Source: a virus. Taken from it: a DNA stretch of 64,000 bases. The stretch lies in UHGV virus genome UHGV-0236300; one strand, 5' to 3'. The notes beneath the pieces are model-generated. The model saw nothing but the letters and a program-made list of their open reading frames with translations. It had not been told where the DNA came from and searched no databases. The position numbers were made by a program, and so were the translations under genes. Below are positions 1-64,000 of the stretch, piece after piece (position 1 is the first letter of the stretch; each line of letters starts with the position of its first letter).

Positions 1-763
1 TAACAAATATCTATTAAACCCAGATGACCATTATAAAAGTTGGACGTGGTGCGGTATTGCCGATGCGTTTGCAAAGGCCAATGGCTATAAAGATACAAAA
101 GAAGCCAAGAAAAAACTGCCTGATACATTTGATGATGAATTAGCACAATTTGCAATTGATAATGCAGAACGTGTATTTCAATCCGTTGCAATTGGCGGTG
201 GTGCCAAAATAAAGAGAAAAGAAACTATCGAGAAGTCAAAGAAAGATAGGGATAAGGTTTATGTACATCCAAATGAGGATGTCGAAGGCTTTTATATCGC
301 AAATGGTAGGCAAATGGTCTTTTATTCCAATAGGCTTTTGGAAATTGACGGCAAGATGCAGCCTGCTGAACTAATAACTGATGTTTGGACTGACATTAGT
401 TGGAATGGAATAGCAAATGAAGGCGGCGTTAGTTTCAAAAATGGAAAAAAGCCCGAAGCGCTTTTGAAGCGAATTTTCGAAATGTGTACGCGAGAAGGAG
501 ATTTAGTCTTGGATTCATTCGGCGGTTCAGGAACTACTGCTGCCGTAGCTCACAAGATGAAAAGACGTTGGATCTCTGTCGAGTTAGGTGATCATTGTCA
601 TACCCATATCATCCCGCGCTTGCAAAAAGTGATCGATGGCAAAGATCAAAGTGGTATTTCTAAATCTGTAAACTGGCAAGGTGGCGGGGGCTTTCGCTAT
701 TACAAACTTGCCCCGAACTTAGTTATGAAAGATAAGCTTGACTCAGAAGAAGATTTAGAGTAA
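1..763 (+). CDS. DNA methyltransferase (beta-class amino-MTase, N6-adenine or N4-cytosine type), C-terminal part; 5' end outside window
   Basis: ORF open from nt 2 to stop at 761-763; AdoMet motif DSFGGSGTT and KKPEALLKRIF segment typical of Mod-like MTases. Confidence 0.75.
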   Translation, partial: NKYLLNPDDHYKSWTWCGIADAFAKANGYKDTKEAKKKLPDTFDDELAQFAIDNAERVFQSVAIGGGAKIKRKETIEKSKKDRDKVYVHPNEDVEGFYIANGRQMVFYSNRLLEIDGKMQPAELITDVWTDISWNGIANEGGVSFKNGKKPEALLKRIFEMCTREGDLVLDSFGGSGTTAAVAHKMKRRWISVELGDHCHTHIIPRLQKVIDGKDQSGISKSVNWQGGGGFRYYKLAPNLVMKDKLDSEEDLE

Positions 764-822
764 TATTTAAAATATCTAAGGGTAGGTCTACTCTTCACAC
801 AAGATAAGGAGAACACCAAACG

Positions 823-1065
823 ATGAAGCGTTATAAACCATACACTTTTGAAATCGATTTCGAACTTGACGATATGCTCACTGTAGAAGCTCAGGCAGTT
901 GTCCAGTTGCCAGATCCGGAGTGCCGTGATTCTGATGTTGATTATTATGGATTTAGACAGATTACTGATGTGCATGTTTACCACACAACGGAGAAGAGGT
1001 GGATTTTCACCAGTTACCAAACGATCTGCGCCACTCGATTTACAAACGTGCAGCACGTGAACTAG
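823..1065 (+). CDS. hypothetical protein
   Basis: 80-aa ORF with AAGGAGA RBS upstream of ATG. Confidence 0.5.
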   Translation: MKRYKPYTFEIDFELDDMLTVEAQAVVQLPDPECRDSDVDYYGFRQITDVHVYHTTEKRWIFTSYQTICATRFTNVQHVN

Positions 1066-1126
1066 AGTCCTATCTGGATGCAGCGACGACAGCGGCAGCA
1101 TTTGCTGAAGAAGTAGGAGGCTTCTA

Positions 1127-1525
1127 ATGATTACAGATGTGAAGATTATCCAATACCACCTAACCAAATTAGAAGATGCTGAAAAAGAGCTTGCAGAAGT
1201 TCTGAACAGTGGGTATACTTTACTGACATGCTCCTGCTCAGACACATACATTGTGTGGACACTTGCTAAGAAGGAAGAGCCTGCATGGATCTTGGTGCCA
1301 AACCCAGAGATCGCTAGTGAAGTTGATGGCTACTCCCAAGATAACGGCTTGCCAGAAGGTTGGGAAGTGTGGGAAGGTGGTGAAAACCCTGCACCAGGTA
1401 AGTGGGTAAAATACAAACTACGTAGCGGTGCACAGTATGCTGACTACTCTGATGACCTAGACTGGAGTCACTCTTCACCAGGATCATCTGCAAGTGCATA
1501 TGATATTGTTGCTTTTCAGGAATAA
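1127..1525 (+). CDS. hypothetical protein
   Basis: 132-aa ORF, RBS GTAGGAGG upstream. Confidence 0.55.
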   Translation: MITDVKIIQYHLTKLEDAEKELAEVLNSGYTLLTCSCSDTYIVWTLAKKEEPAWILVPNPEIASEVDGYSQDNGLPEGWEVWEGGENPAPGKWVKYKLRSGAQYADYSDDLDWSHSSPGSSASAYDIVAFQE

Positions 1526-1537
1526 GGAGAGGGTGTT

Positions 1538-2020
1538 ATGTCAGATTTTATGTGGAAGGTAGGTTATGCCTCTCCTGAAATGTGTGAGGCTTGTTTTGTG
1601 AAAATAGGCCGCGAGGATATTGACAAAGTGATCCTTAAGTTTCGTGATGTGTCTGTAATCGGCAACCGAGTTCTTAAGCACTTAAAGAATCTGAAGCTCA
1701 CCAAGAAGAAGTTCTTCGGACTTTTCGAAGAGAAAGTTGATGCTTGGACCCATTGCATTCAGGAAGCTAAATCTCACTACAGTGCTATCGTTACTCCGGA
1801 ACGGGTAGCCAAGATGGAAGGATTCATCAACAGCACGGAGTTTGAGTGCCTAAAGGCTGCCCTTGATAGCTATCCAAAGTGCCTCAAACACCTTGACAAG
1901 TATGTAGAAAAGGATGGTGAAATGTATCTCACCCTGGACGCATACTATGAGATGCAAGAAATTTTAAATTTAGATTTGACATTGGTATCCACCGAGTATA
2001 CAATAGGTATCCGGGTTTAA
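1538..2020 (+). CDS. hypothetical protein
   Basis: 160-aa ORF, RBS AAGGAGAGGG upstream. Confidence 0.55.
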   Translation: MSDFMWKVGYASPEMCEACFVKIGREDIDKVILKFRDVSVIGNRVLKHLKNLKLTKKKFFGLFEEKVDAWTHCIQEAKSHYSAIVTPERVAKMEGFINSTEFECLKAALDSYPKCLKHLDKYVEKDGEMYLTLDAYYEMQEILNLDLTLVSTEYTIGIRV

Positions 2021-2027
2021 CACTATG

Positions 2028-2053
2028 CCCTGCCCGAAAGGGTGGGGCTTTTT
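2028..2053 (+). terminator. rho-independent terminator
   Basis: 8-bp stem CCCTGCCC/GGGTGGGG (G-U wobbles), GAAA loop, then CTTTTT; near-identical copy at 13029-13056. Confidence 0.6.
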
Positions 2054-2071
2054 GCATTAGGAGACAGCAAA

Positions 2072-2836
2072 TTGAAATTTATCTACAAAGAACACTACCA
2101 CAAAGGTGTCGTGTGGAGTCTATTTGACGGGTCTGGTGGTGCAGTTATTGACTGGGCAAAAGCTGGGTACCTGTGCCTGTGCTTTAATGCAGAAGGTGCT
2201 GACCACGGTAGTTATGCAGAGGTGATAACCGATCATCCTAACATTCACTATGTGGATTATTGGATTGATCCATGGTTCCCTCAAGAAACTTTTTGCATGT
2301 ATCCAGCTCCAGACTTTATTCTTGCATTTCCTCCGTGCACGCATTTAGCAGTATCCGGAGCTGCACACTTTAAGAAAAAGCTGGCTAAGGACCCACTGAT
2401 CCAAATTAATGCTGTGAAAGATGCTCGGGTTGCAGAAGAGTTGGGAGAGATTTATGATTGCCCGTGGCATGTAGAGAACCCTGTAGGAGTTATGTCAACA
2501 CTGTGGCGAAAACCTGATTACCGTTTTCATCCTTCGGATTATGGTGGGTATCTACCAGAGGACGATGTAAACCCATGGTTTCCTGAATTTATAGCTCCAC
2601 GTGATGCCTACCCAAAAATAACTTGCGGTTGGATAGGCAATGGATTTATAATCCCCGCCACAAAACCTGTCCCGCAAATAGTTGATGTGGTTAGTGGTTA
2701 TTCCATGCAACACGCTAAGCTAGGTGGAAAGAGTGCAAGGACGAAGATGATTCGAAGCCTTACACCACGTGGCTGGGCAAGAGCTGTATTCTTAGCAAAC
2801 GAGCCTGCAGTAAGGAGAAGAATTAATGGGCAGTAA
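2072..2836 (+). CDS. C5-cytosine methyltransferase-like protein (divergent, small)
   Basis: Motif I-like LFDGSGG, motif IV-like FPPCTHLAVSGA (PC dipeptide), motif VI-like HVENP; start taken as TTG 2072 after AGGAG, since GTG 2042 lies inside the terminator stem. Confidence 0.45.
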   Translation: MKFIYKEHYHKGVVWSLFDGSGGAVIDWAKAGYLCLCFNAEGADHGSYAEVITDHPNIHYVDYWIDPWFPQETFCMYPAPDFILAFPPCTHLAVSGAAHFKKKLAKDPLIQINAVKDARVAEELGEIYDCPWHVENPVGVMSTLWRKPDYRFHPSDYGGYLPEDDVNPWFPEFIAPRDAYPKITCGWIGNGFIIPATKPVPQIVDVVSGYSMQHAKLGGKSARTKMIRSLTPRGWARAVFLANEPAVRRRINGQ

Positions 2837-4904
2837 ATTCATGGCATCTGCATACAACCGTTTCGGTGAGCCAAACCCGAAAGCAACTAAGTATAAAAGT
2901 GGGGGAAGTGTGAAACGAGACTATCGTGATGAAAAAGAAGTTGAAACTGTAGAGACTGTTTTAGAAAATACTAAAATTGTCCCTGTTCCACAACAAAATA
3001 TTGGACTGATGGCTGCACAATATTTTGGTGTACGATCATCGCTATCCCAAGAGGATGGTGTAACTGTTACTGCCACCTACTTTCCGTATTATGACCGCTA
3101 CGGTAATCTATCTGGCTTTAAAAAGCGGGACTGGACAATCCCTAAAGAGCAAAGGGGCCATTTCTCGGTTGTTGGCATAGTAAAGGCCAACTCCCAGATG
3201 TTTGGTCAAAAGCTGTGTGCATCCTCCAACAACCGCAAGCAGATTAACGTTTGTGAGGGGGAAGGAGATGTTATTGCAGCGTGGCAGGCTGCATATCAGG
3301 TACAAGTAAAAGGAATTCTCACCAATACTAAAGCCCCGGCGAAGGTGAAGCAGTGGGCTAAAGAAGTCCAGGATGGGATTGATGCAGTTATCAACGGCGG
3401 TGATCTGGCAGGAAAACCATGCCTGCCTTTTGTCGGAATTAACTGCGGGTGTGCAAACGCCGTAGACACTTTTGCGAACAATGAGAAATTTATCCGTAGC
3501 TACGGAACAGTAGTCCTTGCAATGGACAACGATGCAGCTAACGAGGTAGAGAAGCAAAAACACGTTATCAAAGGTGTTGAAGCTACGCATAATATCGCAG
3601 CATTTTTGATGGCTGACAACGTTTACCACGTGGAATACCCAGGTGAGGTAAACGACCCTGATGGTGTAAAAGATATTCGTGACATGCTGAAGGCTAAAAA
3701 GCTGGAAGATATTGTCAACATGTTCCGTCACCCAGTCAAATATGTGCCTGATGCTGTATCTGATTTAGAAGACTTCTCCATTGAATCTCTTCGTAAGAAG
3801 ACTTCCAATGGCGTGGATATCAGTGCAGAGTTCCCTAAACTGCAGAAGATGCTGAAAGGACTCCACAAAGGCACCTTGATGATGCTGACAGGCCCGTCTG
3901 GCGGTGGTAAAACAACTGTAGCCAAGAAGCTGGAACATTGCATTGCAAGATACTTGATGGACCCAACATGCCCTAAAGCTGATGATTATGAAGAGGATGA
4001 TCGCCTGTGCCTGATTCACCTTGAAGAGGATCCTGAGGAAGCAATCAACTCTCTGTACGCTAACCAGCTGGGGTTTGATGTTAAAGAGTTTGTTGAAGAC
4101 CCCAGTCAGTTCCTGACCGATCAGGAGCACGCTGAGATTCATCAATCTTGGGCCAAGGCCGGAAAAATCAAAGTGTTCAAGCATTTCGGCTCCATCCCTG
4201 TAGATGAGCTGATCACTAAGCTTAAACAAATGGTGTGCCTGTATCACTGCCGTTACATTGTGCTGGATCACTTGTCTATGGTGATTTCAGGGCTTAATGT
4301 TAAGGATGAGCGTAAAGAGCTTGACATGGCTATGACTCAACTAGCCGCGTTCTGTAAGCAGTTTAATGTGTTTATCTTGGTGATTGCTCACCTGAAGCGC
4401 ACAGAGATTGTACCTCCGAAGGATAAGGATGGAAATCCGTTACCTTTCTGGTACCCTGTACGAAAAGAGAACCTTCGCGGTAGTGCCGGATTGGAGCAAC
4501 TTAGCTGGGTGGTTGTCGGGGTAGAGGCAGAGGAGATGGTGGATCGTTCCCGTGGGCGTGTCCGGCTGGTAGGTCTTAAAAACCGCCCAGCAAAAACCTT
4601 AGGTATTGCGGACACTCTAGTTATGGATCCCCACACAGGCAAGTTCCACGATGCCAGCAATTGGTATTGGGATAAAGAGATGCAGATGTTTACAGACGGG
4701 GAAGGTGGAGAGGTTGTTTGGAGACCTCAAGCTATGTTTGAGGATCAGGAGCATGCAGTTGTAGAAACACCTGTGGGCAAGGTTGTGGCTGATAAGGTTA
4801 TAACTCCTGCTGTTAACCCTGTTGACACACAGGAAGATCTTCAGTATGATGATCCGTCCTCTAACCACGTTCCTGGTTTTGAAGACGACGAAACACCTTT
4901 TTAA
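2826..4904 (+). CDS. DNA primase-helicase (T7 gp4-like)
   Basis: TOPRIM-like CEGEGDVIAAW; Walker A GPSGGGKTT; Walker B-like FILVIAHL; acidic C-terminus ending EDDETPF; RBS AAGGAGA. Confidence 0.85.
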   Translation: MGSKFMASAYNRFGEPNPKATKYKSGGSVKRDYRDEKEVETVETVLENTKIVPVPQQNIGLMAAQYFGVRSSLSQEDGVTVTATYFPYYDRYGNLSGFKKRDWTIPKEQRGHFSVVGIVKANSQMFGQKLCASSNNRKQINVCEGEGDVIAAWQAAYQVQVKGILTNTKAPAKVKQWAKEVQDGIDAVINGGDLAGKPCLPFVGINCGCANAVDTFANNEKFIRSYGTVVLAMDNDAANEVEKQKHVIKGVEATHNIAAFLMADNVYHVEYPGEVNDPDGVKDIRDMLKAKKLEDIVNMFRHPVKYVPDAVSDLEDFSIESLRKKTSNGVDISAEFPKLQKMLKGLHKGTLMMLTGPSGGGKTTVAKKLEHCIARYLMDPTCPKADDYEEDDRLCLIHLEEDPEEAINSLYANQLGFDVKEFVEDPSQFLTDQEHAEIHQSWAKAGKIKVFKHFGSIPVDELITKLKQMVCLYHCRYIVLDHLSMVISGLNVKDERKELDMAMTQLAAFCKQFNVFILVIAHLKRTEIVPPKDKDGNPLPFWYPVRKENLRGSAGLEQLSWVVVGVEAEEMVDRSRGRVRLVGLKNRPAKTLGIADTLVMDPHTGKFHDASNWYWDKEMQMFTDGEGGEVVWRPQAMFEDQEHAVVETPVGKVVADKVITPAVNPVDTQEDLQYDDPSSNHVPGFEDDETPF

Positions 4905-4962
4905 TGTTTAACCAAGAGTGGGAGGGGTAGTACAACCGCCTCCCCTTTAAGGAGAACTGTAT

Positions 4963-7386
4963 ATGAGCATGTGGTCGTTCGATTTTGAGGCCTCTGGCTT
5001 GCTGGAAGACCCAGATCTTTATTATCACTGCGGTTTGTTTAAAGAGCTGAATAAGAACCGTTTTATGCTGTTCCTTCCCCTAAATGACCGCACACACTAC
5101 TCTGAAGAGGATGTGGAGAAAGCTAAGAACTTCATTCTGGCAAAGAAGACCCTTTATACAGATTTTGAGGCTCGCATAGCAGATTTTTCAGAGTTGGAAG
5201 GCTGGCTTACAGGCAATTCAGACTGGTCACCTACGGCTTTGAACTGTCATAACTGCTACAGTTACGACTTTATGCTGATGGAAAGATTATCCGGTATTCA
5301 TTTTGATATGTTCCGTGATCCTAAATGCATGGGAACTATCAACGACCACCAGGTTAATCTGTTTGATACGTTAGCGATGAGTCGAATCTTGTGGCCTGAC
5401 CGCCCTTTGCCAAAAGGTTGTCCAGACGCAGTATTCAATCCAGTTACCAAGAAAATGCAGCCTGTTGGACCTCATGGTCTTATGGCATGGGGCTATGCCC
5501 TTGGTAACCAGAAAGTTCAAATCGATGACTGGCGGGAGCTTCCGCTGTGGAAGTATGTGGATCGTGTGTTCGAGGACGTTATCATTCAGGAGTTGCTCTG
5601 GAAGGAGTTGGTAGCGGAATCAAAAGGTGTATTCTACGGCAAATCTGACATGCAGAACTTTATGTACGATCCTGCCAAAGAGAAGCCGAAAGGCTTCAAG
5701 AAGATCACCTGGAAGAACGCATTACGCCGAGGCATGTTACAGCACTTCCTGATGGAGCTGCAGGCTCGACAGGGGGTGTATTTCGACATAGATGGGGCTA
5801 TTGCTTTACGTGATCGTTGCGATGCGTGGATGAAAGAGATCGCTGATCGTGTTGAACCACAGCTTCCTTTAAAAGAGTTATCAATGTCTCAGCGGCCTAA
5901 GTTCCCTGAAAAGCCGTTTAACCAGGATGGGACAATCTCCAATAATGGTTGGAAATGGTTAAAAGACAAGCTTGGCTATCCTGTGGACATGAGTGCTTTA
6001 GAATTTAAAGCCCCTCCTAAGCGAGCATTTACCTCCACAGGGGATGTAAGTAAGATGGGGATAAAATGGTGTGAAGAGATGGGCTGTAAAGACCCCGATA
6101 AGATGGCTGATTTCTTGAGGGGGTATATCAAAGGAACTTCTACACCACACCCTTTACCTAAAGAGCTGATGGATCAGGCGATAAGTGACCTACAGCAGAA
6201 GCGAATGCCTGACTGCAAGATACCCATGAAAATCAGCAATCAGGACGACATCAAGCGATACCTGATCAGTGCTGGTTGGCTCCCAACAATGTGGAGAACT
6301 AAGGATGTAACTAAGGATAGCAAGAAGAAAGCTTTACCTGATGCAGATGTTGATGCACGAGTATATGCATATATGGACGAGCTTTTGGAGTCAGAGTATT
6401 GTGACCTAATTATCAACTTCTGGAACAAAACTGATGCTAAGTTCCAGACAACTGTACATAAGTTCAGAAGCTTCCCTAACTCTGAAAGAATTAAAAAGGA
6501 AGTGTTCGGGAAAATACGTAGAAAAGCCAGAGCGCTTATTACTTCTCCGCAACTGAAAGATACGTTTGGGCACCTGTGCCCGAATCTTGAAAAATTGAAC
6601 GGAGAGATGGCTAAAGATATCGTTTTGTGGTTATCATTGCGAAACCGTAGATCGGTCCTTGATCCAATCAAGGAAGATAAGGTTGATACTGGTCTTCTTA
6701 ATCATCCACGTTTGAAGATTGACCACAAACTTCCTGCTAAAAGTTCTGGATTAACAAACACTTCCAGACAGAAACATAGTATTTGTGCAAACATGCCTAA
6801 ACCATCTCCTAAAGTGGTTATGGGTAAAGAGATGCGTAGTCTGTGGGGTGTTCCTCCGGGATACTTTGAGATCGGTATTGACGGGTCCAACTTAGAGCAG
6901 CTCATCGGGGCCTGGGGTGCCTTTGAGTTTGACAACGGTCTGTATTATGATGTTGTAAGTAACGGGGACGCGCACCAAAACAATGCTGAGGCATATACAA
7001 AAGTAGCAGGTAGAGAGGTGTCCCGTAACGATGGTAAACCTATCACGTATGGGGTTATGTATGGGGCACAAAAAGATAAAGTTGCAGATATGCTGGATAT
7101 CTCTCCCGAACTGGGGCAGAGAGTAATCGATGCTCTCTGGGATGCCAACCCAGGTCTTAAGGGGCGCAAAGAGGATCTGGAGAAATTCTGGGAAGCAACA
7201 GGTAAGAAATTTATCTACTCTTTTGACGGGCATGCTATTTGGACACGCTCTAAACACTCTTTGCTTAATGCATATCAGCAAAATGGCGGTGCATCACTGT
7301 GTGACCTAGTTGGGATACTCATGCACCACCAGATGGTGAAGCGTGGATGGTATGATGAGGGTGTTCGTCGTATTATTTATTACCAT
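4963..7386 (+). CDS. DNA polymerase, family A, exon 1 (proofreading domain, motifs A and B)
   Basis: Exo I FDFEASG; motif B RxxxKxxxYGVMYG; QQNGGASLCD segment like T7 QSAGALICK; frame hits stop at 7390-7392 just before the expected motif C. Confidence 0.85.
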
Positions 7387-8228
7387 AAATAACATTGTGG
7401 CTTCGTGCAGTGATGCACGTCGAAAACCTCTTTAATTGACGGGAAGGCTAAGTTGACTTTTACGCCTAAACATGGTAAAAGCTCAATATGCTAATCCGCA
7501 GCGAAGACTAAAGGGGTGTAGTTAAAATGGCTAGATCAGTTGATTATCACGGATATACCGTGTTTGATGATGGAACAATACCTTTATCGAAACGTGATCA
7601 TACAACAATGTTTTGTTTTGATAATGGTAGAGGTTACCTTTGCGTAACCATGCTCATCGAGGGGAAGCAGTGCACAAAAGGTGTCCACCACTTGGTTGCT
7701 GAATGCTTTGTACCGAACCCTGATCCTGAAAAGCTCACATGGGTGAACCATAAGGATGGAAATAAGTACAACAATGCATACTGGAACTTGGAATGGACTA
7801 CCCCTGGCGGAAATATCAAACACGCCTACGATAATGAACTCAGAGTAAGGCCAGTCGGTGAGTATAATGCCAACGCTGTACTGACCGAGGATGAGGTAAC
7901 GGAGATTTGTGAACTGTTGCAGAGTGGTCTACGACAATGCGAGATTAGGGATCTTGGGTATCCTTATGAGACGGTTAGGGCCATAAAGCAAAGAAGACAG
8001 TGGAAACATATCTCTAAAAACTACACCTGGTAGTAACGTTCAGAGACTATCGAAAGCATAGCTCCAACATAGTTTGGTGTGAAGAAGCGAGTAGAGTAGG
8101 CCAGCAAGTGCGGTCGAAATGAGAGGTGCCTTGGTGACAAGGCAGTGAGATAGTCCGATCCATACAGGAAACCGTATGGCTGTGCACGTAATGGTGCGGG
8201 GTAGCTTAACGACCTACCTGAACTATTG
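7387..8228 (+). mobile_element. group I self-splicing intron with HNH endonuclease ORF, interrupting the DNA polymerase gene
   Basis: Core elements P AATTGACGGGAAGG (7434-7447), Q AATCCGCAGC (7493-7502), R GTTCAGAGACTA (8038-8049), S AGATAGTCC (8148-8156); upstream exon ends in U (7386), intron ends in G (8228); candidate P1 between exon CCAU and intron GUGG (7397-7400). Confidence 0.8.
7527..8033 (+). CDS. HNH homing endonuclease (intron-encoded)
   Basis: HNH motif HHLVAEC...NHKDGNKYNNAYWNLEW; ORF sits between intron elements Q and R. Confidence 0.8.
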   Translation: MARSVDYHGYTVFDDGTIPLSKRDHTTMFCFDNGRGYLCVTMLIEGKQCTKGVHHLVAECFVPNPDPEKLTWVNHKDGNKYNNAYWNLEWTTPGGNIKHAYDNELRVRPVGEYNANAVLTEDEVTEICELLQSGLRQCEIRDLGYPYETVRAIKQRRQWKHISKNYTW

Positions 8229-8582
8229 GATGAGTACCAACTTCAAGTGCCTGACACACCTAAGTATAAAACTGTATACACCTTCGACACAATTGAAGAG
8301 CTGGAAACATTTAAAGCCCAACAAGAGGCTAAACTTCATGTGTTCGACGGTCATAAGTACAAAAAGGCACGCAAAGATGAGGACGGAAACGAAGTGGTTG
8401 ACAAGGACGGAAATACGGTATACGATCCTATCTTGAACGATGACGGAAAGCTTGAACTTATCTGGAGCCCTGTGGGCGAAATGGTGGTGCATTGCTTCTG
8501 GCAGGCTTCTAAAATGATGGGCGTTCCGTTCCAGATCACAGGTGAATACTTGTGCGGTCGTAACTGGGGCGATTGTCACTAA
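8229..8582 (+). CDS. DNA polymerase, family A, exon 2 (motif C and C-terminus)
   Basis: Begins GAT GAG directly after intron 3' G; with exon 1 gives YYH|DEYQ (motif C HDE); ends GRNWGDCH with terminal His as in T7 gp5. Confidence 0.7.
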   Translation, partial: DEYQLQVPDTPKYKTVYTFDTIEELETFKAQQEAKLHVFDGHKYKKARKDEDGNEVVDKDGNTVYDPILNDDGKLELIWSPVGEMVVHCFWQASKMMGVPFQITGEYLCGRNWGDCH

Positions 8583-8633
8583 TGTAAACTATCAACACAC
8601 GGAAGTGTTGTTAGACAAAGAGAGGAGACTTTT

Positions 8634-8918
8634 ATGGTAGTAGAACCAACAAAAACATTTACCTCCATGACTATCCCTGTCATTATGCAGGTAGAGTGCG
8701 TTCAGGTGTCCCAAGTGTGGCCCGGTACTAAAATTCCAACAGGGCCTGATTTCTTTCAGGTCGGCAAAGTGTATAATGTCTGGAAGGCACCGGATTGTTA
8801 CCCTTTCATTAAAGATGACCGTGGAATGTTATGGTATCTGGGGAATGATTTGACACTGCATCTTGGAAATGCTATTATTGCAGTGTTCCGGCTCAACAAG
8901 AAGGAGACAGATCAATGA
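8634..8918 (+). CDS. hypothetical protein, tandem paralog family member 1 (KDD-G-W motif)
   Basis: RBS GAGAGGAG; shares GKVY...KDDRG.LWYL with the next two ORFs. Confidence 0.5.
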   Translation: MVVEPTKTFTSMTIPVIMQVECVQVSQVWPGTKIPTGPDFFQVGKVYNVWKAPDCYPFIKDDRGMLWYLGNDLTLHLGNAIIAVFRLNKKETDQ

Positions 8919-9142
8919 CAACTTTGGTTAAAGCTACGTTTGTAGAAGAAAAGATGACAGACCTGTCATTCTTTGAAGAAGGTAAGGTCTACAAGGTTTA
9001 TTACGATAAGGATCGCAGGAACAATATGATCGAAGACGAGGACGGTATCTCCTGGTATATCTCCCATCTGTCAAATGGTGAGTATCATATCTATGGGACC
9101 ACCCTACTTGCCAAGTTTGCAGTTGTTGAAGAGGATCTATGA
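8915..9142 (+). CDS. hypothetical protein, tandem paralog family member 2
   Basis: ATGA-coupled start; GKVYKVY...EDEDGISWYI motif. Confidence 0.5.
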   Translation: MTTLVKATFVEEKMTDLSFFEEGKVYKVYYDKDRRNNMIEDEDGISWYISHLSNGEYHIYGTTLLAKFAVVEEDL

Positions 9143-9333
9143 AAGTAAAGTATCTGGCTGAAGGTATGAGTAGGTATTTTACCCTTGGGGAAGAGTATTG
9201 GCCCTTCACGGAAAATGGAGATGTATACGTGAAGGATGACCAAGGTGTGCCGTGGTTTCTGCACCCTAATGGGTTGGGATATTCCATCTACTGCGGTGCG
9301 GTGAACAACACAACCCTTGCAGAGTTTGTATAG
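9139..9333 (+). CDS. hypothetical protein, tandem paralog family member 3
   Basis: ATGA-coupled start; VKDDQGVPWFL motif. Confidence 0.5.
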   Translation: MKVKYLAEGMSRYFTLGEEYWPFTENGDVYVKDDQGVPWFLHPNGLGYSIYCGAVNNTTLAEFV

Positions 9334-9343
9334 AGGAGGTAGA

Positions 9344-9715
9344 ATGTTAGTAAAAGGTACCCACACAGTCAAGCAACGTATTGAAGTTGAGATTGATGAT
9401 TGTGAGCTGAAGCATATTTTACGGTCATGCTCCAACGTTTTGCTCCTTAGTATTCTTCAGGAGCGAGCGGAGAACGAGTTCTTAAATGCACTGGCAGGCC
9501 GTCCTGGGGACTTCTGTGTGCGTAAGCGTGAAGATCGTAAGTCATGGTTGTGGGAAATCGATGCCGACTGGGATTACCACAAAAATGAGGGTATAGATGA
9601 GCCTATTCGTGAATTGACAGACAAAGAGATTCAGATGTACAATGAAGTTTGTCATTGGGCAAAACGCCAACAAATTTACCTCGACCCTGTGTGGATGATT
9701 GAAAATAGTCATTGA
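9344..9715 (+). CDS. hypothetical protein
   Basis: ORF; ATG 9344 preceded by GAGGAGG. Confidence 0.5.
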   Translation: MLVKGTHTVKQRIEVEIDDCELKHILRSCSNVLLLSILQERAENEFLNALAGRPGDFCVRKREDRKSWLWEIDADWDYHKNEGIDEPIRELTDKEIQMYNEVCHWAKRQQIYLDPVWMIENSH

Positions 9716-9740
9716 CAAGAGGTAAGATTGGATATAAGAT
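9712..9740 (+). promoter_or_regulatory. sigma70-like promoter (candidate)
   Basis: TTGACA at 9712-9717, -10-like TAAGAT 17 nt downstream. Confidence 0.35.
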
Positions 9741-9791
9741 TCTTCACACAAACAGAGATTTGATTTTTAAATAATTGAGGAGACTGCTAAG

Positions 9792-10046
9792 ATGCAAATC
9801 ACTTTGAAGCCAGAATGCGTTGCAAATGACCGAGCTTTTAAAGATTGCACACTCGGTGCAATTTATGAAGCAGAATTTTGTGAGAACCCTCTGGTAAAAG
9901 CCCTTCTGGAAGAAGGAACCTATTTATCACAAGAAGAGCTTGATGAGTTGGAAAACTCGGCCCAGTGTCTTACCTTTAAAGATGATGAAGGGGATTCTGT
10001 CTGGTGCACTGTTAACGAAGTAGTTTTTGTAAAACCTGAGCATTAA
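9792..10046 (+). CDS. hypothetical acidic protein, paralog of 10110-10382
   Basis: RBS GAGGAG; RAFKDCT and KDDEGDSVWCT motifs shared with next gene. Confidence 0.55.
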   Translation: MQITLKPECVANDRAFKDCTLGAIYEAEFCENPLVKALLEEGTYLSQEELDELENSAQCLTFKDDEGDSVWCTVNEVVFVKPEH

Positions 10047-10049
10047 TAC

Positions 10050-10078
10050 TTGACAATAGAGATGGGGTCTAATATAAT
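10050..10078 (+). promoter_or_regulatory. sigma70 consensus promoter
   Basis: TTGACA, 17-nt spacer, TATAAT (perfect consensus). Confidence 0.6.
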
Positions 10079-10109
10079 GGCCCTATCAAAACGAAAGGAG
10101 ACCACAGCA

Positions 10110-10382
10110 ATGACCAAACAATATCAACGAATTAAAGCCAAGGTTAAGCCAGACTATCTGGAGAAGGACTCTGCTTTTCGGGACTGCACAGCAGACAAAA
10201 TTTACACAGGGGCCGTCCTGCTAAACGATGAATTTGAAGTGGATGTGCTAGGTAAGGAGGCTACTATCAAGGATGACCAGGGGGATTATGTTTGTTGCAC
10301 CACCAGAGAGCTGGAGGTATTAGAATACTTCGGTGAAATCTTCACCTCTCTTGATGATTACTTAGATGACGAGGAAGCGTGA
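10110..10382 (+). CDS. hypothetical acidic protein, paralog of 9792-10046
   Basis: ATG 10110 after AAAGGAGA; SAFRDCT and KDDQGDYVCCT motifs. Confidence 0.55.
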   Translation: MTKQYQRIKAKVKPDYLEKDSAFRDCTADKIYTGAVLLNDEFEVDVLGKEATIKDDQGDYVCCTTRELEVLEYFGEIFTSLDDYLDDEEA

Positions 10383-10783
10383 TGAAAAACATTTGGGATA
10401 TTAATATCTTTGAAGCCTCTGAGCTTGACGGTGCCGATGGAGTTATTATAGTCTCTGATGGAAAGGTAACATTGACCTCTGGACTGACCTATGAGGACAC
10501 TACCTACGCACTGGGAGATCTTGCCTTGTTGAAATCAACAGGTGACTCTCTGGAAGAACGTCTGCAAGGATTTGCCTTTAAAGAAGGCACAAGCACCACA
10601 CTGATGTGCACTACACGCACTGTTCAGTTGGGCAACGGGGTCTATATGGTCATTGCAGTGTGCCCCAAATTCAGCAACATCAATAAAGATGATGCTGACG
10701 CTGTCAACGACGTGGTTGTCCTCTTCGTTGGTGACGCTATGGCAGATCTGATGAATGCAGGAGAAGCAGCAAATGAAGACTGA
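10379..10783 (+). CDS. hypothetical acidic protein
   Basis: ATGA-coupled ORF, RBS GAGGAAG. Confidence 0.5.
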   Translation: MMKNIWDINIFEASELDGADGVIIVSDGKVTLTSGLTYEDTTYALGDLALLKSTGDSLEERLQGFAFKEGTSTTLMCTTRTVQLGNGVYMVIAVCPKFSNINKDDADAVNDVVVLFVGDAMADLMNAGEAANED

Positions 10784-11075
10784 AAACATCAACCCAACAG
10801 GATTCTTGAAAGTATACCGTGAACTGCTATATACTACAGAGGACAGTGTTCTAGAGTACCCAGAATACCTTTTGCTGTATAAGTATCTACAAGAAGCTGG
10901 TGAAAATCTACCAGTTAGTGCAGAAGGCGGTCCGAACTGGATATACAGCGCATGGAGAAAGGTTGACATTCTCCCAGATCCAGGAAAAGATATGGTAGTT
11001 TGGCAGCTTATCAACAACATCGGGATTCCAATCTTTGATGAAGCTGTTAAAATCTATTTTGAACTTGACGATTAA
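10773..11075 (+). CDS. hypothetical protein
   Basis: ATG 10773 after AGGAGAAG. Confidence 0.45.
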   Translation: MKTENINPTGFLKVYRELLYTTEDSVLEYPEYLLLYKYLQEAGENLPVSAEGGPNWIYSAWRKVDILPDPGKDMVVWQLINNIGIPIFDEAVKIYFELDD

Positions 11076-11092
11076 TATCAGGAGACCTTAAG

Positions 11093-11338
11093 ATGGCTGG
11101 AGTAGTTGCTCGCGCAGGACAGAAAGTACGTTGTGTTGAAGTTGGTTTCGGCGGCAAAGGTTGCCAGAACCTAACACAAGGTAAGGAATACGCTGTTATT
11201 TCTGGTGGTGGAGATAAGAGCATTGTGTTCGATGATCATATTCTGGATGCTGAAAACTTTGAAATATTTGACGATGATGGCGATCCGATCACCTGCCTGC
11301 TGAACGGAAGCTGGGGCACTTTCGAAGTAATTGGCTAA
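11093..11338 (+). CDS. hypothetical protein
   Basis: 81-aa ORF, RBS CAGGAGA. Confidence 0.5.
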   Translation: MAGVVARAGQKVRCVEVGFGGKGCQNLTQGKEYAVISGGGDKSIVFDDHILDAENFEIFDDDGDPITCLLNGSWGTFEVIG

Positions 11339-11375
11339 CAAATAGCTGTTGTAATTTACAGAAGGAGATGCTAAA

Positions 11376-11786
11376 ATGGTGTCTCCTTTATGTTGTTCAA
11401 ATAAAATCGGAGATTCCACAATGGAACAAATGAACGATCAAGCGTCGGTTGCGATGAACGAGCAAGAACAACCTCAAGAATTTTTCTTAGGGTTAAGCAA
11501 AGATCAAGTGTCTCTTCTGCTGGTACTTTCTTCTTTCATGGGGAGACTTCAGGAGCTCACACAACAACCAGAGGCTGAACAGTTATTCCAGGCTCTGCGA
11601 GAAGAAGAGAAATATCGTCGTTTGGATTATGCCTTAGGTTGGGTAGCTCAACAACGAGATATGCTAATGGCCCTTTCTGGGACGACGAGTTTTGCAATGG
11701 GCCTGTTAGCTCAAGTCCAGGACAAATTAATTCAAGCAGGGTTTGCACATACATCAACCACTAACGAAGAACAAGGAGATAAATAA
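11376..11786 (+). CDS. hypothetical protein
   Basis: 136-aa ORF, RBS GAAGGAGA. Confidence 0.5.
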   Translation: MVSPLCCSNKIGDSTMEQMNDQASVAMNEQEQPQEFFLGLSKDQVSLLLVLSSFMGRLQELTQQPEAEQLFQALREEEKYRRLDYALGWVAQQRDMLMALSGTTSFAMGLLAQVQDKLIQAGFAHTSTTNEEQGDK

Positions 11787-13012
11787 TGAGCGTTATCCAA
11801 CAATTTGCTAACCCGATGAATCCGCGTGAAACTGTTTTACTGGCTCACGGTATGATTAAACGTGTCAGCATCAAGCCCATTAAAGGTGCTGATCCTACAA
11901 CAGGTATTAAAACCACTGTGTGGCAAGGTAAGAAAATTGAATCCAGCCACACCATCTCTTTACTGATTTCTGAACTGGACTCCTCTGATAACCTGCTCCA
12001 AGGTGGTGAAGAAGTTTGGATCAGCATGGGTGATAAGCTGCTTAAGCCTGGTCATCAAGACTCCGTCTCTGTTAAAATTGATGACAAGTGGGAAACAGTA
12101 ACGCCAGGATGGATCGTAAATATCCCTTTAAAGGCAAATGAGCATAACGGTAAGACCTACTACAAAGGCTCACTGGCTAAAATGGTTAAGTTGGGGGCAG
12201 GAGAGGCTCCATCAGCTCCACAGCAACAAAAACAGCAACAAGGCACACAATCACAAGGCCAGAAGCAGAAACCTCAGCAGAATGCCAATCAGGACGTTTT
12301 ACGCATCTATGGTGATGTGACTCAGATTGTTGGTAACGTGGTTACTGTCAATGACCACAAGATTGGCGAAGGTGCTATGGTTGTCTCCGATGAGCAGCTT
12401 AAAGACCTGGTGGTTGGCGGTCGTGTTGCAGCTATTGTTGACAAAGACACCGGGAATATTATCAGCGGCTTCAAGGCCTACCCGCCTAAAGCAGAGAACG
12501 GTACACAAGGTTCTGGTGGTAAGCGTAAATCCTCTTACGACCCCATCGGTGTAGAGACAGGGCACAGTATCAATGCATTGCAGATCATCCTGGATCGCGG
12601 GTTTAAGATTGACAGCCCTTTAGATGTGGCTAAAACACTGCACGTGGTCACCATCGAGCTTAAGAAAGAGTACGCTCAAGCCACTAACCGAACTGAAGAT
12701 GAAGTAGGTGCCAGTGTTGGTAATGCGGTATTGAACGCTTGTCGCCGTATTGACAAGAAAACGAAAGTTGATGATTTTGCAGTAGCAATTACTGCAGAGG
12801 CAAAAGATGTCTTGACTAATCTTGCTGAACCGTTGTATGATTGGATCAAGAACGGTGCTGGAGCCACTGACCATCAAGAGCCTCAAGCTGCCAAACAGGA
12901 AGCCGCCCCACAGCAAAACACTGTAGACGCTCCTCCTGTAGATGATGCGGAAGACGACCCGATGGATCAGAATCCGGCACAGTACGCCTTTGATGATGAC
13001 ATACCTTTTTAA
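11786..13012 (+). CDS. putative ssDNA-binding protein with SSB-like acidic C-terminal tail
   Basis: Q-rich linker (PQQQKQQQGTQSQGQKQKPQQ) and C-terminal ...AFDDDIPF, identical to the E. coli SSB C-terminal hexapeptide; sits in the replication module. Confidence 0.5.
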   Translation: MSVIQQFANPMNPRETVLLAHGMIKRVSIKPIKGADPTTGIKTTVWQGKKIESSHTISLLISELDSSDNLLQGGEEVWISMGDKLLKPGHQDSVSVKIDDKWETVTPGWIVNIPLKANEHNGKTYYKGSLAKMVKLGAGEAPSAPQQQKQQQGTQSQGQKQKPQQNANQDVLRIYGDVTQIVGNVVTVNDHKIGEGAMVVSDEQLKDLVVGGRVAAIVDKDTGNIISGFKAYPPKAENGTQGSGGKRKSSYDPIGVETGHSINALQIILDRGFKIDSPLDVAKTLHVVTIELKKEYAQATNRTEDEVGASVGNAVLNACRRIDKKTKVDDFAVAITAEAKDVLTNLAEPLYDWIKNGAGATDHQEPQAAKQEAAPQQNTVDAPPVDDAEDDPMDQNPAQYAFDDDIPF

Positions 13013-13028
13013 CATCTAGTTAACATAG

Positions 13029-13056
13029 CCCTACCCGAAAGGGTGGGGCATTTTTG
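13029..13056 (+). terminator. rho-independent terminator
   Basis: Stem CCCTACCC/GGGTGGGG, GAAA loop, then CATTTTTG. Confidence 0.6.
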
Positions 13057-13074
13057 TATAGAGAGGACTGAAAA

Positions 13075-13491
13075 ATGACATTAGAAGATATCATTGTTAA
13101 ACCTGAGAACTATGACCAATACAATCTATCAACCCAATCTGTGGACCTTGGATGCGCCACTGTCAGTGCGTGGCTGGTTAACGGAAAAGAGTTGGATAAA
13201 TGCTTAGAAGCTCACATGACTGTGAACAAGTTCCTTGATGAAAATACTCACTGGCTGGAAGGTGCAGGTGTATACGCTTCGTGGCTAGAGAGTATGGGAT
13301 TTGACTACCAATCTGAAGAGGGGTGGTGGAGCTATCTGGCTATCTGTCCAGAGACATTGCAATGCTTCATGAAATATTCTGAAGATTTGGAGTACCGGGC
13401 GGTGGTTGACAGTGCTATTGCTCGTTATAGCCGTAAACCTTTTTCCCACGACATTAAAACTGTGGAAGAATTTGTTGAAGTTTTCTGTTGA
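13075..13491 (+). CDS. hypothetical protein
   Basis: 138-aa ORF, RBS GAGAGGA. Confidence 0.5.
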   Translation: MTLEDIIVKPENYDQYNLSTQSVDLGCATVSAWLVNGKELDKCLEAHMTVNKFLDENTHWLEGAGVYASWLESMGFDYQSEEGWWSYLAICPETLQCFMKYSEDLEYRAVVDSAIARYSRKPFSHDIKTVEEFVEVFC

Positions 13492-13587
13492 CACAGGTTG
13501 TAAGGTGTGCAATTATAACCTTGTAGAGCTGGAGGATGTGATGAACGAAGAAAACTGGGATGTGTAACTAACAGGAGGCCACTGCCC

Positions 13588-13785
13588 ATGATTTATCGAA
13601 TCCGTGTGAGAGAAGATGCACCAGGTTGTTACTTTGACTGGCGTGGGTGGTGGTTTCTCCACCCAATGGATGGACTCACAGATAGAATGCTGGATGCTGC
13701 CCTTTACACAGATACCGACATAGAGTATAATCTTTACTTGAAAGATGGTATCGATAACGGCCTGTTTGAAGCAATTCCTGCGTAA
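13588..13785 (+). CDS. hypothetical protein
   Basis: 65-aa ORF, RBS CAGGAGG. Confidence 0.45.
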   Translation: MIYRIRVREDAPGCYFDWRGWWFLHPMDGLTDRMLDAALYTDTDIEYNLYLKDGIDNGLFEAIPA

Positions 13786-13850
13786 GAGAATGTGATCGCC
13801 ATGTTTTATGATCTTCCTGTAGCACCACCTATTGATCCTGGAGAACTACG

Positions 13851-14276
13851 ATGATTTATGAAATGCCAAAACTGATTCGTGACGATGCACGAAACGCCCA
13901 CACCTTTATTATGGGCAAGCGCATGGATATTATTTGTCACAAAGACTTCTGGGAAGGGAGCTACTTCACAGAATATTTTGGAAAAATGGATGATGGCCTA
14001 CTGATCCAGTTTTACACCGATGCGGAAAACAACATTAGTTGGGAGTTCGAGACCGAAGATATCCATAAACTTTTCACCTTCCTTGGTATTAAGATTAAGG
14101 CCAAGTTTGAAGAGGGAGAGTGCGACGATTGTGGATTTTATGAGGTAACAGATTTCTATCTTCCGAGCGGTAAAAACCTTTACTATGAAAGCCACTTCGG
14201 TAACTCCAATATGCCACAGTGCTGGACTGAGTTTTTTGAAATTGTGGAAGAGGAGCTGGAATATCGTGATTATTGA
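13851..14276 (+). CDS. hypothetical protein
   Basis: 141-aa ORF, RBS CTGGAGA. Confidence 0.5.
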   Translation: MIYEMPKLIRDDARNAHTFIMGKRMDIICHKDFWEGSYFTEYFGKMDDGLLIQFYTDAENNISWEFETEDIHKLFTFLGIKIKAKFEEGECDDCGFYEVTDFYLPSGKNLYYESHFGNSNMPQCWTEFFEIVEEELEYRDY

Positions 14277-14724
14277 TACTGTAGAGGGAGATTTAATCTC
14301 CCTTTTTAAGAGCGGTGCTGGTCACCTGATCCACGGTTGTAACTGCTTCCACACAATGGGTAAGGGTGTAGCAAAACAGATTGCCCGTGAGTTCCCTCAA
14401 GCATTGGAAGCTGATAAAATGACTATGCACGGTTGCCTAAGTAAACTGGGCGCGTTCTCCCGCTGGGAGCACTTATCTCCGAGAGGTATTGTCTACGGAA
14501 TAAATCTGTATACTCAGTTCTACCCAGGGCCTAATGCTGAATATTTCTCAATACTGAAAGGATTTGAGCGAGTCAATGAAGTATTTGAGGGGTCGATTTT
14601 ACCATTCTACATCCCTAAGATCGGGTGCGGCATAGGCGGTTTGAAGTGGGAACATGTAGAGGACATTATTAACCTTGCCACTTTTGATATAGATATTATC
14701 GTGGTGGAGTACAAAGAGTGTTGA
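14266..14724 (+). CDS. macro-domain protein (ADP-ribose binding/hydrolase family)
   Basis: LIHGCNCFHTMGKGVAKQIAREF resembles the macro-domain Gly-rich ADP-ribose site; IPKIGCGIGGL resembles the second macro motif; GTG start 14266 after AGGAG, overlapping upstream stop. Confidence 0.6.
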   Translation: MIIDTVEGDLISLFKSGAGHLIHGCNCFHTMGKGVAKQIAREFPQALEADKMTMHGCLSKLGAFSRWEHLSPRGIVYGINLYTQFYPGPNAEYFSILKGFERVNEVFEGSILPFYIPKIGCGIGGLKWEHVEDIINLATFDIDIIVVEYKEC

Positions 14725-14749
14725 CAGCTATATTTTAAGGTGGTATAGT
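14721..14749 (+). promoter_or_regulatory. sigma70-like promoter
   Basis: TTGACA, 17-nt spacer, TATAGT. Confidence 0.55.
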
Positions 14750-14778
14750 CACCACAACGATTAAGACAGGGGAGCACT

Positions 14779-14973
14779 ATGGAGACTAAAATCTTAATTC
14801 TAGCTGTGATAGATACAACAGAAGGAGCCATGTTTGAATCTGCAGGAGGGTATTTCTACCTGCCCTACGGAAAAAGAACTTCCGAGCCGAGTAAAGATTC
14901 AATCCTCAAAGTGTTCCCGTGTGCTTTCTGGCTGGAGATTCTGGTAGAAGATTGCAGAGGCTTGGGGAGATAA
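14779..14973 (+). CDS. hypothetical protein
   Basis: 64-aa ORF, RBS AGGGGAG. Confidence 0.45.
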   Translation: METKILILAVIDTTEGAMFESAGGYFYLPYGKRTSEPSKDSILKVFPCAFWLEILVEDCRGLGR

Positions 14974-14975
14974 TT

Positions 14976-15170
14976 ATGAGAAACAAGAAAGAGCTTTACT
15001 CTGGCGAGTGGATAAACGATCAACAGGTAGGAGAGGTAACCTGCTTCCGTTGCTTTACTCGGTACAATCTTAAAACTGCACCAAAAAGTGTTCCAAAGAC
15101 TGACGGTTATTACATAAAAGAACCTCATTGCCCGAAGTGTAAATGCCGAGTATACTGGAGTAACCTGTAA
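14976..15170 (+). CDS. hypothetical zinc-ribbon protein
   Basis: ATG after GGGGAGA; CFRCF...CPKCKC cysteine pairs. Confidence 0.5.
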   Translation: MRNKKELYSGEWINDQQVGEVTCFRCFTRYNLKTAPKSVPKTDGYYIKEPHCPKCKCRVYWSNL

Positions 15171-15174
15171 AAGG

Positions 15175-15202
15175 TTGACATCTGAAAACTGCGGTATATA
15201 AT
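15175..15202 (+). promoter_or_regulatory. sigma70-like promoter
   Basis: TTGACA, 16-nt spacer, TATAAT. Confidence 0.55.
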
Positions 15203-15233
15203 ATAAACATAAACTAGCAGAGAGGGATAAATT

Positions 15234-15425
15234 ATGGTAATTTTTAATCGAGACGGTATCATAGTTAGACAGCACCCATTCCTTGAATACTATCAGGTTG
15301 AGCAATGGTGTTACGGTGATTGCAGTCATTCCTATGGGCAAAGTTGGGGATATCGCACAGTTTTTGAATCAACAGATCTTGATAAAGTAAAACAGAAAGT
15401 CTTAGAACTTCTTAACAACAAGTGA
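15234..15425 (+). CDS. hypothetical protein
   Basis: 63-aa ORF, RBS GAGAGGGA. Confidence 0.5.
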   Translation: MVIFNRDGIIVRQHPFLEYYQVEQWCYGDCSHSYGQSWGYRTVFESTDLDKVKQKVLELLNNK

Positions 15426-15435
15426 GTATTATACT

Positions 15436-15768
15436 ATGGTAACATTAGAAAGACGTAAAGCTATCGCCGCCACACTGGCAGACATCTTTTGGGATTGCAA
15501 TTTAAAAGATACCCGATATTGCGGCGCATCTGTAGATGTATTATTCCCACGGCCCACCATTGTTGCAATGGGTAGCCTGCTGGGTGTAGTTGCAGGTGCA
15601 TGGGATAAGGAAGGTGGTTTCTATATCTGGCAGCCTGACTACGGGACCTGGAAAGAAGTAAGGGGTGCTGATGACTTTGGGCCTGCAGTTGCTAAGATGG
15701 ATGGCTGGGAAATTTATGTTGGAAACGACATGAAGCTGAAAGGTGAGATTGTTTACTGGTTACCTTAA
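15436..15768 (+). CDS. hypothetical protein
   Basis: 110-aa ORF in co-oriented array. Confidence 0.45.
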   Translation: MVTLERRKAIAATLADIFWDCNLKDTRYCGASVDVLFPRPTIVAMGSLLGVVAGAWDKEGGFYIWQPDYGTWKEVRGADDFGPAVAKMDGWEIYVGNDMKLKGEIVYWLP

Positions 15769-15788
15769 TAAAACGCAGGAGATAAAGT

Positions 15789-16034
15789 ATGAACAAAGGG
15801 TGGACATTTGTAGACGGCGTTAAAAACATGCCTCTAGGAAAGTATATTGTAGCCATGGCAGATGAGAATGGCAAGGTGGATTTCGGAGTTTGCGAGATTG
15901 TTCTTGCAGGATCTGGTGACTATGCCCACAAAACTGGGATAATTAACGGTCATTTCTACTTTGATTACAACCCTGTTGTGGCGTATATGGCTATGCCAGA
16001 GTTAGAGCTCCCAAAGGAGGGTGCAGATGTTTAA
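15789..16034 (+). CDS. hypothetical protein
   Basis: 81-aa ORF, RBS CAGGAGA. Confidence 0.5.
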   Translation: MNKGWTFVDGVKNMPLGKYIVAMADENGKVDFGVCEIVLAGSGDYAHKTGIINGHFYFDYNPVVAYMAMPELELPKEGADV

Positions 16035-16224
16035 GCTTAAATCTGCATGGAACATTGCTGTGGGTGATGAGATCCGCATCCCTGGTGGGAAGACCGTTAT
16101 GAAGATATCTCGTATTGAATACGAAGGCGACCGTGTATTCCACATCTTTGCAGAAGATGGTCGGGAAATTTATGTACAAGCGGGCTCTCACATCTATATC
16201 CGTAAGAAAGGGGATGACAAATGA
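16027..16224 (+). CDS. hypothetical protein
   Basis: ATG 16027 after AAGGAGGG. Confidence 0.45.
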   Translation: MFKLKSAWNIAVGDEIRIPGGKTVMKISRIEYEGDRVFHIFAEDGREIYVQAGSHIYIRKKGDDK

Positions 16225-16550
16225 CAGAGATCATTATTTCAACTGCAGGGTATGTATTCCTGACAATCATTGCTCTGACCATTTTGGTGGCGGTATATGG
16301 ATTTGTTATTCTACCTATTCTTGAGACAATTAGTTTGTGTCGGTGTTGGAGAAAGGCTTACGGTCCACAGCCGTGGAGGGACTGGCCCCACCTGGTTCGC
16401 ATAGCGTTCTCTTATGCTTATGATCACGCCAGCAGTGCATGCATAACCGGGTATCACGCTCACAATTGGAACTGGGAGGGGTTGGGTAGATGGAATGTTA
16501 TAAAGACCATACCTCTACGTATGCACAAGCCTAAAAACAAAGACAGTTGA
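16221..16550 (+). CDS. hypothetical membrane protein
   Basis: ATGA-coupled; N-terminal hydrophobic helix YVFLTIIALTILVAVYGFVILPIL. Confidence 0.5.
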   Translation: MTEIIISTAGYVFLTIIALTILVAVYGFVILPILETISLCRCWRKAYGPQPWRDWPHLVRIAFSYAYDHASSACITGYHAHNWNWEGLGRWNVIKTIPLRMHKPKNKDS

Positions 16551-16599
16551 TACTTGAAAATCCCTGGCACATCAAGTATAAGGAGGATTTCTAAAATGG

Positions 16600-17050
16600 A
16601 CTTCCTCCTTTTGATATTTTACCTGGCCGGATATTTTAAAATTCTTAGAAAATCAGAAAATGGATCGAAAACTAAAATGGATTTTTCAAGACAGGCGCGA
16701 TAAGATGTGCTGCTCATTCTATCGTTCGCACCGTACTTTAAGTTACTATTCCAGATTTTCCGCACATACTCTCACCCTTCTACCAGAACTTTCCCAGCTT
16801 ACCTTTGACCCTTTATAACAATAAACCCATTATTCTCAGTAGGTTTTGATACATCTCTCTCAGTACTCGATCTGTTTTTCGTTTCAAAGATTGAATTTTC
16901 TGAAAATTTTTCTCGATAAATTTCTTAGTACTCGATCTGTTTTTCGTTTTCTGAATCAGATTTTCTGGAAATCGTTCCGGAGCTCGACCTGAAATTTTTG
17001 GGGACGAAATCGATTTTTCGTTTTCGGAAATGGATTTTTAAAATTTGTAT
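16600..17050. repeat. AT-rich non-coding region with short direct repeats
   Basis: AGTACTCGATCTGTTTTTCGTTT at 16861 and 16929; AAAATGGAT repeats near 16650; TTTTTCGTTTTC motifs. Confidence 0.5.
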
Positions 17051-17157
17051 ATGGAAATACTTAAGGAGGTATTATTTTATATAGAATTGTCACGGTAGGT
17101 AATTAGCATGCTAACTAAATTTATGAAATGCGAAAAGTTCTCATTTAGAATTTTGAA

Positions 17158-17350
17158 TGATAATCATTCTCGTTTGCAGAATAACGGGCACCCCCGGTGA
17201 TTGTCTCCCGGCCCCTGTTGCCCCGGCTTGTTATTATAGTATCACACAGGACAAAGAAAGCAAGGATTTTTTGCATAAATTTTTAAATGATAATGATAAC
17301 CGTTCTCATTTTATGCAGCGCCCATCCCCGGTGGTTGTCTCCCCCGTCAC
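17158..17350. repeat. duplicated ~65-nt element (two diverged copies)
   Basis: Both copies contain AATGATAAT...TTCTC...GCAG...CCCCGGTG.TTGTCTCCC; downstream CCTGGCGGGGCC repeats at 17389 and 17449. Confidence 0.5.
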
Positions 17351-17773
17351 CGGTGCCTGCCGTCCTTTCGATAGGTATATTGTGCCACCTGGCGGGGCCG
17401 CTGTCAACACTTTTCAAAAAAATTCTAACCTGATGCGCTAACCGTTGCAACCTGGCGGGGCCAGCCTGGCAGGGCTATGCTATAGGGTAGGCAACAACTG
17501 AAGAGGAGGTACAAAAATAAAAGGTAATATGATCCCTGGAAATGTAGCGATTAATGACGCTGAGGCTATCGCCCTGGTTGAAAAGGCTATGGCGGGAGCG
17601 TTGGAACATAAAGAAGAGTACGAAAAAATGATGGTTAACCTGGCAGGGGCGGCGGCTGGAGAATTCTGCCCAAAAAATAATTCTAACTAATGGTTGACAG
17701 CTCGGATAGTTCTGTTATTCTTATCCTCGCAAGGTGAACAACACCACACTAATTAACAGAGAGGATAAAAATC

Positions 17774-17971
17774 ATGAACGCCTACGGAATTAAAGTACGT
17801 CGCAACACTCGCCAGGCCGTCACCGATCAAATGATTTGCCAGGTGGACGTAACCATCAACAACGGGCAAGGCCTTTATAAATTCCGTCGCGGTCAGAGCT
17901 ACACCCGGCAACAGCTTAATCGTTGCGCCCTGACAAAAGGCCAGATCAACCACTGGTTTAATAAAAAATAA
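17774..17971 (+). CDS. hypothetical early protein
   Basis: 65-aa ORF, RBS GAGAGGA. Confidence 0.5.
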   Translation: MNAYGIKVRRNTRQAVTDQMICQVDVTINNGQGLYKFRRGQSYTRQQLNRCALTKGQINHWFNKK

Positions 17972-17974
17972 GTA

Positions 17975-18003
17975 TTGACATACAGTCTGACACCAAATAC
18001 ACT
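17975..18003 (+). promoter_or_regulatory. sigma70-like promoter
   Basis: TTGACA, 17-nt spacer, TACACT. Confidence 0.5.
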
Positions 18004-18035
18004 AAAAGCACAAAAGACACTAAGAGGATAAAATC

Positions 18036-18434
18036 ATGAAAACCACTACCTTTAATTTTGATAATGCGGACTTTTCTTTTTCTGATGTCAAGAACTGCCG
18101 CCGTGATCGTGGATTTTACAAGGCCTATAATCTGGTGGGCCTGGACGATGACAATAATTTGCACGAAGTAGCTGAGATCCGGTATTATGCCGCCGCCAGC
18201 GGGAACACTCAATACTGCGTTTTTTGGATTCACGACAACAAGAACAATAAGTACGGTTATACTGGCGGGAAGGCGAGCGGTCACGGTTACGATAAAGCTA
18301 ATGCAGCACTTGAGAGCGCATTAAATGCTATGGGGATCACTGCCAACGGCTGGATCTATGAAGAAGAGTTTTTGTCGGCACTTGCTAACCACCTGGGCTA
18401 TAAAAAGCACATTGTAACATGCGCCCACGAATAA
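18036..18434 (+). CDS. hypothetical early protein
   Basis: 132-aa ORF, RBS TAAGAGGA. Confidence 0.55.
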   Translation: MKTTTFNFDNADFSFSDVKNCRRDRGFYKAYNLVGLDDDNNLHEVAEIRYYAAASGNTQYCVFWIHDNKNNKYGYTGGKASGHGYDKANAALESALNAMGITANGWIYEEEFLSALANHLGYKKHIVTCAHE

Positions 18435-18440
18435 AAATTG

Positions 18441-18468
18441 TTGACACGCTGCAAAATTCAAGTAAACT
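18441..18468 (+). promoter_or_regulatory. sigma70-like promoter (weak -10) with conserved 5'UTR hairpin downstream
   Basis: TTGACA then TAAACT; hairpin GGCGGGAATGTTTCCCGCC at 18479-18497. Confidence 0.4.
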
Positions 18469-18516
18469 AATCACAAAAGGCGGGAATGTTTCCCGCCAAC
18501 ACAAAGGAAAAAGATC

Positions 18517-18921
18517 ATGAATAAGAACGTACGCCGCATCATGAATGAACTGGCAAACGATGAAAAAATTATTGATATGCATTTGGTGAACATTTGCCGC
18601 CGTTGTGTAACATATAACAACCGCGCCGCAAAAGCGCGTGAGATGAACGCAAAAGGCACCTTAAAGCCCTTCCAGGTGGTGGTAAAGGCCATCAAAGATG
18701 TAACTAATACGGCAAACCAGGTACAGGGGAACACCAACGAGAGTACCGATATTGATCCGGCTTACATCATGAAACGGATCCGGACCTGCAAGAACAAAGA
18801 GCAAGTGTATAACGTCATAGACTGGTTGGATTCTATGGGCGACGTGGTGTACAATAGGTTTTCTGCAGCTATCGAGATCCAGCTTGACAGGTTGGACGGG
18901 AAAGTACTGAAAACTTATTAA
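18517..18921 (+). CDS. hypothetical early protein
   Basis: 134-aa ORF, RBS AAAGGAAA. Confidence 0.55.
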   Translation: MNKNVRRIMNELANDEKIIDMHLVNICRRCVTYNNRAAKAREMNAKGTLKPFQVVVKAIKDVTNTANQVQGNTNESTDIDPAYIMKRIRTCKNKEQVYNVIDWLDSMGDVVYNRFSAAIEIQLDRLDGKVLKTY

Positions 18922-18924
18922 GTT

Positions 18925-18970
18925 TATTTTTAGATGGCCTTGACTCCAGGGCCATCAATAAAGTAAACTA
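18925..18970. repeat. conserved stem-loop element, copy 1 (possible terminator or RNA processing site)
   Basis: TTTATTTTTAGATGGCCTTGACTCCAGGGCCATCAATAAAGTAAACT, stem GATGGCC/GGCCATC; identical copy at 19544-19589. Confidence 0.5.
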
Positions 18971-19001
18971 GTCTCAACTAAGCGAAAAAGGGGGCTTTAA
19001 G

Positions 19002-19121
19002 ATGAGCACTACACGCCAATACACAAAGGTAACTATTATCGTTTGCGTTGTCGGTTACATCCTGGCGCAAATGTTAATGAGTAGCGCCAACAGTTTTGCA
19101 AAATTTTTCTTAAATTTTTAA
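19002..19121 (+). CDS. small hydrophobic peptide (39 aa)
   Basis: RBS AAAAGGGGG; MSTTRQYTKVTIIVCVVGYILAQMLMSS... predicted transmembrane. Confidence 0.35.
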   Translation: MSTTRQYTKVTIIVCVVGYILAQMLMSSANSFAKFFLNF

Positions 19122-19122
19122 T

Positions 19123-19176
19123 TGACAAGCTAACCCAAATCAGTATACTTAAGCACGTAAACGGGAAAACTTCCCA
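19123..19176 (+). promoter_or_regulatory. sigma70-like promoter plus conserved 5'UTR element
   Basis: TTGACA ... TATACT, then CACGTAAACGGGAAAACTTCCC (identical 22-mer also at 21013-21034). Confidence 0.5.
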
Positions 19177-19200
19177 GAACACACAAAAGGAGAAAACACC

Positions 19201-19533
19201 ATGACTACTATGACCGCCGCAGAAAAAGCTATTCAGGTTGCCGCACTGAAAAAACAGATCGCAGACCTTGAGAACAAGATCGATAACTTTGAAATCGACG
19301 AGGACAAGTACGACGAAAACTATGATGAATGGTTAGACGAGGTCTACGGCGAAATCATGATCGGAAACATTTCTTTTCTTCCGTCGCGTATCCTCAAGGA
19401 GCTAGATCCTATCGCTTACCGCTGCGGATTTAGCGACTACATCGACAGCCTGGATATTGAGGACGATGAAGAGTACCAAGAATTGCAAACAGAGTTGGAA
19501 GAAGCAAAAGAAGAGCTTGCAGAACTGGAATAA
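19201..19533 (+). CDS. hypothetical highly acidic early protein
   Basis: 110-aa ORF, RBS AAAGGAGAAA; D/E-rich. Confidence 0.55.
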   Translation: MTTMTAAEKAIQVAALKKQIADLENKIDNFEIDEDKYDENYDEWLDEVYGEIMIGNISFLPSRILKELDPIAYRCGFSDYIDSLDIEDDEEYQELQTELEEAKEELAELE

Positions 19534-19543
19534 AACGAGTAAA

Positions 19544-19589
19544 TTTATTTTTAGATGGCCTTGACTCCAGGGCCATCAATAAAGTAAAC
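19544..19589. repeat. conserved stem-loop element, copy 2
   Basis: Same 46-nt sequence as 18925-18970. Confidence 0.5.
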
Positions 19590-19628
19590 TTTACACTGTT
19601 AACACTGAACTAATGAGGAGTTAAAACC

Positions 19629-19874
19629 ATGGCAGCACTAATCACCAAATATTATGCGCCTACCAACACCAAAAGCGCCCGTATCATGGTAAAAGGCTTC
19701 GGACGTAAAAAGGTCTACACCTGGGATTATGCCTTAGATATGGAAGACAACTACACCAACGCAATGACCGATTTTATTAATGATCTGAATAAACAGATCT
19801 TAACCGACTACAAAGTGACCGATATTGCCTACGTCGGGGAAGGCGGGATCTGTTTTGTGGGCATTGTGAAATAG
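19629..19874 (+). CDS. hypothetical early protein
   Basis: 81-aa ORF, RBS TGAGGAG. Confidence 0.5.
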   Translation: MAALITKYYAPTNTKSARIMVKGFGRKKVYTWDYALDMEDNYTNAMTDFINDLNKQILTDYKVTDIAYVGEGGICFVGIVK

Positions 19875-19949
19875 TTATTTTTTCGGTGGTCCTGGCTGCA
19901 GGGCCATCTATAAAGATAATTTATTAACACCATGAAAGGAGAAAGTAAC

Positions 19950-20303
19950 ATGATCAGCGGTGCAAGTTTTATCATTGGCGCTATTGCTACGGCTTTAATT
20001 GTAAACAAGATCCAGGATAAAAAGGAAAGAGGAAGCACCGCCCTTGCAGAATATCCATTTTGGGCATTCAACGATAACGAAGATTATATTATAAAGTATA
20101 AAAATAAAGAAGGTGACCAAGTAACACCGCGACCGATCCCGGCTTACAAGATGCAGGAAACACTATACCGCCTGGAGGCGGGGGGCGCAAAAATTGTGGA
20201 CTTTTGGGGATACGATCACACAGATCAGGAAGTTATAAAGCGCCGTATCCGGGCTATTCAGGCCAATATTGAAGTTAGCAAGGGGGGAATATATGAAGAT
20301 TAA
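19950..20303 (+). CDS. hypothetical membrane-anchored protein
   Basis: ATG 19950 after AAAGGAGAAAG; N-terminal hydrophobic segment. Confidence 0.5.
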   Translation: MISGASFIIGAIATALIVNKIQDKKERGSTALAEYPFWAFNDNEDYIIKYKNKEGDQVTPRPIPAYKMQETLYRLEAGGAKIVDFWGYDHTDQEVIKRRIRAIQANIEVSKGGIYED

Positions 20304-20490
20304 TTTTGAGAAGATTGTAAAGCGATCTCATGATTCCGAAGAGTTGCCGGAACGCCGCCAGCGTAACAATAAACTGAATAAGCCAAAAAGATTTGGAAAG
20401 ATCTGGCGAAATCATTATGATCGTAAATTGCCTGGCCTACTTTTGGAACGTGAACGACAGGCAGAACGATACCGCCATAAAGACAAATAA
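20293..20490 (+). CDS. hypothetical basic protein
   Basis: ATG after AAGGGGGG; K/R-rich. Confidence 0.4.
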   Translation: MKINFEKIVKRSHDSEELPERRQRNNKLNKPKRFGKIWRNHYDRKLPGLLLERERQAERYRHKDK

Positions 20491-20498
20491 CAACCAAC

Positions 20499-20527
20499 GC
20501 CCCGCCATTGTGCGGGGCTTTTTATTT
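20499..20527 (+). terminator. rho-independent terminator
   Basis: Stem CCCCGC/GCGGGG, loop CATTGT, then TTTTTATTT. Confidence 0.6.
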
Positions 20528-20670
20528 CTATTCTACGAATAGCGCCCCTGGTTGGCCCTGTAAGCGCCAAAAAGGCCCCCACCTATGCAATCGCCCCTTT
20601 AACCTGAAAACATCGCCCAGGGCCGTTTTATGGCGTTAAAAATATTATTGGCAGTGATTTTATTTAAAGC

Positions 20671-20698
20671 TTGACATCTTAAACAGGTTAGCTATACT
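20671..20698 (+). promoter_or_regulatory. sigma70-like promoter
   Basis: TTGACA, 16-nt spacer, TATACT. Confidence 0.55.
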
Positions 20699-20730
20699 AA
20701 CCACATCAAAGAGAGAAAGGAGTAAACGCC

Positions 20731-20991
20731 ATGCGTAAATTAAAAAATTTTGATAAAGTTGATGTTATCCTGAATAATTTTTACTACTGCAACAACAAGG
20801 CCATTTGGTGGCGTGATAGTTCCACCGATAAAGTCAAGGCGCGCTTTCTCCAGGGGCACTGGCAAGGCCGTCCAGTGATTAAAATCATGGGGCAATTGGT
20901 AGCGTTTAAAAATTGCCGCCGTGTTGATGACGTTGAAGAGATTTTAAACATTTTGCGCCACAATAATTTAAAAAATAGTGTTGACAAGTAA
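20731..20991 (+). CDS. hypothetical early protein
   Basis: 86-aa ORF, RBS GAAAGGAG. Confidence 0.55.
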   Translation: MRKLKNFDKVDVILNNFYYCNNKAIWWRDSSTDKVKARFLQGHWQGRPVIKIMGQLVAFKNCRRVDDVEEILNILRHNNLKNSVDK

Positions 20992-21035
20992 ATCTCGATA
21001 AGTATACTTAAACACGTAAACGGGAAAACTTCCCG
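20981..21035 (+). promoter_or_regulatory. sigma70-like promoter plus conserved 5'UTR hairpin
   Basis: TTGACA, 16-nt spacer, TATACT, then CACGTAAACGGGAAAACTTCCCG. Confidence 0.55.
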
Positions 21036-21065
21036 CCACTAACAAAGAAAATAGGAGAAAATATC

Positions 21066-21689
21066 ATGACCACCGTTAACATTACCACAGGTTGCAATTT
21101 ATCTTTCGACGTGCTGACCGACGAACAAAAAGAAAAAGCTATTGAAATGGTCCGCGAAAGAGAAGAACACAGCGGAGAGGATTTTTTCGCAGAAAGTGTA
21201 ATTGAATATTATAAAGAACAAGTTTTTCCAGAGTACGGCCTTGAAGATACCGAAGTACATTGGTCCGGCTTTTGGTGCCAGGGTGACGGCGCGTCAATCA
21301 GTGCTGAAAACGTGGATTTAGAAAAATTCTTGCGTAAAGTAAAGGCCCTGACCAAGTTCCGATCAATTCGTCACTTGTTCGGCACAATGCACGATGGCGA
21401 GTTATCAGCCAGTATTGAACGCGACAAGTACAGCCATTACAGCCATGAAAACACTGTAAGCGGATACATTGATACCACCTGGCTAGATCTGACCGCCAAA
21501 CAAGAAAACAAAGTGGAAGACCTGGAAGAGCTGATCACCGAGACGGTACGGGAGCTATCCCGCAAGGTTTATGTAGACCTGGAGGAGTCCTATCTTGAAC
21601 AGTTTACTACCGAAAACCTGATCGGCCTTATTGAAGCCAATGATTGGCGGTTTGATGTGGATGAATATGGTGAGATGAGTTTTTCATAA
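21066..21689 (+). CDS. hypothetical early protein
   Basis: 207-aa ORF, RBS ATAGGAGAAA. Confidence 0.55.
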   Translation: MTTVNITTGCNLSFDVLTDEQKEKAIEMVREREEHSGEDFFAESVIEYYKEQVFPEYGLEDTEVHWSGFWCQGDGASISAENVDLEKFLRKVKALTKFRSIRHLFGTMHDGELSASIERDKYSHYSHENTVSGYIDTTWLDLTAKQENKVEDLEELITETVRELSRKVYVDLEESYLEQFTTENLIGLIEANDWRFDVDEYGEMSFS

Positions 21690-21780
21690 ATAAAGTGTTG
21701 CAATAATCTAAAAACCTGCTATATTTAAAACTCAAGGGGGTGAGATGACTTGCCTCCCACAAAACAAAGAGGAAAACATC

Positions 21781-22044
21781 ATGAAACGTCTTGACCAGCT
21801 CAAACTAGTTCAGTACATGGCTTACAGAATTCTTGAAGTCCAAAAAGGTAGCAAAAAAGAAGTTTGCGAGAAAGCGTACAAGATCTTTACTCGCAAAAAA
21901 GACGATTGGATGTTACGCCAGACCAAAAAAGCCGATATCTTGGGGTACCTGGAAGAAGAGATCCGGCTTGAAGAACAAGAAGAGATCCGCCGTAGTGAGG
22001 CAGATTATCAGGCAGCTTGGGAAAACTGGATGAGCAACAAATAA
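21781..22044 (+). CDS. hypothetical protein
   Basis: ATG 21781 after AAGAGGAAA. Confidence 0.5.
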   Translation: MKRLDQLKLVQYMAYRILEVQKGSKKEVCEKAYKIFTRKKDDWMLRQTKKADILGYLEEEIRLEEQEEIRRSEADYQAAWENWMSNK

Positions 22045-22110
22045 TACAACAGGTTGCATGGTCAGGGGCGATAAAGCCCCTTGATCACATAAAAATTATG
22101 CTATCCCTTG

Positions 22111-22139
22111 TTGACAGGGATCGGCAGTTTTGCTATATT
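22111..22139 (+). promoter_or_regulatory. sigma70-like promoter
   Basis: TTGACA, 17-nt spacer, TATATT. Confidence 0.55.
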
Positions 22140-22188
22140 CTTTTTTGAAGGGAAGTTGTAAGAAAATTAACTAAGAGGTAAAAACACC

Positions 22189-22608
22189 ATGAACATTAAA
22201 TCTGATAATCCGGCATATAGCTTTGATAACGCTTTTTGTCACGGTCCGGCGGCGAAAGGATTCGAAATCGATGGTAAACTAATTATTGTCAATGTTGACG
22301 GGGAAGAGGTTGCAGTATATCCGGTGGCAGACGTTAAAAGCCGTCTACAATGCCGCATAGATGTTACCGCCTATCAGCTTGATCCGGTCCGGGTAGTTGC
22401 CCTGGTCCTGGAAGAAGAAATTAAAGCAATGCACCACAGCAACAAGTTTATTGGTGACGCTCAAGATAATATGCAGGTATGCCGCTATAAAGTTAATGAA
22501 GTGCTTAAAGAGTACGGCTATAAGGATTTAATGATCAAGCGCGATGAAAAATTCCGCTACCGTAACGACCTGGCAAATCGGATTTTTGAAATATACGAAT
22601 CATTATAA
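22189..22608 (+). CDS. hypothetical early protein
   Basis: 139-aa ORF, RBS TAAGAGGT. Confidence 0.55.
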   Translation: MNIKSDNPAYSFDNAFCHGPAAKGFEIDGKLIIVNVDGEEVAVYPVADVKSRLQCRIDVTAYQLDPVRVVALVLEEEIKAMHHSNKFIGDAQDNMQVCRYKVNEVLKEYGYKDLMIKRDEKFRYRNDLANRIFEIYESL

Positions 22609-22626
22609 TTTCTTAACTGAATTATC

Positions 22627-22652
22627 AAGGGGCTTAAAGGCCCCTTTCTTTT
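22627..22652 (+). terminator. rho-independent terminator
   Basis: Stem GGGGC/GCCCC with TAAA loop, then TTTCTTTTT. Confidence 0.6.
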
Positions 22653-23263
22653 TGTCTGCTCTTCTCCTACCATAAACGGCCCTACCTGGCAAGTGGAATA
22701 ATTGACTAGCCATCAATCCCACATACTGTACAAATATACATGGAAAATAACTATTGCATAATCTTTCATTGTGTGGTAGCAGGGCCATTTTTACCCGTTT
22801 TCTCTCCCAAAAGTGCACGTAATGCCGCTATTGCACAAATTTTAACCTGATGCACATCTCCAATATCTTGTCAACAACTAAAAATCTTTATAAGTCATAC
22901 ACTTACACAGCATCGAAAGCGTGTTCTACGCGAAAAATCGAGTATAACTATAGCCGCCAGATCTCAGAATTCACGTACGCACGCCATTCTATAGTCTGCA
23001 AAGTATTTATTCCAACCACAGAATAACGGAATAGTCAATACCTGCATAAAATAATTATTCGTGTAAACTGCATAACATAAATCAGCTCAGGTGTCAACAT
23101 TTTTCGTAAACAGTTCGAAATTGTCACGATAAGTTATTATACACAGAGAAATCTTTAGTCGTCTAATGTTTACTGTACATTACTATACTGACTGGAATCA
23201 TTAGATGACTAAGAGAAAGATAAGAAATAATTAATAATGTAATTGTTTTACCTGTAACAATAA

Positions 23264-23440
23264 GGCAACTATGCAAACGAATGGCATGGCGCGACGGAGT
23301 CGCGACATAATATAAAAGCAGTAACAATCACCCCCGTGATAGTTTTTCTGCAATCTATTATTCAGATCATAGTTGCCTTGTATTTAGTTAATCATGACAT
23401 AACAAGCAAGGCAACTATAGATCTTCTAATAGTTGCCCTG
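23264..23440. repeat. CATAGTTGCC direct and inverted repeats
   Basis: Motif at 23264 (rev), 23368 (fwd), 23410 (rev), 23429 (fwd); 23368-23420 is a 13-bp-arm imperfect palindrome. Confidence 0.5.
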
Positions 23441-23529
23441 CTTTTATATTATGTCATAGATTGTTATCTTGTTAATTGTTTTCATGCAAACGAATGTCAT
23501 GGCTTATCATCTCTGTGTAAACAATTTGG

Positions 23530-23585
23530 GCGTAAACTATTCAGATGAAAACTATTCAGGCGTAAACAGTCTATGCGTAAACAGT
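23530..23585. repeat. CGTAAAC(AG) motif cluster
   Basis: GCGTAAAC at 23530, 23560, 23575; also 23897 and 23105; the same core occurs in the early 5'UTR 22-mer. Confidence 0.5.
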
Positions 23586-23610
23586 GAGATATGGAATAGT
23601 AACAGCCGTT

Positions 23611-23682
23611 ATTGTGTCATATTGTGTCATTGTGTCAAAGGTAAAAGTGTCAAAAGTGACAATTTTGTCACATTGTGTCAGA
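23611..23682. repeat. TGTGTCA / TGACA iteron-like repeats
   Basis: ATTGTGTCAT x2, TGTGTCAAA, GTGTCAAAAGTGACAA, TTGTCACATTGTGTCAGAC. Confidence 0.5.
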
Positions 23683-24204
23683 CAAGTTTTTCTCCTCTTT
23701 GTCAAGTGCCGCATGAAAAATTTACAAACTGGTATGGTAGCATTTTTGCGGCCCTGTTTACATTCAGGAATGTATGTATAATCCTTGCTGTGTGGGCGTT
23801 TAGACGTCTGGACGGTCAGAAGTCAGCAGGTCAATATCTAATCTATTGGTTGCTAACTATATCCCACACAAATAGTAAGAAATATAATTGTTATGTGCGT
23901 AAACAGTAACTCATGTTATCAATCCCTGTATGTATCGCCAGTGGTGCGCATAATGGGTATTATGTTAAATTGCCCGTAATGATAACCATTCTCACAATGA
24001 TAGGTATTCTCATTCATCCCCACAAGATAGATTGCAAATGTTGTGCCACTGTGTGAACGGCCTCACCTATTAATTTGCCTCACTGCCTCGATATTTGAGA
24101 ATTATTATAAAAAATGAGAAGTATTCCCATTCCGTCCGCCTGGCAGCACTCCTGTAGGACAAGCACAACATCGGGGTATAACTGGACCTGTTCAGATATT
24201 TCTG

Positions 24205-24345
24205 GCTGACTCTTCAGGCCTGTGTGGGAAAAGCCAACCTCTCCGGCGGCGGGGAGGGGGGTCAATTAAAAAATTTACGTGGTGTATGAAGCGCTCTTCA
24301 GGCAAGGTGTGTATTATGGGATGAAACCCTCTTCAGGTGATGATA
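24205..24345. repeat. CTCTTCAGG repeats and G-rich repeats
   Basis: CTCTTCAGG at about 24211, 24296, 24330 (and 24739); CCGGCGGGGA(G/T)GGGG at 24244 and 24388. Confidence 0.4.
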
Positions 24346-25113
24346 TTTGTGGGGGGATATTTGCTGGAAAGCCAGATATGACGGGGCTCCCGGCGGGGAT
24401 GGGGTAGTACAGACAGGGAAAATGTGGGGATGTGGTGGGAGTAAATTGATCAAGTAGGTAGGATATGGAATATGTTACAAGTATGTTAAATATAGAGGTA
24501 GGATATTTGTGAGATTTGTGTGTAAAATCAAAGACTTAGGTGGTGTTGTGGTATTTTCTATAAATAATTCAAGTTTAATAGGTGATATTTGTCTCCATCC
24601 ACTTTGTGTGGTAAACAGCTCCTAATTGAATTGGTTTACAAGTGTATATAAAGTATACAAATTAAAGATATAAGAAACCCCCCTCCCCCTTCGGCTACCA
24701 TTCACCTTTTCCTCTGACTGGTACTTAAACACTTATTCAGACTCTTCAGGTTATCACCCCTATACTATATGGCAGTGACTGGTGTCCTCCGGCCCCTCTT
24801 TCGCCACCCGTCCGCTTCGCCATGCTAATGCCATAGCCAAAGGTTCGGTTGTTCACCCTGTTCACTCAGGTGTATCTCCATACCCCTTCAAACCGAAGAG
24901 AACAGAAAACCCGAATTACTCGGTAAAAGAAAAGAGAAGAACTTAATTTTATCAAGATAGGCAAGAATGTCAAGGGATGACTGCTCACTAAACAAGCAAA
25001 CAGTCATGTGTGGTAGGTAAGTAACTGGGTTGGTAGGAAATTTAGTTGGAAGATGTTATAGGTGCCTCCAGAACCTTAGCTGGGCAGCTAAACCTGCAAA
25101 GCAGACTTGTGTG

Positions 25114-25329
25114 TCAGTCCAAAGGTTCATCTACTACTTCACTGAAATCAATGTTCAGGGTCTCTTCCCAACCATCAATCTCAGCACCAGAGTAGAGATC
25201 TTTAGGGTCTACATCAAGGGCTTCCGCAACAGCATCTATATTTAACACTTCTGGCAGGTAAGATTCATCGAATTCAAGGTAAATCAGGCCACGAGTGTTG
25301 TCAGTCCCACCAAATATTTCTATTTTCAT
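25114..25329 (-). CDS. hypothetical acidic protein
   Basis: ATG preceded by AGAGGAG. Confidence 0.45.
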   Translation of the reverse strand: MKIEIFGGTDNTRGLIYLEFDESYLPEVLNIDAVAEALDVDPKDLYSGAEIDGWEETLNIDFSEVVDEPLD

Positions 25330-26133
25330 GAAATCTCCTCTGGAAATGAGAGTGTGAACAGGGTTTATACGTTCCAATACGCTGGAATTATGCACGTTTG
25401 CCTCTTCAGGCCATGCTTTAGCATGATAAACTTATGTGGGCTCGGTGCTTCATAGTCTCCCACCTCTGAACTCTTCGTGCTCGGGCATAATAGAGAACCA
25501 GATGGCTATGATATCTTCCCACGTTAGGTCATCAGCCTCAGGATCCACCTGGGACGGAGATAGAGAATCCTCAGAATTGAAGTTTTCCTCTATCACTCCT
25601 TCAGATGTCTCTGTAGATGCATGTGTGTTGGTCATGTTCCACCCGTGAGTATTCCGGCAACATGTTTAAAAAATAAGACTTTATCAACATATGGCCGGAA
25701 CGTGTCGATGCCATAAGCATATTCCTGCAACAGCCGCTATGGACGTAATGATCATCAGGATCACCACTAAAACCTCTGACAATGTTTTCATTGTGTATTC
25801 CATATTATCCAAACAATGTGTGGATACTATCACAGGGGCGGTAATGTGTCAACAGAAGCGCCGCGAGGGTTTGGTTAAAATCCGAGCGTATGGTGATTTG
25901 GGTCAAAACGGGCGTGCGTTCTCGCTACGCTCGAAATAGAGAGTTGTTTGTAGGATGACTTTAAACGCTCTGTAAGGAGATTAATTGTCTAAGGTATGGA
26001 ATCGTGCACCAGATAAAGAAAAGGACGCCACAGAGCGTCCTAGGTGCCTTAAATTTGATATTTTGCTATACCCATGAGGGCTTGTCTAGGTTGGAGTAAC
26101 TGAAGGGGGTCAAAAGGTGACTGTCAAAATCTT

Positions 26134-26364
26134 TCAAACTGTCCAAGTCTTTTCCTCGTCCTGACACCATCTGTGCCTGCATTTATTGTTGTAGTGCATG
26201 GAATGCATAGCGTTCTGCAACTTAATAGGTACAAGTGATTCAGGAGTAGATAGAATTGTTGGGTATGCCAGGACTATCTCGAACAATGGAAACACATCGA
26301 AACTGAAGTCTATTTCTGCTGAGGTTGCTGGCATATAGGAGTATTTAGCTGTCGTTGTAGACAT
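26134..26364 (-). CDS. hypothetical protein
   Basis: ATG after GAGGTGG; coupled to upstream gene. Confidence 0.4.
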   Translation of the reverse strand: MSTTTAKYSYMPATSAEIDFSFDVFPLFEIVLAYPTILSTPESLVPIKLQNAMHSMHYNNKCRHRWCQDEEKTWTV

Positions 26365-26372
26365 AATCCACC

Positions 26373-26699
26373 TCACACAGGCTTGATAATACCTTCACCG
26401 AATAACTCTTCATATTTAATCTTATCAGGATCCCACTCCTGGATAATTTCGAAGACAATATCCAGCCCAGGGATAATCACTTCTCCGGTATCAAGTCTGG
26501 CAAGAACAAAACCGGAAGGTTGAATGGTTTCCCAGTTGCGACGATTAGAATAGAGAACTTCGAAAATATCGCCAACCGCAATCTGCTGATCAAGGTGCTC
26601 AAGATTCTCTTTCATATAAACGCAGCGTATTTTCCGTGCAGGCCACAGGCCCCCTGCATCACGTTCATTTAGCTCTTTTACAGTAATCGGCATTAGCAT
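26373..26699 (-). CDS. hypothetical protein
   Basis: 108-aa ORF, RBS GGAGAAG. Confidence 0.5.
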   Translation of the reverse strand: MLMPITVKELNERDAGGLWPARKIRCVYMKENLEHLDQQIAVGDIFEVLYSNRRNWETIQPSGFVLARLDTGEVIIPGLDIVFEIIQEWDPDKIKYEELFGEGIIKPV

Positions 26700-26752
26700 T
26701 TCTGATCTTCTCCATAGATAGTAAAAAGAGGGGCCAAGACCCCTCCTCGTTG

Positions 26753-27058
26753 TTATTCTGCAGAGCGTTTGAACAGAATGTCTGCTTCAGACATGTGCTC
26801 AACCTCTTCTTCGATTTTAGCTCGACGTTTTTCAGCTTCGTAGCGGATATCGAATTCGGTAGCCACCAATGACTTGATAAACTTAGGAGAATACAGGTGA
26901 TCCTGTTTCTCGACAAGAATAATATCCTTGATAGCGTCTTTCAGATCTTTAATCTGAAGCTGAAGTTCCACCAGCTCTTCAATTGTTTTACGGAGGCGAT
27001 CACGCTCTGCAGTGTCAGAAGGCAGAGAGGTGAACAGTTCAACTTTAGATTTAGCCAT
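26753..27058 (-). CDS. hypothetical coiled-coil protein
   Basis: 101-aa ORF, RBS AAGGAGA. Confidence 0.5.
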   Translation of the reverse strand: MAKSKVELFTSLPSDTAERDRLRKTIEELVELQLQIKDLKDAIKDIILVEKQDHLYSPKFIKSLVATEFDIRYEAEKRRAKIEEEVEHMSEADILFKRSAE

Positions 27059-27086
27059 AGTAAGAGTCTCCTTATATTGTTTTAAA

Positions 27087-27338
27087 TTAACGTTCTACAA
27101 AAATACCGTTCAGTTCAATAACCAGGAATTTCTGGTCTTCACTATCGTCACGTGCCAGCACCTCACAGACGTAACGGTCATCTCCGTCATCATCACAGTC
27201 AAACACAAGGCTGAGGACTTTATCATGATAAACCTTCGCCACTACCGCCTCGTAAGTGTTGCCGATTGTGAATCCAAGATAATCCCCGATGCATTTGACA
27301 ACAACATGGTCGCCAGCATTTAAGTCAATCTTCGTCAT
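27087..27338 (-). CDS. hypothetical protein
   Basis: ATG after AAGGAGC. Confidence 0.45.
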   Translation of the reverse strand: MTKIDLNAGDHVVVKCIGDYLGFTIGNTYEAVVAKVYHDKVLSLVFDCDDDGDDRYVCEVLARDDSEDQKFLVIELNGIFVER

Positions 27339-27493
27339 TACTGTGCTCCTTGGGTGATAATACGGTATGTAAAACTCTAACCAGAGATGTGAATAACGCC
27401 CCAAAACACACCGATAGCGCTAAAACAGATAAGGCCATCATTAAAGCTTCAGTAAAATCAGTCATTCCTCACCTCTTGTTAGTCACTATACTA

Positions 27494-27757
27494 TTATTTA
27501 TCTTTGCCGTCAAGAACTTTTTTAAATCTCTCAGGAATATCTCCTGTTCTTAGATAGTTCATGACCTCACAAGGTTCCCACTTAAACTTCTTGCACAGCA
27601 GAGCGGCTGAGATTGTCTCATTGCGAAAAGAAAGGATATCAATATCCCACTCTGAGAACCCTAATTTCCGAAGAGTGGCTATAGAAATCCTCACAGCAAC
27701 CCAACAAGAGAGGCACGCAACAAACGCCACTGCCACAACCCACACCAAGATGTTCAT
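27494..27757 (-). CDS. hypothetical membrane protein
   Basis: ATG after AAGGGG; N-terminal hydrophobic helix. Confidence 0.4.
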   Translation of the reverse strand: MNILVWVVAVAFVACLSCWVAVRISIATLRKLGFSEWDIDILSFRNETISAALLCKKFKWEPCEVMNYLRTGDIPERFKKVLDGKDK

Positions 27758-27845
27758 ACAGCCCCTTAATGAAATACAAGACATAGTGCCAAGGTCACTA
27801 TTCAGCAAATAATTAACAGTGCCGTTGCAACCTTGGCAAGATTTA

Positions 27846-28133
27846 TCATAGCGTCTCTAAAATTTCATACCCTTCGGGTCGGAAAACAAGCCACTCAGGT
27901 GCTCCATTTGGTCGATACGCTTTATACAGAACAACCTGATCTCGGCACATACACATTGCTACATAGTTTTCATCCACACCTGCAGCCTGCATTGCATCTT
28001 CTTCTCCGGCAACCGCTTTGCTTACAACTTCCTTGGTAGGCAGGTGGGCGATCAGCTCGTCACCATCGTTAATTCCAAAATGGCTGAGTTCTCCATTGGT
28101 GTCTTTAATCTTGATCTTAACCAAATCTTTCAT
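27846..28133 (-). CDS. hypothetical small acidic protein
   Basis: RBS GGGGGAAG; coupled array. Confidence 0.5.
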   Translation of the reverse strand: MKDLVKIKIKDTNGELSHFGINDGDELIAHLPTKEVVSKAVAGEEDAMQAAGVDENYVAMCMCRDQVVLYKAYRPNGAPEWLVFRPEGYEILETL

Positions 28134-28462
28134 TAGTCTTCCCCCAAGTTCAAAGGTCCTAAGATTTCATATGCCAGATTAGAAGTTACCAGGGGATCTT
28201 CTGCATCTTTAGTATTATACCACCCGTGAATAACCAGAGTCCCACTTTTCTTCATGTCTAACTGGAACTGTTCTGCCGTTTCCTCATCCACCTCCAAGAT
28301 CTCCATGAGGTATTTGATGTTAGGAAGGTATGCAGCTGTTACAGTCCCCTCTACCCGGCCTTCAGGCCAACCTACATCCGGATGACAAGTAGGGACCAGA
28401 GAGGTCAGCTTGATAGTGTATGCTTTTTCTGCACGAGCCTTCAGTAACGGATCAATCTTCAT
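28133..28462 (-). CDS. hypothetical protein
   Basis: RBS GAGGAGGAAG; ATGA-coupled. Confidence 0.5.
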   Translation of the reverse strand: MKIDPLLKARAEKAYTIKLTSLVPTCHPDVGWPEGRVEGTVTAAYLPNIKYLMEILEVDEETAEQFQLDMKKSGTLVIHGWYNTKDAEDPLVTSNLAYEILGPLNLGED

Positions 28463-28812
28463 TATTCTTCCTCCTCTTCGGTGCCTGCTTCCAGTAGTAA
28501 GTTAAGAACATCTTCAGCAGAAGGTTCGTAGAACTCTTGGCCTTCGTTGTCGATGATGCGATAGTCATCACCACGAATAATCAGAGGATCGTCATCAAAA
28601 CCTTCAAGACCTTTAACAACGACAACACGGTCGATTGCCATCATTGTAAGAACTTTATCGACATCTTCCTCTGCTACACCATACTGCAGCAGAATGTCTT
28701 TGGTAGGAGGGACAGCATCCACCACAACACCGTTACTAAAACCTTCCGGAAGTTTAGCTAAAATATCTTCCGGAACCACATTCATATCAAAACCTGTGAT
28801 CTCTACTTTCAT
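28462..28812 (-). CDS. hypothetical small acidic protein (MKV... / acidic-tail family)
   Basis: RBS GAGGTG; C-terminus TEEEEE. Confidence 0.5.
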   Translation of the reverse strand: MKVEITGFDMNVVPEDILAKLPEGFSNGVVVDAVPPTKDILLQYGVAEEDVDKVLTMMAIDRVVVVKGLEGFDDDPLIIRGDDYRIIDNEGQEFYEPSAEDVLNLLLEAGTEEEEE

Positions 28813-29073
28813 TTACAGCACCTCTTCGTCAACTACTTCATAAAAATGGCTAGGGATTGCAATAGCGTTCTCACCTTCACCTACAAACACAGTCCCGTCA
28901 AGGATCAACATCATAAGAATGTCTGTAATATCCTCCTCCGGAACGTTGCCAAAACCTTTAATCAACTTATATGTCGGGACATTCGCCTCTAGGATGTCGC
29001 CATCTTTAGAACGGAAATCCACACCTTCCTGAATCTCTGCCATTTCAAGGTTTTTCAATCTAATCTTCATCAA
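28813..29073 (-). CDS. hypothetical small acidic protein (family member)
   Basis: RBS CAGGAGA; C-terminus YEVVDEEVL. Confidence 0.5.
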   Translation of the reverse strand: MMKIRLKNLEMAEIQEGVDFRSKDGDILEANVPTYKLIKGFGNVPEEDITDILMMLILDGTVFVGEGENAIAIPSHFYEVVDEEVL

Positions 29074-29102
29074 TCAGTCTCCTGTCTTGTTAAGATGAAG
29101 GT

Positions 29103-29131
29103 ATTATTGCACACAGGGTTGGTGTTGTCAA
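29103..29131 (-). promoter_or_regulatory. sigma70-like promoter (candidate)
   Basis: Minus-strand TTGACA (29131-29126), 17-nt spacer, AATAAT. Confidence 0.35.
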
Positions 29132-29149
29132 CACCTGTGTGGCATAAAA

Positions 29150-29545
29150 TTACTGAAACAGTGCAGATAAATTACCTTCTGGTGGGAACTTATCTGCCAG
29201 GAATGGGGTTAGAACAGTGGCCTTCTGAAGATCTGGGGTCCACTCGTTGTTCAGAACATCCCAGTAATACGCAATGTTGCTATGTGGGTGCCGCATTACG
29301 AACTTTTTCCCTTCGTAGTCAGTTGAAACCTCTACAGAAGAAATAACAACAGAATCTTCAAGGGTTTCTTCATAGAAAGATCCACCCTCAAATTTCCAAC
29401 GAGATGCAAGAGCTCCTGCCTTGAACGCTGCAGATAACGGACTGTCTGCAAGAACATACATTTCTTGCACTCTGTCACTGCGATCTTTGCTTCTTACGTT
29501 GTATACAGTATCCGAGCTATACTCAACACGGTATAGACTTACCAT
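29150..29545 (-). CDS. hypothetical protein, paralog of 31353-31751
   Basis: RBS GAGGAGG; shared HP.S...YW.....WTP motif. Confidence 0.5.
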   Translation of the reverse strand: MVSLYRVEYSSDTVYNVRSKDRSDRVQEMYVLADSPLSAAFKAGALASRWKFEGGSFYEETLEDSVVISSVEVSTDYEGKKFVMRHPHSNIAYYWDVLNNEWTPDLQKATVLTPFLADKFPPEGNLSALFQ

Positions 29546-29877
29546 TACCGAGCCTCCTCAATAACTTCCACATCTGAACCCACCACAAATGCAAAAGGGC
29601 AGGTTTCATGAAAGATATCCGGATCTCCACCAAGCTTGCTAACTATCTCTCCACCACTAATAAACACAAGCTCACCAATATTCATCAGATTGCTAAAATA
29701 GTAGCCATAATGATTGAAGAATGCAGCTGGGTCAGGTAGACTGGTGGCCTCAAGCTCTACATTGCTTGAGATCACTTTCTTATCATACCCTCTCGCCTTT
29801 TGAGATGCAAGATCTGCAGAGTCTTCAGGAGACCGGAGATGCACAGGAATTGTTTCACCAATAAAGCGTACTTTCAT
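29545..29877 (-). CDS. hypothetical small acidic protein
   Basis: ATG 29877 just after upstream stop; C-terminus VEVIEEAR. Confidence 0.45.
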   Translation of the reverse strand: MKVRFIGETIPVHLRSPEDSADLASQKARGYDKKVISSNVELEATSLPDPAAFFNHYGYYFSNLMNIGELVFISGGEIVSKLGGDPDIFHETCPFAFVVGSDVEVIEEAR

Positions 29878-29881
29878 ATTC

Positions 29882-30145
29882 TTACCCCACAACCATAGCT
29901 TCAAAAGGTGTCATAAACGAATAAACAGCATCATCATCTGCTTCAGGGAATGCCCCCAAAGACTTTATGTCTGATCCCTTGACAAATACAAGGTTTTGAT
30001 CAAAAGCTTCTTGTGGATCAATCCGATACATATCTCGTAGGATACCACTTACCTCCTCATCAAGAGGCGAGTATGCTGTGCACGTTTTTCCAATCAAGCT
30101 TTGAGAATCAGGGTATCCACCTGAAGTTTTAAAATAAACAATCAT
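29882..30145 (-). CDS. hypothetical protein (GSD-I/L-xx-GA motif family)
   Basis: RBS GAGGTGA; KGSDIKSLGAFPE. Confidence 0.5.
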   Translation of the reverse strand: MIVYFKTSGGYPDSQSLIGKTCTAYSPLDEEVSGILRDMYRIDPQEAFDQNLVFVKGSDIKSLGAFPEADDDAVYSFMTPFEAMVVG

Positions 30146-30237
30146 ATAGTATCACCTCTGGTAAGAGATGGGGATTCCTTTCCCACAAATAATTACAAAC
30201 CTTTCTTGTCGAGGAAAGTATGCTAACCCAAGTAGGA

Positions 30238-30507
30238 TTACTCTTCTACAACCTCATACACATCCGGAGTTACAATCAACTCTTCTCCGTTACCTGGTGC
30301 AACAAACACTACCAAACCTTCCGGTGTGTGCTTTTTAGCCATCTCGATGACATCTTCTCGCAGAGCTGGCTCCATCAGATCAAAACCTTCACCCAGAGCA
30401 TCACGAACCACCTTCATGTAGTCAACTGGTTGTGCTTCAACGATCATGCCTTCAACCAGTCCACAGTTTTTGTCTGCCAGCTCAGTTTGGAATAATTTAA
30501 TTTTCAT
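30238..30507 (-). CDS. hypothetical small acidic protein (family member)
   Basis: RBS GAGGAGA; C-terminus YEVVEE. Confidence 0.5.
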   Translation of the reverse strand: MKIKLFQTELADKNCGLVEGMIVEAQPVDYMKVVRDALGEGFDLMEPALREDVIEMAKKHTPEGLVVFVAPGNGEELIVTPDVYEVVEE

Positions 30508-30533
30508 TTAGAGGTCTCCTCAATTATTTGATA

Positions 30534-30635
30534 TTAATAGCCGTAACCTAACACATTAACTACAACTGCGATTGCAAACATAATTTCAAAGCATGCAATC
30601 TCTACATTTGGGACTAATTTCTTAATCATGCCCAT
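30534..30635 (-). CDS. small hydrophobic peptide (33 aa)
   Basis: RBS GAGGTG then ATG; MGMIKKLVPNVEIACFEIMFAIAVVVNVLGYGY. Confidence 0.3.
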   Translation of the reverse strand: MGMIKKLVPNVEIACFEIMFAIAVVVNVLGYGY

Positions 30636-30650
30636 TGTAGCACCTCAATC

Positions 30651-30962
30651 TCAAAAGTCAATCTTTACTTTACCTTTTCCCTTACCTTTCTTTCCACCGC
30701 ATTTAGCCAACTGGCGTGCTGCAACATCCACCATACGGTCAGTTGCCTCGTAAGCATCGCTACCTTTAGCTTTGGCGATAACTTCTTTCCCAGAATTGTC
30801 AAAAATGAAAGCCATAACTTCCTGGTGATCATTTTCAACTTTTACACTCACACGTGCATAGTTGGCAGAGGGGTGCAAACGCTCCAGCTTGGACATTTTG
30901 TGGGAAATGAAAGACACCATACCTTCAGTGATCTCTACGTTGCCAGTGATTTCAATCTGCAT
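30651..30962 (-). CDS. hpf: ribosome hibernation-promoting factor homolog (HPF/RaiA, S30AE family)
   Basis: MQIEITGNVEITEG...KLE...VKVE...GKEVIAKAKGSDAYEATDRMVDVAARQLAK matches E. coli HPF along its length (recalled from memory); RBS AAAGGAGC. Confidence 0.75.
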   Translation of the reverse strand: MQIEITGNVEITEGMVSFISHKMSKLERLHPSANYARVSVKVENDHQEVMAFIFDNSGKEVIAKAKGSDAYEATDRMVDVAARQLAKCGGKKGKGKGKVKIDF

Positions 30963-31009
30963 AACGTGCTCCTTTTAAAGAAGAGGGAACCAAACCCTCT
31001 TTGAAAATA

Positions 31010-31038
31010 ATGATACTAAAGATCAAATGTTGTGTCAA
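31010..31038 (-). promoter_or_regulatory. sigma70-like promoter upstream of hpf
   Basis: Minus-strand TTGACA, 17-nt spacer, TATCAT; hairpin AGAGGG/CCCTCT in the 5'UTR. Confidence 0.45.
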
Positions 31039-31044
31039 CAGTTT

Positions 31045-31335
31045 TTACAGCTTGTCGTCGATAGTTTTTAAAATATCCACTGCAAGATCTGCCATTTTAC
31101 GAACATACTCTGCAAACTCAACAGGATCCTTGATCAATGAGTTCACAGGGTCATACCCTAAAGCGTTTAAAATGGCTACAGCATCCACAACCTTCTCATC
31201 ATTTGCGAAGATCTCACCGTCAAACTTGTAAGTCCATTTTGAGTCAATCTTGGCATGGCAGGATTGGTCCATGCTTATTACACCATCTTTTTTAAACGAT
31301 TCGGTGTTATCAGTATCCAAAACTAAATCCATCAT
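31045..31335 (-). CDS. hypothetical protein
   Basis: 96-aa ORF in coupled array. Confidence 0.45.
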   Translation of the reverse strand: MMDLVLDTDNTESFKKDGVISMDQSCHAKIDSKWTYKFDGEIFANDEKVVDAVAILNALGYDPVNSLIKDPVEFAEYVRKMADLAVDILKTIDDKL

Positions 31336-31352
31336 GTAAGTACCCCACTATT

Positions 31353-31751
31353 TCAGCTTATCTTTTCTTCAACAACCCCGTAGCTCGGGGCAGAGTCAAG
31401 AGCTTTCTGGTTTAAAAGTGGTGTAGCAGAATCTGCAAACGGTGTCCAGGTTTTTGTTCTGGCATTCCAGTAATGCTTTACTCTGGAATCTGGATGCACT
31501 ATAACAAAAACTTTTTCACTTGTCAACACATTAATTTCTTCTACACCCTTGCTGATAATCTCTCCGTCATAGCCACCAGTCTGGTATCCTTCGTACCAGG
31601 TTCTTGCATAGGCATAGCCAGCCTGCCAGCATGCAGCCTCCTCCGAGGTGGAGACTACGTAGAAGTCTTTCTCAAATTCGGGGATACGCCCTTGCTTTAC
31701 GCTCCAAGCTCCGCGAATTTTCATTGTAACTTTGAACAGTTTATTTTTCAC
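31353..31751 (-). CDS. hypothetical protein, paralog of 29150-29545
   Basis: GTG start after GGGGAA; HPDSRVKHYWNARTKTWTP motif. Confidence 0.5.
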   Translation of the reverse strand: MKNKLFKVTMKIRGAWSVKQGRIPEFEKDFYVVSTSEEAACWQAGYAYARTWYEGYQTGGYDGEIISKGVEEINVLTSEKVFVIVHPDSRVKHYWNARTKTWTPFADSATPLLNQKALDSAPSYGVVEEKIS

Positions 31752-31763
31752 AACAGTTCCCCA

Positions 31764-32018
31764 TCACAGCTCTAAAATATCTGCATCTGACCCTGTCCCA
31801 AAGGCATAATACGAGTCCTCTCCGAAATAATATTCCGGGGCACCAGCCGCGATCAGGTCTGATCCCAAGATGAACACCACATTGTGGCCTACATGGCTGT
31901 GATTTTGCCGCACAGGATCGTCCCACGGCAACCCTTCGAAGTATACAGCAGGTACTACCTTTCCTTTCAGGAAGGATTGTCCCAAGTAGACGTTAGAGTC
32001 AAGAATTTTAACCTTCAT
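31764..32018 (-). CDS. hypothetical protein (MKVK / DLIAAGA family)
   Basis: RBS GGAGGA; MKVKILDS... SDLIAAGAPE. Confidence 0.5.
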   Translation of the reverse strand: MKVKILDSNVYLGQSFLKGKVVPAVYFEGLPWDDPVRQNHSHVGHNVVFILGSDLIAAGAPEYYFGEDSYYAFGTGSDADILEL

Positions 32019-32232
32019 GATCGTCCTCCACTATCTCCACATCCTCTCCTAGGGCAAAGTTGTAGGTCCACTGACTGTCAAAGCATTCCTGGGATGCACC
32101 AGCGGCAATAAGATCTGCACCTTTTATTTTTAAAAGGTCAGGATAATCTTCGTTAGGGATAGCGGTAAACACTTTCCCCACTAAGGGCTCCTGACCAATA
32201 TAGAAGCTTGAATCTAAAACTTTAACTTTCAT
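32008..32232 (-). CDS. hypothetical protein (MKVK / DLIAAGA family)
   Basis: RBS GGAGAC; MKVKVLDS... ADLIAAGASQ. Confidence 0.5.
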   Translation of the reverse strand: MKVKVLDSSFYIGQEPLVGKVFTAIPNEDYPDLLKIKGADLIAAGASQECFDSQWTYNFALGEDVEIVEDDHEG

Positions 32233-32516
32233 CAGCGGTCTCCATCGGGCGGTTGTGGAACGTAAACACTGTTACGAATCTCGTCAGCAGTATAGTAACA
32301 AGTTTTCCCCTCTCTGTCTCTGGCAGCAATGTATTCAGCTATACCAATAAGTGCCATAGCCTTGGTTGCGTATCTCTTAAGCTCGTTAGCTCCCCAGCAA
32401 AATCTCTGCCAAAACGGTATGAAACCGAATAGGTACACTTTCTGTTTCACTATCCAATAAGTTCCTTTACAGATCACTTTAAACTCTGCAGCACTATTGC
32501 TAACACCATTGCTCAT
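32232..32516 (-). CDS. hypothetical protein
   Basis: RBS AAGGAGAAG; ATGA-coupled. Confidence 0.5.
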   Translation of the reverse strand: MSNGVSNSAAEFKVICKGTYWIVKQKVYLFGFIPFWQRFCWGANELKRYATKAMALIGIAEYIAARDREGKTCYYTADEIRNSVYVPQPPDGDR

Positions 32517-32528
32517 TATCTTCTCCTT

Positions 32529-32813
32529 TTATTTTTCTGGATTTGGCAGATATTGCACATTGGCAGGAGGAACACCGGATAGCTCCCAAACAACCATAGT
32601 GCTGTACCCTGGCACACTTCTAACATTTAAAAGAGTAGGAGCACCAACACATTTAAACTTCCTTTTCCCAAATCCGTTCTCCATCATAACCCAGTATCCG
32701 GTATCCTGATCACCGGGAATTTGTGTTCCATCATCGTCCACCCAGCGGACGGTCCATTTCGATACAGCAACAGCCTGGTATTTAAACTTTTTAAACCACT
32801 CGAACAGTTTCAT
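32529..32813 (-). CDS. hypothetical protein
   Basis: RBS GAGGCTG. Confidence 0.5.
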   Translation of the reverse strand: MKLFEWFKKFKYQAVAVSKWTVRWVDDDGTQIPGDQDTGYWVMMENGFGKRKFKCVGAPTLLNVRSVPGYSTMVVWELSGVPPANVQYLPNPEK

Positions 32814-32816
32814 AAT

Positions 32817-32906
32817 TCAGCCTCGCATAGCCATAATAACTATAAACAGACAAAGAATGAATCCGAATGCCACGCCACCCATAAACGTTAATATTGATGC
32901 GACCAT
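32817..32906 (-). CDS. small hydrophobic peptide (29 aa)
   Basis: RBS GAGGCTG; MVASILTFMGGVAFGFILCLFIVIMAMRG. Confidence 0.3.
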   Translation of the reverse strand: MVASILTFMGGVAFGFILCLFIVIMAMRG

Positions 32907-32908
32907 AA

Positions 32909-33094
32909 TCAATCAGCCTCGTTTGGCAGCTCTTCCATTTTGACATACCGGAAAGTGTTGCCGTAATAGTTGATCCATGACATCAGCTCACTTTCTTGCT
33001 CTTCCTCTGGGATGGACTCTCGAACGCTGACAAGTTTTAAGAAAACCCAATCACAATCCACCCCCATCCTACCAGACAGACAATAGTGCTTCAT
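32909..33094 (-). CDS. hypothetical protein
   Basis: RBS GGGAGGG. Confidence 0.45.
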   Translation of the reverse strand: MKHYCLSGRMGVDCDWVFLKLVSVRESIPEEEQESELMSWINYYGNTFRYVKMEELPNEAD

Positions 33095-33112
33095 AAAACC
33101 CTCCCGCCTGGT

Positions 33113-33307
33113 TTAGAATACTGCTTCTTCCATTGCACCTGAGAGCAACAAAGAGGTAATCTGGCTAACATTCATCTCAGACTCCACTTCCTCCCCTTTG
33201 AAAGGTTCGCGGCAGAATAGGACTGTTTCAGGATTTTTACTTCGAACAATATAATACAAATCATTCAAAGTGTTGTAGTAATAAGTGTTAAAACGTAAGT
33301 TTTTCAT
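33113..33307 (-). CDS. hypothetical protein
   Basis: RBS AAAGGGGA. Confidence 0.45.
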   Translation of the reverse strand: MKNLRFNTYYYNTLNDLYYIVRSKNPETVLFCREPFKGEEVESEMNVSQITSLLLSGAMEEAVF

Positions 33308-33591
33308 TTTCTAGTCCCCTTTTTAGATTTTTGTGCAGAAACGCTTTCTGCAATACGAGACAGGCGTTCTTCTGAAGCTTTACCTACTCCAGGTTTCTTG
33401 AGCGGGCTATCTTTATGACCGCAATCCAATTGGATGCTAGATACATCCCCAACCTTGTAAGTCAATTCTAGCAAAAGGTTGTCGTCCTTGTCAAATGTTT
33501 TTACGATAAATTTTTTATCGTCCTCCTTAACTTCATATCTAGTACCTGCAGTGTACAGCATGGTGCCATCAGCGTAGGATATCCAGATCAT
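33304..33591 (-). CDS. hypothetical protein
   Basis: RBS GAAGGAGG; ATGA-coupled. Confidence 0.5.
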   Translation of the reverse strand: MIWISYADGTMLYTAGTRYEVKEDDKKFIVKTFDKDDNLLLELTYKVGDVSSIQLDCGHKDSPLKKPGVGKASEERLSRIAESVSAQKSKKGTRK

Positions 33592-33908
33592 TGCACCTCC
33601 TTCTGCTGCAACAGCATCAACTCTTTGTTGGAAATCTTTACTGCTGTCTTTATTGTCCCATCTTCACGGAACCACGACCAGAATTCTACAGTGTCACCAC
33701 TATCAAGCAAGGCATGACCATGGTAAAAATCTTTGTCCTTAGACAGTTTCTCATCTATATCTGCATCGACACATTCGTGATCCATAGCATTCTGCCTGAA
33801 TGCATCGGTTATGCCAATGCACGCCTTACTCTCAAGGCTGGTATACCCAATATCTTTTAATTCAGTTCCCAAGTCCAGTATCCTACAAAAGCTACAACAG
33901 CCACCCAC
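33588..33908 (-). CDS. hypothetical protein (start uncertain)
   Basis: ORF beginning with GTG; overlaps a better-initiated 25-aa hydrophobic ORF (33857-33934) in another frame. Confidence 0.35.
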   Translation of the reverse strand: MGGCCSFCRILDLGTELKDIGYTSLESKACIGITDAFRQNAMDHECVDADIDEKLSKDKDFYHGHALLDSGDTVEFWSWFREDGTIKTAVKISNKELMLLQQKEVQ

Positions 33909-33994
33909 ATTAATATCGATTTAATCTTTGACATTCTCTCTACCTCTTTCTTAGTTTATTTAATTATGGCACATCCTTTGTGCCATAATGCACA

Positions 33995-34456
33995 TTACTT
34001 AAACAACAGTTCAAAATAGTGCAAAATTAACAGAAGTTGAATTACGCCTAGCACAACGGCGAGTATGTTGATCTTAGAATCAAAAAACTTCTTAACTTTT
34101 ACCCTAAAAGGCTCCTTAATGTCCTTTACGATCCTATTTATAGATGATTTCATATCCCTGATTACCATCCTAAACATTAGGGACGGATCTTCCTTCTCTG
34201 TAACGGAATCGAAAACATACTCTCTTCGGTCATAAGGACCTCCAGATCTGCGTATTAACCTCTCCACAGATACCTCGTACGACACACCTGTAACGTAATC
34301 ATCTATGACAAGTAGTGACGGATCTTTATCGTCCAAAGGTATTAAAGTTATCTTTCCAGATTTTGTTAAAATTTCTCCTTTTTCAAGCAGTGTGTACCAA
34401 TGCTCTCTACCAAGGTTGTTGAGGCACGTTTTTACATATTTAACAAACATCGTCAC
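33995..34456 (-). CDS. hypothetical protein with C-terminal transmembrane segment
   Basis: RBS GAGGGGTG; C-terminal ILAVVLGVIQLLLILHYF. Confidence 0.5.
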   Translation of the reverse strand: MTMFVKYVKTCLNNLGREHWYTLLEKGEILTKSGKITLIPLDDKDPSLLVIDDYVTGVSYEVSVERLIRRSGGPYDRREYVFDSVTEKEDPSLMFRMVIRDMKSSINRIVKDIKEPFRVKVKKFFDSKINILAVVLGVIQLLLILHYFELLFK

Positions 34457-34638
34457 CCCTCATCGCACGTCTGATATAGCCATTCTATGAAATCTTGATA
34501 CCACTCTCCCTCTGAGCGCTCCGTAGGCCAATAATCTTCCCCCTCTCTTGCATTAAAATCTGAGTATTCAACTTTCCACTCCTTTACCAGCTCGTGGAGA
34601 AGGTTTTCAGCCTGTTCTAAGGATTTATTTTTTGTCAT
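34453..34638 (-). CDS. hypothetical protein
   Basis: ATG after AAAAGGGGA; TAATG coupling with upstream small ORF. Confidence 0.45.
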   Translation of the reverse strand: MTKNKSLEQAENLLHELVKEWKVEYSDFNAREGEDYWPTERSEGEWYQDFIEWLYQTCDEG

Positions 34639-34744
34639 TACTGTCCCCTTTTTCAAGATAATTATACATCAGCGCCGCACCACCCAAAATGGCTACCAGC
34701 AGTAATACCCCAGAGAGCATTTCAATAAACATGGCTTGAAACAT
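34625..34744 (-). CDS. small hydrophobic peptide (39 aa)
   Basis: RBS AGAGGGGG; MFQAMFIEMLSGVLLLVAILGGAALMYNYLEKGDSNDKK. Confidence 0.3.
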   Translation of the reverse strand: MFQAMFIEMLSGVLLLVAILGGAALMYNYLEKGDSNDKK

Positions 34745-34875
34745 TAGAAGGCCCCCTCTAATTTCACGCACCATTTTAAATACATATTCTTTTCCCATAA
34801 AGGTGCCCGGCTAAGATCTGTGTAGAACGCAATCTCTTTAAGAACAGTATAAACAGTTTTAGGTGCGGTATCCAT
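34744..34875 (-). CDS. small protein (43 aa)
   Basis: RBS AAGGAGAG; TAATG overlap with next ORF. Confidence 0.3.
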   Translation of the reverse strand: MDTAPKTVYTVLKEIAFYTDLSRAPLWEKNMYLKWCVKLEGAF

Positions 34876-35095
34876 CCCTACTCTCCTTTTTCTCCTTACG
34901 GGTATTCTTGTAGTAATCAACCAGACACATTATTACGATGAAGACAACCACAGGCCAAAAAGGTGCAGCAGTGATGATGGTGATAAAATCATCAAACTTC
35001 ACCCTTCGTGTAGACACGATGCATATACCTGTCAAGATTACTGCTGTTATAACAGCTACTACTAGGTAACCTATTAGCACAGCATTTATACTCAT
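34859..35095 (-). CDS. small membrane protein with two TM helices and charged C-terminus (holin-like topology)
   Basis: RBS GAAGGAGG; two hydrophobic segments then KNTRKEKKESRDGYRT. Confidence 0.5.
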   Translation of the reverse strand: MSINAVLIGYLVVAVITAVILTGICIVSTRRVKFDDFITIITAAPFWPVVVFIVIMCLVDYYKNTRKEKKESRDGYRT

Positions 35096-35113
35096 TGGCT
35101 CCTCCTTCGTAGG

Positions 35114-35650
35114 TTAAATTGTGCACTTCAGGTGGTTGTCGATGGTGTCAAGAAAATTATCCCGTTCTTTCTCAGAGTTTTCACGGATGTAGCTGAAAAA
35201 CATATCTAGAATAACCTTATTGATATATTCCAACTCCTCTGTGTTCAAGTACTTAGCAGGATCTACAATGACATCCCAAGTATCATACAGACCGCACTCA
35301 TGATACCCCCAACGCCGCTCAATTGTCAAACTGATCGGCAAATCTTTACCGTCACAAACAACCCTCCATCTACAGATACTGGTATCTGGGCGTACCTGTG
35401 CACGGTATACCTGTACAAAATCCAATTTGAATTTGAGGTACTCGTCATACAATTTAAGCACAAAGCTCTCGATTTGTGGAGACACTTTTGCAGCAAACTG
35501 TGCGTATTTGTACTTGCACTGGATGATCTTTCTGCGTTTTGCAGTTAAATTTTTTGCAGCCAGTTGTTCTTCAGTGTACCTCCACCTACGATCAACAAAC
35601 GCAACAGGGTCTTTGTCCCCATAGAGGTCTTCCCAGTTAATCAGAAGCAT
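35114..35650 (-). CDS. hypothetical protein
   Basis: ATG after GGAGGAG. Confidence 0.5.
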   Translation of the reverse strand: MLLINWEDLYGDKDPVAFVDRRWRYTEEQLAAKNLTAKRRKIIQCKYKYAQFAAKVSPQIESFVLKLYDEYLKFKLDFVQVYRAQVRPDTSICRWRVVCDGKDLPISLTIERRWGYHECGLYDTWDVIVDPAKYLNTEELEYINKVILDMFFSYIRENSEKERDNFLDTIDNHLKCTI

Positions 35651-35655
35651 ACCTG

Positions 35656-35889
35656 TCACTCCTCCACAACTTCAAGGCCTTTACCGCCTCGCTCTGGCAG
35701 ATTGCCTAAAGATAGGTAATACGTATAATCAGGAGAGATCCTACCAGACTCTGCACCTGCAGCTAGTAAATATTTTCCCTTAACCATGACAACATTATCG
35801 TTTGCAGATAGCCGTTTTGCTTCCACAATTTTACCAACGCAGTCAACCAAGGAAGGGTACCCTAAATCTGTAAGAAATTTAACTTTCAT
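35656..35889 (-). CDS. hypothetical protein (MKVK / LAAGA family)
   Basis: RBS GTAGGAGG; MKVKFLTD... KYLLAAGAES ... LEVVEE. Confidence 0.5.
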   Translation of the reverse strand: MKVKFLTDLGYPSLVDCVGKIVEAKRLSANDNVVMVKGKYLLAAGAESGRISPDYTYYLSLGNLPERGGKGLEVVEE

Positions 35890-35928
35890 GCTACCTCCTA
35901 CTTCTACCGTCCCTGGTAAGATAAATTA

Positions 35929-36327
35929 TTACTGAACAGAGCGCGGAGCTGGGAAGGATAACTCTTCTAAAGAGAATATTTCATTTCCCACAATCCATGT
36001 TGCCGGATCATCCGGGTTGACTGGATAGATAATCATCACCTCATCAGTGTTACATACCCGCTTTTTACCTGTGGAGTTATCAGCAACTAGCATGCGAGGC
36101 TCTTCAGAGATACACAGGTATCCGCCACGTCCAACTGTCCCTTCTACAGGGTCCTGACCTTTTATTACGATGAATATCTTCTCTCCTGAGGTGATATTAC
36201 CTTGCACACTTACCGTTTGACCAACCTTGGATGTACCAATCTTAGTGACTTCGAACATTACATCACGGATAACTGTTGCATAGTTACCAGAGACTTTCTT
36301 ACCTTCTTCAGTAATCTCAATCTTCAT
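35929..36327 (-). CDS. hypothetical protein
   Basis: RBS TAAGGAGC. Confidence 0.5.
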   Translation of the reverse strand: MKIEITEEGKKVSGNYATVIRDVMFEVTKIGTSKVGQTVSVQGNITSGEKIFIVIKGQDPVEGTVGRGGYLCISEEPRMLVADNSTGKKRVCNTDEVMIIYPVNPDDPATWIVGNEIFSLEELSFPAPRSVQ

Positions 36328-36563
36328 AATCTAGGCTCCTTAAATGAATCTATATAGTCAATTAAATCCCAAGCATCCCTATGACCTGTCAGAGGGTATA
36401 CTTCTCCAAGAGGGATCATAGCAATAAGCCTATCAAAAACCCAGTCTGGACGCAACATTTTATGATGATATTCCCACTCACCTTCCACAGATTTTTTCTG
36501 AGTGATCAGAATCTCTGTGTAGTGTTTTGCCTGTCTTGAGTAAATTGAAAATGACTTATACAT
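36324..36563 (-). CDS. hypothetical protein
   Basis: RBS AGAGGGGGGG; ATGA-coupled. Confidence 0.5.
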   Translation of the reverse strand: MYKSFSIYSRQAKHYTEILITQKKSVEGEWEYHHKMLRPDWVFDRLIAMIPLGEVYPLTGHRDAWDLIDYIDSFKEPRL

Positions 36564-36600
36564 AGATGACCCCCCCTCTTGTTGAAAACAAAATACACTA

Positions 36601-36885
36601 CTACCAGGTCACTGTCAAGTAGGCAACTGTGTTATTTTTCTCCGGGGAGATGCCAACAACATCCACCCGCAGACCTCCTGCCCTCAAATCCCCAACGATG
36701 TGTGGGAAGTAGTCTGAGAGGTGTGATGGAAGATTTATCGAAAATCCGCATCCCAGAAAGCCTGCTAACGCCTTATTTTGTATCTCCCCTACAATCGCAT
36801 CATAAATGGAGTTAAGCTCGTCAGGGAGAGTTACAGGACGTTTTAGCGCTAACTGGTGCAACTTGTCCTTAGCACTCATTTTCAT
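36601..36885 (-). CDS. hypothetical protein
   Basis: ATG overlapping stop of upstream MTase gene. Confidence 0.45.
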   Translation of the reverse strand: MKMSAKDKLHQLALKRPVTLPDELNSIYDAIVGEIQNKALAGFLGCGFSINLPSHLSDYFPHIVGDLRAGGLRVDVVGISPEKNNTVAYLTVTW

Positions 36886-37415
36886 TTCAAGTCTGCCTCC
36901 GGAGGTGCCAACCACATAAATGGTGGTAGGTCTAAACGGTTCTTCTTGTCCCACACAAAATATGCATATGCTTGCCCGTCAGTTCTGCCATTAGATTGGA
37001 ATGATGGACGCTTAGATATTGTGATCACAGTGGTAGGGGCATTATCAAGCCACCATTCAAATCTGGCCTTGCTTTCCAGAAAATTAAGACGCAAAAGCAT
37101 AATAACTACGTCAGCATCTTTCAACGCCTTGTCCACAAACTCACGAGCCAGGCTGTACGGCGGGTTGGTGATAATACAGTCAACATGGTTGTATTCCGTA
37201 TTCAGATAGTCAACACCTTCTTGGATTTCTCCCCATGCAGATCCTAACGGCATACGGGAGTAGAATACACCTGAGGCGCTATTCCTGCAAGGCTCCAAAT
37301 AGGTCCAATCTTCTGGGAACGGAATGAGGTTATACAACCCTTCTGCACACCACTCTGGTGTCACATATTCATCATAGGCGTTACGTTGTTCGTCAGGTTT
37401 TCTAGCACAAGTCAT
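36882..37415 (-). CDS. DNA methyltransferase (NPPY-type, N6-adenine or N4-cytosine)
   Basis: Catalytic motif IV IITNPPYS; RBS TGGAGAT. Confidence 0.65.
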   Translation of the reverse strand: MTCARKPDEQRNAYDEYVTPEWCAEGLYNLIPFPEDWTYLEPCRNSASGVFYSRMPLGSAWGEIQEGVDYLNTEYNHVDCIITNPPYSLAREFVDKALKDADVVIMLLRLNFLESKARFEWWLDNAPTTVITISKRPSFQSNGRTDGQAYAYFVWDKKNRLDLPPFMWLAPPEADLK

Positions 37416-37426
37416 GCAAATCTCCA

Positions 37427-37454
37427 GATCATAAAAGCCCTCCGAAGAGGGCTT
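37427..37454 (-). terminator. rho-independent terminator
   Basis: Minus-strand hairpin AAGCCCTC/GAGGGCTT followed by TTTTAT. Confidence 0.55.
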
Positions 37455-37466
37455 TAAGATTAATGT

Positions 37467-38516
37467 TTAAGCTTCTTCGACAATTCCTGCGCCCAGGATT
37501 TTTTCATTGAGCTCTTTTGCTGTTTTAATAATATTGTCAACCAGACGCTTGCGGGTCTTATCTTTAACCTGAACTTCTTCACCTCCGTTCAGGGTGGTTT
37601 TCAATTGGGACAAAATGTCCTGAAGCTCTACCACAGAGAATCGCTGCAGATCTTCCGAGGTAATCTCACCCAGTGCAATCTTAACGGTCTCACCACTCTC
37701 CATCTGCAGATTCAGGAACACAGTGTGAACATCACCTTTCATACCATTTGCTTTTGCAGACTCAACAGCATGAACCAGCTCGTCCAGAGATGTGCATTGG
37801 TGAATCTCTGGCAAACCTGCTTCACCTAGCACACCTTCTTCATCACTTTTTGCCAAAAGCTTTTTCGGTTTCTGTCCATTCTGAATGTGCTGAATGTTTT
37901 CATCGTCCAGAATGATAGCACCAGTTCGAGATGCCAGCTCTTCTCCATCCAACCACACTTCGCCACCAGCTGTGATGGATGCGATCTCATCTTCTGTCAG
38001 AACCCCACCGTAGTATTTTTCAATCAGGCGTTCAAAACGTTTCTTCCAGTAGTTAACCTGGGTATTCATGTTCACACCGTTGCCATAGGTGCCACCTTGA
38101 TAGTAGTGGAACATAAACTCTGTGTCCGGAGCCACAGTTCGTTCTTTGCACCCCAGCCATAAGATTGTTCCTGCTGAGCAGCACATCCCTTCAGCGTGTA
38201 CAACAACGCTTGCCTGAGACTCGCGAAATGCCTGCAAATACGCCATAGCAATGTGAACGCAACCACCAGGGCTGTTAATGATTACACGGATACTTTCTTC
38301 TGGCTGTGCCATACGAATTGTTTGCAAACGTGACATATGATCCTGCAAGTCTTCAAGATCGTCAATATAAAGGACGTGGTCAACAACTGGCGTTGGGTAG
38401 CTATATGTTTCCATAATACCACCAGGCATACCGAACATTTTATTACTCATCGGTTCGAAGCCGTTCTGTTTTTCTTTCATACCGTGTACCATGGTGCTAC
38501 GAGGTGTTAAATTCAT
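37467..38516 (-). CDS. ClpP-like serine protease with N- and C-terminal extensions
   Basis: VIINSPGG, catalytic-Ser context GMCCSAGT, His context MFHYYQGG, Asp context VWLDGEEL in ClpP order; C-terminal ~130 aa helical extension. Confidence 0.6.
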   Translation of the reverse strand: MNLTPRSTMVHGMKEKQNGFEPMSNKMFGMPGGIMETYSYPTPVVDHVLYIDDLEDLQDHMSRLQTIRMAQPEESIRVIINSPGGCVHIAMAYLQAFRESQASVVVHAEGMCCSAGTILWLGCKERTVAPDTEFMFHYYQGGTYGNGVNMNTQVNYWKKRFERLIEKYYGGVLTEDEIASITAGGEVWLDGEELASRTGAIILDDENIQHIQNGQKPKKLLAKSDEEGVLGEAGLPEIHQCTSLDELVHAVESAKANGMKGDVHTVFLNLQMESGETVKIALGEITSEDLQRFSVVELQDILSQLKTTLNGGEEVQVKDKTRKRLVDNIIKTAKELNEKILGAGIVEEA

Positions 38517-38577
38517 GTGAGGTCCTTAATGTTGGAAAGTTAAAAGCGATCTATTTAAACCTGATTATCATTTACCT

Positions 38578-38889
38578 TTATTTAGCAATTACCATGGAAT
38601 ACTTACAATTGTCAGAAGCATCACAGGTCAACGATTGCCAGTCTACAACATACCACGTATCATTGTCAACAATTACTTTATCGCCTGTTCTGTAAAAGGT
38701 GTTGCTTTCAATAACACGAGACTCAGTGAAGAATCGGTGTCTCCGCTCACGCAGTAGTGCTAAGTTGATTATATTACCACCGCTGTCCTTAATCCACACA
38801 TTCTTGTATCCTTTGTTTGCCAAAATTGTCTCGCCGTTATAGACAAATAGGCAGTATATTTTATTCAGTCTCTCTTGTATTGTAGCCAT
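38578..38889 (-). CDS. hypothetical protein
   Basis: RBS AAGGAGAATG. Confidence 0.5.
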   Translation of the reverse strand: MATIQERLNKIYCLFVYNGETILANKGYKNVWIKDSGGNIINLALLRERRHRFFTESRVIESNTFYRTGDKVIVDNDTWYVVDWQSLTCDASDNCKYSMVIAK

Positions 38890-38914
38890 ACTGTCATTCT
38901 CCTTGCCTTGTTCG

Positions 38915-38943
38915 ATAATATCTAAAACTTATCCGTTTGTCAA
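38915..38943 (-). promoter_or_regulatory. sigma70-like promoter
   Basis: Minus-strand TTGACA, 17-nt spacer, TATTAT. Confidence 0.5.
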
Positions 38944-38988
38944 CAATTGTTTTAGGTATTTAAGGGTGGAATAAACCACCCTTTTGTA

Positions 38989-39777
38989 TTACTCGGAAAC
39001 AGGGGTCCAAATATGATTTGCACGATCCTCAATGAGATTGAGTGCAATCTGACGACCCAACCCGGAACGAACAACATCGTCTGGACTATCAAAGCTGATC
39101 ATTCCGACCTCAGGATCTGGATGGCGAGTAAAGAAATCCGTAACCCACGCAAGGCCAGATTTACCAGGAATGTCACGTTGGCTGTTATCGCCCATAATTA
39201 CAAGGGTTGCCTGATCAGAGATCCTTGTGATGATTGACAACATCTCTTCAGGGTTGGTTTGCTGTGCTTCATCAATAAGGACAAAGCATCGTTCATCAAA
39301 ACTACGACCACGAATGCTTTCAACCTCACAAATCTCGATACGGCTGTTCTGACCATCCCCAAGCATTGCTGCAAAAGCACCTTTGCCGACACGTTTGCAA
39401 ATCGTGTCCATCATACTGCGAAGGTAAGGCCACAGTTTCTGCATTGCATTTCCAGGTTTAAATCCTGAAGTCTTTCCTGTTTGAACGTAAGGGCGTGCAA
39501 CAATGATCTTATCAATCTCGTTCTTACGCAAAAGATCACCTGCATATGCGGATGCCATGAATGTCTTACCGGATCCAAACACACCGTTTACAATAATAAT
39601 CTTACGCGATCCTAGATAATCAAGATACTTTTGCTGCTTTTTGTTCATTGGTCTAAGAGCTGGAGCTGTGTGCTCTCGTTCGTCAGCAAATTTCTCAGCA
39701 GCCTTACGCAGGCGATCAGATTTGCGAGCCTCTCTGGCTTCATCACGCATGCGTTTTGTTTCTTTAGCTCGACCCAT
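38989..39777 (-). CDS. phoH: PhoH-like ATPase
   Basis: Walker A GVFGSGKTF; VLIDEAQQ; GDNSQRD; RBS AAAGGAG. Confidence 0.8.
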   Translation of the reverse strand: MGRAKETKRMRDEAREARKSDRLRKAAEKFADEREHTAPALRPMNKKQQKYLDYLGSRKIIIVNGVFGSGKTFMASAYAGDLLRKNEIDKIIVARPYVQTGKTSGFKPGNAMQKLWPYLRSMMDTICKRVGKGAFAAMLGDGQNSRIEICEVESIRGRSFDERCFVLIDEAQQTNPEEMLSIITRISDQATLVIMGDNSQRDIPGKSGLAWVTDFFTRHPDPEVGMISFDSPDDVVRSGLGRQIALNLIEDRANHIWTPVSE

Positions 39778-39815
39778 GTTGGGACTCCTTTCAGATTGAG
39801 ATGTGTCAAGGACTT

Positions 39816-40166
39816 TTACTGCAACAGTTTTTCAATAGCCGCTTCCATGCTGCTTGCAACAGCCTGAACTCGGATATTCATCTCTTCTTGGCGGATCAGC
39901 TCCTTAAGCTCTTTAACGGTAAATTCTTTAGAGAAACCTTCCACCATAATCTTGTGCAAGGCTTCTTGCGTGTCTACTTGCAAGAACTTTTCCAGTTTGT
40001 TGGCAGAGGCCTCTAAATCGGCCCGAATACGTGGGTCATCTGTTCGGTTCAGCATTAGGCGTAAGCCATCAAGATTGGTAGAAATAGCGTCTGCATGTTG
40101 AGTAACCAACCGTGGCAAAATGAGATCTACAAACTTACTGGCTAAATCAATACGCTCTTGTGTCAC
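39816..40166 (-). CDS. hypothetical protein
   Basis: GTG start overlapping stop of upstream small basic ORF. Confidence 0.45.
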   Translation of the reverse strand: MTQERIDLASKFVDLILPRLVTQHADAISTNLDGLRLMLNRTDDPRIRADLEASANKLEKFLQVDTQEALHKIMVEGFSKEFTVKELKELIRQEEMNIRVQAVASSMEAAIEKLLQ

Positions 40167-40276
40167 TGTTGCACCCCCTCTTCATCTTCATGATATTTCT
40201 TTTCACGCTTGTGTTTTTTCTTAAGCTCAAGCGCAATCTCTTTCTTGTACGCCTTCTTCAAGGCTTTTTTAGCCAT
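40163..40276 (-). CDS. small lysine-rich basic protein (37 aa)
   Basis: RBS GGAGGTG; MAKKALKKAYKKEIALELKKKHKREKKYHEDEEGVQQ. Confidence 0.35.
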   Translation of the reverse strand: MAKKALKKAYKKEIALELKKKHKREKKYHEDEEGVQQ

Positions 40277-40338
40277 TTGGCACCTCCTCTGCTTTCATTA
40301 TGATAATTATAACCAACTTATCAAAGCTTTGTCAACGA

Positions 40339-40812
40339 TTAGTCAACCTGAACCCAACCGCCTGCTACCTTTTTAAACATTCTTTGGTTATCGCTGCCTC
40401 GGAATGGTTTCTTTGTTGGTAAATCTTTTACATACTTTCCATCAATGACGATATCAGCCAGTTTAAGAACATCACTAGAGATATGCTCAAATGTGAACCC
40501 AGTATACACAAGAATAGTTTTCTTGTCACCAAACTTTTCCTTAATTCTCCTCATAAGGTCTATAATACCTGGCTCATTATAAGGAGCCAAAGGCTCTCCA
40601 CCAAGTAAAGAAATACCGCATACAGATTCATTGTCTAAATCCGACAAAATTTTCTGCAAATCTTCTTCGGTGAACTCCCTTCCTTTATCTTTTGACCAAA
40701 ATGCTTGATTAAAGCAACCAGGACAAGCGTGTGGGCACCCAGATACCCACAAAGCTGTCCTAATGCCTGGCCCCTCGGTGTAAGATATCTCTGTATACCC
40801 GACAATATTCAT
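40339..40812 (-). CDS. nrdG: anaerobic ribonucleotide reductase activating protein (radical SAM)
   Basis: CPHACPGC cysteine cluster; T4 NrdG-like length; start taken at MNIVGY. Confidence 0.8.
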   Translation of the reverse strand: MNIVGYTEISYTEGPGIRTALWVSGCPHACPGCFNQAFWSKDKGREFTEEDLQKILSDLDNESVCGISLLGGEPLAPYNEPGIIDLMRRIKEKFGDKKTILVYTGFTFEHISSDVLKLADIVIDGKYVKDLPTKKPFRGSDNQRMFKKVAGGWVQVD

Positions 40813-40925
40813 ACGTACTCCGCATCGCATTTAGGACAATGCCAAATAAAATCGTCCAGTGCCTTACACCAACGAAGATTGCAATGACAACCACACTTGC
40901 AAATTTTATAAATACCTGTAGACAT
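40809..40925 (-). CDS. small Cys-rich zinc-ribbon protein (38 aa) between nrdD and nrdG
   Basis: RBS AGGAGG 6 nt before ATG; MSTGIYKICKCGCHCNLRWCKALDDFIWHCPKCDAEYV; stop overlaps nrdG start (ATGA). Confidence 0.5.
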   Translation of the reverse strand: MSTGIYKICKCGCHCNLRWCKALDDFIWHCPKCDAEYV

Positions 40926-40988
40926 ATTGCACCTCCTAGTTTACTGTGTGACAACAATATGCCACATCCTTGTGACTTTTGTCAAGTA

Positions 40989-43109
40989 TCAGCAACCACA
41001 ACTTCCGTAGTGCTTAACCCGTTCTATAACCTCAGCCTGCTTACCCTTATTGTAAGGGCGGGAGTTTGGACTAGACAGATACCCGGATACGCGTCTGATC
41101 ACACTGATCGTTCCTTCTTCATGGTTTCCACACTCTGGGCATACAAAGCCTTTAGCTGTTGCACTGAACTCGCCAGAGAATCCACACTTAAGACATTTAT
41201 CCACAGGCTGGTTAATACCAAAATACATAATGTGTTTATACCCGAAATCGACAAGAGCTTCTAAAGCATCTAAGTTGTTTTTCAGGTTAGGTGTTTCTAT
41301 GTATCCAATGTTGCCGCCAGAAGAGATCATAGCAAAACCTTCCTCATACTTCCACTTGTCAAAAGGTGAGCTATTGATCCACACGGGTTGGTGGAAACTG
41401 TTGGTAAGGTATTCGTGCTCGTGCTTCAACACTTCAGGATATTCACGATCTAGACATGTTGCAGCCTTATAGCACAAGCTCTCTGAAGGAGTGCCGTACA
41501 AGCTGAATGCCAGACCACTTTCTTTTTTGTACCGATCACAAGCATCTTTCATGTGTTGAAGGATCCCAAGAGCTAAGGACTTGTCTCCCTCTCTGCCTAA
41601 AATCTGGCAGGTTTCATACACACCAATATACCCAATACTTATGGAAGCATACCCGTCATAGAAGAGTTTATCAATACTCTCTTCAGGATCCAGGCGAGCA
41701 AGGGCCCCTTCACACCACATGATGGGGTTCTGCCCTGCCTTTGTTCCTTTTAGACGGTTAACTCTTACAAGGTGAGCCTCGTATGCCAGATCCAAGTACT
41801 CGTCAAGAACTGCAAAGAAATCAACACCTTCCGTTTTAGCTTTTGCCGCAATCATTGGTAGGTTAAGGCTAACAACACCCAAGTTGAATCTGCCAAGGTA
41901 TTTTTCATCACCCTCCGAGGTAACGTATTTGCCAAGGAACGACCTACATCCCATGCTTGTTACTTTGCCATCTGTTGAACCTGTCACTTTACGATTTAGC
42001 GGAACAGAAACAAAGTCAGGATAAATCCGCTCTGCAGAGCATTCTAGGGCCAATCGTTTCAAATCATAGTTAGGATCCCCAGGGTTCATGTTGACACCAT
42101 CTTCTAAGAAGAACAGCACTTTAGGGAACACAGGCGTGATCCGTTCTTCACCAAGACCCATTTTGTGGACTTTCAAGTAGTTTTTGGTAATCATTCTACC
42201 AAAGACCGAAGTATCCAGCCCTAAACTTAATGTGATGAATGGGGTTTGCCCGTTGACAGAAGTTAACGTATTGATTTGGTAGAGCAAAGTTTGCATACTA
42301 TCAAACACGTCTTTATCGGTCATTTGCATTGCAACAGTCTCAGCATCTGGCAACCAATGTTCCTGACAAAATTTAAGGTTCTTCTCATAAGTTGCTTCAG
42401 CATATTGTGCCAGATAATGATCAATATGGCTCATAGTTTGACCACCATATTGAGCACTAGCTACTGCACTAGAGATTTGACTAAGGATTGTTGTTGCAAC
42501 CCCTATTGACTTCGGCTTACTGACATGGGCGTTGCCAATGTTGAATCCGTTTTCCAGCATATCCGGATAATTTACCAAACAACAGTTTGTTAACGGACTG
42601 ATCAGGTAGTCAAGATCATGCACATGGATGAAGCCCTTGTTGTGCTCTTCTGAGACACGATCTGGCAGGATCTGTGTTGATGCAAGGTGTTTGCTAAGGA
42701 TGCCTGCAAGCAGGTCACGATGAGTGTGTACATGATTAGTAGGCTTATTTGCGTTTTCTTTTGTAAATTCATCACAAGTACGATCCAAAAAGCCACTAAT
42801 ATCTGCAAGCAGTTTTCCACCTGCCTCTCTGTTATTATCTCTTGTCTGTCTATACTGGATGTATTCTCTGGCTGCACATTTTAAACCCATATCCATAAGA
42901 GCATCTTCAACAAGGATATGGATATTTTTTACAGAGATCGTGCACTGGTCGGTTGGCAGATTGTTGGCAACAACTTCATTAACCGCGCAGGCAATCCGGT
43001 AAGCTTCTTCTTCAGTATGCCCAGACTCAAGTAAGGCGGACTCTGCCGCCTTGATCACCTTAATTCCGTTATAAAACTCTTCTCTACCGTCCCGTTTTAC
43101 AACTTTCAC
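40989..43109 (-). CDS. nrdD: anaerobic ribonucleoside-triphosphate reductase
   Basis: Collinear with T4 NrdD as recalled; C-terminal Cys cluster and glycyl-radical-like RRVSGYL; GTG start overlapping upstream stop. Confidence 0.85.
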   Translation of the reverse strand: MKVVKRDGREEFYNGIKVIKAAESALLESGHTEEEAYRIACAVNEVVANNLPTDQCTISVKNIHILVEDALMDMGLKCAAREYIQYRQTRDNNREAGGKLLADISGFLDRTCDEFTKENANKPTNHVHTHRDLLAGILSKHLASTQILPDRVSEEHNKGFIHVHDLDYLISPLTNCCLVNYPDMLENGFNIGNAHVSKPKSIGVATTILSQISSAVASAQYGGQTMSHIDHYLAQYAEATYEKNLKFCQEHWLPDAETVAMQMTDKDVFDSMQTLLYQINTLTSVNGQTPFITLSLGLDTSVFGRMITKNYLKVHKMGLGEERITPVFPKVLFFLEDGVNMNPGDPNYDLKRLALECSAERIYPDFVSVPLNRKVTGSTDGKVTSMGCRSFLGKYVTSEGDEKYLGRFNLGVVSLNLPMIAAKAKTEGVDFFAVLDEYLDLAYEAHLVRVNRLKGTKAGQNPIMWCEGALARLDPEESIDKLFYDGYASISIGYIGVYETCQILGREGDKSLALGILQHMKDACDRYKKESGLAFSLYGTPSESLCYKAATCLDREYPEVLKHEHEYLTNSFHQPVWINSSPFDKWKYEEGFAMISSGGNIGYIETPNLKNNLDALEALVDFGYKHIMYFGINQPVDKCLKCGFSGEFSATAKGFVCPECGNHEEGTISVIRRVSGYLSSPNSRPYNKGKQAEVIERVKHYGSCGC

Positions 43110-43384
43110 TTTTTCTCTCCAAAACCATTCTTAACAAAAGAGATGAAATCGTCAGCACCACCTATGTGGAGACTGTCAAGGTTGCTTTCCAAGAAGATCT
43201 GAGGCAACGTTCTAGGAACAAATGGGCTACACTTCTCGATAAGCTCTTCTTTTGTGTATCCTTCACCCAGCGTCTTGTATACGAAAGGTATGCCTTTGCT
43301 GACTGCAAATTCTTTTGCTCTTACACAATGTGGGCAGTTATCCTTGCCGTAAATGATGATGAAAAAAGATTTTTCGCAGCTCAT
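43106..43384 (-). CDS. glutaredoxin/thioredoxin-like protein (T4 NrdC-like)
   Basis: Redox motif CPHC; HIGGADDF segment. Confidence 0.75.
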   Translation of the reverse strand: MSCEKSFFIIIYGKDNCPHCVRAKEFAVSKGIPFVYKTLGEGYTKEELIEKCSPFVPRTLPQIFLESNLDSLHIGGADDFISFVKNGFGEKK

Positions 43385-43387
43385 ATA

Positions 43388-44476
43388 TTAAAACTCCCAA
43401 ATTTCTTCTTCAGCGTCGTTAACAGTTGTGTTGACGCGGTAGTCAGTGTTAGACATTTCCTGGTTAGCCGTCTGTTGCAGTGAAGGTTTCATCCACACCT
43501 GCATAAACGGTAGCGGGTCTTTTGTTGGCGGCACAAAGTCTTTGTCGATATTGTAGTAATCATAAATCGGTGAGCAGTTATAGTCAACCCATTCTTTAAG
43601 TAATGGTGAGTTAAGACCTATAATTGCTCTTCCTTCGCTGAAAATATAGTCACTCCAACCGTACTCCTTGATTCGCACTTCGTCAAGAATTTCTTTTAAC
43701 TCACCCTTAATCTCAAGAAAGCTTTGCTCCCATGCAGGGTCATCAAGCAGGATATCGATGATAGCAAAATCACCTTTCGAATGCAGCATTTCATCAAGCA
43801 TAATTTTTTGAACGAGTTGTGCAACTTGAACAAAAATACCTTGCTCAGCTACTGCGAACGTACATGCAAAACTTGCAATAAACTCAATACTCTCTAGAGC
43901 TAAAAGTGCAAAAAGTGCTCTAAGGATACATTTCCGTACAACATCTTCTTCAACACTGGAAGGATCCAGTCGGTATTTTGCACCAATAACCTCAAGCTCT
44001 TGCATATATTTGACAATAACTCCAGACCTGCTCAGCACGTTCTGGTTTTCCTGAATCTCTTCTATAATCTCACGAGCATTAGGAAGGCATTGTCTAACAA
44101 TCTCTGAGTAAGTTAGTGCATGAAGAACCTCAATCTCAGACTGCTTCATCAACAAGGTGAAAAGTTCACTATTGGTGATAAATGGTGAAAACAGACAAAT
44201 GATAGATCTTGCTGCAACACTGTCTGCCTCCCATTGCCACATCAGTGTCTGCACCATCACATCGTAAGTTGACTTTGAGCATGTTACGAAATCCGAAATA
44301 GACTGTGACAGATCTACTTCGTCCTCTGCCCAATCTTGTTCTTTTTGTTTTTTGTATAGTTCAAACAGCTGTGGGTACTTTTTGTTAATAGAGTCGTACA
44401 TCCCCATCTGCTGTCCTAAAAACAGTGGATAATCACCAGTTTTATGAGCAGTGTTCTCAGTATTAAATACAGCCAT
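43388..44476 (-). CDS. nrdB: ribonucleotide reductase class I beta subunit
   Basis: Ferritin-like E..H pairs (EIEVLHALTYSE, DEMLH); start at MAVFNTEN after AGAGGTAG. Confidence 0.8.
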   Translation of the reverse strand: MAVFNTENTAHKTGDYPLFLGQQMGMYDSINKKYPQLFELYKKQKEQDWAEDEVDLSQSISDFVTCSKSTYDVMVQTLMWQWEADSVAARSIICLFSPFITNSELFTLLMKQSEIEVLHALTYSEIVRQCLPNAREIIEEIQENQNVLSRSGVIVKYMQELEVIGAKYRLDPSSVEEDVVRKCILRALFALLALESIEFIASFACTFAVAEQGIFVQVAQLVQKIMLDEMLHSKGDFAIIDILLDDPAWEQSFLEIKGELKEILDEVRIKEYGWSDYIFSEGRAIIGLNSPLLKEWVDYNCSPIYDYYNIDKDFVPPTKDPLPFMQVWMKPSLQQTANQEMSNTDYRVNTTVNDAEEEIWEF

Positions 44477-44488
44477 TATTCTACCTCT

Positions 44489-44510
44489 AAAATGGGGCCG
44501 AAGCCCCTTT
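44489..44510 (-). terminator. intergenic hairpin between nrdA and nrdB (partial terminator or stability element)
   Basis: GGGGC TTCG GCCCC flanked by A-run and T-run. Confidence 0.4.
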
Positions 44511-44516
44511 TTTAAA

Positions 44517-46832
44517 TTACAGTGCACAACTTTCGCAATATGGATCTTCAACTGAACTATCTGCAATCAAAGGATAGTTCTTTCTGGTTTCATCTTCAGC
44601 CTGTTTCTTCGCGTGAAGCTCCTCTGTCAAAGAGTCACCAGCACCAACCCGAGAGTTTAAGTAATACCATGTCTTCATCCCGAATTTAGTAGCACGGATA
44701 AGATACCCCAGCTGCTCCTTCATTGAAATTTTACCATCTTTCAACTTGGTGTAATCAATATATAGGTCAGCACTGATTGCCTGTCCTGTGAATTTTTGAA
44801 TCACAGCATACATATCAATCATGTCGTTAGTATCAACGTCCCAAGCCGAGGTATAATACTCTTTCAGTTCATCATATTCAGGAACGATAAACAGCACCTG
44901 TCCTTGTGGCGACTTTTTAAAGATAATGTGCTCACGGACAGGATAAACCCCGTTAGTGGTGTTTGTTGCCAGCGAAGAGCTTTCATTAGGCATATATGCT
45001 TCAAGAACGCTATTACGTAGCCCACCATTTTCAATGATTTCTTTACGTAACCCTTCCCAATCCTGCTTAAGAGAAGGATCTTTCACCACACTATCGACCT
45101 CTTTGTTATAGGTGTCGATTGGTAACCAACCATCCGGGTATTTTGTTTTATGCATCCACTCACAGACACCACGCTCTTTTGCCAATCGTAAACTTGCCTT
45201 ATGCAAGCTGTAGCTGTGGAGCTCTGCAAGATCGTGAACAAGCTGTTTACTTTCAGGAGACCCGTAAGCAACCTTGTGGCTGGCAATAAAATGTGCAACA
45301 TTGGTAAGGCCAACCCCGATGGATCTGCGTTTTTTAACAGTGCTCTCCATATTTTCATACGGATATGTCATGATTTCCATAACATTGTCAATCATAAGCA
45401 CAGTGTAGTATGCAACATCCTCATACTCCTCTGGGGTAACCCTTCCAGCTACAAGAGATGACAGGAAGCACAATGCAACTTCGCCATCATCAACATCGTA
45501 CTTGAAGATATTACGCATATCTGAATAGCCTTTTGTCGGGAGGGCTATTTCTGCACACAGGTTACTTGAATAGATCACATCTTTAAAAGGTGTATGTCTA
45601 TTCATCTCATCTGTCCAGTATACGTACAGCCTGCCAACCTCGGTACGCTGCGTGATCAGTTCAACAGCAAGGTCTCTAGCACGGATCCATGTTTTAGGAA
45701 TGCTGTCATCTTTAGCAATACGATCAACCTCTGCATCAAACTCCTCCATAGACATGGTGAAGATACCCTCATGCAGTTGAGGCGCGTGCTTATAAGAAAC
45801 AAGCATCCAATCTAAATTCTTAGCCACACGGTTGATAAACGACCTATTAATACCTATAGAGTAATCCATGGTGTTGATTCTTTTTGAAGCAACAGTCATA
45901 GGGTTTCTCAAACGGATTAGCTCATCAATCTGCGGGTCCAGTGCAAGGAATGATACTGTTGCAGAACCGCCACGTGATTGTTGTCTGTTCTCCTTAACCC
46001 CAGCATCAATACCTCGATAATATGGAATCTTGCCCATATGTTTAATAGTGTTACCACGAACACCATCACCTGCAGATCTTGATGATAAATAGTATCCAAT
46101 ACCTGCTTGGTTAACCGTCATTGTGTATGCAACTTCACGTGCCACACCAATAGATTTTGCTGTATCGTCAGCTTTTATTACACAACAAGATGCATACCCT
46201 GTCTTGCCTGTGCGTAGACCGTTTAAGTACGGTGTCGGGGCATTGATCTTTAAGTCTGACAGATAAGTGTATAATTTTACAACATCGTCAATACGGCGTT
46301 CTTTCGGCATATTTTTCATGACAGCCATCGCTATCCCCATAAACATCATCTGTGGAGATTCGAACAGGGTGTCTTTAAGAGTATCCTTGATCCCGTATTT
46401 GTCTCGAAACTGTTTAAGGACTGCATAGCCATAACCAAGGTCTTTACTGTGATCAATAACAGTGTCTAAAGTGTTTAACTCGGTAAAGCTATAACCCATA
46501 TCCTCCCAATACCCTTTATCAACCATGGTATTGTAAAATGATGGTAAGGAAGGGATCTTTGTGAATCCTCCAAAAGCCTCTTTATAAATCTGACCGATAA
46601 GAACACGACCAGCCATACGAGAATGTGCTTCGTCCTTACGGCTAACACAGGAGTCTATAATAGCTTGGTTAACTTCTTTGGTTGTGCATCCATCATACAG
46701 CCGTTTGTATGCATCAAGTGCAATATGTGACCAATTGCCGTTACCGTCGTCACCGAAAATAGCTGCCTTATTTAAACGTTCCGGATCGAATGCCACTTCA
46801 CATCCGTTGCTTTTAATTACCTTAGTGATCAA
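44517..46832 (-). CDS. nrdA: ribonucleotide reductase class I alpha subunit
   Basis: Active-site NLCAEIALPT; C-terminal CESCAL; TTG start after GGAGGA, overlapping upstream stop. Confidence 0.85.
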   Translation of the reverse strand: MITKVIKSNGCEVAFDPERLNKAAIFGDDGNGNWSHIALDAYKRLYDGCTTKEVNQAIIDSCVSRKDEAHSRMAGRVLIGQIYKEAFGGFTKIPSLPSFYNTMVDKGYWEDMGYSFTELNTLDTVIDHSKDLGYGYAVLKQFRDKYGIKDTLKDTLFESPQMMFMGIAMAVMKNMPKERRIDDVVKLYTYLSDLKINAPTPYLNGLRTGKTGYASCCVIKADDTAKSIGVAREVAYTMTVNQAGIGYYLSSRSAGDGVRGNTIKHMGKIPYYRGIDAGVKENRQQSRGGSATVSFLALDPQIDELIRLRNPMTVASKRINTMDYSIGINRSFINRVAKNLDWMLVSYKHAPQLHEGIFTMSMEEFDAEVDRIAKDDSIPKTWIRARDLAVELITQRTEVGRLYVYWTDEMNRHTPFKDVIYSSNLCAEIALPTKGYSDMRNIFKYDVDDGEVALCFLSSLVAGRVTPEEYEDVAYYTVLMIDNVMEIMTYPYENMESTVKKRRSIGVGLTNVAHFIASHKVAYGSPESKQLVHDLAELHSYSLHKASLRLAKERGVCEWMHKTKYPDGWLPIDTYNKEVDSVVKDPSLKQDWEGLRKEIIENGGLRNSVLEAYMPNESSSLATNTTNGVYPVREHIIFKKSPQGQVLFIVPEYDELKEYYTSAWDVDTNDMIDMYAVIQKFTGQAISADLYIDYTKLKDGKISMKEQLGYLIRATKFGMKTWYYLNSRVGAGDSLTEELHAKKQAEDETRKNYPLIADSSVEDPYCESCAL

Positions 46833-47059
46833 TTTGCTTCCTCCACTTCATCAACGTATTTATCAAGGCAGGTATCAGTATCTTGTTGGGTAAAGGTATC
46901 CTCTTCTACAGAGATATTTATAATTTTACCTGTATACTCGTCATAATAAACATCATCATACATTTTAATATCGTTTGTCAGGCCATTGAACCAAAGCCAA
47001 CCAACATATTCTGCCCGACTTGCAAAACCAAGATCCTTCCACTTGGAGTTATGACTCAT
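46829..47059 (-). CDS. hypothetical protein
   Basis: ATG after AAGGTGG. Confidence 0.45.
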   Translation of the reverse strand: MSHNSKWKDLGFASRAEYVGWLWFNGLTNDIKMYDDVYYDEYTGKIINISVEEDTFTQQDTDTCLDKYVDEVEEAN

Positions 47060-47069
47060 CTTCACCACC

Positions 47070-47531
47070 TTAGCTTTCAATACCGAATAATTTTTCCAGG
47101 AGATGCAGATCTTCAAAATTGAAAGGTTCATCAACAATATGAATATCTTCAGCCTTTTCAGATTGTTTTGTATACTTTCTTACATTAACACGATCTTCTA
47201 CAGGGATATCATATGGAAGATCTTGAACAAGCATTGTCTCACCGGGTGCTTTATCTACATCGAGAATATCTACACCATTATACATTTGTGGGTATCTAAA
47301 GTCTGCACGCATGACACCAGCAAATACATCGGCCTTTCGATAATGAGTTGGTTTATTTTTGCATCTAACGTTTTTTCCACGAAGAACATCAATATTTTTT
47401 AAATCAAACCCTACGGCAAAGAGTGCAGCTCGAAGACCGTTTCGTGTGCGAACGTTAAACCCGGGAACGGTAGATAGGAAATCTAAAGTAACTGAAATAA
47501 ATGTCTTTTTAGGAATCATAACATCACTCAT
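47070..47531 (-). CDS. hypothetical protein in nucleotide-metabolism cluster
   Basis: ATG after AAGGGAGA; no confident motif match. Confidence 0.45.
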   Translation of the reverse strand: MSDVMIPKKTFISVTLDFLSTVPGFNVRTRNGLRAALFAVGFDLKNIDVLRGKNVRCKNKPTHYRKADVFAGVMRADFRYPQMYNGVDILDVDKAPGETMLVQDLPYDIPVEDRVNVRKYTKQSEKAEDIHIVDEPFNFEDLHLLEKLFGIES

Positions 47532-47629
47532 ATCTGTCTCCCTTTCTGGCTCACCAACAAAGTGAGCCACTATTATAGATTATCTAATGCTATTAGTCAA
47601 CACAAAAGTTACCTATCGCTGTGATAGGC

Positions 47630-48613
47630 TTACCCTTTCATGAAGTGGTTATTAAGCAACTGTCTGTGCTGAACCCACCCACAAAAGTTGGCAGACCAGA
47701 ATTTACCATCGCGGTCTTGATGGGTTACACCTTCCTGCCAAACACAACTATCTTGTGTGATTTCACATGAAGACAGGTAGTAGTTTAAACGTTCCATTGC
47801 ATTGTCGTGATCCATAGGTGTCGCCTGGTGCTCGTAAGGGCTTGCATGAATACGATCCCCACCAATCAATTTTTTAGCCACACTATCTGCTTTTTCAAAC
47901 GTGCTGTCAATATTGCGATAAGATACTTGTGCACAGCAGCTCGCACTAATAGATAGAGCTTCTCCAGTATCGAGAATGCATAGCTTCCCTTCTGTGTCAC
48001 GCACAGCATAGTTAAACTCACCGTCCAAATAAACGTGTTCTACATATGGGGTGTGCCATTGACCTGGTTTAAGGACTTCAGGAGTGCTATTCACAAGAGC
48101 CTCCCACATACAATTAGCCAACATCTGAATCGTAGGATCCGCATCGTGCCAGCAACGGAGGTGGAAAAAATTATTCCACTCGGTGCTTGTTACAACTGTT
48201 TTCATGCGTTGAAAAGGTTCCACTAAGCGGTTACATACTTGCTTATGGTAACCAGCAAGGGCGAACTTCTCTGCATGCCAAGCGGCGTTTTTTGCAGCTT
48301 CTTTCCAAAACTCTTCAGGAGTCAGCTCCATGTCAGTGTATTCTACACGGATCTTTTGATCGTGTTCCCCACCATCTTCCATCCCTCGCTTATTTACACC
48401 GAAGCGAACTGGCATTGCCGGATTCTCCACGATCTGCTGCAGCATCTTGCTGACAGGTACTGCACGAGAAGACATAGCGTTTCGGCTGAACACTCGATGT
48501 GTCATAAGCTCTGAGTGAATAATTCGAGGATATTCTAGCTCAAAAGTGGTGATACGCTTACCTTTCTCGGAAATGCTGTCGGCAATAATCTTTGCAGTGC
48601 ACAGTTTTAGCAT
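47630..48613 (-). CDS. thyX: ThyX-like flavin-dependent thymidylate synthase (divergent)
   Basis: ThyX-type signature THR-x7-SSR (ELMTHRVFSRNAMSSRAV); RBS CAAGGAGAG. Confidence 0.55.
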   Translation of the reverse strand: MLKLCTAKIIADSISEKGKRITTFELEYPRIIHSELMTHRVFSRNAMSSRAVPVSKMLQQIVENPAMPVRFGVNKRGMEDGGEHDQKIRVEYTDMELTPEEFWKEAAKNAAWHAEKFALAGYHKQVCNRLVEPFQRMKTVVTSTEWNNFFHLRCWHDADPTIQMLANCMWEALVNSTPEVLKPGQWHTPYVEHVYLDGEFNYAVRDTEGKLCILDTGEALSISASCCAQVSYRNIDSTFEKADSVAKKLIGGDRIHASPYEHQATPMDHDNAMERLNYYLSSCEITQDSCVWQEGVTHQDRDGKFWSANFCGWVQHRQLLNNHFMKG

Positions 48614-48813
48614 TATTTAGCTCTCCTTGTTTTAATTTTGGAAATTTCGTCTGGGTTTATGTTGGCCTTAAATGCAAGGTATCTGTTGAACATATCGGAG
48701 CACATATCTTGGGTGATCCTAGAGGCATACACCAGCTTACCACCCAGATCATACACCTCTAGCCAGTCACCGTATCTGACTACAGGATCGCCACCCTTAG
48801 AACATCTGCCCAT
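48613..48813 (-). CDS. hypothetical protein
   Basis: RBS GAAGGTA; ATGA-coupled. Confidence 0.45.
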   Translation of the reverse strand: MGRCSKGGDPVVRYGDWLEVYDLGGKLVYASRITQDMCSDMFNRYLAFKANINPDEISKIKTRRAK

Positions 48814-48814
48814 T

Positions 48815-49408
48815 TCAAATACCTTCTAAAAACTTCCCTATTTTATACCAGCTGTTAGCGGTATAGTCAACACTAACCTTCAACTCCTCGAATTGCTCAT
48901 AAGGAGTGTCTTTTAAGATTTTAATAACTTCAGGGCGTGAAGCGAATTGGTTCAGGTATTCATGCCTGTCGTCAATTATAACATCTACAGCCACATTACC
49001 TTTGAAATGTGTGGCGTAGAAGCCGTGACCCTGGGTGTGATCGTCCAGATCCATAAAATCGCTGGTCCAACGCTTTAAGAACCTTGATTTAGATGCAAGG
49101 TGACCTTTCTTGCATACAGAGATAAATGCAAGCTTGTGACCACGAGCCACCAAATCTTTCATAACCTCAATAGCCCCCTCTTCAGGCTTAAGAAAGTCGT
49201 AGAGGAACGGGTCACTCCAGAAATCAAAAGGTCCTATGATGTTTTCTTTGGGGCGATCAGGCCAATACTTTGACAGATCGTAATACATCAGCCCGTTAGA
49301 AGGTTTAGCAACTGTCTTGCTGGCTGGACCATATAAACGCTCTAGCCACTCCCACCATGCTGTTCCTGAGTCTACCAGTGTTAAATCTACATCAATTCCG
49401 ATCAGCAT
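48815..49408 (-). CDS. HAD-family hydrolase, likely 5'(3')-deoxyribonucleotidase
   Basis: HAD motif I GIDVDLTLVD (DxDxT); later IIDD; RBS AGAGGT. Confidence 0.6.
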   Translation of the reverse strand: MLIGIDVDLTLVDSGTAWWEWLERLYGPASKTVAKPSNGLMYYDLSKYWPDRPKENIIGPFDFWSDPFLYDFLKPEEGAIEVMKDLVARGHKLAFISVCKKGHLASKSRFLKRWTSDFMDLDDHTQGHGFYATHFKGNVAVDVIIDDRHEYLNQFASRPEVIKILKDTPYEQFEELKVSVDYTANSWYKIGKFLEGI

Positions 49409-49413
49409 TGTTC

Positions 49414-50016
49414 TCAGACCTCTTTAGCATCAATATACTTGCACACAATCTCAGATGCGCACTCCCAAGGAGACCCCTCAGGGTTAACAACATCAAACTC
49501 GATACCTTTTATCCCGTTCTTCTCTAGGCTAAGGTAAGTTCTGGAATCATTCCCCCAATCATACCCTGCACGGTGGATACGGAACAGTAGAAGATCACCA
49601 CCTGTGCTGTATGCGTACTCGCCAAGGCATGCCAGCTCCTCTTTGAAGCCACCATCGGAGTAAACAACAACCCCTTTACCTTCAGGGAAATCTTTCTTCA
49701 AGGATGCTACTGCGGCCTTACCGAAAGCGTCTTCACCAAAGATAGGTTTAATCAGATTTTCACTACAATGGATCATCCATTCTCGCGGAGAAACATGCTT
49801 GCCGTCTATCATTAAGAACGGGCACGGTTCTTCTTTGTAGCGGCGATCATAGAGTGCATTCCACAACTGTGGTGAAATACCAGCTGCCTTAATTGCCACA
49901 CTGAATAGCATTTCCTTTACCTCGCGGTGATGCGAGTTTGGAATGGCTTCCAACAAAAGATCTGCGATATGGTCTTTTCCAGAACTTGGTGGAGCATTAA
50001 GAACAATAATATCCAT
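49414..50016 (-). CDS. deoxynucleoside monophosphate kinase-like protein
   Basis: P-loop variant SSGKDHIAD as in T4 gp1 (RSGKDTTAD); RBS GGAGG. Confidence 0.5.
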   Translation of the reverse strand: MDIIVLNAPPSSGKDHIADLLLEAIPNSHHREVKEMLFSVAIKAAGISPQLWNALYDRRYKEEPCPFLMIDGKHVSPREWMIHCSENLIKPIFGEDAFGKAAVASLKKDFPEGKGVVVYSDGGFKEELACLGEYAYSTGGDLLLFRIHRAGYDWGNDSRTYLSLEKNGIKGIEFDVVNPEGSPWECASEIVCKYIDAKEV

Positions 50017-50207
50017 TAAAAACCTCCGTGGTATTCTTCAACTGCATCAATAATACTTTTACACTTATCTACCAGCTCGTTAGCCACTACAGCATCGTCT
50101 TCCCAAACAGCCTCCTCAATCTGGTCAAGCAGTGATCGCATCTTTCCCATCATTTCTGGAATAAAGCTTTCTGAAAAGCTGTCTGGGATTGTTAACTCTG
50201 GTGTCAT
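50016..50207 (-). CDS. hypothetical acidic protein
   Basis: ATG after GGAGAC. Confidence 0.45.
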   Translation of the reverse strand: MTPELTIPDSFSESFIPEMMGKMRSLLDQIEEAVWEDDAVVANELVDKCKSIIDAVEEYHGGF

Positions 50208-50234
50208 TGCGGTCTCCAATCATACTGTGCGTTA

Positions 50235-50675
50235 TTAGAAGTTTGTTTTTACACGTCCCTTTTCATCTACTTCGTTGTTAGCTAAAAGCGTTACAAAGTC
50301 TGTAAAACGAACATGAAGAACTCTTTTCTTATCTAGGTATCCTAAAGCCACACCTGAGAAATTTACCATCAAAGGGGCTAAAGAAGCTCTGGCACTGAGA
50401 TGTTGCTGTTCCACTCTTCCAACACCTTTAGTATAAGAAGGGTTGAGATTGTAAGTTCTGAATCCAAGTTTTGTTGGAGCTTTAGAATTAAAAACAACTT
50501 TATAACGTTTCTTACTCAGCTTATGTTCCAGAATAAGCATCCCCTTTTCACCACGGATAAGCTGAAAATCTGTAAAATGCTCTTTTAAGACAAAAGGTAG
50601 TGCCAGGCCCATAGCCTGCCCCCTTTGCACAGCTGTCTCACCAAAAGCTTTTGCATCAGTAAGCTCTTTAGTCAA
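50235..50675 (-). CDS. hypothetical protein (start uncertain; alternative ATG at 50612)
   Basis: ORF with TTG start at 50675; internal ATG at 50612 has AAAGGGGG RBS. Confidence 0.45.
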   Translation of the reverse strand: MTKELTDAKAFGETAVQRGQAMGLALPFVLKEHFTDFQLIRGEKGMLILEHKLSKKRYKVVFNSKAPTKLGFRTYNLNPSYTKGVGRVEQQHLSARASLAPLMVNFSGVALGYLDKKRVLHVRFTDFVTLLANNEVDEKGRVKTNF

Positions 50676-50677
50676 GT

Positions 50678-51469
50678 CTATAGATCATACCTGGTCTCCA
50701 AAATGTATTGTAGTTCTTTCTTGCCTATACTCTTCATTCCAGCAGTCTTACCTGCTTCTTCTTGAAAAGAAGAATAGCATTCAGCAAACACTCTGTCAAC
50801 ACCGTCAACTAAAGATTTTATGAAATATGTTGATTCTTCAGATTTTGGGTCATCATCCCCCAATACTTTTCCAGCATTATACCCAACACGTCTTATGCAG
50901 AAGTCGTAGTCATCTGGTGTACTAAAAGAAAATAGCTTATTCTCCCCAATCTCTACAGGATCCCTATTGCACACCTTTTTCTCCCAAATTTGGAAAACAC
51001 ATGGCACGTCATAAGGTTTGCCGTTGAGTAAAAACGAGTTCTTGGGGCACCTTTCACTGTAAATAAGGTGCATCGACATGTCCAGTTTGTTTGCAAAAAA
51101 TATTTTTTCAAATGTCCGTGGCAAGATGAAGGCTATAGCCCCACCAGGCTCTAGCAATGATGCGCAGTGGTTAAAAAACTTGCAAGCTAAAGACGAATTT
51201 TTGCCGAATGGGGGATTACCTATGAAGACATCAGCCTTAGGGTACACCTCTAAGAAGTCTGCCTTAATACACGGTGTTGGGCCTTCAAATTCAGGATCTG
51301 GTACCAAATCGTACGACAGTATCTCTGAAAATAGTTTTGAAAAAGAACCCTTTCCAGCAGAAGGCTCAACGTATGCACAACTCCCATACTTACCTTTTAC
51401 TTTACCAACAAGATATTCTGCATACTCAGGGTCTGTGTAATATTTGTCGTTGGACTCTTTCTTGCTCAA
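50678..51469 (-). CDS. DNA N6-adenine methyltransferase (NPPF-type)
   Basis: Motif I VEPSAGKGSF; motif IV IGNPPFG. Confidence 0.7.
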   Translation of the reverse strand: MSKKESNDKYYTDPEYAEYLVGKVKGKYGSCAYVEPSAGKGSFSKLFSEILSYDLVPDPEFEGPTPCIKADFLEVYPKADVFIGNPPFGKNSSLACKFFNHCASLLEPGGAIAFILPRTFEKIFFANKLDMSMHLIYSERCPKNSFLLNGKPYDVPCVFQIWEKKVCNRDPVEIGENKLFSFSTPDDYDFCIRRVGYNAGKVLGDDDPKSEESTYFIKSLVDGVDRVFAECYSSFQEEAGKTAGMKSIGKKELQYILETRYDL

Positions 51470-51477
51470 AGTGCCTC

Positions 51478-51510
51478 CAAAAATGAAAAGGGAGGCGCAA
51501 GCCTCCCTCT
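51478..51510 (-). terminator. rho-independent terminator
   Basis: Minus-strand hairpin GGGAGGC/GCCTCCC then TTTTCATTTTT. Confidence 0.6.
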
Positions 51511-51515
51511 ACTTG

Positions 51516-52499
51516 TCAGATTATCTGAATCAGGGTGTTTTTCATCTCTTCTCTGGTACGGATGTTGTTACGATCACGAACAACAGATCCACAACCTTCG
51601 CAGCGGTATGTTTTAAATGCACTCAGCTGAGTATACGCCAAAGCTTCTTCCTCGTGAAGGTGTTCTCCACCACAACGTGGGCAACGAACTTTTGACTCCT
51701 CATCTTGGTAGTACAATGACATGTTAGGGTGCTGCTTGGCAAACGGACGCGCCAGCAAATACAGGCCTTCCAGAGACAAGATGTCCCCAACATTATACTC
51801 CCGCATCTGTTTAAACGCCTCAAGATCACCATGAACACACTTGATCCACATTTCAAATGTGTGGTCAATCAGCTTCTGTCGGGCCAGTTGGAAGTATTTA
51901 CATGCATACTCTAACGTGTTTGCATTCAAACGGAATGCCTTTTTAATCATCTTGAGGGTGTCAACCTCTTTGTATGGACTTGTTGGCGGCAAACCGTGAA
52001 ATGCAAATCGTTGGTTGGCCCACCCACAGTCAAAACCAGAGTTGTGCGCTACTGCGACATCACATTTATCCAGATAATACCACAAATCTTGAATCAGTTC
52101 AAGATCGTTGTGGATATCCTCGCCCCACATTTTGTAATCGGGAAGAGCACAGTCAACCACGCTAGGGCTGTCTAACCATTTACCTGCGAAAGTTAGCATA
52201 TAAGGCATAATTTCAATACCGCAGGTTTGAATGTTGGTCTTATAGTGCCCAAAGAACCAGCCGTTTGTTGGGGATGTCTCTGTATCATACACCCAAACTT
52301 TAGCGCCCTTGTGTTCTTCAAGGAAGCGCTCCGTTGCCTCCCCTACAATCTCTGACATATTCTCTTGTGCACGTTTAAGCTGTAGCCGGATCCAGCTCTC
52401 ACGTGACTCACGACCTAAAAATTCACGAGCAATCTGTCTATTAGTGTATCCCTGTTGCTTTAGTGTTAAAATTTGCTCAAGAGTTAACTTTGTCATCAT
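51516..52499 (-). CDS. DnaQ-like 3'-5' exonuclease (DEDDh) with C-terminal zinc ribbon
   Basis: Exo I VWVYDTETS; HNSGFD; C-terminal CPRCG...CEGCG; RBS AAGGAA. Confidence 0.6.
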   Translation of the reverse strand: MMTKLTLEQILTLKQQGYTNRQIAREFLGRESRESWIRLQLKRAQENMSEIVGEATERFLEEHKGAKVWVYDTETSPTNGWFFGHYKTNIQTCGIEIMPYMLTFAGKWLDSPSVVDCALPDYKMWGEDIHNDLELIQDLWYYLDKCDVAVAHNSGFDCGWANQRFAFHGLPPTSPYKEVDTLKMIKKAFRLNANTLEYACKYFQLARQKLIDHTFEMWIKCVHGDLEAFKQMREYNVGDILSLEGLYLLARPFAKQHPNMSLYYQDEESKVRCPRCGGEHLHEEEALAYTQLSAFKTYRCEGCGSVVRDRNNIRTREEMKNTLIQII

Positions 52500-52511
52500 C
52501 GTTAAGATTCC

Positions 52512-52733
52512 TTAGTAAAACTGAAGAATGTCTTTTAAAGCGAAGTCACGATATTCGCCCTTGTCTACATCAAATGCATGCATCAACCACTGATCTTCTT
52601 TATGATAATCTGTAGAGCCAAACCATAAACTAGGCTCAGTAACGCAGCGATCTGCAACAACACCTTTCCAGTTACGGTATTTCATCCTGATCAGAACTGA
52701 ATCGCAAGGATTGAATACCTTTTTCATCTCCAT
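52512..52733 (-). CDS. hypothetical protein
   Basis: 73-aa ORF. Confidence 0.4.
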   Translation of the reverse strand: MEMKKVFNPCDSVLIRMKYRNWKGVVADRCVTEPSLWFGSTDYHKEDQWLMHAFDVDKGEYRDFALKDILQFY

Positions 52734-53277
52734 AGAAATCTCTCTCCTCAGTTTTCTTTATAAACTCCTGCATGTAGGCCTCAATAGCCTCATGCTTGGT
52801 ATACTCTGAATTAATGACAAGATCTAGATCCGATTCTGCCCGTGCAATAATCGTAGCTTTAGAGCATCTCCTCAAGAACTTTGTCATATCGTCCCTGTAG
52901 TTTTTGTGGAGCGGGAAGTCGCTGTAGTCTTTCTCCAGATAGTCAGCCATCCGGCGCAACGCCTCTGATAAACTGCAATCTGTATACTCGTTACAGTATT
53001 TCATCCAGTATTTAAGCACATACCCCTCAAAGGTATTAGTGCATTGGGACAAAACACCCCTGCAACGACCAGTCAGATGATCATGATCTAAACAAGGCTT
53101 ACGAAGTGGTTCGCACAAGATCGGATCAAGACCATCCTGCTCTTCTGACAATTCTTTCCGAAAGTTAGCTATGTCCTTAGAATCTTTTAGCCACCCGCTA
53201 TGAACGGGGGCTTTGACAGCTTTCTTTCTTATTTTACGCTTTGCGATAATCCCTCCAGATGCGCCCTGCCTATCCAA
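52672..53277 (-). CDS. endonuclease VII-like (His-Me finger) nuclease
   Basis: CLDHDHLTGRCRGVLSQCTN matches T4 endo VII catalytic core (HDH...GxxRGxLCxxCN). Confidence 0.6.
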   Translation of the reverse strand: MDRQGASGGIIAKRKIRKKAVKAPVHSGWLKDSKDIANFRKELSEEQDGLDPILCEPLRKPCLDHDHLTGRCRGVLSQCTNTFEGYVLKYWMKYCNEYTDCSLSEALRRMADYLEKDYSDFPLHKNYRDDMTKFLRRCSKATIIARAESDLDLVINSEYTKHEAIEAYMQEFIKKTEERDFYGDEKGIQSLRFSSDQDEIP

Positions 53278-53858
53278 TAAGCATCTGCGAGATCGGCCTT
53301 ACCTTGTACCAAATTGATCCCATCTAGGAACCCCGGTTCAGATACTTCGCAGGCCTTAACCATCAACTTTTTATCCATCGTAACAGGTTTCTTCACAGTA
53401 AGCTCCTTACCTGTCCTTTTGTCAAGCTTTTTCTTCTCCTCAAAAGCAAGTTCTTCAGGAAGATGACTACGAGCAAACTTTTTGGCAGTTGTTGGTGTCA
53501 CTGTGTGAACCTTAAACAGGCCGTCATTTTCACAATCTGCTAAAGCATCCCAAAGCATAACTTCAAGACCGTAAAACAACCCAGCCAGTTCACGTGTGGC
53601 ATCTCCTCGCGATCCGAAGGAGAGCCCTTCCATAACCACGGTGTCAACGCCGTGCGTGTGGATATAATATCTAACCTGTTTGCAGATCCAGTCAATACGC
53701 TCAGCAGCTGTTGCAAAAGAAACCGTCCCTGGTTTCTTCTCTTTTGCAGACGAGCTTTGGGTTCGTAACACAACCTTATGAACAGGCCTACCATCGTCCC
53801 ATACAACGCAGGCAGTGTGGGTAAGAGACTGGTCTATAGACAGCAGTCTTTCTCTCAT
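53229..53858 (-). CDS. RuvC-like Holliday junction resolvase
   Basis: N-terminal SIDQSLTHTACVVWDDG and MEGLSFGS segments typical of RuvC fold; RBS AGAGGA. Confidence 0.5.
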   Translation of the reverse strand: MRERLLSIDQSLTHTACVVWDDGRPVHKVVLRTQSSSAKEKKPGTVSFATAAERIDWICKQVRYYIHTHGVDTVVMEGLSFGSRGDATRELAGLFYGLEVMLWDALADCENDGLFKVHTVTPTTAKKFARSHLPEELAFEEKKKLDKRTGKELTVKKPVTMDKKLMVKACEVSEPGFLDGINLVQGKADLADAYWIGRAHLEGLSQSVK

Positions 53859-54181
53859 GCTGTTTCCTCTTCATCTGGGGCATAAGCTTTGTCTTTGAAC
53901 AACACAAGGGAGCAAAGCTTAACATCTGTTTCCACACTGGTAAACATGCATAACCGCTCGCCCTCGATCAGCTCACAGTCCTCTTTTAAAACAGCAGACC
54001 ATACACGATCATCTGCGTAATCATCAGTATACAAGATGTATGCAATAGTATCATCTTCATACAATCGCCACATACCTGTGGCAACAATAAATGTATTTTT
54101 TGTTTTAATGGTGCCTGTTGTATGATCATCCTCAAAAACAGCTTCCATAATTGCATTATCTACAGAATTTTTAGTCATCAA
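53855..54181 (-). CDS. hypothetical protein
   Basis: 108-aa ATGA-coupled ORF. Confidence 0.45.
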   Translation of the reverse strand: MMTKNSVDNAIMEAVFEDDHTTGTIKTKNTFIVATGMWRLYEDDTIAYILYTDDYADDRVWSAVLKEDCELIEGERLCMFTSVETDVKLCSLVLFKDKAYAPDEEETA

Positions 54182-55317
54182 ATTGCTCCAACATTTCTAA
54201 GAACGTTAACAAGTTTTGTTTGATCATTGAATGTTCGCTTCATATACAAACAGTCAAAAATTATACTCATCCACTGGCCTACGGAAATCCTACGGTCGAT
54301 ACCATTGAAATCAGTATACTTAACGGCACCTTTCGGAAACCATTTTTTATACTGATCAATAATTGCTAACCACATCTCTTTCGGTGTGCTGCACTGAGAC
54401 AGTAAGGAGAATGCAGATGCATCTCCAAACTTTCCTTTACCAATAAGCCCTTGGTAAGGCTTAATATTGTCAGCCGAGTCACCACACAGCATTTGATAAC
54501 CGAAGAACAACATTCCATACCCACCAACATCGCCGTTTGGTTTCATGAATATGTTACCCATACCGTTATCAATGAGCATAGGTGTCTCTCTTACAAAATC
54601 ACCTTTATCGTTCCTCATCGGATCGAATACAAGCCCAGGAAGTGTTCGCTGGTCCTTATCTATAGAGATAATAAACTTGTTGAACTTTCCTGTTTTCTGG
54701 TAGTGGTTCCAACCTTCAAATTGCTGGATAGCTAACCAGTCGTCAGCTTCAATACCGTTGATCACTTGAGCGTTATATTGCTTTTGTAGATACTGTCTTG
54801 CATCTTCAAGCAACAGTGGTCGAAGAGTATTGTTACGGTTGGCTTTATATCGTTCCGGCATGGGAAGATCTAGTCTGAAATTGCCTGTTCCTCCAAGCAC
54901 CCCTACGCACCGATCTTCAGGAATACCGAGATAGTTAAGGACTGCATTAGCTTTACACTTAATTGTGTGCAAGCAGTTCTCTACAGGATCAGGGGTTTGG
55001 ATATCCAAGACATCAAAATCTTCGCGTGTCCACGGAATAAACTCCTTGCCAGCTTTTTTACATGCAGCTTCACGGTTGGTGTTCTCAGCCTTTAACCAAC
55101 CGCCAACTGCGTTCTTCTGCCTCCCCCAAAATTCTGTTCGTGTTTTAAACACCTTCTTACGTCCGGAGGCTTTATGTGTTACCTCAATTGTCCTTTTTTC
55201 ACAACTTGCTGCAGCTTGATATGCAACCTGATCGAAGTCATAATAAACTATAGCGTCAGGTTCAAGAAGATCAGCTAGACAATCTATAGACTCAATAAGT
55301 GGATATTCTCTACTCAA
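54178..55317 (-). CDS. 5'-3' exonuclease / flap endonuclease (FEN family)
   Basis: INGIEADDWLA and GDSADNI motifs; TTG start after AGGAGGG. Confidence 0.75.
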   Translation of the reverse strand: MSREYPLIESIDCLADLLEPDAIVYYDFDQVAYQAAASCEKRTIEVTHKASGRKKVFKTRTEFWGRQKNAVGGWLKAENTNREAACKKAGKEFIPWTREDFDVLDIQTPDPVENCLHTIKCKANAVLNYLGIPEDRCVGVLGGTGNFRLDLPMPERYKANRNNTLRPLLLEDARQYLQKQYNAQVINGIEADDWLAIQQFEGWNHYQKTGKFNKFIISIDKDQRTLPGLVFDPMRNDKGDFVRETPMLIDNGMGNIFMKPNGDVGGYGMLFFGYQMLCGDSADNIKPYQGLIGKGKFGDASAFSLLSQCSTPKEMWLAIIDQYKKWFPKGAVKYTDFNGIDRRISVGQWMSIIFDCLYMKRTFNDQTKLVNVLRNVGAI

Positions 55318-55618
55318 AGACCCTCCTGTTAGTTACTCTGCAAGATGGTTGGATGCTGTAATGGAATGCATCATCACTCTCTGCAATAAGAGACTCAACA
55401 TCCCAATATTTTTCAAAAAGGAACGGATTAGACCCCCAGTGGTGGGTTATTTTCATCAAGGAGTCTGGTATCAGATAGCCACAAATCTTAATTACATCAC
55501 CAGGTTGAATGGTGTTTTCATGAAGGTTGCTTGCCTTCTTCAGGATCATACCTTTATGATTCTCGTTTGCATACAACTGGACAATATCTTTATCTTCAAC
55601 AATAAAAATTTTAAGCAT
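55310..55618 (-). CDS. hypothetical protein
   Basis: RBS TAGGAGAA. Confidence 0.5.
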   Translation of the reverse strand: MLKIFIVEDKDIVQLYANENHKGMILKKASNLHENTIQPGDVIKICGYLIPDSLMKITHHWGSNPFLFEKYWDVESLIAESDDAFHYSIQPSCRVTNRRVFE

Positions 55619-55677
55619 GTCTAGTTCTCCTAGTTTATAAATATCTGACTGATAATATCAGATTAATAGAACTTTTG

Positions 55678-55968
55678 TCAAGACTTTTTAGTCTTTCTTG
55701 GAGAGCCTTTTGTTGATCTTTTCCTTTTGTGGTAGATTCCAAGTGCGGCGTTTTCTTGGGCGCACGTTTTAACAGTTCTCAGACAAGAACTTTCAGCTTT
55801 AGGCAGGTTTAACTCCCACCAACCAAGCCAGTAAAGTTCTGATTCAGACAATTGCTCAGATTCAGCCTTCCGATACAATGATTGCATACCTCTGATAATG
55901 TCGTCCAGAGGCGTATCAAATACAAAAGCTGTCTTATCGAATTTCTCTTTTACAGGTTTCTTAGCCAT
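55678..55968 (-). CDS. hypothetical basic protein
   Basis: RBS GAGGGT. Confidence 0.45.
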   Translation of the reverse strand: MAKKPVKEKFDKTAFVFDTPLDDIIRGMQSLYRKAESEQLSESELYWLGWWELNLPKAESSCLRTVKTCAQENAALGIYHKRKRSTKGSPRKTKKS

Positions 55969-56425
55969 CAAGGTAACCCTCTATCCACGAAAAGTCAGTC
56001 TTCCATTCCGGAACTTTACTAAGCTCACGCCACTCTGCAAAGCAGTCTCGGTAATACGCCTCTGCCATACCCTTGGTGATCTTATTCACCTTAGCCAACT
56101 GATTAACTGCCTGAGCATACTTTCCACGGATATTTGCTAACCCAGGATGCACCGATGTGTGACAATCTGGGCACAACGCTATCAGTCCGACAAGCCGGAT
56201 CACTCCCTCTTCGAAAGTGTAAAGTTCATGACACTCCACCGGATGTTTGCTGCCTTTACCGCCGCACACCTCACAAGTATAGTTGGCTTCTCTGTAGCAC
56301 TTCTTACGGATCTTATCCCACTCACTCTTCTTCACAGCGTTTCGGAGATTATTATACCAAGCTGTCTCTGGGATCAGCTGTACAATAAGCCTGCGTTCAG
56401 ACTTCATTAAACGTCCGTCTTCCAC
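55961..56425 (-). CDS. HNH-family endonuclease (free-standing)
   Basis: CEVCGGKGSKHPVECHELY ... LCPDCH (paired Cys plus His/Asn). Confidence 0.55.
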   Translation of the reverse strand: MEDGRLMKSERRLIVQLIPETAWYNNLRNAVKKSEWDKIRKKCYREANYTCEVCGGKGSKHPVECHELYTFEEGVIRLVGLIALCPDCHTSVHPGLANIRGKYAQAVNQLAKVNKITKGMAEAYYRDCFAEWRELSKVPEWKTDFSWIEGYLDG

Positions 56426-56434
56426 GTATCCTCC

Positions 56435-56641
56435 TCATTCAAAGAAATGGGTGCGAGGGCAGGAACCTGCCTCGCCTTGTTTCACAAGCTCGTAGAGCTC
56501 ACCTTGGCTTGTCTCATAAAGGCAAATACGTTTACCATTGTCCCGATATACATCCACAAGATACGCTGTTTCACCTGCAAACACGACACCACAGGCAAGG
56601 CATGCTGCCATGAACAAAATTGCCAACAGAAAATCTTTCAT
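56435..56641 (-). CDS. small lipoprotein (signal peptide plus lipobox)
   Basis: MKDFLLAILFMAACLACG with L-A-C lipobox; RBS AGAGGGT. Confidence 0.55.
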   Translation of the reverse strand: MKDFLLAILFMAACLACGVVFAGETAYLVDVYRDNGKRICLYETSQGELYELVKQGEAGSCPRTHFFE

Positions 56642-56704
56642 GGTTAAACCCTCTTGAGTACTTTATGAGGTAACAATACCACATCCATGTGGTCATGTCA
56701 ATGA

Positions 56705-57175
56705 CTAATCTAGGACAACACCGCCTGACTTTTTAAACACCTCGATCAACTTTTCGATCTTCTGTTCGTGCTGACCATACCCTGCACCAGGAAGGCTTGC
56801 CCATCGGGATCTGCAAAGATGGATGGCCTGATGAATACGACCTTCATCAATATCATCGAGCGCCTTGCACTCACGGATCAATTGTAGTGCGATCTTATCC
56901 TGACTGGCAGGGCCAAAATCTGGTAATCCTAACTGTTTCATATAGTGTTTAGCAAACTTCTCCAAAACTTGGTAGCGACCCGCAGCAGAGGAGGTAAGTT
57001 TAGCATTTAGCTTAACGTACACACCTGGATGCTTACTGTAATCGCTAAACAGCTTGCCACCGACTATGACATCATAGCCACGATCCTTGGTAGGTTGTCT
57101 ACCATTATCTGTGCCTTCTGAATATGCGATCATATCCAAGAAAGCTTTTCGTTGAACATTTTTATCAAGTTTCAT
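56705..57175 (-). CDS. endolysin, lambda R-type lytic transglycosylase
   Basis: RKAFLDM.A.SEGTDNGRQ...GYDVIVGG...WASLPGAGYGQ, estimated ~65% identical to lambda R from memory; RBS GGAGAG. Confidence 0.9.
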   Translation of the reverse strand: MKLDKNVQRKAFLDMIAYSEGTDNGRQPTKDRGYDVIVGGKLFSDYSKHPGVYVKLNAKLTSSAAGRYQVLEKFAKHYMKQLGLPDFGPASQDKIALQLIRECKALDDIDEGRIHQAIHLCRSRWASLPGAGYGQHEQKIEKLIEVFKKSGGVVLD

Positions 57176-57299
57176 TTTTCATACTCTCCAGTTTACTCAT
57201 AACTAACCAGATCAACAACACTGCATAATGTGGTTATGCAGGGGCCAATTGAAAAACCATCATTCAATTGGCTACCGTTATCTACTGAACATCCCTACA

Positions 57300-58583
57300 T
57301 TATTCCAGCACCTCCCAAGTGTCTGGGTTAACATTTCGGACACAGATGCCGACAGGGAATTGGTAGTTGTTGTCTTCTGTCCTTGCTTGATATTTGAAGG
57401 TGACAAACTTGCCGATCATTTCCTGCATCCTGTCATAGCTGCGCTCCTCGTGCGTACCTTTCATCTTCATTTTAACAACGATACCTTCCTTGTCAACACA
57501 GATAAGAACACCTTCATCATTCTTATCTTTCTCAACGTCAATAACTTTCACCTCAGCATCGTTGAACTTTTTCCATTTCAATGCTTCGGATGTTCGCTGA
57601 CCGTATTCGTATTTACCACAGAAGTTACGCATGATAGTACCTTCATATCCTTCGGACATGAATACACCAACAGATTCTTCGCAATGATCAACTGTGTACG
57701 CAAGCTCTGCGTCAACAACCTTGATATTGTCAAGCATCAGAGTGGCAATGGTATCTTCTGCATCCATGAGATCCTTGCATCGTCCAGATTCTGTTTCCGG
57801 ATCCCACCATACCTTGTCACTAGGGATGTCGAAAATATGATACTCTAAGTCATAGCTACAGTACCCTCCGTAACGCAAATCATCACGAACAGGCTCAACA
57901 TCAACAGGAATATCTACCTTATTGAAGTTTTTGTATGTTGATAAGCCTGCCTTAATTGCGGCATGACGGCGTTTTTTATCTGCCTCGTAGTCTTTATCGA
58001 TCTCGGCCTGAATCTCTTCCTGTGTGCGCCACCGTTTAGCAAGAGACACTATTTTCTGCAGAGGCAGACCATGAATATAGATCTCTCCGTCGAGCTGTTT
58101 AATCCCGGTGGTGAAGTGGAAAGAACGAAGTTGCTCCAGAAGCTTTCCTTGAATAGGGTAGGACTTATTACCACGGGAAATAAATTTAGGCTCACCGTTT
58201 TGGAAAACAACCAGTAGACGAAGGCCATCTAACTTACGCAAGATCCAGCAAGGCAATTTAAGTGCCTTTCCACGCTTCAGGTAGTCATGCACCAGCATGG
58301 GTAAAAGGTCAACACCCTGCTCGCAATCTTCCATATTTTCAACATACCCCAGACGGACTTGTTTTTCCCACTTACTGATCGCTTCCAGCTCAGCCTGTTG
58401 CTCAGCTGTAGTTTCATTGGCACGACCCACGTTCTTAGGTGTGCAGATCGTCTCTTTGTATTGCAGTTTACCATCAAGCTTGCCAAACTCTACGATAACC
58501 TTATCACCATCCGTGAATACTTTCCACTGTTGGTAGCTGCCATCTTTGTTCAGTGCGTACAGTGTTGTTTTAATCTGATGCAT
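57300..58583 (-). CDS. ATP-dependent DNA ligase
   Basis: Adenylation motif I KLDGLR; RBS AGGAAGAGG. Confidence 0.6.
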   Translation of the reverse strand: MHQIKTTLYALNKDGSYQQWKVFTDGDKVIVEFGKLDGKLQYKETICTPKNVGRANETTAEQQAELEAISKWEKQVRLGYVENMEDCEQGVDLLPMLVHDYLKRGKALKLPCWILRKLDGLRLLVVFQNGEPKFISRGNKSYPIQGKLLEQLRSFHFTTGIKQLDGEIYIHGLPLQKIVSLAKRWRTQEEIQAEIDKDYEADKKRRHAAIKAGLSTYKNFNKVDIPVDVEPVRDDLRYGGYCSYDLEYHIFDIPSDKVWWDPETESGRCKDLMDAEDTIATLMLDNIKVVDAELAYTVDHCEESVGVFMSEGYEGTIMRNFCGKYEYGQRTSEALKWKKFNDAEVKVIDVEKDKNDEGVLICVDKEGIVVKMKMKGTHEERSYDRMQEMIGKFVTFKYQARTEDNNYQFPVGICVRNVNPDTWEVLE

Positions 58584-58852
58584 TACTCAGCCTCTTCCTT
58601 AAAAATTTTAAACATCTCTTCTTTGCTCATTACCAACCAGTCTCCCATAAAGTCAACTAACCAATCCCCTTGGTACAAGACCAGGTTACCAAACGGCTCG
58701 ACAAGCTCACACATGCGGAGAATATCTCTGGTCCGAACAGGTGACGGTGTAAACACACCTGTATCAATCCACCGTTGCAGATCAGATACTGATGAAGAGC
58801 TTCCGTCAAACTGGTGTGCTTCTACAGGTTTAGCAAGATTAAATAACGGCAT
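58583..58852 (-). CDS. hypothetical protein
   Basis: RBS GAAGGAGG; ATGA-coupled. Confidence 0.5.
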   Translation of the reverse strand: MPLFNLAKPVEAHQFDGSSSSVSDLQRWIDTGVFTPSPVRTRDILRMCELVEPFGNLVLYQGDWLVDFMGDWLVMSKEEMFKIFKEEAE

Positions 58853-59147
58853 TGCAGTCCTCCTTCTCTAATAGGTCTTTTATCGGGTAAACAAGTAGGT
58901 GTGGATCGTAATAATTTATAGTTTTATTCTGCCACACTATGAACTTAATTACAACTAAATTTACCACATCTTTATCTCCATGCAGTCCAACACACAGATT
59001 TGTCCATACTTTGTGGTTGAATACTTTGCTGTCGATATAGATCTTAGTGTCAAACTTATCCTCTATCCTACCTATAAGTTTAACCAATTCTTTCATCTGA
59101 TCCCCAAACACATCATCGTTTTCAAGATCTCTGGAGTGCTTGTACAT
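58839..59147 (-). CDS. hypothetical protein
   Basis: RBS GAGGTAG. Confidence 0.5.
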   Translation of the reverse strand: MYKHSRDLENDDVFGDQMKELVKLIGRIEDKFDTKIYIDSKVFNHKVWTNLCVGLHGDKDVVNLVVIKFIVWQNKTINYYDPHLLVYPIKDLLEKEDCNAVI

Positions 59148-59169
59148 AACTTTCTACCTCACTTGCATA

Positions 59170-59204
59170 CTTTCCGAAACAAGTAAAGCCGGGATCGCCC
59201 CGGC
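59170..59204 (-). terminator. rho-independent terminator
   Basis: Minus-strand hairpin GCCGGG/CCCGGC then U-rich CTTTACTTGTTT. Confidence 0.55.
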
Positions 59205-59211
59205 TATGTTA

Positions 59212-59925
59212 TTAAATATATTCTGTTACATCCTTGAAGCTTGAAGGCTTCATAATCTTACCTTTACTGTCGAGGAATATGATAACTTTATTTCCGTTGT
59301 AGAATTCTTCTTTAGCAACAAAACCTTCATAGCGACCATCAAAGCGTCGCTCAAGATCTTTAATCTCCAACTCGATGAGTTGTTCAGCAGGCATATCTGC
59401 ACTGGCACCGTGTGAATGCCGCAGATGGTTGACACGTGCAAACTTGCTGTCATTAGATTTTAGAACCTTCCGCATCATCCCGCACACATCACCGCGAAGC
59501 TGGAACAGTAAAGCCGTTGACAGCTCTGCTAAGCGGTAAGCAGACGCTCTTTGCTTAGAGGTATTTTTCGCAGCGATCAGTGTATCATAAAATTCACCGA
59601 TCTTAAACTTAAGACCTCGCGGATTATCAAACAGGTTTGACCACTTTTCATGGTTATCGTTAACAAGATAAGCGGCATAACTTGTGACAACGTGAAGATC
59701 GCAGGCCTCTTTTAGGAGATGATCCCCACCATCACCTTTCTCCAACTCTTCCAAAACTTCATTGAACTCTTCCTCAATGAAACTCAGCTGAAGTTCGAAT
59801 GGTGTGTATGATTTTTTCACTTTAGCTGCTACACGGTTCCAATTTTCCACCCAGTTGGCAGACCAAAGGTAGTTTTCAGGCTGAGACAGTTTTTCCAGGT
59901 TGTCGATCAGTTTAGTATTCAGCAT
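59212..59925 (-). CDS. MazG-like nucleotide pyrophosphohydrolase domain protein
   Basis: IEEEFNEVLEELEKGD...LLKEACDLHVV matches the MazG EExxE...D...E..D core; RBS GGAGG. Confidence 0.55.
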   Translation of the reverse strand: MLNTKLIDNLEKLSQPENYLWSANWVENWNRVAAKVKKSYTPFELQLSFIEEEFNEVLEELEKGDGGDHLLKEACDLHVVTSYAAYLVNDNHEKWSNLFDNPRGLKFKIGEFYDTLIAAKNTSKQRASAYRLAELSTALLFQLRGDVCGMMRKVLKSNDSKFARVNHLRHSHGASADMPAEQLIELEIKDLERRFDGRYEGFVAKEEFYNGNKVIIFLDSKGKIMKPSSFKDVTEYI

Positions 59926-59939
59926 TAAAAGGCCTCCGC

Positions 59940-60701
59940 TTACAGTTCCATAAAGTTTTCTACGATGTCAATAAATGTTTTATCAGAGAAAGCGTCAACC
60001 GCCCCGTTAAACCAAACTGGGATGCCGCGATCCTCATACTGGTAAATGTCACTACGTGAAATGCCATTCTCCCCTAAATGCTGTGAGTCGTATTTGTTGA
60101 CGATCAGCAGTTTGGTTCCCTTATTACAGGCAGGGAATAGCTCCCAGTTAAAATTGATAACTGTGTTGGAGCACCCTACAAGGATAACCATATCATTGCT
60201 CGTCAGAGAAGTCAACAGGTCATACATGTCTGTATACTTTGGAGCTACTTCTCCGAAAAACACTACATTAGGCTTAACCCAAGTATACTTGCTTGCGTCT
60301 ACCTCAGAGTATCCAATGTCTTTAATGACGTCACTCCCTTCATCATCCTCGTAGACTATTTCTGGCAAATATCCGTGGACATGTAAAATATCTTCATGTT
60401 TTACACCAGCACGCTCCAGCAAATCATCTACATTGGTTGTCAGGTTGATCACACGACCAGACCAGCGTGAATACCACTCAGCGATCCGGAGATGTGCAAG
60501 GTTAGGATCAACACTGCCCAAAGCTACACGCCGTGCATTGTAAAAGTCATGCACCTTATAGTAGTTCTTGGCAAAGGTGTGGATGTTACACACCTCATCG
60601 ATGCTGAAATTCTCCCACATTGCAGTGCCACCAGATCGGAAAGTGGGGATACCAGATTCAGCGCTCAAACCAGCACCGGAGATAATGATCAGTCGTCGCA
60701 T
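59940..60701 (-). CDS. Sir2-family (sirtuin) NAD-dependent deacylase / ADP-ribosyltransferase
   Basis: GAGLSAESGIPTFR, TTNVDDLLERAG, catalytic His in LHVHGY, VVFFGE, ILVGCSNTV; no obvious Zn-ribbon cysteines; RBS GAGGA. Confidence 0.8.
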   Translation of the reverse strand: MRRLIIISGAGLSAESGIPTFRSGGTAMWENFSIDEVCNIHTFAKNYYKVHDFYNARRVALGSVDPNLAHLRIAEWYSRWSGRVINLTTNVDDLLERAGVKHEDILHVHGYLPEIVYEDDEGSDVIKDIGYSEVDASKYTWVKPNVVFFGEVAPKYTDMYDLLTSLTSNDMVILVGCSNTVINFNWELFPACNKGTKLLIVNKYDSQHLGENGISRSDIYQYEDRGIPVWFNGAVDAFSDKTFIDIVENFMEL

Positions 60702-60709
60702 AAGTGTCC

Positions 60710-61060
60710 TCAGTAGATGTTTTGTTTAATCTCTATTCCAAACTTTTTAAACGAGTCAGCAGCAAGCATGAATTTACGAGCCGCTGATGGGTTAGAAGTA
60801 TGCACGAAAATCTTCACGTTGTCAACTACAGGAGGCTTACCAAATACAAATTTTTCCTCCAGCATAGATAGGCAATCGTACCCTTCAAATACCTCTCCAA
60901 GGTCGTTGTCCATGTGCCACTCAGAAACGCGCCTGTAGAGCTTTCTCTTATCGTTAATAAAATCCATAAACTCAGAGGAATTCTTTAGCCAAATAGCATC
61001 TGGGAGCCCATAATTTGACGGATCTCTCAAGTCATCCAGCCACACAATCAACTTCTTCAT
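60710..61060 (-). CDS. hypothetical protein upstream of the sirtuin gene
   Basis: 116-aa ORF, RBS GAGGA; N-terminus MKKLIVWLDD. Confidence 0.5.
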   Translation of the reverse strand: MKKLIVWLDDLRDPSNYGLPDAIWLKNSSEFMDFINDKRKLYRRVSEWHMDNDLGEVFEGYDCLSMLEEKFVFGKPPVVDNVKIFVHTSNPSAARKFMLAADSFKKFGIEIKQNIY

Positions 61061-61992
61061 TGCATATAGTCCTCGTTGTGGAAATAGCAGTCAAGTATCT
61101 CACTGCGTTCCTGCTCTAGGAGGCAGTTCCACACATCTTCTGTGTAATTGTTACGAATGAAGTTTACCATGCCGTAAAACTCTTCGTCAATACGTTTAAA
61201 GATATCATCATCCCAAATCTTCCAAGCTTTACCCCTCATTACGGCCTTCCGTGCCAAATAGTATGGAGACTTGATCTTCAGCTGCAGATCATAAGGGTAG
61301 TAAGGCTTACGAATCATATACCCTTCACCTCTTGTTTCTGCAGCTAATTCTTTTGCATAGCTGAACGGAATTTCACGCACAGTGTGAGGACGTTTTGCAC
61401 CAAGGTATTTGGCAATCCCATCTAAAGCTGCTTCTGGTAGCATTATTCCAGAATCATTATATCTGCAACCTATCAAATATGCGCCATGATCTTCCTGAAC
61501 AATATGCGGATCTGAAGGGTGACAAATTTCAAACATGAATGTCATGTTTTCATGGCCCATAACCCTCTTGATAAGATCTAAATTACCACATTGCTCCTGG
61601 ATTGTTTCCTTTGCGAGGTTACAATATGGAGAATCAAGAGACCCGGTTGTTGAGAACAATAGTTCACCTTTATGAGATGATACCACACCAAGGAATCCGT
61701 TCTTTTTCTCTACCGCCGTCACAAGTTTATTGTCAGGCAGGTTGGTGGAATTTTCTCCCAAGTTAAACACTTTTGTGAAGGGCCATGCCACAACATTTCC
61801 TTCATTACCGACAACAATGCCTCGGCACTCCAGCAAACGAGGAGACAAATGCCATAAATTGTTGTAGAATACTTTTCTGGCATATTTATAGATCTTTAAC
61901 CCAAGATCCGGGTAATATCTGCTGGTTACAAGACCTTTGTCAACTAGGTCGTCTGCATTAAAATACTTCATTATACATTCCTCATTTGTCAT
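61057..61992 (-). CDS. RNA ligase 1 (T4 Rnl1-like)
   Basis: LECRGIVV, KVFNLGEN and KKNGFLGVVS match T4 Rnl1 LECRGIMF, KFFNLNEN, KEDGSLVS (recalled from memory). Confidence 0.75.
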   Translation of the reverse strand: MTNEECIMKYFNADDLVDKGLVTSRYYPDLGLKIYKYARKVFYNNLWHLSPRLLECRGIVVGNEGNVVAWPFTKVFNLGENSTNLPDNKLVTAVEKKNGFLGVVSSHKGELLFSTTGSLDSPYCNLAKETIQEQCGNLDLIKRVMGHENMTFMFEICHPSDPHIVQEDHGAYLIGCRYNDSGIMLPEAALDGIAKYLGAKRPHTVREIPFSYAKELAAETRGEGYMIRKPYYPYDLQLKIKSPYYLARKAVMRGKAWKIWDDDIFKRIDEEFYGMVNFIRNNYTEDVWNCLLEQERSEILDCYFHNEDYMQ

Positions 61993-62046
61993 TTTGTCCC
62001 TTTATCCTGCCACACAAATAACTTGGTGTCAACACTTGAAATTAAC

Positions 62047-62075
62047 AAAACAGTTAGGTATACTATCATTAAAAT
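62047..62075 (+). promoter_or_regulatory. sigma70-like promoter
   Basis: TTGAAA, 17-nt spacer, TATACT. Confidence 0.5.
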
Positions 62076-62092
62076 TAAAACGGAGAGTTACT

Positions 62093-62503
62093 ATGTCTAA
62101 AATGCTATATATCGTGCGTGGTCTACCAGGGTCTGGCAAATCAACACTGGCAAATGCGCTATCTTTAGAAGGTCTGTATCCACATTTTGAGAACGATATG
62201 TTCTGGTACGACGATGACGGCAATTACAATTGGGATGCAAGTAAAGTAACACTTGCAGCAAAATGGTGCAAAGATAACGTAGAAGATATGATGCGTATGG
62301 GCTACGACCGTATCGTGGTAAGTAATACGTTTACAAAAGAAAAATATGTGCAAGAATATATTGACATGGCGATCAGTCATGGATATAGTTATACCGTGAT
62401 CGTGGTTGAAAACCGCCATGGTAATAAAAGCATTCATGATGTTCCAGACAGGGTTGTGGATCGTATGGAACGCCAGCTTAAAAACTGCATTAAACTTAAA
62501 TGA
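62093..62503 (+). CDS. polynucleotide 5'-kinase (T4 Pnk kinase-domain-like)
   Basis: Walker A GLPGSGKST; C-terminal ENRHGNKSIHDVPDRVVDRM resembles T4 Pnk RNSKRGTKAVPIDVLRSM; RBS GGAGAG. Confidence 0.7.
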   Translation: MSKMLYIVRGLPGSGKSTLANALSLEGLYPHFENDMFWYDDDGNYNWDASKVTLAAKWCKDNVEDMMRMGYDRIVVSNTFTKEKYVQEYIDMAISHGYSYTVIVVENRHGNKSIHDVPDRVVDRMERQLKNCIKLK

Positions 62504-62510
62504 GGAATGT

Positions 62511-63065
62511 ATGAAATACTTTGTAACAAGCGACACACACTTTCTCCACCAGCGGGTAATGGAGTTCGACTCATGTCAAAAACACAGATCTCAGTATGAT
62601 CACAATCTTGACAGTATGAATGCGGGAATCATCACCAAGTGGAACTCTGTTGTGTCACCTGCAGACACTGTGTTTCACTTGGGGGATATTGCGTGCACTA
62701 ATGATAAGAATATCAACAAATTGCTTCCAGATGTTCTAAATATGTTGAACGGACATATTATTCTTGTTCGTGGTAACCATGACACAAAGACGACTGTCAG
62801 AATTATGAAAGAGTTCGGTCATGAGGTTGTAGATTATTACGAGCTTCGCCACAACAAGAATTTGATCTGTATGAGCCATTACCAGTTTGCAAAGTGGAAC
62901 AGAAAGCCTCACGGATCAGTCCAACTGTTCGGTCATGCTCACGGAACCACACAGCAGTTGTTTGGCAGGCAGTTTGATGTCGGTTGGGATGTGTGGGGGA
63001 GACTCTTACCATTAGAAGAGGCATACCGTATTGCAATGAGTCTTGCTATTGACAGCGGGGAGTAA
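62511..63065 (+). CDS. calcineurin-like metallophosphoesterase (candidate 2',3'/3'-phosphatase)
   Basis: DTHF, GDIAC and GNHD metal-binding motifs; RBS GAGGA. Confidence 0.65.
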   Translation: MKYFVTSDTHFLHQRVMEFDSCQKHRSQYDHNLDSMNAGIITKWNSVVSPADTVFHLGDIACTNDKNINKLLPDVLNMLNGHIILVRGNHDTKTTVRIMKEFGHEVVDYYELRHNKNLICMSHYQFAKWNRKPHGSVQLFGHAHGTTQQLFGRQFDVGWDVWGRLLPLEEAYRIAMSLAIDSGE

Positions 63066-63112
63066 TCCCTGCTATTTTAAAGAAAATTGCCACACAAGGA
63101 GAATCAGGAGAT

Positions 63113-63463
63113 ATGAAAGATGGGGATAAGCTGCTATATCTTAAAGTCCCCCTTGAAATACTGTCTATGTCAAAAGTTTTGAATGACACAACTGGGGAGG
63201 TTGTTGTTCTTGACTTATATGACAAGATCGTATACTGCTACCTGCACAACTGGTATAAGCTTGGAGAAAATTCACGCTTCACACCCAGCACAAGGAAAAT
63301 TGCAGCAGATGTTGGGATAAAGAAAACAAAAGCAGCAGCGTGCGTTAAAACTTTAGAATGTGCAGGAGTGGTTGAAATATCCACACAAGGGAGAGGTAAA
63401 AGATGCACATTTTCCAAAGTTTTGCCACCAGAAGAAGTTATTCGAATGTCAACAACTGGTTAG
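63113..63463 (+). CDS. putative DNA-binding (HTH / winged-helix) protein
   Basis: STRKIAADVGIKKTKAAACVKTLECAGVVEI resembles an HTH; followed by operator-like repeats; RBS AAGGAGAATCAGGAGA. Confidence 0.5.
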   Translation: MKDGDKLLYLKVPLEILSMSKVLNDTTGEVVVLDLYDKIVYCYLHNWYKLGENSRFTPSTRKIAADVGIKKTKAAACVKTLECAGVVEISTQGRGKRCTFSKVLPPEEVIRMSTTG

Positions 63464-63545
63464 ACCAGTAAAAACTTAAACATCTGTACTATAAGGATTT
63501 GTATGTTTTATGTTCACTATGGAACAGAGGTTAGTAACTGTCCGT

Positions 63546-63632
63546 GATACGGACACTACTGTCCGTCACGCGGACACATCTGCCCGTAATACGGACACTA
63601 ACTGTCCGTGATACGGACACATAAAGAATATA
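63546..63632. repeat. four tandem palindromic sites (operator/iteron array)
   Basis: ACTGTCCGTGATACGGACAC-type units at 63546, 63567, 63590, 63610 (about 21-22 bp spacing), each an inverted repeat GTCCG-N5-CGGAC. Confidence 0.7.
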
Positions 63633-63660
63633 ACTAAAATAACTAAATAATAAAAAATAA

Positions 63661-63725
63661 AAGATCTAGTACTTATGGTACTAAAGTACATATACTTAAC
63701 TTATGTAGAATATACTAGATCCTAA
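63661..63725. repeat. AT-rich segment bounded by a 9-10 bp inverted repeat
   Basis: AGATCTAGTA ... TACTAGATC with internal GTACTAAAGTAC palindrome. Confidence 0.45.
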
Positions 63726-64000
63726 GCACCATGTTTTAAATTTATTACTTATTATGGGTAGTGTCGGCCCTTCATTGGCACTCGCCTACGAGGGGCGAGA
63801 TGCCGGGCCTCCATAGTGCACACAATAACAGAAGTGCATACATGCAGGACTGTTAACATGTGTGGGAGCGAAGCGATAGCGCAGGCCAAAGGCCGAGCAC
63901 TAATGTGGACCACCGACGAAAGCTTGCCAGCGCCGGAAGGAGTCGGTTGAGAGCCTCCCGCGCGAGTTCGGATAAAGTTTATGTGTGGAAACTGACAAGA

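Follow-up and report, generated by a model that had tools for sequence, protein, structure and literature searches.

All mutants of phage K42 that escape the retron Ec86 map to a single 711-bp Dcm-like gene (bioRxiv 10.1101/2023.08.16.553469; Cell Rep 2024;43:114857), and expression of K42 dcm alone was found to trigger the retron, being toxic only when Ec86 was present (10.1101/2023.08.16.553469). LC-MS analysis showed that K42 Dcm raised the level of 5mC on the Ec86 msDNA in vivo while a C82A/E128A/K175A/K176A quadruple mutant was inactive, with K175 and K176 having been assigned by superposing an AF2 model of the enzyme on DNMT3A (10.1101/2023.08.16.553469). The target CCWGG was assumed for K42 Dcm by analogy with the host Dcm, with only a requirement for the CCTGG of the msDNA stem in defence having been demonstrated (10.1101/2023.08.16.553469). 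The K42 genome is 95% identical to that of KarlJaspers (Bas06; MZ501090), in which the corresponding gene bas06_0055, likewise of 711 bp, is annotated as a 'Dcm-like C5 cytosine methyltransferase'.

A second phage enzyme with the C5-methyltransferase fold, SpCmoX of Synechococcus phage S-B43, is a DNA cytosine C5-carboxymethyltransferase using carboxy-SAM (Cx-SAM) (PMC12783734). CmoX is defined by an SPPC motif together with an arginine (Arg350) at the position of Asn304 in M.HhaI, and its gene usually travels with a phage cmoA and an amide ligase gene (PMC12783734).

The window, the 64,000-nucleotide stretch of viral DNA analysed here, was identified by nucleotide search as Vequintavirus (rV5/FV3-like E. 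coli myophage), its first 6 kb being 91-98% identical to Vequintavirus genomes with the best match to vB_EcoM-ECP26 (98.3%) and 113 records covering at least 80% of the query. The phage is a 137-kb myovirus and not, like K42 and KarlJaspers, a T1-like siphovirus. Near its start the window carries a gene for a protein 54% identical to that encoded by bas06_0055 (over 235 aa, E 9e-87), which is best read, with a probability of about 85%, as an orphan single-chain AdoMet-dependent DNA cytosine-C5 methyltransferase of a compact phage 'Dcm-like' family, on the strength of sequence comparison and of analogy with the K42 enzyme. The orthologue in phage Bas51 (WalterGehring), 97.3% identical, is already annotated as a 'Dcm-like C5 cytosine methyltransferase'. 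Since near-identical genes are labelled Dcm-like and functional data on a family member have been published, the gene is already in the public record together with its annotation and with the activity of its family, and the present annotation adds nothing new to these. The remaining interest is mechanistic and lies in how a C5-methyltransferase of ~230-250 aa can work without a recognisable target-recognition domain (TRD).

Gene, Start Site and Leader

The open reading frame was listed as running on the + strand from a GTG at 2042 to 2836, and the initial annotation had placed the gene at 2072-2836. These coordinates are right, with the TTG at 2072 as the functional start, given the AGGAGA 7 nt before the TTG, the location of the GTG within a hairpin and the annotation of the Bas51 orthologue, in which the equivalent TTG is used to give a gene of 765 bp (254 aa). 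The GTG at 2042 was considered as a start and rejected as it lies inside the hairpin, lacks a Shine-Dalgarno sequence and goes unused in the orthologue. At its 3′ end the gene overlaps the start of the primase/helicase gene (ATG 2826) by 11 nt. The features of the locus are collected in Table 1.

Table 1. Features of the Dcm-like methyltransferase locus, with positions in the window and residues numbered from the TTG start.
Feature	Position	Strand	Remarks
Sigma-70-like promoter match, TTGACA-17-TACAAT	1976..2004	+	11/12 consensus match only; upstream of hairpin and gene
G+C-rich hairpin, 9-bp stem, GAAA loop, then T5	2027..2053	+	-21.3 kcal/mol, z -2.7
Shine-Dalgarno AGGAGA	2059..2064	+	7 nt 5′ of TTG 2072; seen in the sequence itself
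Compact Dcm-like C5-cytosine DNA methyltransferase gene (probable)	2072..2836	+	254 aa, TTG start, stop 2834-2836
Motif I (AdoMet-binding loop) LFDGSGG, aa 17-23	2120..2140	+	Conserved in the family
Motif IV FPPCTHLAVSGA (FPPC(T)HLAVSGA), aa 86-97	2327..2362	+	Catalytic Cys89, equivalent to Cys82 of K42 Dcm
Motif VI ENP, aa 135-137 (canonical E-N-V)	2474..2482	+	Glu135, equivalent to Glu128 of K42 Dcm
Family-specific conserved block WRKPD…DYGGYLPEDD.NP.FP…RDAYPKIT, aa 145-184	2504..2623	+	Ends in the motif-VIII equivalent
Hypervariable segment, aa 196-214, candidate mini-TRD	2657..2713	+	'GYSxQ' class; at the TRD position
Conserved C-terminal block KLGGKSARTKMIRSLTPRGWARAVF, aa 216-240	2717..2791	+	KLGGKS.RTK.IRSLTPRGFARAV; best collinear match to M.HhaI 260-283

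The hairpin proper occupies 2027-2048, enclosing the alternative GTG, and lies between the upstream open reading frame and the methyltransferase gene. This terminator-like or 5′-leader stem could serve as a leader or attenuator of the methyltransferase gene or as the terminator of the gene upstream. The order of the elements is unusual, with the promoter match (1976-2004) followed by the terminator-like hairpin and its T5 run and only then by the ribosome-binding site. A second sigma-70-type promoter match (11/12) was seen at 4822-4850 (+), just 5′ of the DNA polymerase gene.

Catalytic Motifs and Family Membership

The motifs LFDGSGG, PPC…SGA and ENP, from which a C5-methyltransferase had been proposed, are present and are invariant or conserved in an alignment of 46 family members with identities down to 32%, such that they are not chance resemblances. 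By profile, the loop of motif I, canonically F-x-G-x-G after strand beta1, was aligned with SLFSGAGG in M.HaeIII and with SLFDG in DNMT3B, while the FPPCT of motif IV aligns with GFPCQ of M.HhaI. The invariant columns of the 46-sequence alignment include P87, C89, G96, E135, N136, P137, D178, Y180, K182, T184, P232 and G234. The QxRxR of motif VIII is not present in the protein, its equivalent, assigned on structural grounds, being D178-x-Y180-x-K182-x-T184, in which K182 is invariant among the 46 members and corresponds to K175 of K42 Dcm, with I183 at the position of K176. Per-column conservation revealed four conserved blocks, at aa 13-40 (motifs I/II), 81-104 (motif IV), 131-195, which runs from motif VI through WRKPD…DYGGYLPEDD.HP.FP…RDAYPK.T, and 216-240.

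Other family members carry C, E, K and K at exactly the positions 82, 128, 175 and 176 mutated in K42 Dcm. The 54% identity to the KarlJaspers enzyme together with the matching C, E and K residues places the window protein in a family with experimental support for 5mC formation. The suggestion in the initial annotation of a minimal Dcm-like methyltransferase is supported by this identity and by the 5mC formed, in dependence on the catalytic residues, by the near-identical K42 enzyme. The two enzymes have in common a compact size (236 aa for K42/KarlJaspers and 254 aa here), FPPC, ENP, PK.T and RSLTPRG, and share DNMT3 as their best structural match. They differ at K176, which is Ile183 in the window protein, and in the hypervariable segment (see below).

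The protein matches PHROG 757, 'DNA methyltransferase', with E 5.8e-87, the match extending from residue 10 to 262 of the 264 aa translated from the GTG, which is essentially all of the 254 aa, and it has the length, FP(P)CT, ENP, D.Y.K.T and RS.TPRG that mark this compact phage Dcm-like family. A tblastn search with the protein gave matches in 1,505 phage records, with homologues in phages of Vequintavirus, the T1-like Drexlerviridae, Klebsiella, Salmonella, Shigella, Cronobacter, Vibrio and even Arthrobacter, under labels as different as 'hypothetical protein', 'DNA cytosine methyltransferase' and 'Dcm-like C5 cytosine methyltransferase'. A large protein collection held 4,176 homologues, and when 1.84 billion cluster representatives were scanned with HMMER, 2,096 clusters at 50% identity matched (E<=1e-3), almost all of 210-260 aa. 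The small size of the protein, put at about 255 aa beforehand and found to be 254 aa, is therefore typical of the family and does not result from truncation.

Profile searches were less responsive to this kinship. Neither Pfam PF00145 (E<=10) nor an NCBIfam scan gave a match to the window protein, while three of ten relatives passed the PF00145 threshold of 22 bits (with 24.7-28.5 bits), aligning with profile positions 4-94 of 324 only (motifs I-IV), and only 4 of the 46 members reached E<0.01. The initial annotation had taken the lack of a C5-methyltransferase profile hit, together with virion DNA free of C5 modifications, as grounds for giving up the assignment; for the protein itself PF00145 formally gives the first of these results, a test that is too strict given that some relatives pass over motifs I-IV. 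In phmmer and profile searches of the PDB the top entries were M.HaeIII, DNMT3B and DNMT2, all sub-threshold and over motifs I-IV. When the family alignment was compared by hhalign with M.HhaI alone and with a 20-sequence M.HhaI-family alignment, motif IV was the one part to be aligned, and not significantly, the M.HhaI relatives used being all at least 71% identical and so too narrow a set for a useful profile.

Target Recognition and the C-terminal Region

The overall catalytic-domain fold of C5-methyltransferases was found for the window protein, which shares it with M.HhaI, M.HaeIII and E. coli Dcm (PF00145), with motifs I, IV and VI in the same order. In contrast to these canonical enzymes it is 70-220 residues shorter (~75 in the case of M.HhaI), has ~30 aa where the canonical TRD has ~90-140 aa, lacks QxRxR and the GN of motif X, and falls below the Pfam threshold. 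Sequence identity to the catalytic domains of DNMT3A and DNMT3B is only 11-16%. DNMT3 enzymes have recognisable motifs VIII-X and work as a DNMT3L-assisted tetramer.

The description of the protein as having no recognisable TRD proved correct. Between motifs VIII and IX it has no variable TRD of the usual ~80-140 aa, with the ~30 residues from K182-x-T184 to the K216 block comparing with ~94 in M.HhaI, and of these only aa 196-214 are variable. This is the only segment without identity in the pairwise alignment with the KarlJaspers protein. Members of the family have 12-42 aa (mode 21) between their K.T..W and GG(K/R) motifs, and the segment falls into classes of which 'GYSxQ' (96/180) includes the window phage and 'NPGW' (31/180) includes K42/KarlJaspers, alongside many other variants. 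By its position and variability the segment is a natural candidate for a vestigial TRD. The window version, …VSGYSMQHA, is unrelated to the …DKDNPGW-A of K42/KarlJaspers, and as the two share nothing the target of K42 Dcm is not transferable to the window enzyme.

The conserved C-terminal block may hold a remnant of motif IX, to judge from the alignment with M.HhaI, although its last helix might instead take the place of motif X. Residues 260-283 of M.HhaI (AKTGGY…RKLHPRECARVM) comprise the end of the TRD and motif IX (R-x-L-x-P-R-x-x-A-R), the M.HhaI sequence used being identical to PDB 10mh and P0271, and RSLTPRGWARAV aligns collinearly with RKLHPRECARVM (272-283), a match that is marginal (shuffle p ~0.05). 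After this block the canonical motif X (GN, a G-N-x-V helix) is not recognisable in the window protein, and many family members end 4-10 aa beyond it.

Alternative Readings

Retron msDNA, a small DNA with a stem-loop, has so far been the sole demonstrated substrate of the family, and this raises the question of whether the enzyme methylates RNA, as in Dnmt2-like tRNA m5C formation, or only single-stranded or structured DNA rather than the duplex phage genome. This is very unlikely, since DNA methyltransferases rank above Dnmt2 in both fold searches. Against it also stand the methylated part of the msDNA, which is a double-stranded stem with CCTGG, and the location of the gene in a DNA replication module beside another DNA methyltransferase gene.

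A C5-methyltransferase-fold enzyme could also transfer a group other than methyl, for instance as a CmoX-like carboxymethyltransferase using carboxy-SAM from the host CmoA. E. coli makes Cx-SAM, consistent with the published EcCmoA control, so that the donor would be supplied by the host, and the protein has an invariant P-R-G (R233) with which its last helix begins, together with FPPC, recalling the arginine and SPPC of CmoX. This reading has only a slight chance of being right. R233 is at most a candidate counterpart of N304 of M.HhaI, the best sequence mapping placing it in motif IX instead, the window protein has Phe where SPPC has Ser, and it is shorter than SpCmoX, of which the solved chain has 372 aa. 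No cmoA or amide ligase gene is annotated within 4 kb either side of the gene in Bas51 or anywhere in the KarlJaspers genome. While SpCmoX uses Cx-SAM, the K42 homologue gave 5mC, as identified by LC-MS against a standard in an assay for 5mC. As such, the initial annotation's alternative of a pyrimidine-C5-modifying enzyme of another kind is unlikely in view of the 5mC detected for the homologue, with the sequence alone leaving room for it.

The absence of the TRD, the unrecognisable motif X and a length ~75 residues below that of M.HhaI would each be expected if the protein were one half, the catalytic one, of a split enzyme whose recognition subunit is encoded separately. M.AquI and M.EcoHK31I are split C5-methyltransferases of this kind. 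That the window protein is another is highly improbable, since K42 Dcm was sufficient alone, methylating msDNA and triggering the retron when expressed from a plasmid; nor are the neighbours shared between the two contexts inspected, being the primase/helicase gene and three small open reading frames in Vequintavirus and small hypothetical open reading frames in KarlJaspers.

That the protein has lost its catalytic activity, as a decayed remnant or as a DNMT3L-like or other pseudo-enzyme, is hardly credible in spite of the missing Pfam match, the absence of motifs VIII and X and the Ile at the position of K176 in K42 Dcm, since the catalytic residues are invariant (in the 46-sequence alignment, from a family of >2,000 clusters), a copy at least 95% identical in protein sequence is found in 116 phage records, and PK(I/L)T occurs at the K176 position throughout the Vequintavirus group, making the Ile a lineage-wide feature and not a sign of decay.

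Proposed Mechanism and Role

A host-type promoter probably drives early transcription of the gene, which would fit both the promoter match and the position in the replication module. By analogy with the K42 homologue and from the conserved residues, Cys89 in the FPPC loop would attack C6 of a flipped-out cytosine whose N3/N4 would be held by Glu135 of ENP, with Lys182 standing in for the arginines of motif VIII. AdoMet bound by the DGSGG loop would donate its methyl group to C5, after which 5mC would be released. As there is no separate TRD, the DNA would have to be read by the hypervariable loop of ~19 aa (aa 196-214) and the basic block KLGGKS.RTK.IRS, possibly in an oligomer as in DNMT3. 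We infer the activity of the window orthologue from its 54%-identical relative, to which both the 5mC formation and its dependence on the catalytic residues belong.

The likely role of the enzyme would be to methylate replicating phage DNA such that it escapes cytosine-sensitive restriction, with the sensing of methyltransferase activity by retron Ec86 (Eco1), as seen in the relative, a possible side effect. No direct methylome data on cytosine methylation in Vequintavirus or Drexlerviridae were found in the literature, the Bas51 nanopore study giving 6mA calls only, and the BASEL study reported that methyltransferase genes and resistance to restriction were not related in any simple way, a statement made about Drexlerviridae.

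CCWGG occurs 113 times in the window and is not avoided, with observed/expected ratios of 0.83 under a Markov model and 1.47 from composition. These counts are compatible with protective methylation and are no proof of it; since the site is not avoided and methylation by the host Dcm would look alike, they are uninformative on specificity.

Other sites are depleted in the 64 kb, with one RCCGGY against ~11 expected (O/E 0.09) and two YGGCCR against ~18 (O/E 0.11). GTCGAC is lacking altogether from the window, GTAC and CTAG are low (O/E ~0.6) and GATC is not avoided. The depletion of the hexamers suggests that particular host restriction systems, outside the cover of the phage methylases, have selected against them.

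A more far-reaching proposal, which we regard as tentative and rather doubtful, is that the family represents the smallest self-sufficient DNA C5-methyltransferase architecture, with no TRD and possibly no motif X, in which the hypervariable loop of ~20 aa and the conserved basic block read the DNA, and that the target of the Vequintavirus GYSxQ class differs from the CCWGG assumed for K42 Dcm, being perhaps a very short or relaxed motif such that much of the phage genome would be methylated. If this were true, swapping of the loop would offer a minimal, re-programmable cytosine methyltransferase scaffold. The gene is carried by nearly all rV5-like phages and by many T1-like, Klebsiella and Salmonella phages, and with so wide a distribution its specificity bears on which restriction systems are evaded by phages that are candidates for therapy, on the triggering of Ec86-type retrons and on the prospects for a small programmable 5mC writer.

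Genomic Neighbourhood and Other Methyltransferases

The methyltransferase gene lies in the replication module, with the primase/helicase gene (2826-4904) downstream followed by that for DNA polymerase from 4963. Upstream are three small open reading frames without known function and an N6-adenine methyltransferase gene (1-763) truncated by the start of the window. The latter (+ strand) encodes the C-terminal portion of a DNA methyltransferase of the N6_N4 type (PF01555, E 2.5e-19) and corresponds in position to bas51_0070 of phage Bas51, the product of which is reported to methylate GATC/GTAC and to trigger the retrons Asa1 and Squ1 (Bas51 nanopore study). With this gene and the Dcm-like gene together, the phage has two methyltransferases of kinds known to be sensed by retrons.

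Two further amino-methyltransferases had been proposed in the window, at 36882-37415 and 50678-51469, a view that is broadly right, with 1-763 being solid and these two giving weaker methyltransferase-like matches. The first (- strand) has an NPPY motif with sub-threshold Pfam matches to EcoRI_methylase/Dam and matches phrog_799, 'DNA methyltransferase' (E 9e-67). The second (- strand) has an NPPF motif with sub-threshold Pfam matches to Eco57I/MTS and matches phrog_5172, of 'unknown function' (E 1e-123).

The GC skew of the window is positive to ~26 kb, negative over the stretch between 26 and 62 kb and positive again, with sign changes at ~24000-26000 and ~62000. Three open reading frames are listed on the minus strand at 36.9-38.5 kb and three at 50.2-52.5 kb. 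As all of those listed in these two intervals are on the minus strand, the change in skew probably reflects a switch in the direction of transcription.

Sixteen records named 'Campylobacter phage', 15 of them with Campylobacter jejuni given as host, match positions 1-6000 of the window, all megablast hits being at least 80% identical, which suggests that these records are mislabelled or derive from a contaminant.

The DNA polymerase A gene (4963-8582, +) is split within its HDE motif, the first exon ending in …IIYYH near 7390 and the second beginning with DEYQLQV… at ~8229, with an insert of ~836 nt between them. The insert has a sub-threshold match to a group I intron (RF00028, 31 bits, E 7e-6, 7377-7633) and contains an HNH-endonuclease-like open reading frame at 7527-8033 (HNH_3, E 3e-4). 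The Bas51 polymerase is likewise annotated as joined from two pieces.

Follow-up and report, generated by a model that had tools for sequence, protein, structure and literature searches.

A group I intron with an HNH endonuclease gene interrupts motif C of the DNA polymerase gene in a Vequintavirus genome

In a 64,000-nucleotide stretch of viral DNA (UHGV-0236300; hereafter the window), the source of which is a Vequintavirus, an rV5/FV3-like coliphage, the DNA polymerase gene is in all probability broken after the His codon of motif C by a mobile, splicing group I intron of the IA type, which carries an HNH gene in its P6a loop and whose removal restores a polymerase of 925 amino acids. Annotations of this intron already exist for sister phages, and its homolog in a related phage was already seen to splice. 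All positions given below are those of the window, and all features lie on the + strand.

In the list of open reading frames the polymerase gene extends from 4963 to 7392. Exon 1 (4963-7386; 808 codons of a family A, T7 gp5-like polymerase) ends with the motif C His codon CAT, the third base of which is T 7386. The stop codon of the reading frame, a TAA in frame with exon 1 (7390-7392), is located four bases into the intron, thus translation of unspliced RNA would stop there and the polymerase would be cut off before the Asp/Glu. Exon 2 (8229-8582; 117 codons and a stop) starts with the Asp-Glu of motif C, ends with ...GRNWGDCH, and matches phrog_8888 ('DNA polymerase', positions 186-295 of 295) with E=1.6e-57. 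The last base before exon 2, 8228, is G. When 7386 is joined to 8229, the frame is preserved and the 925-aa product ...RRIIYYH/DEYQLQ... (the slash marks the junction) with the C-terminus GRNWGDCH results; at the nucleotide level the spliced junction reads ...TATTACCAT/GATGAGTAC..., and the peptide spanning the predicted junction is IIYYHDEYQLQVPDTPK. Splicing after G8229 instead would break the frame.

The first-pass annotation had placed the stop of the polymerase reading frame at 7390-7392, the exon-terminal U at 7386 and the intron-terminal G at 8228, and every one of these coordinates proved to be correct. Its junction, 7386 to 8229, is exact: all seven intron-less alleles that were sampled abut precisely at this point, three of them with nucleotide-identical flanks, and intron-less alleles read on in frame past 7386. 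In three other contigs of public assemblies a called gene product is identical, residue by residue, to the spliced 925-aa protein of the window. Moreover, when the gene of the sister phage EmilHeitz was joined at the equivalent of 7386/8229, the resulting protein agreed with GenBank QXV77979.1 in every residue.

Comparison with known polymerases supports the same reconstruction. The polymerase aligned to T7 gp5 with E=5.5e-16, the match sought in the alignment of the joined protein to family A polymerases, which had been proposed as a check. The T7 gp5 alignment passes straight through the splice junction (YYH/DEYQ against WVHDEIQ), showing that joining restores motif C, and the earlier claim of a T7 gp5-like ending holds in the comparison of GRNWGDCH with the GPNWAICH of gp5. 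HDE is residues 653-655 of T7 gp5, and we take H881-D882-E883 of Pol I to be the corresponding motif C. In a homolog profile search T7 gp5 was found with E=8e-24, and Klenow, Bst and Taq with values from 1e-8 to 1e-5. The sequence RRIIYYHDEYQ is unchanged among uninterrupted homologs down to 46% identity. The Pfam DNA_pol_A score rose from 27.9 to 31.8 bits once the exons were joined, still below the 34.3-bit cut-off. The similarity of the C-terminal tail to T7 gp5 is of modest significance, its score being reached by 18 of 1000 shuffles, and a 157-aa C-terminal query against the PDB gave chance matches only and did not recover T7 gp5. Judged from its sequence, the joined product is a family A DNA polymerase of the T7 gp5 type, motif C HDE included.

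The interrupting element (7387-8228) is 842 nt long, with omega-G at G8228; its limits follow from the intron-less alleles, and its class from matches to the Rfam group I model RF00028, the gathering score of which is 50 bits. No match was obtained in a scan of the whole window at the gathering threshold. In a permissive scan the window's copy scored 31.1 bits (E=7.5e-6), with only the 5' half aligned and the 3' half misaligned into the open reading frame. Alleles at the same codon that lack the reading frame scored 75.6 bits (SYGMH1, 328 nt, E=2e-19), 64.7 bits (rV5, 276 nt) and 56.9 bits (L009). Thus, of the covariance-model match expected in the first-pass annotation, the part concerning the ORF-less alleles was borne out, whereas the window's own copy stayed below the gathering score. 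The ribozyme core of the window differs from that of SYGMH1 at 7 of 311 positions (~97.7% identity by alignment count), and the low score of the window's copy is attributed to the 531-nt insertion carrying the reading frame in P6a and not to damage of the core. At its default threshold, the Rfam group I model skips introns bearing an endonuclease gene.

The four conserved elements described in the first-pass annotation are present in canonical order, P (AATTGACGGGAA, ~7433-7445), Q (AATCCGCAGC, 7493-7502), R (GTTCAGAGACTA, 8038-8049) and S (GAGATAGTCC, 8147-8156), with the HNH reading frame between Q and R. Taking into account the E-values of the window's copy (7.5e-6) and of the ORF-less allele (2e-19), the observation as a whole is far beyond chance. 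These scores, together with compensatory changes in the helices described below, uphold the assignment as a group I intron, and by its predicted fold the element belongs to the phage IA type with P7.1/P7.2 and P9.1/P9.2 extensions. Its guanosine-dependent self-splicing is predicted.

Because MAFFT misaligned the variable arms of the intron variants, base pairs were counted on a hand-registered alignment. Twelve compensatory pairs were counted, in P2 (3), P6a (3), P7 (1), P9 (4) and P9.2 (1); P3 and P4 vary on one side only. An unconstrained MFE fold of the full RNA recovered P1, P2, P3, P8, P9, P9.1, P9.2 and the stem closing the reading frame. The 5' strand of P1 (7383-7388) consists of exon CCAU and intron AA and pairs with the internal guide sequence UUGUGG (P1 3' strand, 7395-7400), which is indicated by pair counts and the MFE fold. 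All six pairs of P1 are invariant over 12 variants and were recovered by both the Rfam alignment and the MFE fold, and a wobble of U7386 with G marks the 5' splice site. P2 is the hairpin CGUGCA-GUGA-UGCACG (7404-7419), three of whose six pairs are compensatory between intron types. The 5' strand of P3, ACCUCU (7426-7431), has its partner at 8122-8127 according to pair counts and the MFE fold. The P4-P5 domain (7436-7500), defined by Rfam alignments and P4 pair counts, comprises the P element with the P4 5' strand (7436-7443, A7439 bulged), an extended P5/P5a/P5b arm (7446-7492) that folds at -11.3 kcal/mol, and the Q element with the P4 3' strand (7495-7500).

In the P6/P6a arm (7501-8039) the endonuclease gene forms a loop, which is closed by a 9-bp stem of GGUGUAGUU (7515-7523) and AACUACACC (8019-8027). 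This stem was found in all six endonuclease-bearing (HEG+) variants and in both the MFE and the centroid folds of the full RNA, and it overlaps a Shine-Dalgarno-like sequence, GGGGUG, that precedes the HNH ATG. In the ORF-less alleles a 5-bp tetraloop hairpin takes its place in P6a. The R element with the P7 5' strand (8038-8050; GACUAU at 8045-8050) pairs with AUAGUC (8150-8155); in P7 one U-A pair is replaced by C-G, a compensatory change, and one further change affects a single side. Between P7 and P3' there is a peripheral arm of the P7.1/P7.2 type (8051-8094), a hairpin in the alifold consensus in which some pairs appear, on inspecting the aligned rows, to covary; in the rV5-type intron it is shrunk to 10 nt. 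Such a P7.1/P7.2 arm is characteristic of subgroup IA. The 3' part of the core (8122-8158) contains the P3 3' strand (8122-8127), P8 as a hairpin with a GUGA loop (8127-8145), and the P7 3' strand along with the S element (8146-8158), and is followed by P9 (8160-8179, GAAA loop), P9.1 (8183-8198), P9.2 (8200-8218) and a 3' tail to omega-G 8228. The phage T4 td intron (IA2, I-TevI) likewise has P7.1/P7.2 and P9.x extensions on an IA-type core, with its reading frame looped from P6a; its host gene is that of thymidylate synthase, and its endonuclease is GIY-YIG, not HNH. A search for promoters or terminators within the intron gave nothing exceeding shuffle expectation.

Some features of this fold could be read as signs that the window's intron is a decaying copy impaired in splicing, with a polymerase that is poorly expressed or an allele heading for loss. 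There is an A.C mismatch at base pair 7 of P9 and, by inspection, a U.U in the P7.2-type stem, both at places where sister alleles pair normally. P10 is weak, with three of four possible pairs, in comparison with the clean CAUC/GAUG read from the sequences of L009 and L010, and the RF00028 score is only 31 bits. However, both mismatches are in peripheral helices, P1, P3, P4 and P7 do not differ from their counterparts in alleles above the Rfam threshold, and the insertion accounts for the low score. In addition, no second family A replicase was found at the locus, and the exons of this one are intact and conserved. Decay of the intron is therefore very improbable, and we retain an intron that splices as the preferred reading.

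The gene within the P6a loop (7527-8033; 507 nt, 168 aa) encodes an I-HmuI-like HNH homing endonuclease, in agreement with its earlier description as an HNH homing endonuclease. Its best match among solved structures is I-HmuI (PDB 1U3E, E=3.9e-5), over residues 34-100 only, which correspond to the HNH core; the alignment takes in VHHLV...NHKDGNKYNN...NLEW. The match to phrog_59 ('HNH endonuclease') has E=1.9e-38, whereas that to Pfam HNH_3 (E=2.9e-4, 20.9 bits) is slightly below the 24.8-bit cut-off. Against six homologs dN/dS was 0.05-0.11 at dS up to 0.75, values that indicate purifying selection. The nicking activity of the enzyme and its target are predicted.

Among ~117 Vequintavirus genomes roughly 37 are HEG+, 20 ORF-less and 60 intron-less, as estimated from coverage and piece counts, and four states of the locus coexist: intron-less, two ORF-less forms, and endonuclease-bearing. 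In four of the seven intron-less alleles sampled, four synonymous changes are clustered at the start of exon 2, within its first 12 nt. The intron-less haplotype of EduardKellenberger is GATGAGTACCAA, the recoded one, as in B9-1, GACGAATATCAG. The notion, drawn from two alleles, that the start of exon 2 is recoded in every intron-less allele was rejected, since three of the seven have the same flanks as the intron-bearing alleles; for the same reason the recoded haplotype may be mere ancestral variation. A 331-aa reading frame in L008 was considered as a GIY-YIG enzyme, for which Pfam gives no support; it has only a weak PHROG 'homing endonuclease' match.

This distribution of alleles bears on what maintains the HNH gene. 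The intron may splice as proposed while the enzyme is selected chiefly for its role in competition between phages, by marker exclusion or by interference with a rival's polymerase gene. I-HmuI and I-HmuII cause mutual exclusion of flanking markers. Strong purifying selection, the coexistence of intron-less, ORF-less and HEG+ alleles among near-identical phages and the clustered synonymous changes would all suit such a role, and there is a published precedent in which interference between phages that co-infect is brought about by an intron endonuclease (PMC11620839). Ordinary homing accounts for the distribution of alleles equally well, and we consider competition as the chief selective force unlikely, although it is compatible with the explanation that we prefer, a mobile intron that splices.

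The closest relatives are the Vequintavirus genomes of the BASEL collection (EmilHeitz MZ501062, AlexBoehm MZ501048 and others), which have the same gene with the same 842-nt intron and the same HNH reading frame and differ from the window by sequence variation only, the DNA of the locus being ~94.5% identical. In EmilHeitz the coding sequence is annotated as a two-piece join at the identical junction; Maffei et al. (2021, PMC8594841) derived the boundaries of the BASEL introns from comparative genomics. In most other records (rV5, FV3, RefSeq versions) the exons were left unjoined. A more distant relative is Pectobacterium phage CB7 (Certrevirus, Vequintavirinae), which has a more divergent host polymerase and whose second DNA-polymerase intron interrupts the same codon (...RRIIYYH/DEYQLE...). 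The ends of this intron are homologous to those of the window's (CCAT/AAGTAACATTGTGGCTT...), its RF00028 score is 46.6 bits, and it contains a different and shorter HNH_3 endonuclease, CB7_50 (127 aa against 168 aa). CB7 has one further intron upstream that is absent from the window. Splicing of the intron with CB7_50 was scored by RT-PCR and confirmed by Sanger sequencing (PMC7344957).

The same paper offers an argument for the view that no splicing takes place, that exon 2 is translated independently and that the polymerase consists of two polypeptides associating after translation: one HNH insertion described there does not splice, and the mobE-split NrdA of Aeromonas phage Aeh1, two polypeptides that associate post-translationally, was cited as the precedent (PMC7344957). 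An in-frame TTG (8226-8228) lies immediately 5' of exon 2, with GTG at the equivalent position in L009, and many GenBank and RefSeq records have two separate 'DNA polymerase' coding sequences. Yet no Shine-Dalgarno-like sequence was seen in the 20 nt before 8226 (TTAACGACCTACCTGAACTA), and the break would cut the catalytic HDE triplet itself. Furthermore, a ribozyme with covariation fills exactly the interval that is absent from the intron-less alleles, and the CB7 intron at the same codon does splice. Taken together, these observations make a polymerase of two separately translated parts most improbable.

Similar insertions are known from other phages. The T7-like phages ΦI and W31, which are podoviruses, are reported to have a polymerase intron located, by the numbering of E. 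coli Pol I, at site 881 (PMC3428280). There too the polymerase is of family A, T7 type, and the intron bears an HNH homing endonuclease. Since site 881 is in motif C, this intron would occupy the same H/DE position. A sensitive DNA search with the window's intron revealed no T7-like phage among the sampled matches. The I-HmuI-type introns of Gram-positive phages are also group I introns that encode an HNH endonuclease and interrupt the family A polymerase gene of a phage; their insertion is at site 674, in the fingers subdomain, in contrast to site 881 at motif C in the window (PMC3428280).

In the envisaged mechanism, exon CCAU and intron AA of the pre-mRNA would pair with the guide UUGUGG, placing the U.G pair at the splice site. 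The first attack, after U7386, would come from an external guanosine bound in P7, and the freed 3'-OH of exon 1 would then attack after omega-G8228, ligating 7386 to 8229. The ligated mRNA would be translated into the 925-aa family A polymerase with its catalytic Asp-Glu intact; unspliced RNA would give an 809-aa product, presumably inactive. The 9-bp stem brings the two ends of the HNH gene together, so that the ribozyme core should still be able to assemble, and it would partly mask the ribosome-binding site of the gene, with a possible coupling between HNH translation and intron folding. When phages co-infect, polymerase alleles that lack the intron would presumably be nicked close to the insertion site by the I-HmuI-like enzyme and would gain the intron through recombinational repair (homing).

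More tentatively, and with the odds rather against it, the locus could be a living snapshot of a full homing cycle. Its stages would be empty sites, some susceptible and some recoded and possibly nuclease-resistant, two ORF-less builds, and an HEG+ form whose RBS-covering P6a stem may link translation of the endonuclease with the folding or splicing of the intron; the H/DE site may have been colonised in T7-like podoviruses independently or by transfer.

The general understanding of group I introns is unchanged by this locus, and what is added here, modestly, is its polymorphism across sister phages and the 9-bp stem shutting the loop of the reading frame. In most public rV5-like records, among them that of rV5, the type phage, and the RefSeq entry of FV3, the polymerase appears as a truncated gene and 'hypothetical proteins', and the main value of the result, a practical one, lies in propagating the correct, joined annotation. 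The failure of default Rfam thresholds to find endonuclease-bearing introns matters for automated annotation of phages, therapy candidates included. For the biology of the group, these E. coli phages provide a natural series, with two intron-less haplotypes, two ORF-less builds and the HEG+ form, that is suited to tests of homing, nuclease resistance and intron modularity.

Over this 3.6-kb region, identity is 95% with Escherichia phage FV3 and 90-95% with about a hundred further Vequintavirus (rV5-like) genomes. A primase-helicase gene (2826-4904) lies upstream of the polymerase ORF (4963-7392, plus strand, stop TAA at 7390-7392), which is labelled DNA polymerase in all annotations; a 168-aa HNH ORF follows at 7527-8033. 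The T at 7386 completes a His codon (CAT), and nucleotide 8228 is G. When 7386 is joined to 8229 the frame is preserved, and exon 1 (4963-7386) and exon 2 (8229-8582) together encode a 925-aa product, reading GVRRIIYYH/DEYQLQVP across the junction. Its C-terminus, GRNWGDCH, had been likened in the first-pass annotation to that of T7 gp5; T7 gp5 ends GPNWAICH. All coordinates of that annotation (among them the polymerase stop, 7386 and 8228) proved correct when checked on the sequence.

Three independent lines, empty sites, exact-sequence lookup and homology, agree on the predicted junction 7386/8229. A synthetic query of the spliced junction was matched as one unbroken piece by many Vequintavirus genomes. 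Seven intron-less alleles were fetched (B9-1, EI-SP-GF, UViG173923, EduardKellenberger, Pr121LW, rV5_ev147 and JES2013); in all seven the exons meet exactly at CAT/GA with zero additional bases, and in three the flanks are nucleotide-identical to those of the window. On three other contigs a called gene product matches the predicted spliced protein exactly; as gene-calling programs take no account of splicing, these polymerase genes were taken as uninterrupted. Splicing the EmilHeitz gene at this junction gives a protein equal to GenBank QXV77979.1. Alignment of the joined protein to the family A polymerase T7 gp5, a check proposed beforehand, runs through the junction (IIYYHDEYQL vs. MAWVHDEIQV, E=5.5e-16), HDE being residues 653-655 of gp5. 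A profile of uninterrupted homologs matches T7 gp5 at E=8e-24, and also Klenow, Bst and Taq; RRIIYYHDEYQ is invariant among uninterrupted homologs as distant as 46% identity. The proposal that splicing at this junction would restore the HDE of motif C is supported by the intron-less alleles, the identical called proteins and the gp5 alignment.

The covariance-model search, likewise proposed, gave no match in the window at the Rfam gathering threshold (50 bits); a permissive scan found the group I model RF00028 at 31.1 bits (E=7.5e-6), in an alignment that is right for P1-P6 and whose 3' half runs into the ORF. ORF-less alleles at the same site pass the threshold: SYGMH1 carries an ORF-less version of this intron (328 nt; 75.6 bits, E=2e-19), its core differing from that of the window at 7 of 311 positions (counted in an alignment including both), and rV5 has a 276-nt form (64.7 bits). 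A 311-nt form from a more divergent metagenomic relative scores 56.9 bits. Twelve intron variants were registered by their conserved junctions and base pairs were then counted. P1, with a U.G wobble at the splice site, is invariant, and compensatory pairs occur in P2 (3), P6a (3), P7 (1), P9 (4) and P9.2 (1). Unconstrained folding of the whole 861-nt RNA yields P1, P2, P3, P8, P9, P9.1 and P9.2. The P7-P3' arm and the P9.1/P9.2 helices probably represent the IA-type architecture usual in phages. The passing ORF-less alleles and the compensatory pairs support the group I assignment. A polymerase split without splicing is very unlikely: no ribosome-binding site was seen before exon 2, the split would break the catalytic triplet internally, and the interval absent from empty sites is exactly filled by a covarying ribozyme. 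That the window intron (7387-8228, 842 nt) is a decaying copy that splices poorly is possible but weakly supported; two mismatches in peripheral helices and a weak P10 speak for it, whereas the core helices do not differ from those of alleles passing Rfam.

Homology supports the proposed HNH homing endonuclease. The best solved-structure match of the 168-aa ORF is I-HmuI (1U3E, E=3.9e-5), an HNH nicking endonuclease from the polymerase intron of SPO1, of which it is a homolog by sequence; its match to phrog_59 has E=1.9e-38. Comparison with six homologs gave a dN/dS of 0.05-0.11 at dS up to 0.75, and the protein is therefore maintained by selection. The data would fit a possible role of the nuclease in phage-phage competition. 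The ORF takes the place of a small P6a tetraloop hairpin seen in ORF-less forms, in a loop closed by a 9-bp stem of GGUGUAGUU (7515-7523) with AACUACACC (8019-8027). This stem is present in all six variants carrying the endonuclease gene and in both MFE and centroid folds. It overlaps a Shine-Dalgarno-like GGGGUG 5' of the HNH ATG, which suggests that HNH translation may compete with folding.

Among about 117 Vequintavirus records, roughly 37 carry the 842-nt form with the endonuclease gene, about 20 an ORF-less form (276 or 328 nt) and about 60 no intron, as estimated from match coverage and piece counts. Comparison of 7387-8228 with four relatives' loci (L002, L005, L009 and L010) showed the variants to be modular: two P2 types and at least two P8 types combine differently with a long or short P5 arm and with a P7.1/7.2 arm that is either long or 10 nt. 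Such a mosaic implies recombination among intron variants. When 8229-8240 was set against loci L004, L007, L017 and L021, four clustered synonymous changes were found in nt 1-12 of exon 2 (GACGAATATCAG vs. GATGAGTACCAA) in four of the seven intron-less alleles, with exon 1 unaltered over its final 27 nt. This could be a nuclease-resistant target haplotype or simply standing variation. The recoding does not track intron status, as the other three intron-less alleles lack it and are identical to intron-bearing exons.

Some relatives carry further insertions. In VB-EcoM-WM (PQ014731, locus 501-3899), JEP1 and Mangalyan, polymerase exon 1 contains an extra in-frame 323-aa insertion, absent from the window, after SNGDAH; it starts CYSGDTQILT, ends VAVCGN and is followed by Cys. 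Pfam gave no match to it, but unrelated proteins (PhoH-like, RNR, ThyA) have PHROG profiles that match it internally, a behaviour typical of inteins. In the divergent relative IMGVR_UViG_3300045988_163358 (minus strand, 1-7497) the polymerase is in three exons, with the motif-C HNH intron and a second group I intron (2421-2723, RF00028 68.5 bits). The 331-aa ORF in the latter has no more than a weak PHROG 'homing endonuclease' match, and its assignment as GIY-YIG is unsupported. The primase-helicase of this relative is longer (988 aa vs. 692 aa in the window) owing to an in-frame insertion that may be an intein. Sixteen 'Campylobacter phage' records (MG0656xx), classified as Vequintavirus, are 85-93% identical to the window locus; those inspected are flagged UNVERIFIED, and Campylobacter as host looks doubtful.

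A two-piece polymerase join is already annotated in BASEL genomes (EmilHeitz, AlexBoehm, MaxTheCat and others), for EmilHeitz confirmed to be exactly at the equivalent of 7386/8229; the exon boundaries came from comparative genomics (PMC8594841). The 2013 rV5 paper described introns only in the terminase, gave the polymerase as '775 aa' and treated the region of intron and exon 2 as hypothetical ORFs 225-227. In the FV3 RefSeq entry the polymerase is given as two separate CDSs. 'Hypothetical proteins' of public records lie inside the intron or out of frame over exon 2 (window 8176-8436, plus strand; rV5 DQ832317 ORFs 225-227; FV3_00207), and are probably spurious calls from the intron going unrecognised. 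Motif C of E. coli Pol I is H881-D882-E883; with site 881 in motif C, H/DE would be an intron site described before. According to a secondary source (PMC3428280), the polymerase introns of T7-like PhiI and W31 are at Pol I site 881 and those of SPO1, Bastille and Pf-WMP3 at site 674. Pectobacterium phage CB7 (Certrevirus, same subfamily) has, at the same codon, an intron with homologous ends holding the HNH gene CB7_50, scored as splicing with RT-PCR and Sanger confirmation (PMC7344957). Among the matches listed, polymerase genes holding intron-RNA relatives belong to Certrevirus, Seunavirus, Klebsiella, Vibrio and Pseudomonas phages. In Escherichia phage Av-05 (KM190144, 120740-120872), the terminase large-subunit gene contains a stretch with ~73% identity to the polymerase intron's 5' half; this suggests that related ribozymes reside in different genes of rV5-like phages, and terminase introns are described in the rV5 paper.

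We are highly confident that the observation is confirmed and that its interpretation, a group I intron with an HNH ORF whose removal rejoins motif C, is supported. The intron-split Vequintavirus polymerase is already known; the value of the present analysis lies in annotation clean-up and in a natural series of alleles that is convenient for experiments on homing.

Follow-up and report, generated by a model that had tools for sequence, protein, structure and literature searches.

What are the small proteins encoded side by side next to the split DNA polymerase of a coliphage, and what could they be for? The question is raised by a window of 64,000 nucleotides (UHGV virus genome UHGV-0236300), the whole stretch of DNA analysed here, which comes from a Vequintavirus, an rV5/FV3-like coliphage. 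A first-pass annotation had read its positions 8634-10382 as five tandem paralogs with no assignable function, the product of a local gene-family expansion in the replication module.

Genes and motifs of the cluster

The five ORFs lie at the coordinates claimed for them, all on the + strand. Gene A (8634-8918, 94 aa), gene B (8915-9142, 75 aa) and gene C (9139-9333, 64 aa, the minimal single-domain member) are orthologs of rV5 gp219, gp218 and gp217, respectively, and are coupled by ATGA overlaps at A/B and at B/C. They are followed by gene E (9792-10046, 84 aa, pI 4.1) and gene F (10110-10382, 90 aa from the ATG at 10110, pI 4.2), orthologs of rV5 gp215 and gp214; a longer ORF for F with a TTG start at 10050 was considered, and this codon was judged not the likely start. 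The series is not strictly tandem, since the unrelated gene D (9344-9715, + strand, 123 aa, rV5 gp216 ortholog) stands between C and E. D is not a family member: it has its own PHROG, 6273, and displays no similarity to the A/B/C or E/F group by blastp or hhalign. Similarity to rV5 gp216 is noted in the annotation of PVP-SE1 gp21. A Pfam scan of ten ORFs gave no family for A-F, the match of H to DUF7238 being the only one apart from weak DUF7244 hits. Rfam found no RNA family inside 8634-10382, and an snR75 match at 10349-10424 is ascribed to chance.

The shared motifs are present as they had been written, GKVY...KDDRGMLWYL in A, GKVY...EDEDGISWYI in B and GEEY...KDDQGVPWFL in C, on the one hand, and AFKDCT...KDDEGDSVWCT in E and AFRDCT...KDDQGDYVCCT in F, on the other. 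Chance is excluded as their origin: a six-frame count over the 64 kb yields four KDD[QER]G matches, which all fall within 8811-10283 and in genes A, C, E and F, against a mean of 0.02 in 200 codon shuffles. The relaxed form [KE]D[DE].G is found ten times in the window, half of them in A, B, C, E and F, with a shuffle mean of 0.8.

Paralogy has been assessed with leave-one-out HMMs run against the 897 six-frame ORF segments of the window. The A+B model recovers C at E 2.9e-4 (noise starts from 0.3), B+C recovers A at E 5.8e-6 and A+C recovers B at E 5.5e-5, and by these searches A, B and C are paralogs. E and F are clearly paralogs of each other as judged by their HMMs, which recover one another at E about 3e-7, by blastp (34% identity over 73 aa, E 2e-9) and by PHROG cross-hits at 1e-5. 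Neither group detects the other with its own profile. In A, an N-terminal extension precedes the barrel domain (beta1 ...MQVECVQV, FFQVGKVY...IKDDRGMLWYL), and the core of C reads YFTLGEEY...VKDDQGVPWFL. Residues F20, G23, Y26, D41, G44, W47, A66 and F68 are invariant in 32 A/B/C sequences. A WYL domain (PF13280) was tried for A, prompted by its literal WYL...FRL, and yielded no profile match at E up to 1.

A domain superfamily beyond the phage genus

An exhaustive HMMER search returned homologs as single domains, as tandem repeats of two to five copies and as one fusion to DUF3310. A foreign-only profile, built from metagenomic units alone and holding no window sequence, was searched against the same 897 segments and detects A at E 4e-7, C at E 1.4e-9 and I at E 2e-7, with B in the range 4e-7 to 1e-9. 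Aligned to this profile by hhalign, A scores 96%, C 97.6% and I 95.4%, the range for A/B/C/I being 95-98%. By these profile matches, A, B, C and I belong firmly to one superfamily. Gene I (11093-11338, + strand, 81 aa, rV5 gp211 ortholog) had escaped the count of five; its sequence runs GQKVRCVEV...NLTQGKEYAV...FEIFDDDGDPITC, its PHROG, 4927, is matched by 8 of the 21 sequences of the broad alignment A5, I itself included, and the metagenomic protein P0109 is a close architectural match to it. The local expansion is therefore supported with a composition other than the one proposed, A/B/C plus the unlisted I forming its firm part.

The superfamily signature consists of beta1 'G..h.C', then [FW][FW]TxGKEYxV and then h.h.DDxGD. 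The order of motifs is collinear in alignments A1, A3 and A5 (beta1 h.h.C/h, [FWY][FWT]xGxxY, h.h.D[DE]xG, aromatic strand). The corresponding PHROGs include 3523, 4927, 12623, 12802, 12922, 3249 and 10169, with no Pfam model, and the members of alignment A5 match many PHROGs, none of them functionally annotated. Word-indexed searches of a 5.8-billion-protein database with the ABC and EFI profiles retrieved only Vequintavirus orthologs and damaged variants, and the same database searched with alignment A5 added only eight relatives. Three long matches, P0087, P0094 and P0100, were discarded as beta-helix or Reg_prop propeller proteins, spurious through their repeated D..G..W turns. On sequence evidence, the superfamily with its tandem-repeat and DUF3310-fused forms is large, uncharacterised and phage-borne.

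A further member, also absent from the original five, probably lies far from the cluster on the opposite strand, at 27087-27338(-) (83 aa). Its checked translation carries the motifs MTKIDLNAGDHVVVKCIGDYLGFTIGNTYEAVV...VFDCDDDGDDRYVCE, and hhalign aligns it full-length and collinearly to the superfamily profile (88%, E 3e-6); plain HMMER gives only E 0.1. When iterated within the window, the HMM settled on no members besides A, B, C and I, with 33307-33663(-) borderline at E 1e-3, and PHROG scans produced no cross-links for 33307-33663(-) or 27087-27338(-). The cluster is best explained as the outcome of ancient duplications followed by strong divergence, its genes encoding stand-alone small beta-barrels of 60-95 aa, in most cases acidic.

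Predicted folds and the status of E and F

Structure prediction was run for B and F. The model of B is a confidently predicted small beta-barrel of six strands in which the beta1-beta2 loop is long. The fold is predicted to be the rare one of Gp54 from phage Bas11, and the secondary structural matches of B are the FeoA and RecD SH3-like domains. F is modelled as a five-stranded SH3-like barrel whose best PDB matches are SH3/KOW barrels. The absence of an assignable function holds at the biochemical level, but a fold and a wide family can now be assigned.

E and F are probably a divergent five-stranded SH3-like pair, an offshoot of the superfamily of A/B/C/I. They are tied to it by the shared KDDxG, an hhalign match and a similar predicted SH3-like barrel, all three of them weak. 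The foreign-only HMM reaches F at E 0.65 and leaves E undetected; E bears an insertion, probably helical, between its first and second motif, and F ends in an acidic C-terminal tail with aromatic residues (...SLDDYLDDEEA). It is quite possible that the locus holds two unrelated families, A/B/C/I and E/F, and that KDDxG is a convergent beta-hairpin turn motif; two independent lineages would mean that "five paralogs" overstates the case, and even a common origin would leave A/B/C and E/F as two paralogous sets and not one homogeneous family. Several observations nevertheless speak for a common descent. All four exact KDD[QER]G motifs of the 64 kb fall in A, C, E and F, and the E+F match to the superfamily profile, although weak, is collinear over 55 columns and scores 25% (E 8e-4), where the control genes D, G, H and J score 0.1-0.3%. 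The order of secondary structure is alike (beta1, short helix, beta2, beta3, turn, beta4), the models of B and F both match the RecD SH3 domain (5ld2_D) and 2cre_A, and the foreign repeats P0090 and P0097 join the FTxGKEY of A/B/C/I with the DDxGD of E/F.

Conservation and expression signals

The cluster genes are real and constrained. Strong Shine-Dalgarno sites accompany all five ORFs, that of A being GAGAGGAGAC upstream of its ATG. A, B, C, E and F occur in about 118 phage genomes (Vequintavirus records), the whole block is kept in at least 113 of the 118 matching records, and tblastn with the concatenated proteins gave Vequintavirus matches only. The five genes are under purifying selection, with dN/dS of 0.02-0.28 (C 0.10, E 0.11), and A is the most constrained member, with 98-100% amino-acid identity.

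A sigma-70-type promoter-like site lies upstream of E at 9712-9740 (+, TTGACA-17-TAAGAT), and another at 10050-10078 (+, TTGACA-17-TATAAT), just upstream of F, matches the sigma-70 consensus at 12 of 12 positions; both calls are consensus matches only. The rV5 RefSeq record annotates promoter P220 at the same place as the former, and in phage Gotham a promoter predicted by PhagePromoter occupies the place equivalent to the latter. E and F would each be driven by their own sigma-70-type promoter, and A-D would be transcribed by read-through from the DNA polymerase operon, with coupled translation. The literature yielded no transcriptome of an rV5-like phage and no expression data for the cluster.

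Possible roles of the cluster

The model that we favour, with a probability of about 45%, proposes that this diverged small-barrel cluster encodes non-enzymatic protein-binding modules for host take-over or counter-defence, whose timing, binding function and targets we infer by analogy. The barrels would dock onto host proteins, less likely onto phage proteins, the paralogs having diverged towards different targets, and some of them may, like Gp54, also be sensed directly by bacterial immune proteins. A binding role is suggested by Gp54, a non-essential small protein that directly binds the antitoxin domain of CapRelSJ46 (PMC11578894), by the tandem domain arrays, which are typical of binding modules, and by the fusion partner DUF3310, the domain of the toxic early protein SaV. 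The mechanism rests on analogy because neither the superfamily nor Gp54 has an established native role. An arms race accords less well with the dN/dS of A and the retention of the block than does a conserved partner, which may belong to the phage. The literature on Vequintavirinae escape mutants points to a Dam methyltransferase and the SSB-like protein K, not to genes of the cluster.

The placement in the replication module suggests another role, in which the proteins would be replisome or recombination accessory adaptors that bind the polymerase, the primase-helicase or K, for example through K's DDDIPF tip or the acidic tail of F, and tune phage DNA replication. The position is real, as the cluster lies between the split family-A DNA polymerase and K. 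No terminator-like site is seen between polymerase exon 2 and the translationally coupled A-D, purifying selection on A is as strong as on the polymerase (dN/dS 0.02 vs 0.06), and the terminal acidic tail of F includes aromatic residues. Homologs in unrelated siphophage contigs also adjoin replication genes, and in other phages P0105 and P0106 are found near a D5_N/DUF5906 primase-helicase, P0106 directly upstream of it. The module itself, however, does without them: in related genera, with a polymerase 45-59% identical and the same module, members are missing downstream of the polymerase, and a six-frame search of PVP-SE1, PBES02 and ICP1 found none in the 7 kb that flank the polymerase match on each side. 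This absence at the syntenic place, despite the common polymerase, together with a viable isolate in which B is inactivated by a frameshift and with natural deletion and fusion variants of cluster genes, indicates that the genes are accessory and not part of the replisome core. Bas11 can likewise do without Gp54, whose fold sits among generic early genes in T1-like phages, and no member matches a known replication-protein family in the Pfam/profile search. A replisome role is unlikely. That the proteins are nucleic-acid-binding regulators, Sm/KOW/Tudor-like barrels that would govern transcription or translation of the phage by binding RNA or DNA, is highly improbable. The acidity of B, C, E, F and I (pI 4.1-4.6) speaks against a direct contact with nucleic acids.

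With this analysis, six or seven rV5 'hypothetical proteins' are brought into one definable domain superfamily (A, B, C, I, probably 27087-27338(-) and, less surely, E/F), which gains a sequence signature, relatives with tandem repeats or a DUF3310 fusion, a confident fold prediction for B and a structural connection to Gp54. Much of what phage genomes encode consists of small early proteins without assigned function, which are also the chief source of defence triggers, anti-defence proteins and factors for host take-over. Should the connection with immune sensing prove true, a single-phage observation would be extended to a widespread protein class; if not, these would be ordinary accessory genes. 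Experiments are feasible in the already tractable BASEL phages Bas51 and Bas52.

Comparison with known systems

Gp54, the CapRel trigger, is the only characterised protein of the six-stranded barrel fold (PDB 9axb; PF25180, 'Phage antiviral trigger protein Gp54'). The model of B shares its six strands and prominent beta1-beta2 loop, at 14% identity and with no detectable sequence homology, whereas E and F do not match its structure. PF25180 has no hit to A-F, I or others at E up to 1, although Gp54 itself scores 116 bits, and no sequence link between A/B/C and Gp54 is found by hmmsearch against the PDB, by hhalign (0.1-1.7%; alignment A3 0.1%) or by PHROG, Gp54 being in PHROG 7421, apart from those of the cluster. 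The fold match could thus be a convergence. The phages differ too, Drexlerviridae for Gp54 and Vequintavirinae for the cluster, and the close Gp54 homologues of Bas5, Bas8, Bas10 and SECphi27 do not activate CapRelSJ46 (PMC11578894). It might be argued, although this is improbable, that Gp54 and the FTxGKEY-DDxG barrels belong together in a single pan-phage class of metamorphic mini-barrels, which would act by opening their core towards a target protein. The G and W invariant among them, equated with the CapRel-contacting G24 and W43 of Gp54, would make the class a conserved pattern read by fused toxin-antitoxin sensors such as CapRel homologues, and the six to seven rV5-like copies would be both a host-factor toolbox and immune triggers or decoys.

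SaV of lactococcal phages, a DUF3310-domain protein (PF11753), is early and toxic, has been proposed to shut off host functions and determines AbiV sensitivity (PMC8306868). Another small early protein, it acts as a defence trigger and is presumed to serve host take-over as well. What connects it to the cluster is a single metagenomic fusion protein, the distant homolog P0095, in which two barrel copies are joined to DUF3310; the window proteins themselves have no DUF3310. DUF7244 (PF23896) is the only Pfam model with repeated weak collinear hits to the barrel domain, all below its gathering score of 27 (I 14.3 bits; P0092 and P0098 21.8 bits), with no hit in A, B, C, E or F. In the Viral AlphaFold Database preprint, no fold clusters specific to bacterial viruses are larger than those of SH3/Tudor-like small barrels, which have no assigned function and account for about 1.3% of the proteins in the structural clusters of bacterial viruses (10.1101/2025.05.14.653371). 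The cluster proteins fit that class, to which the present analysis adds a defined sequence signature, tandem-repeat architectures and a local expansion of six to seven members.

Genome setting and expression signals

The five small plus-strand ORFs A, B, C, E and F lie in a stretch (8000–11500) that is 90–98% identical to >110 Vequintavirus genomes (FV3, rV5, the BASEL phages Bas51 and Bas52, and others), in all of which the cluster genes are annotated as 'hypothetical protein'. Sixteen unannotated records titled 'Campylobacter phage' (MG0656xx, host Campylobacter jejuni) share about 90% DNA identity with rV5-like E. coli phages across the region, and their host label looks doubtful. On the same strand, a primase-helicase gene (2814–4901) is followed by exon 1 of a family-A DNA polymerase (4963–7392), an HNH homing endonuclease gene (7527–8033) within the intron-like gap of the polymerase, and exon 2 (8226–8582). 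An Rfam group I intron model matches 7377–7633 below threshold (31 bits against a gathering score of 50; E 4.5e-5); the BASEL annotators joined the two polymerase pieces, and in other records exon 2 stands as a gene of its own, named 'hypothetical protein' or 'DNA polymerase'.

The genes after the polymerase, all on the plus strand, start at 8634 (A), 8915 (B), 9139 (C), 9344 (D), 9792 (E), 10110 (F), 10382 (G), 10773 (H), 11093 (I) and 11421 (J). H (10773–11075; rV5 gp212) matches DUF7238 at 30.6 bits (cutoff 27), the sole above-threshold Pfam match in the block; G, D and J have no Pfam match. The SSB-like gene K (11786–13012, +) encodes 408 aa with a Q-rich linker and no Pfam match; its C-terminal DDDIPF is the C-terminal tip of E. 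coli SSB, and a strong terminator-like hairpin lies 3' of the gene (13028–13049). A 2026 preprint describes the Bas52 ortholog, Bas52_0087, as SSB-like with two OB folds, and as necessary for triggering the DRT10 reverse-transcriptase defence.

The first-pass annotation had placed the five ORFs and their motifs exactly, and its coupling of A, B and C is borne out by ATGA overlaps at the A/B and B/C junctions. No terminator-like site was found from polymerase exon 2 through D. A consensus scan located TTGACA-17-TAAGAT before E (9712–9740), the site of promoter P220 in the rV5 annotation, and a perfect sigma-70 consensus, TTGACA-17-TATAAT, directly before F (10050–10078, +). The latter falls inside the TTG-started long ORF form of F; the Shine-Dalgarno site of F precedes the ATG at 10110, as had been assumed, and not the TTG at 10050.

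Coding status and paralogy

Each of the five ORFs has a strong Shine-Dalgarno site 5–9 nt before its ATG, and all are under purifying selection across eight genomes (dN/dS 0.02 for A, 0.28 for B, 0.10 for C, 0.11 for E and 0.13 for F), which argues that they are real protein-coding genes. Statistical support for the shared motif, named beforehand as a point on which the family could fail, is strong: translated in all six frames, the 64-kb window contains four copies of KDD[QER]G, every one of them within A, C, E or F, far above the mean of 0.02 in 200 codon shuffles. For the looser [KE]D[DE].G, 5 of 10 window matches lie inside the five ORFs.

In all-against-all blastp, E and F are 34% identical over 73 residues (E 2e-9) and A and B 38% over 45 residues (E 2.5e-5), while A and C align over just a 12-residue motif; hhalign of shallow ortholog profiles gives probabilities of 94% for E–F, 82% for A–B and 44% for B–C. 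When two-family HMMs were run against every one of the 897 six-frame ORF segments in the window, where noise begins at E 0.07–0.3, the third family was the next match every time (A+B to C, 2.9e-4; B+C to A, 5.8e-6; A+C to B, 5.5e-5), and E and F detected each other at E ~3e-7. A, B and C are collinear across the whole domain in a MAFFT alignment of 32 sequences, with 8 invariant positions. The ABC profile found none of E, F and I among the window segments and the E+F profile reached I at E 1.5 only, so that by their own sequences the five form two groups and not one family. The 'local gene-family expansion' of five paralogs thus holds as an expansion, although a heterogeneous one whose list omitted I.

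A wider superfamily

Word-indexed searching of 5.8 billion proteins yielded Vequintavirus orthologs only, and a tblastn search with the concatenated proteins as query likewise hit only this genus among 50,697 phage records. With the ABC profile, an exhaustive HMMER search of 1.84 billion representatives recovered true remote relatives, some with a single domain (P0097, P0101, P0089, P0086) and others with two to five tandem copies (P0088, P0090, P0092, P0093, P0095, P0096, P0098), P0095 carrying a C-terminal DUF3310 domain after them. Three long matches, to proteins of the beta-helix or Reg_prop propeller kind, were spurious. Across the repeats the consensus reads G..h.C(h)......[FW][FW]TxGKEYxV......h.h.DDxGD.

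A foreign-only HMM, made from the domain units of these relatives and free of window sequence, picks up four genes of the window (C 1.4e-9, B 1.5e-8, I 2e-7, A 4e-7), and hhalign against a foreign-only profile gives 95–98% for all four; these matches make I (rV5 gp211) a firm fourth member. An 83-aa minus-strand ORF at 27087–27338 with the FTxG..Y / DDxG pattern is probably a fifth, aligning over its full length to the superfamily profile (hhalign 88%, E 3e-6). Another small ORF with this pattern, at 33304–33591 (–), is borderline (HMMER E 1e-3, hhalign 8%). Going by these two minus-strand ORFs distant from the cluster, the family may be scattered across the genome, 64 kb of which is in view. 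E+F aligns to the foreign-only profile at 25% (E 8e-4), collinear over 55 columns, against 0.1–0.3% for the controls D, G, H and J, and both are probable but unproven divergent members. Members of the broad alignment (21 sequences, I included) match >10 PHROGs, those of A, B, C and I among them, and almost all of these carry the label 'unknown function'; no Pfam model spans the domain, and DUF7244 matches are collinear yet sub-threshold.

Distribution and proposed role

The cluster proteins may be accessory factors that act on host proteins by binding and not by catalysis, a tentative reading with a probability of roughly 45%. The main rival, that they are replisome adaptors, is unlikely, even though gene position and the very strong conservation of A favour it. 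Placement in the replication module is right as to position beside the polymerase. However, in PVP-SE1, PBES02 and ICP1, whose polymerase is 45–59% identical, other small genes lie downstream of it and no superfamily members were found there, which marks the block as genus-specific and accessory. With pI values of 4.1–4.6, B, C, E, F and I are strongly acidic, which argues against direct nucleic-acid binding. Natural variants include a B cut short by a frameshift in WalterGehring/Bas51 (locus L001, 4914–5081), an A with an 11-residue in-frame tandem duplication (KAPDCHPFIKE/KAPNCYPFIKD) in APECc02 (locus L005, 2501–2818) and, among database variants (P0058, P0069), one F–G fusion by deletion and one F with an internal deletion losing the AFRDCT motif. 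In siphophage contigs of ~42 kb, distant homologs occur in early regions, near a D5_N/DUF5906 primase-helicase. The DUF3310 domain fused in P0095 is that of SaV, a toxic early protein of lactococcal phages that confers AbiV sensitivity (PMC8306868). Promoters, operon structure, charge, related genera, natural variants, the setting in other phages and the DUF3310 fusion together favour host-directed accessory factors.

Predicted fold and comparison with Gp54

The template-free AlphaFold2 model of B, made from the A/B/C alignment, has six strands and a short helix in the long beta1-beta2 loop (pLDDT 92.8, pTM 0.81). Foldseek matches in BFVD are many uncharacterised proteins of 60–80 residues (TM 0.7–0.8), often several per genome, from Drexlerviridae, Vequintavirinae relatives and others. 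The F model (E/F/I alignment; pLDDT 81) has five strands in the same element order, and both models match the RecD SH3 domain (5ld2_D) and 2cre_A.

Gp54 of phage Bas11 binds directly to the antitoxin domain of CapRelSJ46 and activates it; its barrel opens when bound, with beta1 and beta6 becoming disordered, and its contact residues include G24, I25, S39, L41 and W43 (PMC11578894). A, B and C lie outside the Gp54 family at sequence level, because they do not match PF25180, while Gp54 itself scores 116 bits, hhalign gives 0.1–1.7%, and the PHROGs differ. B G23 faces Gp54 G24 in the best local hhalign match, and a manual G-x-x-W alignment would place B W47 opposite Gp54 W43. Several small early ORFs of Bas11 (locus L008; 20370–20555, 23148–23339, 25217–25654, 15579–15944(–) and 11760–11930) give weak to moderate matches to the superfamily profile (hhalign 38–86%), unlike gp54 itself (1.7%, no match); T1-like phages seem to have several barrels of this class each.

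Small SH3/Tudor-like barrels were already known as the largest phage-specific fold clusters of an earlier survey (10.1101/2025.05.14.653371), and Gp54 as a described family. What is new is a separate sequence superfamily with the predicted Gp54 fold, the occurrence of its domain in tandem repeats and fused to DUF3310, and its apparent expansion to six to seven members in rV5-like phages; its definition, unsurprising in itself, helps annotation and the design of experiments.
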